Shown piece by piece: positions 1 through 32,000 of a stretch of DNA of 32,000 nucleotides. The position numbers and the translations under genes are program-made. Where the stretch lies: contig NZ_LN831039.1 in assembly GCF_001457595.1 (NCBI RefSeq), forward strand, positions 3,150,001-3,182,000. The letters run 5' to 3'. The notes under the pieces were generated by a model that did no database searches, was not told where the DNA came from, and saw nothing but the letters and a program-made list of their open reading frames with translations. The stretch's first letter is position 1; each line of letters opens with the position of its first letter. Origin of the DNA: Mycolicibacterium smegmatis (lineage in GTDB: Bacteria; Actinomycetota; Actinomycetes; Mycobacteriales; Mycobacteriaceae).

Positions 1-1
1 G

Positions 2-1006
2 GAGATCGCGTTCGCCGAGATCGCCCGACTCACCGCTACCGACGCCCCACAGCCGTGGGTCCTCGACCGCGCGCTGCGCCATCTGCTGACCGACATCACC
101 GGCAACACCCACCGCGCGGAGTTCTGCATCGACAAGCTCTACAGTCCCGACGGCGCCCGCGGCCGCCTCGGCCTGCTGGAGCTGCGCGGCTTCGAGATGC
201 CGCCGCACCACCAGATGGCGATGGTGCAGGCGCTGCTCGTCCGGTCGCTGGTGGCGTGGTTCTGGGACGAACCGCTGCGCGCCCCGCTGATCCGGCACGG
301 GGCCAACCTGCACGGCCGATACCTGCTGCCGCACTTTCTGATTCGCGACATCGCCGACGTCGCGGCGGACCTGCGTGCGCACGGCATCGACTTCTTGACC
401 AGCTGGCTCGACCCCTTCACCGAGTTTCGTTTCCCGCGGATCGGGACCGCGGTGTTCGACGGTGTCGAACTCGAACTGCGCGGCGCGATCGAACCGTGGA
501 ACGTGCTGGGGGAGGAGTCGACGGCCGGCGGCACCGCGCGTTACGTCGACTCGTCGGTCGAGCGCATCCAGGTGCGCCTCGTGGGCGCCGATCGGGACCG
601 CTACGTCGTGACGGCCAACGGCCATCCGATCCCGCTGCTTGCCACCGAGAAATCCGACGTGCAGGTGGGTGGCGTGCGGTACCGCGCGTGGCAGCCGCCC
701 AGCGCTCTGCACCCGTCGATCACCGTCGACGGCCCGCTGCGGTTCGAGCTGATCGACACGGCAACCGGCACGTCAAAGGGCGGCTGCACGTACCACATCG
801 TGCATCCGGGCGGCCGGTCCTACGACACCTCGCCGGTCAACGCGGTCGAGGCGGAATCGCGGCGCGGCCGCCGCTTCGAGGTCATCGGTTTCACGCCAGG
901 AAAAGTGGACATGTCCGTCATTCGGGAGCGGCAGGCGCGCCAGTCCACCGATGTGGGTGCACCGGGGATTCTCGATCTGCGCCGGGTGCGTACCGTTCTT
1001 CGTTGA
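2..1006 (+). CDS. Large transglutaminase-family protein, C-terminal DUF2126-like part (5' end lies upstream of the window)
   Basis: Frame 2 is open from nt 2 to TGA 1004-1006 with strong G/C third-position bias. The translation EIAFAEIARLTATDAPQPWVLDRALRHLLTDITGNTHRAEFCIDKLYSPDGARGRLGLLELRGFEMPPHHQMAM... resembles the conserved C-terminal module of ~1100-aa bacterial transglutaminase/DUF2126 proteins (from memory, no search run). The stop overlaps the next start (TGATG). Confidence 0.8.
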   Translation, partial: EIAFAEIARLTATDAPQPWVLDRALRHLLTDITGNTHRAEFCIDKLYSPDGARGRLGLLELRGFEMPPHHQMAMVQALLVRSLVAWFWDEPLRAPLIRHGANLHGRYLLPHFLIRDIADVAADLRAHGIDFLTSWLDPFTEFRFPRIGTAVFDGVELELRGAIEPWNVLGEESTAGGTARYVDSSVERIQVRLVGADRDRYVVTANGHPIPLLATEKSDVQVGGVRYRAWQPPSALHPSITVDGPLRFELIDTATGTSKGGCTYHIVHPGGRSYDTSPVNAVEAESRRGRRFEVIGFTPGKVDMSVIRERQARQSTDVGAPGILDLRRVRTVLR

Positions 1007-3720
1007 TGGTTCTACGCGCGAACGGCTCCCAGCCCACCTCGACCGCCGGCGCCGCCGGCGATCTCGGTGCGGGCTCCGACGTCTCAGGCGCCCCCGGTAT
1101 CCGGGATGTCGACGGAGTGCTCGAGAAGTACCGCCGCACCCGCCTGCAGCGGGCGCTGTTCGACGTGCGGGGTTCACAGGCCGGCACGGCCTACGACGAG
1201 TTCGTCGACACGGCGGGCGAGGTCCGCCCCGCATGGCGTGAGCTGGCCGAGTGTGTCTCCGAGCGCGGACGTTCCGGCCTCGACCGCCTGCGCGAACAGG
1301 TCAACGCCCTGGTCGACGCCGACGGCATCACCTACATCCAGGTCGACCGCCACGGTGAGATCGTCATCGACCGCGAGGGCGCCGCGATGCCGGGACCTTG
1401 GCATCTCGACGCGCTGCCGATGGTGATCTCCGCCGAAGAATGGGACGTGCTGGAGGCCGGCCTGGTGCAGCGTTCACGTCTGCTCGACGCAGTGCTGGCC
1501 GATCTGTACGGCGAGCGCCGCTCGATCACCAGTGGCGTGCTCCCGGCGCAGTTGCTGTTCTCCCATCCCGGCTATCTGCGGGCCGCCCACGGCATCACGG
1601 TGCCGGGTCGTCACCAATTGTTCCTGCACGGGTGTGACATCAGCCGCGGCGACGACGGCGCGTTCGTGGTCAACGCCGACTGGACCCAGGCCCCTTCCGG
1701 CGCCGGTTACGCACTGGCCGACCGGCGCGTCATCGCCCATGCGGTCTCGGAACTGTACGAGCGCATCGCGCCGCGGCCGGTGTCGCCATGGGCGCAGGCC
1801 CTACGCCTGGCCCTGATCGACGTCGCACCCGAATCCGCCGAGGAACCGGTGGTCGTGGTGCTGAGCCCCGGCATCCACTCGGAGACCGCGTTCGACCAGG
1901 CCTATCTGGCGGGCGTGCTCGGCTTCCCGCTGGTGGAGAGCGCCGATCTGGTGGTCCGCGACGGCAAGCTGTGGATGCGGTCGCTGGGCACCCTCAAACG
2001 TGTCGATGTGGTCCTGCGCCGCGTCGACGCGGACTACGTGGACCCACTCGACCTGCGCCCCGATTCCCGGCTGGGCGTCGTCGGGCTGGTCGAGGTGCTG
2101 CGCCGCGGTGCGGTGACGGTGGTCAACTCCCTGGGCAGCGGCGTCCTGGAAAGCCCCGGCGTGACGCGGTTCCTGCCGCAGCTGGCACAACTGCTGCTCG
2201 ACGAGACACCGCAGCTGGACACCGCGCCGCTGTACTGGGGCGGTATCGACATCGAACGCTCGCACCTGCTCACCAGGCTCGACTCGCTGCTCATCCGCCC
2301 CGTGTGCGGCGGCAAACCGATCGTGGGGCCCGAACTGTCCACCGCGCAACGCGAGGAACTGGCGGCGCGCATCGAGGCGACGCCGTGGCAGTGGGTCGGC
2401 CAGGAACTGCCGCAGTACTCCACGGCCCCGGTCGACTTCCGCAGCTCCGGACTGTCCTCGGCCGGTGTCGGTATGCGATTGTTCACCGTCGCGCAGCGCA
2501 GCGGCTATGCGCCCATGGTCGGCGGACTCGGGTATCTGATGGCGCCGGGCAACGCGGCGTTTCGCACCAACACCGTGGCCGCCAAGGACATCTGGGTACG
2601 CACACCCGATCGGGTGACGGCCGAACGCATCCAGGCCCCGGTCGAGCTGGCGACGCCGGAGACCCGGCCGAGCCCGACACGCGTGGTGAGTTCACCACGC
2701 GTGCTGGCGGACCTGTTCTGGTTGGGCCGCTACGCCGAACGTGCCGAGAGCACCGCACGGTTGCTCAACGTGACCCGCGAGCGCTACCACGAATACCGCT
2801 ACCGGCAGGCATTCGAGGAAAGCCGTTGCGTGCCGGTGCTTCTCGGTGCTCTCGGGTCCATCACGGGCACCGACACCGGAGCGCGCGACGACGATCACGA
2901 GGCCATCGCGACCGCACCCACCACGCTGTGGTCGGTGACCGCCGACCGGTACCGGCCCGGGTCGCTGGCGCAGTCGGTGGAGCGCCTCGGCCTGGCCGCC
3001 CGCGCCGTGCGCGACCAGATGTCCAATGACACCTGGATGGTCCTGGCCGGGGTCGAACGTGCCGTGCTGCGCACCAGTTCCGTTCCGCCCGACTCGCATT
3101 CGGCCGGTGAGACGTATCTTGCGAACGCGCACAGCCAGACGCTGGCGGGCATGCTCGCGCTCAGCGGTGTGGTCTCCGAATCGATGGTGCAGGACATCGG
3201 CTGGACGATGATGGACATCGGCAAACGCATCGAACGCGGGCTGCACCTCACCGCGCTGCTGCGCGCGACGCTGGCGCAGGTGCACAGCCCAGCAGCCGAA
3301 CACGCCGTCGCCGAGTCGACGCTGGTGGCGTGTGAATCCTCGGTGATCTACCGGCGTCGCAACCCGGGCCGGATCAGCGTGGCCGCCATCGCCGAACTGG
3401 TGCTGTTCGACGCCGAGAACCCCAGATCGCTGATCTACCAATTGGAGCGGCTGCGCACCAGGCTCAAGACACTGCCCGGTTCTTCGGGATCATCGCGCTC
3501 CGAGCGGCTGGTCGACGAGATCGCCACGCGGCTGCGGCGTCTGGACCCCGACGACCTGGAGACCGTGACCGACGGCATGCGCGTGGAACTCGCGGACCTG
3601 CTCGACGCCATCCACATCGGGCTGCGCGACCTGGCGACGGTCATCACGGCCGCGCATCTGTCGGTGCCCGGCGGTATGCAGCCCCTGTGGGGTCCCGACG
3701 AGCGGAGGATCCTGCCGTGA
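1006..3720 (+). CDS. Circularly permuted type-2 ATP-grasp protein fused to an alpha-E domain (putative amide/peptide ligase, function unknown)
   Basis: ATG 1006 overlaps the upstream TGA; 904 codons run to TGA 3718-3720. The N-terminal two thirds (YDEFVDTAGEVRPAWRELAE...GITYIQ...VVVLSPG...VESADLVVRDGKLWMR...VDVVLRRVD...NSLGSGVLESPG) look like the circularly permuted ATP-grasp family. The C-terminal third (VLADLFWLGRYAERAESTARLLNV..., nt ~2700-3700) is a typical alpha-E domain. The track ORF portion 55-1005 overlaps the frame-2 gene and is not counted as coding. Confidence 0.85.
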   Translation: MVLRANGSQPTSTAGAAGDLGAGSDVSGAPGIRDVDGVLEKYRRTRLQRALFDVRGSQAGTAYDEFVDTAGEVRPAWRELAECVSERGRSGLDRLREQVNALVDADGITYIQVDRHGEIVIDREGAAMPGPWHLDALPMVISAEEWDVLEAGLVQRSRLLDAVLADLYGERRSITSGVLPAQLLFSHPGYLRAAHGITVPGRHQLFLHGCDISRGDDGAFVVNADWTQAPSGAGYALADRRVIAHAVSELYERIAPRPVSPWAQALRLALIDVAPESAEEPVVVVLSPGIHSETAFDQAYLAGVLGFPLVESADLVVRDGKLWMRSLGTLKRVDVVLRRVDADYVDPLDLRPDSRLGVVGLVEVLRRGAVTVVNSLGSGVLESPGVTRFLPQLAQLLLDETPQLDTAPLYWGGIDIERSHLLTRLDSLLIRPVCGGKPIVGPELSTAQREELAARIEATPWQWVGQELPQYSTAPVDFRSSGLSSAGVGMRLFTVAQRSGYAPMVGGLGYLMAPGNAAFRTNTVAAKDIWVRTPDRVTAERIQAPVELATPETRPSPTRVVSSPRVLADLFWLGRYAERAESTARLLNVTRERYHEYRYRQAFEESRCVPVLLGALGSITGTDTGARDDDHEAIATAPTTLWSVTADRYRPGSLAQSVERLGLAARAVRDQMSNDTWMVLAGVERAVLRTSSVPPDSHSAGETYLANAHSQTLAGMLALSGVVSESMVQDIGWTMMDIGKRIERGLHLTALLRATLAQVHSPAAEHAVAESTLVACESSVIYRRRNPGRISVAAIAELVLFDAENPRSLIYQLERLRTRLKTLPGSSGSSRSERLVDEIATRLRRLDPDDLETVTDGMRVELADLLDAIHIGLRDLATVITAAHLSVPGGMQPLWGPDERRILP

Positions 3721-4637
3721 CAGACGTTTTCGGCGGCGGTGCGACGCGCCGCTACGAGATCACGCACCGGACCGTGTACCGCTACTCCGATGTCGTCACC
3801 AGCTCCTACGGGCGCGGGTTCCTCACGCCACGCGAACTCGACCGGCAGCGCTGCCTGTCACACGAACTGCTGATCGAACCGGAGGCCGCCGACAGTTCGA
3901 CGAGCCGCGACGCGTACGGCAACACCAGTTCGTACTTCCACGTGACCACGCCGCACCGAATGTTGTGCATCACGAGTCATTCGGTGGTCGAGGTGGATCC
4001 GCCCGCACCCGACCACTACACGTGCCGCTCGGCGAAGGCGCCGTGGGAACTCGCGCGCCCGGTCGGTGGTGAGGCCGCCCTGGCCGCGGAGTTCACGCTC
4101 GACCTGCAGCCGCCGGAGATCACCGACGCGGTCCGCGAGTACGCGGCCCCCAGCTTCGAGCCGGGCCGCCCGCTCATGGAGGTGTTGCGGGATCTCACGT
4201 CCCGCATCTACACCGACTTCACCTACCGGTCCGGTTCGACGACGATTTCCACCCAGGTCGCCGAGGTGCTCGCGGCGCGCGAGGGGGTCTGTCAGGATTT
4301 CGCGCGCCTGGCGATTGCGTGCCTGCGCGCCAACGGACTTGCCGCGAGTTACGTGTCGGGGTACCTGGCCACGGATCCGCCGCCGGGGCGCGAGCGCATG
4401 GTCGGTGTCGACGCCACCCACGCCTGGGCGTCGGTGTGGACACCCCAGAACATCTGGCTCGGTCTGGACCCCACCAACGACCAGATGGTCGACGAGCGGT
4501 ACATCGTCGCGGGCTTCGGCCGCGACTACGCCGACGTGCCACCGTTGCGGGGCATCATCTACACCGACTCGGAGAGTAGTGTCATCGAGGTATCAGTCGA
4601 CGTGGCACCGTACGAGGGGGATTTGCTGCATGCGTGA
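3717..4637 (+). CDS. Transglutaminase-like cysteine peptidase family protein (Bact_transglu_N + transglutaminase core)
   Basis: GTG 3717 overlaps the upstream stop (GTGA) and has GGAGGA at 3704-3709, 7 nt upstream. GTG 3687 is the alternative start. N-terminus RRYEITHRTVYRYSDVV is typical of Bact_transglu_N. The core triad context is visible: GVCQDFA (Cys codon 4290-4292), DATHAWASVW, LGLDPTN. Confidence 0.88.
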   Translation: MTDVFGGGATRRYEITHRTVYRYSDVVTSSYGRGFLTPRELDRQRCLSHELLIEPEAADSSTSRDAYGNTSSYFHVTTPHRMLCITSHSVVEVDPPAPDHYTCRSAKAPWELARPVGGEAALAAEFTLDLQPPEITDAVREYAAPSFEPGRPLMEVLRDLTSRIYTDFTYRSGSTTISTQVAEVLAAREGVCQDFARLAIACLRANGLAASYVSGYLATDPPPGRERMVGVDATHAWASVWTPQNIWLGLDPTNDQMVDERYIVAGFGRDYADVPPLRGIIYTDSESSVIEVSVDVAPYEGDLLHA

Positions 4638-5658
4638 CTTCACGTGCCCGAACTGCGGTCAGAGGCTGGCGTTCGAGAACTCGCTGTGCCTGTCGTGCGG
4701 CAGTGCGCTGGGGTTCTCGCTGTGCGACATGGCGCTGCTGGTGATCACCGAGAAGGACCAGAGTGACCACGCGGGCGCGGTCGACGAACAGAAGTACAAA
4801 CTGTGCGCCAACCTTTATGCCGCCGAATGCAACTGGCTGGTCCGCGTCGGCGAGGGCGACGAGTTGTGCGAATCCTGCGCGCTCACCCGCACCCGGCCGG
4901 CCGACAGCGACACCAAGGCCATGGCCGCGTTCGCGGGTGCCGAGCGCGCCAAGCGCCGCCTGATCGTCGAACTGCACGAGCTCAGACTGCCGATCGTGAG
5001 CCGTGCGGAGGATCCCGAGTACGGGCTCGCGTTCGACCTGCTCTCGAGCGAGTTCGACAAGGTGTTCACCGGTCACGAGAACGGTGTCATCACACTGGAT
5101 CTCGCCGAGGGTGACGACGTGCACCGCGAACAGTTGCGCATCGCGATGGACGAGCCCTACCGCACGCTGCTGGGCCACTTCCGCCACGAGATCGGGCACT
5201 ACTACTTCTACCGCCTGGTGGCGCCGTCGGCCGAGTTCACTGCGAAGTTCAACGAACTGTTCGGTGATCCCGACGCCGACTACCAGGCCGCCCTGGACCG
5301 CCACTATCAGGACGGGCCACCTGCGGGCTGGGAGGACGACTTCGTGTCGTCGTACGCCACCATGCACGCCGCCGAGGACTGGGCCGAGACCTTCGCGCAC
5401 TACCTGCACATCCGCGACACACTCGACACCGCCGCGGCATTCGGATTCGCCCCGGCCGGAGCAACTTTCGACCGCCGCGCCCTCGGCCCCAGCGCGTTCG
5501 ACACCATCATCGAGATGTGGCTGCCCCTGGCGTGGTCACTGAACATGGTCAACCGGTCGATGGGCCACGACGACCTGTACCCGTTCGTGCTGCCGCCCGC
5601 CGTGCTGGAGAAGATGCGGTTCGTGCACACCGTGATCGACGAGGTGACCTCGGCCTGA
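4630..5658 (+). CDS. Zinc-ribbon domain plus putative zinc metallopeptidase (HExxH)
   Basis: ATG 4630 lies 8 nt inside the upstream gene, with GAGGGGG at 4614-4620. 342 codons to TGA 5656-5658. N-terminal CPNCG-x10-CLSCG zinc ribbon and a second Cys cluster (C-x7-C ... CESC). HEIGH motif at nt 5185-5199. No signal peptide visible. Confidence 0.85.
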   Translation: MRDFTCPNCGQRLAFENSLCLSCGSALGFSLCDMALLVITEKDQSDHAGAVDEQKYKLCANLYAAECNWLVRVGEGDELCESCALTRTRPADSDTKAMAAFAGAERAKRRLIVELHELRLPIVSRAEDPEYGLAFDLLSSEFDKVFTGHENGVITLDLAEGDDVHREQLRIAMDEPYRTLLGHFRHEIGHYYFYRLVAPSAEFTAKFNELFGDPDADYQAALDRHYQDGPPAGWEDDFVSSYATMHAAEDWAETFAHYLHIRDTLDTAAAFGFAPAGATFDRRALGPSAFDTIIEMWLPLAWSLNMVNRSMGHDDLYPFVLPPAVLEKMRFVHTVIDEVTSA

Positions 5659-5676
5659 CGGGTTCGCCCGCTCTCC

Positions 5677-5733
5677 CGAGCGTCGGCTTGTGTGCGAACT
5701 TTTCGGGATATCTCGCACACAAGCCGACGCTCG
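5677..5733 (+). terminator. 21-bp perfect inverted repeat (stem 5677-5697 / 5713-5733, 15-nt loop), probable factor-independent terminator of the upstream operon
   Basis: cgagcgtcggcttgtgtgcga ... tcgcacacaagccgacgctcg was paired base by base with no mismatch. It starts 19 nt after the stop at 5658. No downstream T-tract, as is common for mycobacterial I-shaped terminators. Confidence 0.6.
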
Positions 5734-5825
5734 ATGTGAGCTGCCGCGCGTGTGTGAACTAACAACACGGTCACGGTGTCGTGACGGCGGCATGTCGCAC
5801 CCATGTCGCGCACAGAAGGCGTTCC

Positions 5826-5831
5826 TAGGAT
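5826..5831 (+). promoter_or_regulatory. Candidate -10 hexamer TAGGAT, 7 nt upstream of GTG 5839 (leaderless-type arrangement)
   Basis: TANNNT consensus read directly. The spacing to the in-frame GTG matches the usual -10 to TSS distance. Confidence 0.4.
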
Positions 5832-5838
5832 CGCCCGT

Positions 5839-6672
5839 GTGACAGATCGCTACGGTTCTGACGTCCTGGCCCGAAACCCGCACGCCCCGAAACGTGCCCG
5901 GTCCACCGAACACCCCGTCGAGATGGGCCTGGTCGTCGAGGACGCCCAGACCGGCTGGGTGGGCGCGGTGGTCCGCGTCGAGGGCGGCCGGGTCGAGTTG
6001 GAGGACCGCCGCGGCAAAATCCGGGCGTTCCCGATGGGCCCGGGGTTTCTCATCGACGGCAAGCCTGTGATCCTCACCGCACCGAAACGCCAAGCGGCGC
6101 CTGCGCGCACGGCGTCGGGTTCGGTCGCGGTGCCCGGCGCCAAGGCCAGGGTCGCACGCGCCAGCCGGATCTACGTCGAGGGCAGGCACGACGCCGAACT
6201 GGTCGAGCAGGTGTGGGGCGCCGATCTGCGCATCGAGGGCGTGGTCGTCGAATACCTCGGCGGTGTCGACGACCTGGCCGACATCGTCGCGGAGTTCGCC
6301 CCGGAACCGGGCCGGCGCCTCGGCGTGCTCGTCGACCATCTGGTTGCGGGTTCGAAGGAGGCGCGGATCGCCGACGCCGTGCGCCGCGGGCCCGGTGGTG
6401 AACACACACTCGTGGTGGGGCACCCCTTCGTCGACATCTGGCAGGCCGTCAAACCGGCCCGCCTCGGCATGAAGACCTGGCCCCAGATCCCGCGCAACAT
6501 CGAGTGGAAGCACGGCATCTGCCAGGCACTCGGCTGGCCCCACCGCGACCAGGCCGACATCGCGCAGGCGTGGCAACGGATCCGGGGCCGCGTGCGTGAC
6601 TGGAACGATCTGGAGCCTGCACTGATCGGCCGCGTGGAGGAGCTCATCGACTTCGTCACCGAACCTGCCTAG
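5839..6672 (+). CDS. DUF3097-like conserved actinobacterial protein (function unknown)
   Basis: Open frame to TAG 6670-6672 with high GC3. The track start ATG 5803 has no SD or -10. In-frame GTG 5839 has TAGGAT 7 nt upstream (AGGA within it could alternatively act as an SD). Family assignment is from memory of the conserved gene next to rarA in actinobacteria. Start uncertain (5803 or 5839). Confidence 0.75.
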
Positions 6673-6710
6673 CCGCGGCTGCGCCGGCACCCGCGTGGTA
6701 TGCCTGGACT

Positions 6711-8054
6711 GTGTCCGACAGCTTGTTCGATGTTCCCGGCGGCGGCGCAGAGCCCGGGGACGCCATCGCGGCAACCGGTGCGGTGGGCCCCTCGTCGCCC
6801 CTGGCGGTGCGGATGCGCCCGGCCGGCCTCGACGAGGTGGTCGGGCAGTCGCATCTGCTGCAGGCGGGGTCGCCGCTTCGCAGGCTCGTGGAGGGCTCCG
6901 GCGCGGCGTCGGTGATCCTGTACGGCCCGCCGGGAACGGGAAAGACGACGCTGGCGTCGCTCATATCGCAGGCGACCGGCAGGCGCTTCGAGGCGCTCTC
7001 GGCGCTCACCGCGGGGGTCAAAGAGGTGCGCGCGGTCATCGACACCGCGCGCCGGGCAGCCGTGCACGGCCAGCAGACCGTGTTGTTCATCGACGAGGTG
7101 CACCGGTTCTCCAAGACCCAGCAGGACGCCCTGCTGGCGGCGGTCGAGAACCGCGTGGTGCTGCTCGTCGCGGCCACCACGGAGAACCCGTCGTTCTCGG
7201 TGGTGGCGCCGCTGCTGTCGCGATCGCTGATCCTGCAGCTGCAGCCGCTCACCCCGGCCGACATCGAGGCCGTGCTGCGCCGTGCGATCACCGATGAACG
7301 CGGCCTCGGCGGCCGGGTCGAGGTGACCGACGAGGCCGTCGACCTCATCGTGCAACTGTCCGCCGGCGACGCGCGACGCGCGCTCACAGCGCTCGAGGTC
7401 GCGGCCGAGCCGGGGGAGCGGGTCACGGTCGAGACCATCGAACAGTCGCTGGACAAGGCCGCGGTGCGCTACGACCGCGACGGCGATCAGCACTACGACG
7501 TCGTCAGTGCGTTCATCAAATCGGTGCGCGGATCCGATGTCGACGCCGCGCTGCACTACCTGGCACGCATGCTCGTCGCGGGCGAGGATCCGCGATTTGT
7601 GGCGCGCCGCTTGATGATCCTGGCCAGCGAGGACATCGGGATGGCCGATCCGACGGCGCTGCAGACCGCGGTGGCCGCCGCGCAGACCGTGCAGCTGATC
7701 GGGATGCCCGAGGCGCAGCTGACCCTGGCGCATGCCACCGTCCATCTGGCGACGGCACCGAAATCCAACGCCGTGACCACCGCACTGGGCGCTGCGATGA
7801 ACGACATCCGCGCCGGGAAGGCCGGTCTGGTCCCGCCACACCTGCGCGACGGGCACTACTCGGGGGCCGCCAAACTCGGCCACGCCGTCGGCTACCGGTA
7901 CTCCCACGATCACCCGGACGGCGTTGTGGCCCAGCAGTATCCGCCAGACGAACTGGTGGGTGTCGACTACTACCAGCCCACCGGCCGTGGGTACGAACGC
8001 GAGATCTCCACACGGCTGGAGAAGCTGCGCGCCATCATCCGCAGGCGACGCTGA
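6711..8054 (+). CDS. rarA: Replication-associated recombination protein A (AAA+ ATPase RarA/MgsA)
   Basis: [11 protein letters not shown]...[20 protein letters not shown]...[14 protein letters not shown] (Walker A)...LFIDEVHRF (Walker B) plus the C-terminal MgsA domain. Close to my recollection of the M. tuberculosis orthologue. Confidence 0.95.
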
Positions 8055-8092
8055 CGAAACACGCGGCCTGCGAACACATCTGCCGCACAGGA

Positions 8093-8126
8093 ACGGTCCC
8101 GGCCCGCCGAGGCGAGCCGGGACCGT
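8093..8126. terminator. 11-bp perfect GC-rich hairpin between convergent rarA and the YeaQ-family gene
   Basis: acggtcccggc (8093-8103) pairs with gccgggaccgt (8116-8126) around a 12-nt loop. It lies in the 94-nt convergent intergenic region. No T-tract. Confidence 0.5.
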
Positions 8127-8148
8127 CTGGTGAGGGTTCAGGTGTGGG

Positions 8149-8454
8149 TCAGCGCATCAGGCCCGAGCGCCGGCGGCCCAGTACCCCGGTTCGGCGACCC
8201 ATGACGGCCGCGACGAGCGCGACGCCGATCGCGGCGACGACGACCTGGACCAGCAGCTCGAGCCAGTCGATGCCGCTGGTGGCGGTCGGGATCCCCATGG
8301 CGCGGGCGAGGGCGGTGCCGATGAACGCGGCGACGATGCCGACGAGAATTGTCACCAGGAAGCCGATGGGCTGTTTCCCTGGCACGATGAGGCGGCCGAT
8401 CACGCCGACGACGATGCCGATGAGAATGGCGCTGATGATGCCGGTGATGGTCAT
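8149..8454 (-). CDS. GlsB/YeaQ/YmgE-family small stress-response membrane protein
   Basis: 101 aa with three hydrophobic Gly-rich helices (ITGIISAILIGIVVGVIGRLIVPGK...). Strong SD GGAGGA upstream of the ATG (ggaggaaaaATG on the minus strand). Confidence 0.88.
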   Translation of the reverse strand: MTITGIISAILIGIVVGVIGRLIVPGKQPIGFLVTILVGIVAAFIGTALARAMGIPTATSGIDWLELLVQVVVAAIGVALVAAVMGRRTGVLGRRRSGLMR

Positions 8455-8540
8455 TTTTCCTCCATGGCTCGGTGGTGGAGGTGAGATACCCCGGCTGTCG
8501 GCGGCGTAAACGGCGGCTTGAATCCCGTCTTCGAACTGGC

Positions 8541-9170
8541 TCAGGTCATTTCCGGGACGCGCAGATGCGCGAGCACCAGCTCGAACTCGCCGACGTCGAG
8601 CTGATCGGCGCTCAGGTCCCGTAGCCGGGTCGTGCGCAGCGACCTGGCCTGATCACGGTTGTGGTCCAACGCGGCCTGGCTGTCGAAGGTGGTCGACGAG
8701 ACCGCCCGGCCCGTCGCACGGTCCAGCATGAGACTGGCGCTGCAGAAGCCTTCGAGCTCCTCCAGGGCGGGCAGCACCGAGCTGCGGTAGTACTCGATGG
8801 CTCGGTCGAACAGTTCGGGCCGGGTGCGCAGCCACGTGGCGCGCACACACGCTCCCGGTGCGCTGTACTGCTCGCGGTGCACCACGGCGATCTCCCACTC
8901 GTCCACCGTGGCGGAGGTCGCGGCGAACGCTTCGAGTGCGCGGTACCGGATCGGCGCCAGGATCGAGGCACTGGCCAACATGTCCTCCTCGGACTGCCAC
9001 GCGGAGGTGGCGATGCACCGGCCGGAGTCACGGTCGACCATGAGCGACAGGCCGACACATCCGTTCGCGATCTCCAGGGCGGGCATGACGCGTTCGCGGA
9101 TGTAGGCGATCCCCGCTTTGATGGTATGTCGGTCGGCGCGCGCCGTGATCGTGGTAGAGCGTGCGAACAC
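8541..9170 (-). CDS. Conserved hypothetical protein with two tandem ferredoxin-like (ABM/Dabb-type) repeats
   Basis: GTG at 9170 preceded by GGAAAGGGG. The upstream part of the track ORF (to 9476) is Arg/Pro-rich read-through overlapping yjbQ. An internal duplication is visible: ...VMPALEIANGCVGLSLMVDRDSGRCIATSAW... versus ...VLPALEELEGFCSASLMLDRATGRAVSSTTF... Confidence 0.7.
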   Translation of the reverse strand: MFARSTTITARADRHTIKAGIAYIRERVMPALEIANGCVGLSLMVDRDSGRCIATSAWQSEEDMLASASILAPIRYRALEAFAATSATVDEWEIAVVHREQYSAPGACVRATWLRTRPELFDRAIEYYRSSVLPALEELEGFCSASLMLDRATGRAVSSTTFDSQAALDHNRDQARSLRTTRLRDLSADQLDVGEFELVLAHLRVPEMT

Positions 9171-9281
9171 GATCCACCCCTTTCCTGCCGAGGCGGCGCC
9201 CCGGTGGCGCCACCGGTCACTCCCACCATCCTCCGCGCCTTGGCGGGCGGCAGCGTTTCCGGAGAAGTCGGTCCACCTCCG

Positions 9282-9287
9282 TAGGCT
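9282..9287 (+). promoter_or_regulatory. Candidate -10 hexamer TAGGCT, 7 nt upstream of ATG 9295
   Basis: TANNNT read directly. No SD between it and the start codon. Confidence 0.35.
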
Positions 9288-9294
9288 TGGAACG

Positions 9295-9696
9295 ATGGAC
9301 AGCAATGTGATCGATGTCGACACCTCACGGCGCCGTCTGGTCGATCTGACCGATGAGGTGCGCGGATTCTGTGGTTCTCGTCGGGACGGCCTGTGCAACG
9401 TGTTCGTCCCGCACGCCACAGCGGGCCTGGCCATCATCGAGACCGGGGCGGGGTCCGACGACGACCTGGTGGACACCCTCGAGCGTCTGCTGCCCCGTGA
9501 CGACCGCTACCGGCACGCCCACGGATCGTTCGGACATGGCGCAGATCACGTCCTGCCCGCGCTCGTGTCGCCTTCGGTGACCATCCCGGTGCAGGACGGA
9601 TGCCCGCTGCTGGGAACCTGGCAGAGCATCGTGCTCGTTGACCTGAACCGGGACAACCCGCGGCGCTCGGTGCGGCTGAGCTTCCTGGGGGCCTGA
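9295..9696 (+). CDS. yjbQ: YjbQ/UPF0047 family protein (secondary thiamine-phosphate synthase-like)
   Basis: 133 aa. ...GLCNVFVPHATAGLAIIETGAGSDDDL...HAHGSFGHGADHV...LGTWQSIVLVDLN is characteristic of the UPF0047 family. Confidence 0.88.
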   Translation: MDSNVIDVDTSRRRLVDLTDEVRGFCGSRRDGLCNVFVPHATAGLAIIETGAGSDDDLVDTLERLLPRDDRYRHAHGSFGHGADHVLPALVSPSVTIPVQDGCPLLGTWQSIVLVDLNRDNPRRSVRLSFLGA

Positions 9697-9896
9697 TGGG
9701 GCGTCTTTCCGGCCGCTTCGGCGCGGCCTTCGGGTTCGCGCTGTTCAGGGCGAAAGCGGTGCCCGGTAATGTAAAGCGGTCGAAATAGTCGCCGGTCCGG
9801 CAGCTGCGGGGTTGCCGGGGACCCCGTTCAGGGCCCGCCGTGACTCTTTTGACCGACGAGACCAGCAGACATCGACGACATGAGGACACGAGCAAC

Positions 9897-12587
9897 GTGC
9901 AGACACACGAGATCAGGAAGCGCTTCCTCGATCACTTCGTGAAGGCGGGCCACACCGAGGTGCCCAGTGCTTCGGTGATCCTCGACGACCCCAATCTGCT
10001 GTTCGTCAACGCGGGCATGGTGCAGTTCGTGCCCTACTTCCTCGGCCAGCGCACGCCGCCGTGGAACCGCGCGACGAGCATCCAGAAGTGCATCCGCACC
10101 CCGGACATCGACGAGGTGGGTATCACCACCCGGCACAACACGTTCTTCCAGATGGCCGGCAACTTCAGCTTCGGCGACTACTTCAAGCGTGGCGCGATCG
10201 AGTTGGCCTGGACTCTGCTGACCAACCCGGTCGAAGAGGGCGGATACGGCTTCGATCCGGAAAGGCTTTGGGCCACCGTCTATCTCGACGACGACGAGGC
10301 GATCGGGCTGTGGCAGGAGGTTGCGGGGCTGCCGGCCGAGCGCATCCAGCGCCGCGGCATGGCCGACAACTACTGGTCGATGGGCATCCCCGGGCCGTGC
10401 GGACCGTCGTCGGAGATCTACTACGACCGCGGCCCCGAATACGGCGTCGAGGGCGGCCCCGAGGCCAACGAGGACCGTTACATCGAGATCTGGAATCTCG
10501 TGTTCATGCAGAACGAGCGCGGCGAGGGCACCTCGAAGGAGGACTTCGAGATCCTCGGCCCGCTGCCCCGCAAGAACATCGACACCGGCATGGGCATCGA
10601 GCGTGTGGCGTGCCTGCTACAGGGCGTCGACAACGTCTACGAGACCGATCTGCTGCGGCCGGTGATCGACAAGGTCGCCGCGGTGGCGCCGCGCGGTTAC
10701 GGCGCGGGCAACCACGATGACGACGTGCGGTACCGGATCATCGCCGACCACACCCGCACCGCGGCGATCATCATCGCCGACGGTGTGAGCCCCGGCAACG
10801 AGGGACGCGGCTACGTGCTGCGCCGGTTGCTGCGCCGCATCATCCGGGCGGCCAAGCTGCTGGGCGTCGAACAGCCCGTCATGGGCGACCTGATCGCCAC
10901 GGTCCGCGACGCCATGGGCCCGTCGTACCCCGAGCTGGTGACCGATTTCGAGCGCATCAACCGCATCGCGGTGGCCGAGGAGACCGCGTTCAACCGCACG
11001 CTCGCATCGGGTTCGAAGCTGTTCGAGGACGCCGCGCGGGCCACCAAGAAATCCGGTGCCACGGTGCTGTCCGGTTCGGACGCGTTCACGCTGCACGACA
11101 CCTACGGGTTCCCGATCGACCTGACCCTGGAGATGGCCGCCGAGGCCGGGCTGAGCGTCGACCAGGAGGGTTTCCGCACCCTCATGGCCGAGCAGCGACA
11201 GCGCGCCAAGGCCGACGCCGCGGCACGCAAGCAGGCCCACACCGACCTGAGCGCCTACCGCGAGCTGGTTGACGCCGGGCCGACCGAATTCACCGGTTTC
11301 GATGAATTGACCTCCGAGGCAACCATTCTCGGCATCTTCGTCGACGGCAAGCGGGTACCTGTGGTGTCGCACGACGGGCTCGAGGCCGACCGGGTGGAGC
11401 TGATCCTCGACCGCACACCGTTCTACGCCGAGGCAGGCGGCCAGATCGCCGACGAGGGCACCATCAGCGGTACCGGTGCGTCGGGCACCGCGAGCGCGGC
11501 CGTCACCGACGTGCAGAAGATCGCCAGGACGCTGTGGGCGCACCGGGTGAACGTGGAGTCCGGTGAGTTCGTCGAGGGCGACACCGTCACCGCGGCCGTT
11601 GATCCCAAGTGGCGCCGCGGTGCGACACAGGGACACTCCGGCACCCACATGGTGCACGCCGCGCTGCGCGAGGTGCTCGGCCCCAACGCCGTTCAGGCCG
11701 GTTCGCTGAACCGCCCGGGCTACCTGCGGTTCGACTTCAACTGGCAGGGCCCGCTCAGCGACGACCAGCGCACACAGATAGAAGAGGTCACCAACCAGGC
11801 CGTCGAGGCCGACTACGAGGTGCACACCTTCGTCACCGAACTGGAGAAGGCCAAGGCCATGGGTGCCATGGCGATGTTCGGCGAGCGCTATCCCGACCAG
11901 GTTCGCGTGGTCGAGATCGGCGGGCCGTTCTCGCTGGAGCTGTGCGGTGGCACCCACGTGCACAATTCGGCGCAGATCGGCCCGGTGACGATCCTCGGTG
12001 AGTCCTCGGTCGGCTCGGGCGTGCGCCGCGTCGAGGCCTACGTCGGCCTCGACTCGTTCCGCCACCTGGCCAAGGAACGTGCGCTGATGGCGGGCCTTGC
12101 GTCGAGCCTCAAGGTGCCCTCGGAAGAGGTGCCCGCCCGCGTCGCCAACCTCGTCGAGCGCCTCAAGGCCGCCGAGAAGGAACTCGACCGCATGCGTCTG
12201 GCCAACGCCAGGGCCGCCGCGGTGAACGCCGTGGCGGGCGCCGAGACCGTCGGCAAGGTCCGATTGGTGGCGCAGCGGATGTCCGGCGGGATGTCGGCCA
12301 ACGATCTGCGCAGCCTGGTCGGCGACATCCGCGGCAAGCTCGGGTCCGAGCCCGCCGTGGTGGCGCTGATCGCTGAGGGCGAGAACGACGCCGTGCCGTT
12401 CGTGGTCGCGGTCAACCCGGCCGCGCAGGATCTCGGGCTGCGCGCCAACGACTTGGTCAAGCAGTTCGCGGCGCCGGTCAACGGCCGCGGCGGGGGGAAA
12501 GCCGATCTGGCACAGGGTTCCGGTAAGGGGGCGGCGGGTATCGACGCGGCATTGGCCGCGCTGCGCGCCGAGATCGGCCGGAGCTAG
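9897..12587 (+). CDS. alaS: Alanine--tRNA ligase
   Basis: [44 protein letters not shown]... matches the mycobacterial AlaRS N-terminus from memory. GAGGAC at 9883-9888, 8 nt upstream of GTG 9897. HxxxH editing/C-terminal domains present ([20 protein letters not shown]). Stop TAG 12585-12587. Confidence 0.96.
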
Positions 12588-12593
12588 TTTCAC

Positions 12594-13106
12594 ATGGGCA
12601 CCGACGACAGGCTGCCTGACCGTCCCGGAGCGGACGATCCAGGCCGCGGTCGCCGGATCGGCATCGACGTGGGCACCGTCCGCATCGGCGTCGCCTCCAG
12701 CGATCCCGACGGCATCCTCGCCACCCCGGTGGAGACCGTCGCGCGGGACAAACGCGACAAGACCGGCAAGCACGTGCGCCGGCTCGCGGCGCTGGTGAAG
12801 GAGTACGAAGCCGTCGAGGTGATCGTCGGTCTGCCACGGACACTTGGTGATCGGGCCAGTGCGTCGGCCCACGACGCGGTCGACGTGGCCGAGCAACTCG
12901 CCCGCCGGATCGCCCCCACACCGGTGCGGCTGGCCGACGAGCGGCTCACTACTGTGTCAGCACAACGATCGTTGCGTGAAGCAGGAGTACGGGCAAGAGG
13001 ACAGAAAGCCGTGATCGACCAGGTCGCCGCAGTCGGGATTCTGCAAGGCTGGCTCGATCAGCGGCGCGCGGCGCTGGCCGCACGCAGAGAGGGCACGGAT
13101 GGCTGA
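12594..13106 (+). CDS. ruvX: Holliday-junction resolvase-like nuclease RuvX (YqgF)
   Basis: [29 protein letters not shown]...[14 protein letters not shown]...DERLTTVSA is typical of YqgF. It starts 6 nt after the alaS stop. Confidence 0.93.
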
Positions 13107-14343
13107 GGACTGGGGTGCCGAACGAGCGAGGCCTGTCGCCGTCGGCCCACCGCGGCGCGGGCTGAGCCGGGCCGAGCGGGCACGCAAGGCCCGCAACGAC
13201 CGCAAGCGCCGCCTCGCGCGGGCGCTCTCGCTGGCGCTGCTGATCGTGGTGGCTGTCGGGGCGGTGTTCCTCGGTTCCAAGCTGTGGCACAGCATGTCCG
13301 GATCCACCAGCGACTACGCCGGTGACGGCGTGGCCGACGTGGTGATCCAGGTACACGACGGCGACTCCACCACCGCGATCGGCGAGACGCTGGTGGAGAA
13401 GAACGTGATCGCGACGGTCAAGTCGTTCGTGGAGGCCGCGCAGGGCAACGACGCCATCTCGGCGATCCAGCCCGGCTTCTACAAGGTGCGCACCGAGATC
13501 CCCGCCGCCAATGCCGTTGAACGGCTTTCCGATCCGGAGAACCGCGTCGGCAAGCTGACGATCCCCGAAGGACGCCAGCTCGACGACATCGCGGACGTGA
13601 AGACCAACGACGTCACCGCGGGCATCCTCAGCCTGATCTCGCAGGCGTCGTGCGTCGAACTCGACGGCGAGAAGCGTTGTGTGCCGGTCGAAGACCTGCG
13701 CGCGGCCGCAGGTGCCACGCCTGCCGCGGCGCTCGCGGTGCCGTCGTGGGCGACGCAGCCCGTCGCGGCCATGGGCGACGACCACCGCCGCCTGGAAGGC
13801 CTGATCGCACCGGGCACCTGGAACATCGACCCCGACGCCTCGGCACAGGACATCCTGTCGAACCTGATCGCGGCGAGTTCGGCGGTGTACACGCAGAGCG
13901 GTCTGCTCGACACGGCCGCCGCGATGAAGATGTCGCCGTACGAGATCCTCACGGTCGCCTCACTGGTGCAGCGCGAATCCAAACCGCAGGATTTCTCGAA
14001 GGTCTCGCGCGTGATCTACAACCGGCTGGCCGAGCACCGCAAGCTCGAATTCGACTCGACGGTGAACTATTCGCTGGACCGCCAGGAGATCGCGACCACC
14101 GACGCCGACCGCGCGCAGGTGACCCCGTGGAACACCTACGCCTCCGAGGGGCTTCCGCGCACGCCGATCTGCTCCCCGGGCATCGACGCGCTGGGCTCCG
14201 CCGAGCACCCCGAGCCGGGGGACTGGCTGTACTTCGTGACCATCGACATGCAGGGCACGACACTGTTCACACGCGACTACGACCAGCACCTGGCCAACAT
14301 CGAGATCGCCCAACGCAATGGTGTCCTCGACAGTGCCAGGTAG
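13099..14343 (+). CDS. mltG: Endolytic murein transglycosylase MltG (YceG-like)
   Basis: ATG 13099 overlaps ruvX by 8 nt. Basic N-terminus plus one TM helix ([17 protein letters not shown]), then a YceG domain (...[22 protein letters not shown]...STVNY...PWNTY...GLP..PI.SPG). Confidence 0.92.
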
Positions 14344-15163
14344 GCGGCCCGCCGCTCCAGGCGAGCCGCGCAAGGCCGCAGTCCTCGGCTCACCGATCGC
14401 CCATTCGCGTTCTCCGCAGCTCCATCTGGCGGCCTACCGGGCACTGGGCCTGACGGACTGGACCTACGAGCGCATCGAGTGCACGGCCGAGCAACTCCCC
14501 GGCCTGGTGGAGGCCGCCGGCCCCGAGTGGGTGGGTTTCTCGGTGACCATGCCGGGCAAGTTCGCCGCGCTGCAGTTCGCCGATCAGCGCACCGACCGCG
14601 CGGAACTGGTCGGCTCGGCCAACACCCTGGTGCGCACCGAGGCCGGCGGCTGGCGCGCCGACAACACCGACGTCGACGGTGTGGCAGGCGCCCTCGGCAC
14701 CGCCGGTGAGGCCGCGCTCGTGATCGGCTCGGGCGGCACCGCGCCCGCCGCGGTGGTCGGCCTCGCCGAGATGGGCGTACAGCACATCACGATCGTGGCC
14801 CGCAACGCCGACAAGGCCGCCGCGCTGGTCGACCTCGCAGGCCGCTGCGGTGCACAGGGCGACTGGTGTGACATCGCCGGGCCCGCGCTCACCGACGCGG
14901 TCGCGCAGGCAAGCGCGGCCGTCAGCACCATCCCCGCCGACGCCGCCGCGGGCTACGCGCCCACCCTGGCGGCGGTGCCCCGGTTGCTCGACGCGATCTA
15001 CAACCCGTGGCCGACGCCGTTGGCCACCGCGGTGCAGGCCGCGGGCGGCGAGGTGATCAGCGGGCTGCAGATGCTGTTGAACCAGGCCTACAGCCAGGTC
15101 GAGCTGTTCACCGGCAGGCCCGCTCCCAAAGAGGCGATGAGGGCGGCACTCGAGGAGCCTTAG
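14318..15163 (+). CDS. aroE: Shikimate dehydrogenase
   Basis: AAVLGSPIAHSRSPQLHLAAYRALGLTDWTYERIEC...SVTMPGKFAAL...GSANTLVR...WRADNTDVDGV is nearly identical in pattern to mycobacterial AroE. Start is ATG 14318, GTG 14321 or GTG 14333; all overlap the mltG end. Confidence 0.93.
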   Translation: MVSSTVPGRRPAAPGEPRKAAVLGSPIAHSRSPQLHLAAYRALGLTDWTYERIECTAEQLPGLVEAAGPEWVGFSVTMPGKFAALQFADQRTDRAELVGSANTLVRTEAGGWRADNTDVDGVAGALGTAGEAALVIGSGGTAPAAVVGLAEMGVQHITIVARNADKAAALVDLAGRCGAQGDWCDIAGPALTDAVAQASAAVSTIPADAAAGYAPTLAAVPRLLDAIYNPWPTPLATAVQAAGGEVISGLQMLLNQAYSQVELFTGRPAPKEAMRAALEEP

Positions 15164-15172
15164 CCTCGGACG

Positions 15173-15616
15173 ATGGGGCTGTCCTCAGGCGCGCTGGGTG
15201 CCGTCGCCGTCGTCGCGGCCGCGTGGTTGATCGCGCTGTCCGGATACGACCTGCGCCTGCGCCGCCTGCCGAACTGGCTCACGGTGCCCGGCGCGGTGCT
15301 CATCCTCGTCGGCGCCACCCTGGCAGGCCGGGGCGCTGCCGCGCTGGCCGGCGCCGCCGCGCTGAGCGCGCTGTACCTCGTCGTGCACCTCGTGTCGCCG
15401 CGATCGCTCGGCGGAGGCGACGTCAAGCTCGCGGTCGGTCTCGGTGCGCTGACCGGGATGTTCGGGGCCGACGTCTGGTGGCTGGCGGCGCTGGGGGCGC
15501 CGCTGCTGACCGGTGTGGTGGCGCTCGGCGCCGCGCTCCGCGGTGCCACGACAGTCCCGCACGGGCCGTCGATGTGTGTGGCCTCGGCCGTGGCCGTGGG
15601 CCTGGTCCTGCTGTGA
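15173..15616 (+). CDS. Minimal A24-family prepilin (type IV leader) peptidase, TadV/CpaA-like
   Basis: 147 aa, all hydrophobic helices. Both aspartyl-protease motifs are visible (SGYDLRLRRLPN and GGGDVKLAVGLG). No N-terminal methyltransferase domain. Confidence 0.82.
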   Translation: MGLSSGALGAVAVVAAAWLIALSGYDLRLRRLPNWLTVPGAVLILVGATLAGRGAAALAGAAALSALYLVVHLVSPRSLGGGDVKLAVGLGALTGMFGADVWWLAALGAPLLTGVVALGAALRGATTVPHGPSMCVASAVAVGLVLL

Positions 15617-15705
15617 ACCTTCACCGAAGCCAGGTGCTAGCCCGGTGAAAGGCCCGGTTGATACGGATTTCTTTCCGCAAAACCCGGCGTGGGAGAATGA
15701 CACCC

Positions 15706-16904
15706 GTGTTGCGTTGGACCACAGCTGGTGAATCCCACGGCCGCGCCCTGGTGGCCATGCTCGAAGGGATGGTCGCCGGCGTGCCCATCACTTCTGAGGA
15801 GATCGGGGCACAGCTCAAGCGGCGCCGCCTCGGCTACGGCCGTGGCGCCCGGATGAAGTTCGAACAGGACCAGGTCACGATGCTGGCCGGGGTCAGGCAC
15901 GGCCTCACACTGGGCGGCCCCATCGCGATCGAGATCGGCAACACCGAATGGCCCAAGTGGGAGAGCGTGATGTCTCCCGACCCGGTCGACCCGGCCGATC
16001 TGGACGTCGCGCGCAACGCCCCGCTCACGCGGCCACGCCCCGGCCACGCCGACTACGCGGGCATGCTCAAGTACGGCTTCGACGACGCGCGTCCGGTGCT
16101 CGAACGTGCCAGCGCCCGCGAGACCGCCGCGCGTGTGGCCGCGGGCACCGTGGCCCGGGCGTTCCTGCGTGAGGCCCTCGGCGTCGAGGTGCTCTCGCAC
16201 GTCATCTCCATCGGCGCGTCGAAGCCCTACGACGGCCCGGCGCCACAGTTCAGCGACCTGTCCGCGATCGACGACAGCCCCGTGCGCGCGTTCGACAAGG
16301 CCTCCGAGGAACTCATGATCGCCGAGATCGAGGCCGCCAAGCGTGACGGCGACACCCTCGGCGGTGTCGTCGAGGTCGTCGCCGACGGCCTGCCGGTGGG
16401 GCTCGGCTCGTTCACCAGCGGCGAGAACCGCCTCGACAGCCAGCTGGCCGCGGCCGTGATGGGCATCCAGGCGATCAAGGGCGTCGAGATCGGCGACGGT
16501 TTCGAGACCGCGCGCCGCCGCGGCTCCGTCGCACACGACGAGATGTATCCCGGACCCGACGGCGTGGTGCGCTCGACGAACCGCGCGGGTGGTCTGGAGG
16601 GCGGTATGACCAACGGGCAGCCGCTGCGGGTGCGTGCCGCGATGAAGCCCATCTCGACCGTGCCGCGCGCGCTGGCCACCGTCGACATGACCAGCGGCGA
16701 GGAGGCCGTCGCGATCCACCAGCGCTCGGATGTGTGCGCGGTGCCCGCCGCCGGTGTGGTCGTCGAGACCATGGTGGCGCTGGTGCTCGCGCGCGCCGCG
16801 CTGGAGAAGTTCGGTGGGGATTCACTGGCCGAGACCCGCGCCAACATCGATTCCTACCTGCGGGCCGTCGCCGAACGCGAACCGGCGGCGCAGGCTTCGA
16901 GCTG

Positions 16905-16905
<1 letters not shown>
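15706..16905 (+). CDS. aroC: Chorismate synthase
   Basis: [26 protein letters not shown]... matches the mycobacterial chorismate synthase N-terminus. GGGAGA at 15691-15696, 9 nt upstream of GTG 15706. The GAGAAT at 15693-15698 could instead be a -10. In-frame ATG 15697 and the track start 15658 have no homology support. Confidence 0.94.
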
Positions 16906-18723
<1,818 letters not shown>

Positions 18724-18757
18724 CACAACAACTCTCGTTTGTGAAGCTGAGCCCGGA

Positions 18758-19333
18758 TCAGCTCTGACGCGGCTGGTCCGGATTCTCCAGCGGTGTGGTC
18801 TGCGTCGTGTCGGTGTGCTCCTGCGCCCCGTTGGCGCTCACCGCGGCGAACACGTCGGTGTCGGCGCGGTCGTCATCGGCGGCCAGTCCGTGGCGGGTGC
18901 GCGTGACCGGCGGGGCCTTGCGGTCGATCGTCCAGCGGCCGATGGTCACGCCCGCGACGGCCACCAGGAACGTCAGCAGCGCCGTGAAGGCGGCGAAGGT
19001 GGTGATCTCGTTCAGCAGCGACTCGGTGTAGATGCTCTTGTAGAACAGCCCGATGAACCACGACACCGCGCCGCTGAGGATGCCCGCGGCCAGGCCGGCC
19101 AGAAGCCACGTCATCGCCAGGTCGGCGCGGCGATCCGGATCGGGGTTGCTGCGCGCGTCGCCGCGACCGTCGAGGACGCCCCAGACCGCGACGCCGATCG
19201 CGTACAGGACCAGCAGTCCCGTGCTGAACCAGATGGCGTTGCCCGGGGACGCGTTGACCAGTGCGCCCTGTAGCAGGCGCACGATCACCATCGCCGTTGC
19301 GAACACCACTCCGCGCAGTAACCACTTGCTCAT
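18758..19333 (-). CDS. Conserved integral membrane protein (four predicted TM helices, acidic C-terminal tail)
   Basis: 191 aa. Hydrophobic segments LLRGVVFATAMVIVRLL, IWFSTGLLVLYAIGVAVWGVL, MTWLLAGLAAGILSGAVSWFIGLF and ITTFAAFTALLTFLVAVAGVTIG. Its position between aroB and pepQ on the opposite strand matches a conserved mycobacterial membrane protein (from memory). Confidence 0.8.
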   Translation of the reverse strand: MSKWLLRGVVFATAMVIVRLLQGALVNASPGNAIWFSTGLLVLYAIGVAVWGVLDGRGDARSNPDPDRRADLAMTWLLAGLAAGILSGAVSWFIGLFYKSIYTESLLNEITTFAAFTALLTFLVAVAGVTIGRWTIDRKAPPVTRTRHGLAADDDRADTDVFAAVSANGAQEHTDTTQTTPLENPDQPRQS

Positions 19334-19341
19334 GGGGGCAC

Positions 19342-19347
19342 AGCGTA
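19342..19347 (-). promoter_or_regulatory. Candidate -10 hexamer TACGCT (minus strand), 8 nt upstream of ATG 19333
   Basis: Plus-strand agcgta at 19342-19347. It lies in the 33-nt divergent intergenic region. Confidence 0.3.
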
Positions 19348-19352
19348 GCGAG

Positions 19353-19358
19353 TAGCGT
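19353..19358 (+). promoter_or_regulatory. Candidate -10 hexamer TAGCGT, 8 nt upstream of GTG 19367
   Basis: TANNNT read directly. There is no room for a 5' UTR with an SD. Confidence 0.3.
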
Positions 19359-19366
19359 CACACATC

Positions 19367-20503
19367 GTGACTATTTCCCAGCGCAGGGAGCGGCTACGGC
19401 AGCGCCTGGCTGCCGCGGATCTCGACGCCATGCTCGTGACCGACCTGGTCAACGTGCGTTACCTCTCCGGATTCACCGGATCCAATGCGGCGCTGCTCGT
19501 CCGTGTCGACGACGCCACGCCGGTACTGGCCACAGACGGGCGCTACCGCACCCAGGCGGCCCAGCAGGCGCCTGACGCCGAAGTCGTCATCGAGCGGGCC
19601 TGTGGGCCGCATCTGGCGGCACGTGCGGCGGCCGACGGGGTGCGCCGGCTCGGTTTCGAGAGCCACGTCGTGACCGTGGAGGCCCACTCGGCGCTGTCCG
19701 AGGCGGCAGGTGACAAGGTCGAGCTGGTGCGCGCCGCGGGCACCGTCGAGGCGCTGCGGGAGGTCAAGGACGCCGGCGAGATCGCGATGCTGCGGCTGGC
19801 GTGCGAGGCCGCCGACGCCGCACTGACCGATCTGGTGGAGCGCGGCGGGCTGCGCCCGGGGCGTACCGAGAAAGAGGTGCGACGCGACCTGGAGTCGCTC
19901 ATGCTCGACCACGGCGCCGACGGCCCGTCGTTCGAGACGATCGTGGCGACCGGCGCCAACTCGGCGATCCCGCACCACCGGCCCACCGACGCGGTCCTGG
20001 CGACCGGCGACTTCGTCAAGATCGACTTCGGCGCGCTGGTCTCGGGTTACCACTCCGACATGACCCGCACGTTCATCCTGGGCCGCGCCGAGCAGTGGCA
20101 ACTCGACCTGTACGAGCTGGTCGCGACCTCCCAGGCGGCGGGCCGCGAAGCCCTGGCGGCCGGGGTCGAGCTCAGGGCCGTCGACGCGGCCTCACGTCAG
20201 GTGATCATCGACGCCGGGTACGGTGACCACTTCAACCACGGTCTCGGCCACGGCGTGGGGCTGCAGATCCACGAAGCGCCGGGACTCAACTCTGCCGCCG
20301 CCGGTACACTGCTTGCTGGCTCTGCGGTGACCGTGGAGCCTGGTGTGTACCTGCCGGGCCGCGGCGGTGTCCGGATCGAGGACACACTGGTGGTGCCCGG
20401 CGGTGAAAGCGCCGAGGGTGTCGTGGACAGATTCGCGCACAACATCAGCGACGCCGCACCTGAACTGCTTACCCGGTTCCCCAAGGAACTGGCCATCGTG
20501 TGA
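19367..20503 (+). CDS. pepQ: M24-family Xaa-Pro aminopeptidase/dipeptidase
   Basis: 378 aa. N-terminal creatinase-like domain plus pita-bread fold with metal ligands in context ([43 protein letters not shown]). Confidence 0.9.
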
Positions 20504-20528
20504 CAGAAAGCTAGGAGCTACACCGACC

Positions 20529-21092
20529 ATGGCATCGACTGCCGACTTCAAGAACGGACTCGTCCTCCAGATCGACGGGCAACTGTGGCAGATCGTCGAA
20601 TTTCAGCACGTCAAGCCGGGTAAGGGCCCTGCTTTCGTGCGGACGAAGCTCAAGAACGTGGTGTCCGGCAAGGTGGTCGACAAGACCTACAACGCCGGTG
20701 TTAAGGTCGAGACCGCGACCGTGGACCGCCGCGACGCCACCTACCTCTACCGTGACGGCAGCGATTTCGTGTTCATGGACTCCGAGGACTTCGAGCAGCA
20801 TCCGCTGCCCGAGTCGCTGGTCGGCCGCCTCGCCGACTTCCTGCTGGAGAGCATGCCGGTGCAGATCGCGTTCCACGACGGCACCCCGCTGTACCTGGAA
20901 CTGCCGGTGTCGGTCGAGCTCGAGGTCACCCACACCGAGCCGGGCCTGCAGGGTGACCGCTCCAGCGCGGGCACCAAGCCGGCCACCGTGGAGACCGGTG
21001 CCGAGATCCAGGTGCCACTGTTCATCAACACCGGCGACCGCCTCAAGGTCGACACCCGCGACGGCAGCTACCTGGGCCGGGTGAATGCCTGA
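20529..21092 (+). CDS. efp: Elongation factor P
   Basis: [44 protein letters not shown]...; 187 aa. AGGAG at 20513-20517, upstream of ATG 20529. Confidence 0.96.
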
Positions 21093-21567
21093 CCGTCGTG
21101 GTGACCGGGGCCGTCACCAGGCCCGCAAACGCGCCGTCGACCTGCTGTTCGAGGCAGAGGCGCGAGGCCTGACACCGGAGGCCGTGGCGGACTCGCGCGC
21201 TGCGCTGGCCGAGGACCAGGACGACGTCGCACCGCTCAACCCGTACACCGTGCTGGTGGCCCGCGGGGTCACCGAACACGCCGCCCACATCGACGACCTG
21301 ATCTCGGCGCACCTGCAGGGCTGGACGCTCGAACGTCTGCCCGCCGTGGACCGGGCGATCCTGCGCGTCGCGGTGTGGGAGTTGCTGCACGCCGAGGATG
21401 TGCCGGAACCGGTCGCGGTCGACGAGGCCGTCGAGCTCGCCAAGGAGCTCTCCACCGACGAGTCGCCGGGCTTCGTCAACGGCGTGCTCGGCCAGGTGAT
21501 GCTCGTGACGCCGCAGATCCGGGCGGCCTCGCAGGCTGTCCGGGGAACCGGTCCCGCCGAAGGCTGA
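21085..21567 (+). CDS. nusB: Transcription antitermination factor NusB
   Basis: ATG 21085 overlaps efp by 8 nt. [21 protein letters not shown]...[18 protein letters not shown]...[12 protein letters not shown] is very close to my recollection of M. tuberculosis NusB. Confidence 0.95.
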
Positions 21568-21587
21568 ATCAGCCCAGACCGGCTCAG

Positions 21588-21629
21588 ACCGTTGTGCCGC
21601 AAGGAAGCGATTGCGGCACAACGGTTTTT
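21588..21629 (+). terminator. Canonical intrinsic terminator after nusB (15-bp stem, 8-nt loop, T5 tail)
   Basis: accgttgtgccgcaa (21588-21602) pairs perfectly with ttgcggcacaacggt (21611-21625), followed by tttt. Confidence 0.85.
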
Positions 21630-21775
21630 CCTGTGGTGCGCGTGATCCGCACCGTGGGCCGCGCGTCTCCCGGCCCGCCGGTTACGCCGGCGTTATTTGC
21701 CCGAACCGCGTCGACACGCGTCGAATCAGTATTGCCGATCCGCTGATTTCCTTTGCTAACGATCCCCGCGCGTCC

Positions 21776-21781
21776 TAGTCT
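21776..21781 (+). promoter_or_regulatory. Candidate -10 hexamer TAGTCT, 6 nt upstream of GTG 21788 (leaderless arrangement)
   Basis: TANNNT read directly. The preceding ~150 nt are less GC-rich than the flanking genes. Confidence 0.4.
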
Positions 21782-21787
21782 CGATCC

Positions 21788-24409
21788 GTGCGACTCGCCT
21801 GGCCGCTGACCGGGAGGTATGAGGAGACGCGGCTCATCGACGCCGCGCTGACCGGTGCCGATCGGGCCGGGGTCGTGATCCGTGGGGCCGCGGGCGTCGG
21901 CAAGAGCCGCATCGCCCGCGAGGCGCTGGGCGCGATGGCGGAGGCGGGACGCGAAACCCGTTGGATCGTAGGCACATCGGTGGCCGGGGCATTGCCGCTC
22001 GGTGCGTTCGCGCGGTGGGTCGGGACCGCCGACGCCGACACCGCTGCCCTCGTCGGGCGTGTCGTCGACGCCATGACCGCCGGCTCGACGGCACAGGAGC
22101 CCGCGGTCATCGGCGTCGACGACGCCCACCACCTCGACGACCTGTCGGCGTTCGTCCTGCAGCAGATCGCCACCAGGCGCGCCGCGAAGCTGTTGCTGAC
22201 GGTGCGCGACGGCAGCACGGTGCCCGGTCCGGTCGAGAACGTGTGGGGCGGTGGGGGCTTCGAGCGGCTCGACCTGCAACCGCTCTCACGGGCCGAGTCG
22301 GCGCACCTGCTCGGTGCTGCGCTCGGCGGGCCGGTCGATCCCGATGCCGCTCAGCGGATGTGGCGCCTGACCCGGGGCAACGTGCTGTACCTGCGCAACA
22401 TCGTCGAACAGGAGGTCGCGCACGGGCGTCTGACCCGCCAGCACAACTACTGGCGCTGGACCGGGGACCCGGTCCTGCCGCCGGGCCTGGTGGAGCTGAT
22501 CGAATCCCGTATCGGCGCGCTGCCCACGGCGGTCAGCGAGGTCGTCGACATCCTGGCAGTCGCCGAACCGATGCCGCTGCGAACGCTGGCCGCCATCACC
22601 GAATCCGCCGCCGTCGACGAGGCCGAGCGGCGCGGGCTGATCACCCTGGAGACACTCGACACCGGCGTCGAGGTGCGGGCCGCGCATCCGCTGTACGCCG
22701 AGATCCGGCGCGACCGCGCGCCGGACACGCGCCTGCGCCGGTTGCGGGGCCTGGTGGCCTCCGAACTCGCACGCGGCGGCGACCGCGACGAACTGCGAGT
22801 GGTGGTGCGGCGGGCCGCGCTGACGCTCGAATCCGATCTGCCCGCCGACCCCGAACTGCTGACCCGGGCCGCACAGGGCGCGGTGGCGCTGGCCGATCTG
22901 GTGCTGGCCGAACGCCTCGCTGCGGCCGCGGTCCGTGCTGGTGGTGGTCCGGAGTCGAATTTCGTTCAGGCGCACGCCTTGTCGTGGTTGAGTCGGGGCG
23001 AGCAGGCCGACGCGGTCCTTGCCGCGCTGGACGACTCGAAACTCACCGATGCCGAGCGTGCTCGCCTGGCGTACCTGCGCGCATGCAATCGCCTGTGGGC
23101 GCTGGCCGATCCCGACGGCGCCCGGTCGCTCGCCGACGCGGCGTCGGCCGCCATCCCGGCCGATGCGCAGGGATGTCTCGACGCTTTCGACGTCGTCTAC
23201 GGCGCCGCCATGGGAGCGCCTGACGCGGCCGCGACCGCCGCTGATCGTCTGGACACCGCGGCGCTGCCCGCCGTGGTCGGCGCGGTGACCGAGTGGGCGG
23301 CGGCGGTGTCGGCCGGCGAGGCCGGCCGGCTCGAAGACGCCCTGCGCGCGGCCGCGAGCGGCTATGACATCGCCGACCACGGCTATGACGCAGGCCATGT
23401 GCGGTTCGTGATCGCCGACGCCCACATCGGCGCGTTGCTGCTCGCCGGTGACATCGCGCAGGCCGGCATGGAGGCCGAACGGCAGTATGCCCATGCCGCT
23501 GAATTGCCTGGGGCGGCACAACTGTTCGGTGCCGCCGTGGCGGGTCGCGTCGCGCTCGCGAATGGCAGGCTCGATGTGGCAGCCGAAAAGCTGGGCGCGG
23601 TGGTGGACCTGATGCGTGCTGCCAGGGACACCAATGGCTTCGCCTACCGGTTCGCGCTGCCGCGCGCGATCGCGTTCGCGATGCGGGGTGTGGCCGACGA
23701 GTCGACACTGATCGACGTCGACCAGCACCGCCATCCCGGCTGGAGGTATCTGCACTACGAGCACACCCTGGTGCACGCGTGGGTCGCGGCCGCGCAGGGG
23801 GCGGTGTCGCAGGCGGCCGAACTGGCGTCGAACGCCGCCCACGTGGCGGCGGACAACGGGCAGTGGGCGGCAGAGGTGCTGTGCCGCCAGACCGCAGCCC
23901 AGTTCGGCGACCCGTCCGGTGCGCAACGCCTCGGTGAACTCGCCGCACACGTCGACGGCCCGCGCGCGGGTGCCGCGGCGGCCTTCGCACACGCGCTGCG
24001 CCGCGAGGACGCCGACGCGCTCGTCGAGGTGTCGGCGGTGTTCGAGCGGATCGGTGACCTGGTGGCCGCAGCGGATGCCGCGGCCCACGCCTCGATGGTG
24101 CACCGCCGAAAGAACCGGCGCGGCTCGGCGCTGGGTCAGGCGCACCACGCGGAAAAGCTCGCCGACCGGTGCGGCGCAGCGACCCCGGCCGTGGTGGCCT
24201 GTCTGGAGCACCTTCCGCTGACCGACCGTGAACGCGAGATCGTCACGCTGCTCGCGGCGGGGGTGTCCAGTCGCACGGTGGCACAACGCCTGCGGCTGTC
24301 GGTGCGCACCGTCGAGGGGCACGTGTACCGCGCGATGTCGAAGACCGGCTCCGCCTCGCGCGCCGAGCTCATCGACCTCGTGAAGCGGCAGCACCGCAGA
24401 TTCGAGTAA
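21788..24409 (+). CDS. Large ATP-binding LuxR-family (LAL/MalT-like) transcriptional regulator
   Basis: 873 aa. N-terminal P-loop GAAGVGKS (nt 21884-21907) and Walker B VIGVDDAHHLDD. Long Ala/Leu-rich helical (TPR-like) middle region. C-terminal LuxR HTH LTDREREIVTLLAAGVSSRTVAQRLRLSVRTVEGHVYRAMSKTG. Stop TAA 24407-24409. Confidence 0.9.
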   Translation: MRLAWPLTGRYEETRLIDAALTGADRAGVVIRGAAGVGKSRIAREALGAMAEAGRETRWIVGTSVAGALPLGAFARWVGTADADTAALVGRVVDAMTAGSTAQEPAVIGVDDAHHLDDLSAFVLQQIATRRAAKLLLTVRDGSTVPGPVENVWGGGGFERLDLQPLSRAESAHLLGAALGGPVDPDAAQRMWRLTRGNVLYLRNIVEQEVAHGRLTRQHNYWRWTGDPVLPPGLVELIESRIGALPTAVSEVVDILAVAEPMPLRTLAAITESAAVDEAERRGLITLETLDTGVEVRAAHPLYAEIRRDRAPDTRLRRLRGLVASELARGGDRDELRVVVRRAALTLESDLPADPELLTRAAQGAVALADLVLAERLAAAAVRAGGGPESNFVQAHALSWLSRGEQADAVLAALDDSKLTDAERARLAYLRACNRLWALADPDGARSLADAASAAIPADAQGCLDAFDVVYGAAMGAPDAAATAADRLDTAALPAVVGAVTEWAAAVSAGEAGRLEDALRAAASGYDIADHGYDAGHVRFVIADAHIGALLLAGDIAQAGMEAERQYAHAAELPGAAQLFGAAVAGRVALANGRLDVAAEKLGAVVDLMRAARDTNGFAYRFALPRAIAFAMRGVADESTLIDVDQHRHPGWRYLHYEHTLVHAWVAAAQGAVSQAAELASNAAHVAADNGQWAAEVLCRQTAAQFGDPSGAQRLGELAAHVDGPRAGAAAAFAHALRREDADALVEVSAVFERIGDLVAAADAAAHASMVHRRKNRRGSALGQAHHAEKLADRCGAATPAVVACLEHLPLTDREREIVTLLAAGVSSRTVAQRLRLSVRTVEGHVYRAMSKTGSASRAELIDLVKRQHRRFE

Positions 24410-24454
24410 CCGGGTACTCGATCCGGGCGCCGGGTCCAGTCGCATCCTGATCCC

Positions 24455-24694
24455 ATGACCGAGGCCAGGGAGCAGGCATTGCGGGTTCTGCCGCTGCCGT
24501 ACTCGCTGGCGCTCCGGTTGCGTGACGCCGGGGTGGCCCCTGACGTCGTGAGCGAGTACCTCAGCATCGACGAGTCCGCGCTCGAGGGTTTCTACCGGAT
24601 CGCCGAGCAGAAACTGGCCGCCGCTCTCCCGGCGCCGGGCACCGGGCCGGTGGCATCCGATGACCGAACCGGCGGAAGGTCCGGTCAGGTTTGA
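24455..24694 (+). CDS. Hypothetical 79-aa protein, possibly sigma-70 region-4-like helix-turn-helix
   Basis: High GC3 over the first ~60 codons. RVLPLPYSLALRLRDAGVAPDVVSEYLSIDESALEGFYRIAEQKL loosely follows the LP-x-R-x-L-x-L...S-x-x-E-I-A...V-x-x-R-L pattern of sigma region 4. No SD or -10 seen. The stop is 4 nt from the convergent monooxygenase stop. Confidence 0.4.
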   Translation: MTEAREQALRVLPLPYSLALRLRDAGVAPDVVSEYLSIDESALEGFYRIAEQKLAAALPAPGTGPVASDDRTGGRSGQV

Positions 24695-24698
24695 CCGC

Positions 24699-25907
24699 TC
24701 ACCGCTTGTTCTGCGCGGCGGGATAACTGGGGAGCTGGATCGCGTCGGCCGTGGTGAACCATTTGCGTGCGGCGTACGAGCGGATCGGCCACCGCTGCAT
24801 CCACTTCATCACCTGCGTGTAGATCGTGATGTCGAGTGCGGACTTCGGCAGGTACCCGTCGATACCGGTCGGCAGGTCCTGACAGCGTTCGATGTACGGG
24901 CGCATGGTCGACTCGTACCGGGAGAGCGCCAGTCCCAGCTTCGCGTGCGCGAACATGTCGGCGGGTCCGAGTTCACCGGCCAGCACGTAGGCGCCCACGA
25001 GCGCAAGGCTGGTACCCATGCCCGACAGCGGGGACGCGCAGTAGCCGGCGTCGCCCACGAGGGTCACCGGTCCGCGCGACAGCGTCGGCATGTGAACCTG
25101 CAGAAACGCGTCGAAGTAGAAGTCGTCGGCGACGGCGGCGGCCGCCAGCAGGTCCGCGCAGTGCCAGCCCGCGCCCGCGAAATGTGTGTTCAGCAAGGCC
25201 AATTGGGTTGCGGGATCGCGCCGGTCGTAGTCGACGGGCCCGGAGCGGAACGCCAGCCCGGCTTTGCACAGCGCGGGATCGTGCGACGGTCGCATCGACG
25301 CGTTGAGTCCCGGCGCCTGGTACATCAGGTACCACCCGTCGAGACCTGCCGTGTCGGGCGCGGTGAACCACGCGTTGTACCCGCCCAGCAGCGTGACGTA
25401 CTGCTCTTCCGGGCCGAAAACCATTCTGCGCACCGAGGAGTGGGGACCGTCGGCGCCGACGATCAGGTCGGCGTCGACACGGGTGCCGTCGCTGAGCGTG
25501 GCACCCGAGGAGTCGATCTCGGTGATCCTGGTGCCGAAACGGTACTCGGCGCGGGTTCTCGTGGCGTTGTAGAGCACCTCCACCAGGTCGCCGCGCAGGA
25601 TCTCCAGCGCCGAGACCATGCCGTTGCCGTCGAACGCGTCCACCGGCATCTCGGCGCGGCGCCTGCCGTTGCCGCGGACCCACGCGATGCCGCGCTGATC
25701 CAGTGAGCGCGCACGCATCTCGTCGAGCAGTCCCATGCGGGTGACGACGTCGCGGCCCGCGCCGCGCAGATCGACGGTCTGCCCGCCCAGTCTCAGTGTG
25801 GGCGCGGTTTCGACCACCACGGCGCGGTAGCCGTATTCGGCGAGCCAGTGCGCGAGGGAGGCGCCTGCGACTCCTGCGCCGCTGATGAGCACGGTCGGCT
25901 GTCCCAT
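24699..25907 (-). CDS. Class A FAD-dependent monooxygenase, Tet(X)-like architecture
   Basis: 402 aa. GxGxxG ([12 protein letters not shown]), DG motif ([13 protein letters not shown]), GD motif ([20 protein letters not shown]). Several blocks resemble my recollection of Tet(X), e.g. [24 protein letters not shown] and [13 protein letters not shown]. Confidence 0.88.
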   Translation of the reverse strand: [402 protein letters not shown]

Positions 25908-25913
25908 GGGCCA

Positions 25914-25919
25914 AATCTA
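25914..25919 (-). promoter_or_regulatory. Candidate -10 hexamer TAGATT (minus strand), 6 nt upstream of ATG 25907
   Basis: Plus-strand aatcta at 25914-25919. It lies in a 67-nt, relatively AT-rich gap. Confidence 0.4.
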
Positions 25920-25974
25920 GGACAATTCGTCGTTCGCGTGGCAAACAATCCGAGACAGGCCGTGCGACAGGCGG

Positions 25975-27177
25975 TTACAGGTCCAGCGCCTGGTAGGTGC
26001 GGCGGACGAATTTCGGTTGTGCCGACTGCAGTTTGGCCAGCGACGTGTTGCCCGCGATGGCGGCCGCGTCGACACCGAGATCCGGGAAGTTCTGGATCAG
26101 GTAGATGAGGATCAGATCGGCCGACGGGTCGGCCTGCCACCACGTGCCGTAGGCGCCGGGCCAGCTGAACGTGCCGAGGCCACCGGGGCCGAACAACTGC
26201 CGCGACCTGGCCGGGTCGGTCACCACCGACAGGTTCAGGCCGAAACCGCGGCCCACCCAGAACGGGGCGCCCAGGAACGGGTACTGCTTCTGTTCGGGGG
26301 TGAGACGGTCGGTGCGCATGGTCCGCACCGATTCCTCGCTCAGCACGCGCACGCCGTCGACCGTGCCGCCGCCGAGCAGCATGCGCGCGAACACAAGGTA
26401 GTCGTCGACGGTGGAGAACAGGCCCGCACCGCCGGCGCAGAACGGCGGATCGGTGATCGGGGGAGGACCCATCACGTCATGGGTCAGGGTGTTCTCGGCG
26501 GTGAGCTTGTACATGGTCGCCGCGCGGCGGCGGCCCGCGGCACCGATCGAGAACCCGGTGTCGGTCATACCCAGCGGTTCGAAGACCCGCTCGGAGAGCA
26601 CCTGCGACAGCGGCTTGCCCTCGATGCGGGACAACGCGATGCCCAGCACATCGGTGGAATGGCTGTAGGTGAGCCGCTCACCCGGCTGGTGGGCCAGGGG
26701 CAGCGCGGCCACCTCGGCCAGCCACCGGTCCTGATCCTGACGCTGCGAGATCTTGCCGTAGGCCGACGCCAGCGGGCCCAGCACCGAGAACACGTACGCC
26801 ATCCCGCTGCGGTGGGTCATCAGGTCGTCGAACGTGATGGGCCGCCGTGCCGGCACCGTCTGGTCGAGCGGGCCGCGGGGCTCACGCAGCACCCGCATGT
26901 TCGACAACTCCGGCAGCCACGCGGTCACCGGGTCGGCGAGCGCGAACTTGCCCTCCTCGGCCAGGGCCATCGCGGCGGCCACGGTCACCGGCTTGGTCAT
27001 CGACGCGATGCGGAAGATCGTGTCGCGCTGCATGGGCAGCCGGGCCTCGACATCGCGGTGACCGAGTGTGTTGACCTGCAGGACCTTGCCCGCCTGCCAC
27101 ACCAGGGTGACCGCGCCGGCCAACAGGCCCGCGTCGATCGCCTCACGGATGGACGTCTGGTTGCCGTCGAGGTTCAC
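25975..27177 (-). CDS. Beta-lactamase-fold serine hydrolase (class C/esterase EstB-like family)
   Basis: 400 aa from GTG 27177. SxxK motif SMTK (Ser codon 27001-27003, minus strand) in the context DTIFRIASMTKPVT. YSH(S) second motif in LTYSHSTDVLG. No obvious signal peptide. Confidence 0.88.
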   Translation of the reverse strand: MNLDGNQTSIREAIDAGLLAGAVTLVWQAGKVLQVNTLGHRDVEARLPMQRDTIFRIASMTKPVTVAAAMALAEEGKFALADPVTAWLPELSNMRVLREPRGPLDQTVPARRPITFDDLMTHRSGMAYVFSVLGPLASAYGKISQRQDQDRWLAEVAALPLAHQPGERLTYSHSTDVLGIALSRIEGKPLSQVLSERVFEPLGMTDTGFSIGAAGRRRAATMYKLTAENTLTHDVMGPPPITDPPFCAGGAGLFSTVDDYLVFARMLLGGGTVDGVRVLSEESVRTMRTDRLTPEQKQYPFLGAPFWVGRGFGLNLSVVTDPARSRQLFGPGGLGTFSWPGAYGTWWQADPSADLILIYLIQNFPDLGVDAAAIAGNTSLAKLQSAQPKFVRRTYQALDL

Positions 27178-27184
27178 CCGGGCC

Positions 27185-27190
27185 AGCGTA
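27185..27190 (-). promoter_or_regulatory. Candidate -10 hexamer TACGCT (minus strand), 7 nt upstream of GTG 27177
   Basis: Plus-strand agcgta at 27185-27190. It shares the 8-mer TACGCTGG with the element upstream of the methyltransferase. Confidence 0.35.
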
Positions 27191-27191
27191 G

Positions 27192-29499
<2,308 letters not shown>

Positions 29500-29503
<4 letters not shown>

Positions 29504-30834
29504 GGGACCACAATTCGACCGCACCGGTGCTGATCCGCGGAGTGAAGCCGTACGGCGAGGGTGACCCCGTCGACGTGCTCGTCGACGACGGCCAGATCGC
29601 CCGGATCGGCGCAGATCTGCCGGTCCCGGAGACCGCCGATGTGATCGACGCGCGCGGACAGGTCCTGCTGCCCGGATTCGTCGACCTGCACACGCACCTG
29701 CGTGAGCCCGGACGCGAATACGCCGAGGACATCGAAACCGGTTCCGCGGCAGCGGCACTGGGCGGCTACACCGCGGTGTTCGCGATGGCCAACACCGATC
29801 CGGTGGCCGACACCGTCGTGGTCACCGACCACGTGTGGCGCCGCGGACAGGAGGTCGGCCTGGTCGACGTGCACCCGGTCGGGGCGATCACCATGGGTCT
29901 CAAGGGTGCTCAGCTCACCGAGATGGGTCTGATGGCGGCGGGCGCGGGCCAGGTCAGGATGTTCTCCGACGACGGTGTGTGCGTCGAGAACCCGCTGGTG
30001 ATGCGCCGCGCGCTGGAATACGCCACGGGTCTGGGCGTGCTCATCGCCCAGCACGCCGAGGAACCCCGTCTCACCGTCGGCGCCGTCGCGCACGAAGGGC
30101 CGATTGCGGCCAGGCTCGGTCTGGCCGGGTGGCCCCGCGCCGCAGAGGAGTCGATCGTCGCGCGTGACGCGCTGCTGGCGCGTGACGCCGGTGCGCGTGT
30201 GCACATCTGCCACGCGTCCACTGCGGGTACCGTCGAGCTTCTGAAATGGGCCAAGGCACAGGGGATCTCGATCACCGCCGAGGTGACCCCGCACCACCTG
30301 CTGCTCGACGACTCGCGGCTGGAGACCTACGACGGGCGCAACCGCGTGAACCCGCCGCTGCGTGAGGCCGAGGACGCCGTGGCACTGCGCCAGGCGTTGG
30401 CCGACGGTGTCATCGACTGTGTGGCCACCGATCACGCGCCGCACGCCGAGCACGAGAAGTGCTGCGAGTTCTCGGTCGCGCGCCCGGGCATGCTGGGCCT
30501 GCAGACCGCGCTGTCGGTGGTCGTCGAGACCATGGTGCGTCCGGGGCTCTTGACCTGGCGCGGTGTGGCCAAGGTGATGAGCGAGGCCCCGGCGGCCATC
30601 GTCGGCCTGCCCGATCAGGGCCGCCCGCTGGAGGTGGGTGAGCCCGCCAACCTGACGGTCGTCGACCCCGACGCCACCTGGACCGTGGCAGGCACCGAAC
30701 TGGCCAGCCGGTCGGACAACACGCCGTTCGAGACCATGACGCTGCCCGCGACCGTGACCGCGACCCTGCTGCGCGGCCGGGTCACCGCGCGTGACGGCAA
30801 GTCCGCTCCGGCAGGTGGGGGCTCGGTACGGTGA
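29500..30834 (+). CDS. pyrC: Dihydroorotase
   Basis: ATG 29500 overlaps the pyrB stop (ATGA). [15 protein letters not shown] (HxH metal motif) and CVATDHAPH. 444 aa. Confidence 0.95.
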
Positions 30835-31331
30835 ACACACCGACGCTCATCGCCTCGCTGGTGATGGCGGCACTGCTCGTGGTGCTGATCGCGTTCCTCA
30901 TCCGACAGATGTTGCGTGGCTGGGTGCACCGCGCGCAGCGTCAGGTCGAGCTGATCGGGAGGCTGCCCGCGCTGCCCGACTCGGTGGGGCCCGCGATCGT
31001 GGCGCCCACCAAGGGGCTCTATGTCGGCACGACGCTGGTGCCGCACTGGAACGACAAGGTCGCCGTGGGCGATCTGGGGTTTCGCGCCAAGGCCGTTTTG
31101 ACGCGCTTCCCCGAGGGAATCATGGTGCAGCGCACCGGTGCCGGGCCGATCTGGATCCCCGACGAGTCGATCGTCGTGATCCGGACCGAGCGCGCCATCG
31201 CGGGCAAGGCACTGACACACGACGGCATTCTCGTCATCCGCTGGCGGCTGCCGTCGGGTGTCGAGATCGACACAGGGTTCCGCGCTGACGTTCGCGCGGA
31301 ACTGAACCGCTGGCTGGAGGAAAACGCATGA
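30831..31331 (+). CDS. Conserved pyr-operon membrane protein (N-terminal TM helix plus PH-like soluble domain), function unknown
   Basis: GTG 30831 overlaps the pyrC stop (GTGA), and the stop overlaps the carA start (ATGA). [20 protein letters not shown] is a TM helix. The same position is occupied by a conserved hypothetical gene in the mycobacterial pyr operon (from memory). Confidence 0.8.
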
Positions 31332-32000
31332 CGCGCAATGGAAAGCGGGGCGGCGAGAAGGCCGTCCTGGTGCTTGAGGACGGTCGCGTCTTCACCGGGG
31401 TCTCGTTCGGGGCGGTCGGGCAGACGCTCGGCGAGGCGGTGTTCTCCACCGGCATGTCGGGTTACCAGGAGACGCTCACCGACCCCAGCTACTACGGGCA
31501 GATCGTGGTGGCCACCGCGCCGCAGATCGGCAACACCGGCTGGAACGACGAGGACGCCGAGAGCCGCGGCGACAAGATCTGGGTCGCGGGCTACGCGGTG
31601 CGTGACCCGTCGCCGCGCGCGTCGAACTGGCGCGCCACGCGCACCCTCGACGACGAACTGGTCGCCCAGGGCATCGTCGGCATCGCGGGCATCGACACCC
31701 GCGCGGTCGTGCGCCACCTGCGCACGCGTGGGTCGATGAAGGCCGGCGTGTTCTCAGGCGACGCCCTCGCCGACGACGACGTGCTGCTCGACCGTGTGCG
31801 CAACCAGCCGTCGATGCTGGGCGCGGACCTGGCGGGCAAAGTCACCACCGGTGAGACCTACGTCGTCGACCCCGAAGGCGAGCACCGGTTCACGGTCGCG
31901 GCCGTGGATCTGGGCATCAAGACCAACACGCCGCGCAACTTCGCACGCCGAGGTGTGCGCACGCACGTCCTGCCCGCCGCGGCGACGTTCGACCAGATCG
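31328..32000 (+). CDS. carA: Carbamoyl-phosphate synthase small (glutaminase) subunit, 3' truncated by window edge
   Basis: Not in the ORF track because no stop occurs in the window. My own translation from ATG 31328 gives [76 protein letters not shown]..., the typical CarA N-terminus. Confidence 0.93.

Follow-up and report, generated by a model that had tools for sequence, protein, structure and literature searches.

The window analysed here, the whole stretch of 32,000 nucleotides of Mycolicibacterium smegmatis DNA, opens with a four-gene ligase/peptidase cluster (genes A to D) which is MSMEG_3016-3019 and is orthologous to Rv2566-Rv2569c of Mycobacterium tuberculosis. Exact look-ups of the encoded proteins name M. 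smegmatis. The assignment of A to MSMEG_3016 and of D to MSMEG_3019 was made from the consecutive numbering of the locus tags and from agreement in product names, not from coordinates. Downstream of the cluster lie rarA, alaS, ruvX, mltG and aroE, presumably in the order of the M. tuberculosis Rv2552c-Rv2569c region. The features of the cluster are as follows:

2-1006, + strand: gene A (inferred MSMEG_3016; orthologue of Rv2566), C-terminal 334 codons only; DUF2126 match to the window fragment, 1.9e-152 (Pfam)
1004-1008, + strand: A/B junction TGATG, in which the A stop and the B ATG share one base (direct reading)
1006-3720, + strand: gene B, 904 aa, MSMEG_3017 (A0QWP7), orthologue of Rv2567 (Pfam matches)
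1417-2532, + strand: circularly permuted ATP-grasp domain of B, residues 138-509 (CP_ATPgrasp_2, 1.7e-127)
2695-3657, + strand: Alpha-E domain of B, residues 564-884 (Alpha-E, 1.6e-67, Pfam)
3717-3720, + strand: B/C junction GTGA, a 4-nt overlap of the C GTG and the B stop (direct reading)
3717-4637, + strand: gene C, 306 aa, MSMEG_3018, orthologue of Rv2569c (Bact_transglu_N and Transglut_core, Pfam)
4630-4637, + strand: C/D junction ATGCGTGA, an 8-nt overlap of the D ATG and the C stop (direct reading)
4630-5658, + strand: gene D, 342 aa, inferred MSMEG_3019, orthologue of Rv2568c (Pfam matches)
5677-5733, + strand: perfect 21-bp inverted repeat around a 15-nt loop; it begins 19 nt past the D stop

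An earlier note on this DNA had described four consecutive + strand genes joined by start/stop overlaps, and direct reading of the sequence confirmed this; GGAGGA at 3704-3709 lies ahead of the B/C junction and GAGGGGG at 4614-4620 ahead of the C/D junction. Short gene overlaps are often found in GC-rich operons, and the conservation of the overlaps is stronger evidence than the overlaps themselves. Spacings of -1 nt for A/B, -4 nt for B/C and -8 nt for C/D are kept across many species: the A/B junction in most mycobacterial loci, those with the convergent layout described below included; the B/C junction in colinear loci out to Nocardia and Nocardioides; and the C/D junction, in both layouts, in nearly every measurable locus of the mycobacterial block (L005-L036 and L038, with one exception).

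The domain calls made earlier were all borne out by Pfam profile searches, and the catalytic signatures described as intact are present here and invariant across 45-81 homologues. The count of one ligase and two hydrolases did not survive, gene A having been misread: its DUF2126 region is a putative amidoligase (Pfam; Iyer et al., 2008). Full-length A is a protein of 1102 aa whose gene begins 2303 nt ahead of window position 1 (L001:3069); the transglutaminase part, 2.3 kb upstream, is visible only in public assemblies of the locus (L001). The whole protein matches Bact_transglu_N, Transglut_core and DUF2126 (Pfam; E = 0 for the full protein), with Cys188, His237 and Asp253 invariant in the homologue alignment. 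Rv2566 has been described as a transglutaminase-like protein with a carboxylate-amine ligase, its C-terminal domain falling within the carboxylate-amine ligase superfamily and being related to GCS2 and gamma-glutamylcysteine ligases (Iyer et al., 2008). We regard A as a transglutaminase-like thiol domain fused to a putative glutamine-synthetase-type amidoligase. Our own test of the DUF2126 ligase fold failed, since a profile search of PDB sequences returned no match, the model of a 571-aa fragment reached a pLDDT of 57.8 and yielded meaningless matches, and comparison with E. coli YbdK gave an hhalign probability of 0.05. With DUF2126 called an amidoligase, the cluster holds two ligase domains alongside two transglutaminase-like thiol domains and a single zinc hydrolase.

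The ATP-grasp match in B spans model positions 1-371 of 374, and this part of the protein matches PDB 3n6x at 9.4e-64, the closest solved relative of the B ligase, deposited as ‘putative glutathionylspermidine synthase’. The R, E, R and E of the GRYAERAE motif of B (2725-2748) are 100% conserved (45 sequences), and ATP-grasp and Alpha-E are fused in 52 of the 52 loci where both were seen. A Yersinia ATP-grasp protein of the same family releases phosphate from ATP (PMC6376114). Gene C is, judged on its sequence, a transglutaminase-like thiol enzyme: none of Cys192 (codon 4290-4292), His235 and Asp251 varies in 57 sequences, and the protein matches PDB 3isr at 1.5e-8. In the product of gene D a double zinc ribbon precedes an HExxH domain (Zn_ribbon_DZR_6, then Peptidase_Mx at 4.4e-102, Pfam), with HEIGH at 5185-5199. 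Its cysteines C6, C9, C20, C23, C59, C67, C80 and C83 are invariant, as are H186, E187, H190, H246, D250, E253 and H257; the AlphaFold model has a pLDDT of 86.9, and no solved relative was found among known structures.

Gene order was counted in 80 loci encoding a D homologue. The colinear order A>B>C>D occurs in 38 of these; in 12, the species-named ones being slow-growing mycobacteria, C>D faces an inverted B<A, and four more show linkage in other orders. In 24 of the 80, D is found with none of A, B and C, as it is in five of seven D homologues sampled from a profile search outside this set, so its link to the system is frequent, not obligatory. The same four genes sit on one metagenome contig (L091), which we assign tentatively to Bacteroidota, solely on the likeness of its D protein to one named Puia sp., and in Hymenobacter a divergent D adjoins separate ATP-grasp, Alpha-E and transglutaminase genes. 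The gene set thus recurs in at least four arrangements, mostly in Actinomycetota, with one contig labelled Burkholderia. M. tuberculosis has the same four proteins with the same domain architectures (Rv2566-Rv2567 and Rv2568c-Rv2569c), the names of the latter two also indicating the opposite strand. The 12 convergent loci share the A/B and C/D overlaps of M. smegmatis, but whereas M. smegmatis has the four genes colinear, with an overlap of B and C, there A-B is inverted and converges on C-D. The earlier reading of one translationally coupled four-gene operon has to be relaxed accordingly: with A-B and C-D convergent in 12 loci, a single transcript is no requirement of the system.

The cluster was already predicted in silico years ago, and is an extended form of the permuted ATP-grasp/Alpha-E/transglutaminase-like amidoligase system; the tie to the Aravind-group amidoligase prediction, drawn in the earlier note, stands. 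In the Anbu-type operon of proteobacteria and cyanobacteria, permuted ATP-grasp, Alpha-E and transglutaminase-like genes are likewise followed by a peptidase gene (PMC5666114, PMC6376114). The M. smegmatis cluster differs in having no Anbu, the slot of this proteasome-like protein being filled by the zinc-ribbon HExxH protein D, a putative zinc hydrolase; in carrying ATP-grasp and Alpha-E fused in one protein; and in the extra large protein A, the putative second ligase.

Both the Anbu-type operon and the M. smegmatis cluster respond to nitrogen limitation. Published M. smegmatis arrays show MSMEG_3016 up 12.7-fold and 11.0-fold, MSMEG_3017 up 2.06-fold and 2.12-fold and MSMEG_3018 up 2.11-fold, and D is not among the induced genes listed (PMC3706326 additional file 2). 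Induction across the four genes is thus very uneven, and this, together with the absence of D from the list, was counted against the function proposed below. MSMEG_3016 differs 2.8-fold between wild type and a glnR mutant (PMC3662644 Table S1) and is missing from the GlnR regulon tables, so that its partial GlnR dependence is apparently indirect. In Burkholderia cenocepacia the regulator is instead NtrC with sigma-54: I35_5080-83 (BCAM1233-1236), which include the large transglutaminase protein, belong to the NtrC/sigma-54 regulon and are strongly nitrogen-limitation-dependent (PMC5491218), although there the ATP-grasp and Alpha-E genes are separate and no D-type peptidase is listed. On nitrate, compared with ammonium, P. 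putida induces its Anbu gene PP_2685 and ATP-grasp gene PP_2688.

The most likely function, which we put forward with about even confidence, is the ATP-driven making and the thiol- and zinc-dependent breaking of amide bonds for nitrogen economy. The two ligases, A and B, would spend ATP to form gamma-glutamyl- or peptide-type amide bonds on an acceptor, the thiol and zinc enzymes would transfer or hydrolyse the bonds so made, and the pathway would serve nitrogen capture or recycling in nitrogen starvation. E. coli glutathionylspermidine synthetase/amidase offers a precedent, in which a ligase of the permuted ATP-grasp kind and a papain-like thiol amidase make and break one small-molecule amide. 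The cluster has the same pairing of ligase and thiol enzyme, and 3n6x bears that name; however, the thiol domain is CHAP in the E. coli enzyme and transglutaminase-like here, neither glutathione nor spermidine is implicated in M. smegmatis, and the name of 3n6x is the depositor's annotation only. The deposited name nevertheless inclines us to a small-molecule or short-peptide acceptor, as do the kinship of A with GCS2 and gamma-glutamylcysteine ligases together with the lack of a Pup-like small ORF nearby (Iyer et al., 2008), and the overlapping genes, which leave no space for a tag gene. We favour such an acceptor, at somewhat less than even confidence, over a Pup-like protein tag, which we consider a lesser possibility. 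As anticipated, no defined biochemical pathway assigned to the orthologues was found in the literature; no substrate, product or phenotype has been published for any member of the system, and this counts against amide-bond turnover for nitrogen economy.

Protein substrates are rather favoured, and the small-molecule model disfavoured, by the transglutaminase-like folds, the pair of zinc ribbons and the association with Anbu. These features suit a protein-tagging write/erase cycle, to our minds a rather doubtful one, in which target proteins would receive a peptide or amino-acid tag from the ligases, to be taken off or processed by C and D; much like Pup, such a cycle might feed into regulated proteolysis that recycles amino acids when nitrogen is short. 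The papain-like triads (Cys-His-Asp) are invariant, D as a peptidase with two zinc ribbons holds the Anbu position, and the nitrogen limitation that induces the cluster is the stress under which the Pup-proteasome system is important to M. smegmatis. As relayed in the Anbu papers (PMC5666114, PMC6376114), Iyer 2009 put forward a system for peptide synthesis in which Anbu is the peptidase, possibly for protein tagging with a deubiquitinase-like Anbu. Pupylation and the cluster are both mycobacterial, cytosolic and tied to nitrogen starvation, and PafA belongs to the same superfamily as the ligase of A (Iyer et al., 2008). Against this, the cluster lacks a Pup-like gene, a homologous ligase/deamidase pair and any linkage to Mpa or the proteasome, and its hydrolases are transglutaminase-like and zinc enzymes, unlike PafA/Dop. 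Inspection of the locus found no AAA unfoldase or proteasome gene nearby, the overlaps leave a tag gene no room and Iyer et al. (2008) likewise saw no Pup-like ORF; Anbu, for its part, was without peptidase activity and without a stable complex with its operon partners (PMC6376114). A modified protein has never been reported. The parallel to pupylation drawn in the earlier note is possible, but goes unsupported without a tag gene, a PafA/Dop-like pair or a proteasome link. That interpretation as a whole is partly supported: its domains, motifs and link to the published prediction hold, while its ligase count, single transcript, reading of the hairpin and Pup parallel need amending.

Cyanophycin synthetase also has a second ligase site beside its ATP-grasp site, and a nitrogen-rich, cyanophycin-like storage polymer, with two ligase sites building a branched poly-amide and thiol and zinc peptidases mobilising it, would fit two ligases of different folds clustered with two kinds of peptidase and an expression that tracks nitrogen status. 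We consider this improbable: induction of the ligases when nitrogen is scarce is the wrong time for building a store, Pfam and PDB searches gave no similarity to cyanophycin synthetase or cyanophycinase, and no such polymer has, to our knowledge, been reported from mycobacteria.

The earlier note knew of no substrate or product for the mycobacterial versions, but one claim has been published for an orthologue: Rv2569c as a ‘serine protease’ cleaving E-cadherin, with activity blocked by AEBSF and PMSF (PMC11081392). Taken at face value, C would work alone as a secreted broad-range protease and its neighbours would be unrelated, which we think very unlikely. In mechanistic terms the claim is weak: the fold of C is transglutaminase-like and its Cys-His-Asp triad invariant, yet E-64 and NEM were without effect on Rv2569c, the words ‘catalytic’ and ‘triad’ are absent from the text (PMC11081392), and the inhibitor profile is what a contaminating serine protease would give. 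The first residues of C (MTDVFGGG...) do not, by eye, resemble a signal peptide; C is also kept by a saprophyte, and its overlap coupling to B and D extends across phyla. That the four genes adjoin by chance or genome compaction, with no joint work, draws on the many genomes in which D is alone, without conserved neighbours, but is close to refuted by the recurrence of the set in several arrangements and by the conserved overlaps.

The hairpin 3′ of D had been taken to end the unit. The structure itself is perfect (arms 5677-5697 and 5713-5733, 21 nt each, 100% complementary), and the RNA of the region has a folding energy of -56 kcal/mol (z = -6.3 versus shuffles). A terminator role fared less well: the hairpin has no U-tract or T run, which mycobacterial RNA polymerase requires at intrinsic terminators (PMC3993855), the region was not called in a terminator scan, and the hairpin is absent from 80 related loci. 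Its sequence is unique within the window, and it is more likely a species-specific structure of the transcript 3′ end than a defining part of the system.

Four genes on the + strand joined by start/stop overlaps had been described in the earlier note, and reading of the sequence bears out both the frames and the overlaps. The genes and their junctions are as follows.

2-1006, + strand: gene A, transglutaminase-like and DUF2126 protein
1004-1008, + strand: A/B junction TGATG, as read in the sequence, A stop and B start
1006-3720, + strand: gene B, permuted ATP-grasp::Alpha-E protein
3717-3720, + strand: B/C junction GTGA, C start and B stop, with GGAGGA at 3704-3709
3717-4637, + strand: gene C, transglutaminase-like protein
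4630-4637, + strand: C/D junction ATGCGTGA, D start and C stop, with GAGGGGG at 4614-4620
4630-5658, + strand: gene D, zinc-ribbon and Peptidase_Mx protein

Of A, the window contains just the last 334 codons; the start and the transglutaminase part are seen in L001, the same locus as fetched from public assemblies (window position equals L001 position minus 5371). Judged by eye, the N-termini of A, B, C and D are unlike signal peptides or membrane segments. Downstream of the cluster lie a DUF3097 gene, rarA, alaS, ruvX, mltG and aroE, an order that we take to be that of the Mycobacterium tuberculosis Rv2552c-Rv2569c region; by this match the cluster is the orthologue of Rv2566, Rv2567, Rv2569c and Rv2568c, in addition to which M. 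tuberculosis has a second related cluster, Rv2409c-Rv2411c. Exact-sequence matches assign the DNA to Mycolicibacterium smegmatis, though not to strain mc2 155, and B matches the A0QWP7 protein. In a published table (PMC3706326, additional file 2) the products of MSMEG_3017 and MSMEG_3018 are given as “uncharacterized protein” and “Transglutaminase domain protein”; since B and C bear corresponding source names, we infer that A-D correspond to MSMEG_3016-MSMEG_3019.

Every domain call made previously was supported by Pfam profile searches, and the catalytic signatures reported as intact were all found, without variation in homologues drawn from up to 80 related loci. A contains Bact_transglu_N, Transglut_core and DUF2126; in the full-length protein from L001 the transglutaminase parts span residues 6-254 and DUF2126 residues 285-1095 (E = 0). 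One protein combines both in 38/39 loci, and Cys188, His237 and Asp253 are invariant in homologues from up to 80 related loci. In B, CP_ATPgrasp_1/2 covers residues 138-509 (CP_ATPgrasp_2 at 1.7e-127, model positions 1-371 of 374) and Alpha-E residues 564-884 (1.6e-67), the two being fused in 52/52 loci; the ATP-grasp domain matches PDB 3n6x at 9.4e-64, and the R, E, R and E positions of the Alpha-E motif GRYAERAE are 100% conserved in homologues from up to 80 loci. C consists of Bact_transglu_N and Transglut_core, with a Cys192, His235 and Asp251 triad invariant in 57 sequences. D pairs Zn_ribbon_DZR_6 with Peptidase_Mx (family pair PF10005 with PF15887); H186, E187, H190, H246, D250, E253, H257 and eight cysteines, in four CxxC-type pairs, are invariant in two alignments, as are HExxH, E249, D250, E253 and H257 in homologues from up to 80 related loci.

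Rv2566 was described as having an N-terminal transglutaminase-like domain and a C-terminal carboxylate-amine ligase domain, the latter related to GCS2 and PafA (Iyer et al., 2008). On this description and the Pfam label, DUF2126 is a putative ligase, and the cluster would have two ligases, not the one counted in the earlier note. A 15-sequence DUF2126 profile had no match at E <= 10 among PDB sequences, hhalign against Escherichia coli YbdK returned a probability of 0.05, and a 571-aa fragment model from a shallow alignment (pLDDT 57.8) gave Foldseek matches to immunoglobulin-like domains only, which are uninformative. The structure model of D (pLDDT 86.9) has no significant solved neighbour, the best being anthrax lethal factor at E = 0.14. 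Solved relatives in PDB searches were distant only, 3n6x for the ligase of B and 3isr for C, with no solved structures for the ligase part of A, Alpha-E or D.

Eighty genome loci with a D homologue were fetched, and A, B, C and D were placed in them by tblastn.

Arrangement of the four genes in loci encoding D.
Colinear A>B>C>D: 38/80 loci; Mycobacterium/Mycolicibacterium spp. (the colinear block), Mycobacteroides, Nocardia, Microbacterium, Nocardioides, Aeromicrobium and several MAGs
C>D then inverted B<A: 12/80 loci; slow growers, e.g., M. scrofulaceum, M. szulgai and M. colombiense
C>D on short contigs: 2/80 loci
Other linked orders: 4/80 loci; including direct A>D adjacency in Acidimicrobiia
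D alone: 24/80 loci; Rhodococcus, Gordonia, Solirubrobacteraceae and others

The locus names of M. tuberculosis imply a convergent layout too. Across the 80 loci the A/B spacing is -1 nt in most mycobacteria, in either layout; the B/C spacing is -4 nt in colinear loci, reaching Nocardia and Nocardioides; and the C/D spacing is -8 nt in nearly all measured loci of the mycobacterial block, L006 being the sole exception, and ranges from +3 to +8 nt in Nocardia and Microbacterium. From the recurring arrangements, conserved junctions and fusions, comparative genomics indicates that A, B, C and D are functionally linked, and the cluster is made up of two separable pairs, A-B and C-D.

Several individual loci are of note. 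A contig labelled Burkholderia sp. PAMC 26561 MAG (L058) has A>B>C>D in colinear order, with 44-54% identity to the mycobacterial cluster and an in-frame stop within the A reading frame; horizontal transfer, mis-binning, a pseudogene and sequencing error are all possible. Among the Acidimicrobiia, the A-B-C cluster and D of L061 (415-9806) are separated by an additional, divergent ATP-grasp::Alpha-E copy at 25-32% identity, and in L077 and L082 D directly follows A, with B and C elsewhere. A predicted metagenomic protein of 563 aa (P0386) joins a DUF2126 C-terminus to a CP_ATPgrasp N-terminus, as a read-through product of A and B would; because the A/B junction shares one base, such a fusion could come from a single-base change, and it may equally be an assembly error.

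The D family comprises 3208 clusters at 50% identity (E <= 1e-3). For the loci with D alone, ORF calling and all-against-all BLAST revealed no conserved neighbours of D, and five further D genes from profile searches, in Gamma- and Alphaproteobacteria, Cerasicoccus and a Caldilineaceae MAG, stand alone. In Hymenobacter, D lies divergently beside separate ATP-grasp, Alpha-E and transglutaminase genes, without A, and a 1-Mb metagenome contig (L091) has B>C>D with B fused and C overlapping D by 4 nt, A being convergent. We provisionally take L091 to be from Bacteroidota, on the likeness of its D protein to one named Puia sp.; its A gene (10440-13760) is called in three pieces of 584, 79 and 406 aa, probably reflecting long-read assembly frameshifts or a decaying gene. 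D is a recurrent and frequent, not obligatory, partner of the cluster, and appears to substitute for the proteasome-like Anbu. A C::D Rosetta-stone fusion was sought among the longer D homologues, which proved to have only PAS/receiver fusions or unannotated extensions. Two of these homologues, P0152 (648 aa) and P0207 (523 aa), carry N-terminal tandem PAS domains or a C-terminal response-regulator receiver domain, a hint from domain architecture that the zinc enzyme can be under signal-dependent control.

Published arrays of M. smegmatis at nitrogen run-out (PMC3706326, additional file 2) place MSMEG_3016 (A) among the classic nitrogen-scavenging genes, 12.7-fold up at 12 h and 11.0-fold up in the second up-regulated list. 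MSMEG_3017 (B) is 2.06-fold and 2.12-fold up and MSMEG_3018 (C) 2.11-fold, and MSMEG_3019 (D) is absent from the significant list of induced genes (PMC3706326). Within the operon proposed in the earlier note, induction is thus not uniform, with A at 12.7-fold against about 2.1-fold for B and C, and D unlisted. The uneven induction across 2-5658 suggests polarity, internal promoters or probe effects and argues that the M. smegmatis cluster is not a simple, equal operon. Between wild type and a glnR mutant MSMEG_3016 differs 2.8-fold; as the tables of the GlnR regulon and of binding sites do not include it, the glnR effect looks indirect. In Burkholderia cenocepacia, I35_5080-83, which encodes ATP-grasp, Alpha-E and transglutaminase proteins and a “large transglutaminase-domain protein,” depends strongly on NtrC and sigma-54 (PMC5491218), and in Pseudomonas putida the Anbu and ATP-grasp genes are up on nitrate versus ammonium; taken with the M. 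smegmatis data, these observations point to nitrogen limitation as a cue common across phyla. These genes are missing from the supplements of Petridis (2015) and Jessberger (2013), and a main-text literature search returned nothing on MSMEG_3014-3019 and nothing informative for the Pfam accessions.

The cluster shares with Anbu-type operons the permuted ATP-grasp, the Alpha-E and an adjacent Cys-His-Asp transglutaminase-like protein, and the nitrogen-limitation induction of the proteobacterial members is matched by MSMEG_3016-3018. Anbu is a frequent but not universal fourth gene in those operons, whereas here a zinc-ribbon Peptidase_Mx protein is found instead; A has the fusion of an N-terminal transglutaminase-like part to a C-terminal DUF2126 that is typical of Rv2566-type proteins. 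Such a system has been predicted in silico before, and public databases annotate it. The prediction, from 2009, is summarised in papers on Anbu that report none of it as confirmed, with no detectable peptidase activity and no stable complexes for that protein (PMC5666114, PMC6376114), and the Yersinia ATP-grasp protein releases phosphate from ATP (PMC6376114). The earlier note had allowed for a biochemical pathway already assigned to these genes; a literature search found none for A-D or their orthologues. A role of Rv2567 as a GABA-trehalose synthetase was tested by others with a negative result, likewise for Rv2411c.

In the mechanism we propose, the two ligases predicted from sequence, A and B, would form amide bonds at the expense of ATP, two papain-like thiol domains and one HExxH zinc enzyme would transfer or hydrolyse those bonds, and the pathway may serve nitrogen economy. 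The acceptor is quite possibly a small molecule or short peptide. We lean this way because the ligase relatives are small-molecule enzymes (GCS2 for A, Iyer et al., 2008; for B, 3n6x, deposited as a putative glutathionylspermidine synthase), because there is no tag gene and because the co-regulated genes are metabolic scavenging genes.

A protein acceptor, marked by a tag of some type, we regard as rather unlikely. It would accord with the transglutaminase-like enzymes and the two zinc ribbons of D and, by analogy, with Anbu as the equivalent partner elsewhere and with Pup-dependent amino-acid recycling in nitrogen starvation. The resemblance to pupylation proposed in the earlier note fails on gene content, there being no tag gene, ligase/deamidase pair, proteasome or AAA unfoldase nearby. 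A cycle of that kind would have a small tag-protein gene in or beside the operon, whereas here no called gene lies in the intergenic regions flanking the cluster, ~175 and ~180 nt long, and the four genes overlap one another; Iyer et al. (2008) did not find a Pup-like ORF near Rv2566-type genes. The homologous ligase/deamidase pair of pupylation and its linkage to a proteasome/AAA unfoldase are likewise not found in this neighbourhood, with no proteasome-like gene within 10 kb on either side of the cluster and rarA as the sole AAA-family gene; the hydrolases here are transglutaminase-like and zinc enzymes, unlike that pair. Overall, what the earlier note observed stands, and its interpretation survives in part, with corrections.

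More specific, and to our mind improbable, would be a second, Pup-independent protein-marking pathway of mycobacteria, switched on at nitrogen starvation, in which ATP-grasp::Alpha-E and transglutaminase::DUF2126 build a peptide or gamma-glutamyl mark and the zinc-ribbon metallopeptidase and transglutaminase-like enzyme process or erase it; the metallopeptidase would then have displaced the Anbu of other phyla, and erasure would feed amino-acid recycling. A reading as a known anti-phage defence system was rejected, as none of the four proteins matched any family of the PADLOC models. Rfam and tRNA scans found nothing in the window or in L001.

The transglutaminase-like fold of C also bears on Rv2569c, reported from inhibitor profiles as a “serine protease” cleaving E-cadherin, with inhibition by AEBSF and PMSF and no effect of E-64 and NEM (PMC11081392). 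By the authors' own account a cysteine protease would be expected from the conserved domains, and the words “catalytic” and “triad” are absent from the text of that paper (PMC11081392). The claim conflicts with C because the Cys-His-Asp triad of this fold is invariant, and we regard the serine protease assignment as unproven.

Clusters of ATP-grasp, Alpha-E and transglutaminase genes, with or without Anbu, are widespread in bacteria and their function has been in question since 2008-2009. Our analysis adds no new kind of system, and the cluster itself will not surprise a specialist; it sharpens the question, in that there are two ligases rather than one, D is recurrent, and A-B and C-D are separable. 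M. smegmatis offers a genetically tractable copy with an inducing condition, nitrogen run-out, and so a good place to solve a question of more than 15 years' standing. A product, if found, would be a new nitrogen-starvation amide metabolite or a new bacterial protein modification, and would place the disputed claim for Rv2569c in context.

The 21-bp hairpin that the earlier note saw as ending the unit is present, with arms at 5677-5697 and 5713-5733 (21 nt, 100% complementary, 15-nt loop). Among perfect inverted repeats of the 32-kb window it ranks first in length, its sequence occurs there once, and as RNA it folds at -56 kcal/mol (z = -6.3 against shuffled sequence). The tail that follows is ATGTGAGCTG, with no U-tract, which mycobacterial RNA polymerase requires at intrinsic terminators (PMC3993855), and a terminator scan did not call the hairpin at 5677-5733; it thus does not have the form of a canonical intrinsic terminator. 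Nor is the hairpin conserved among 80 related loci, which also argues against a defining terminator of the unit; long stems after D are sporadic there and unrelated in sequence.

Long stems after D in other loci.
L016: 25 bp
L066: 18 bp
L080: 14 bp

The stem in L016 (Mycobacterium sp. TY814, 11044-11110) is an unrelated perfect hairpin with a 4-nt loop, 9 nt past the D stop; long hairpins seem to arise independently after D. Just past the M. smegmatis hairpin, the DUF3097 gene (5839-6669, inferred to be MSMEG_3020) is 2.48-fold up under nitrogen limitation, similar to B and C at about 2.1-fold, which could reflect read-through across the hairpin. Elsewhere in the window, a 16-nt repeat of 94% complementarity lies at 8093-8126, starting 39 nt after the rarA stop (8054), and perfect repeats of 13 nt and 15 nt at 18697-18723 and 21588-21625; none of the three has an obvious T run, and in this genome hairpins that lack U-tracts may be commonplace.
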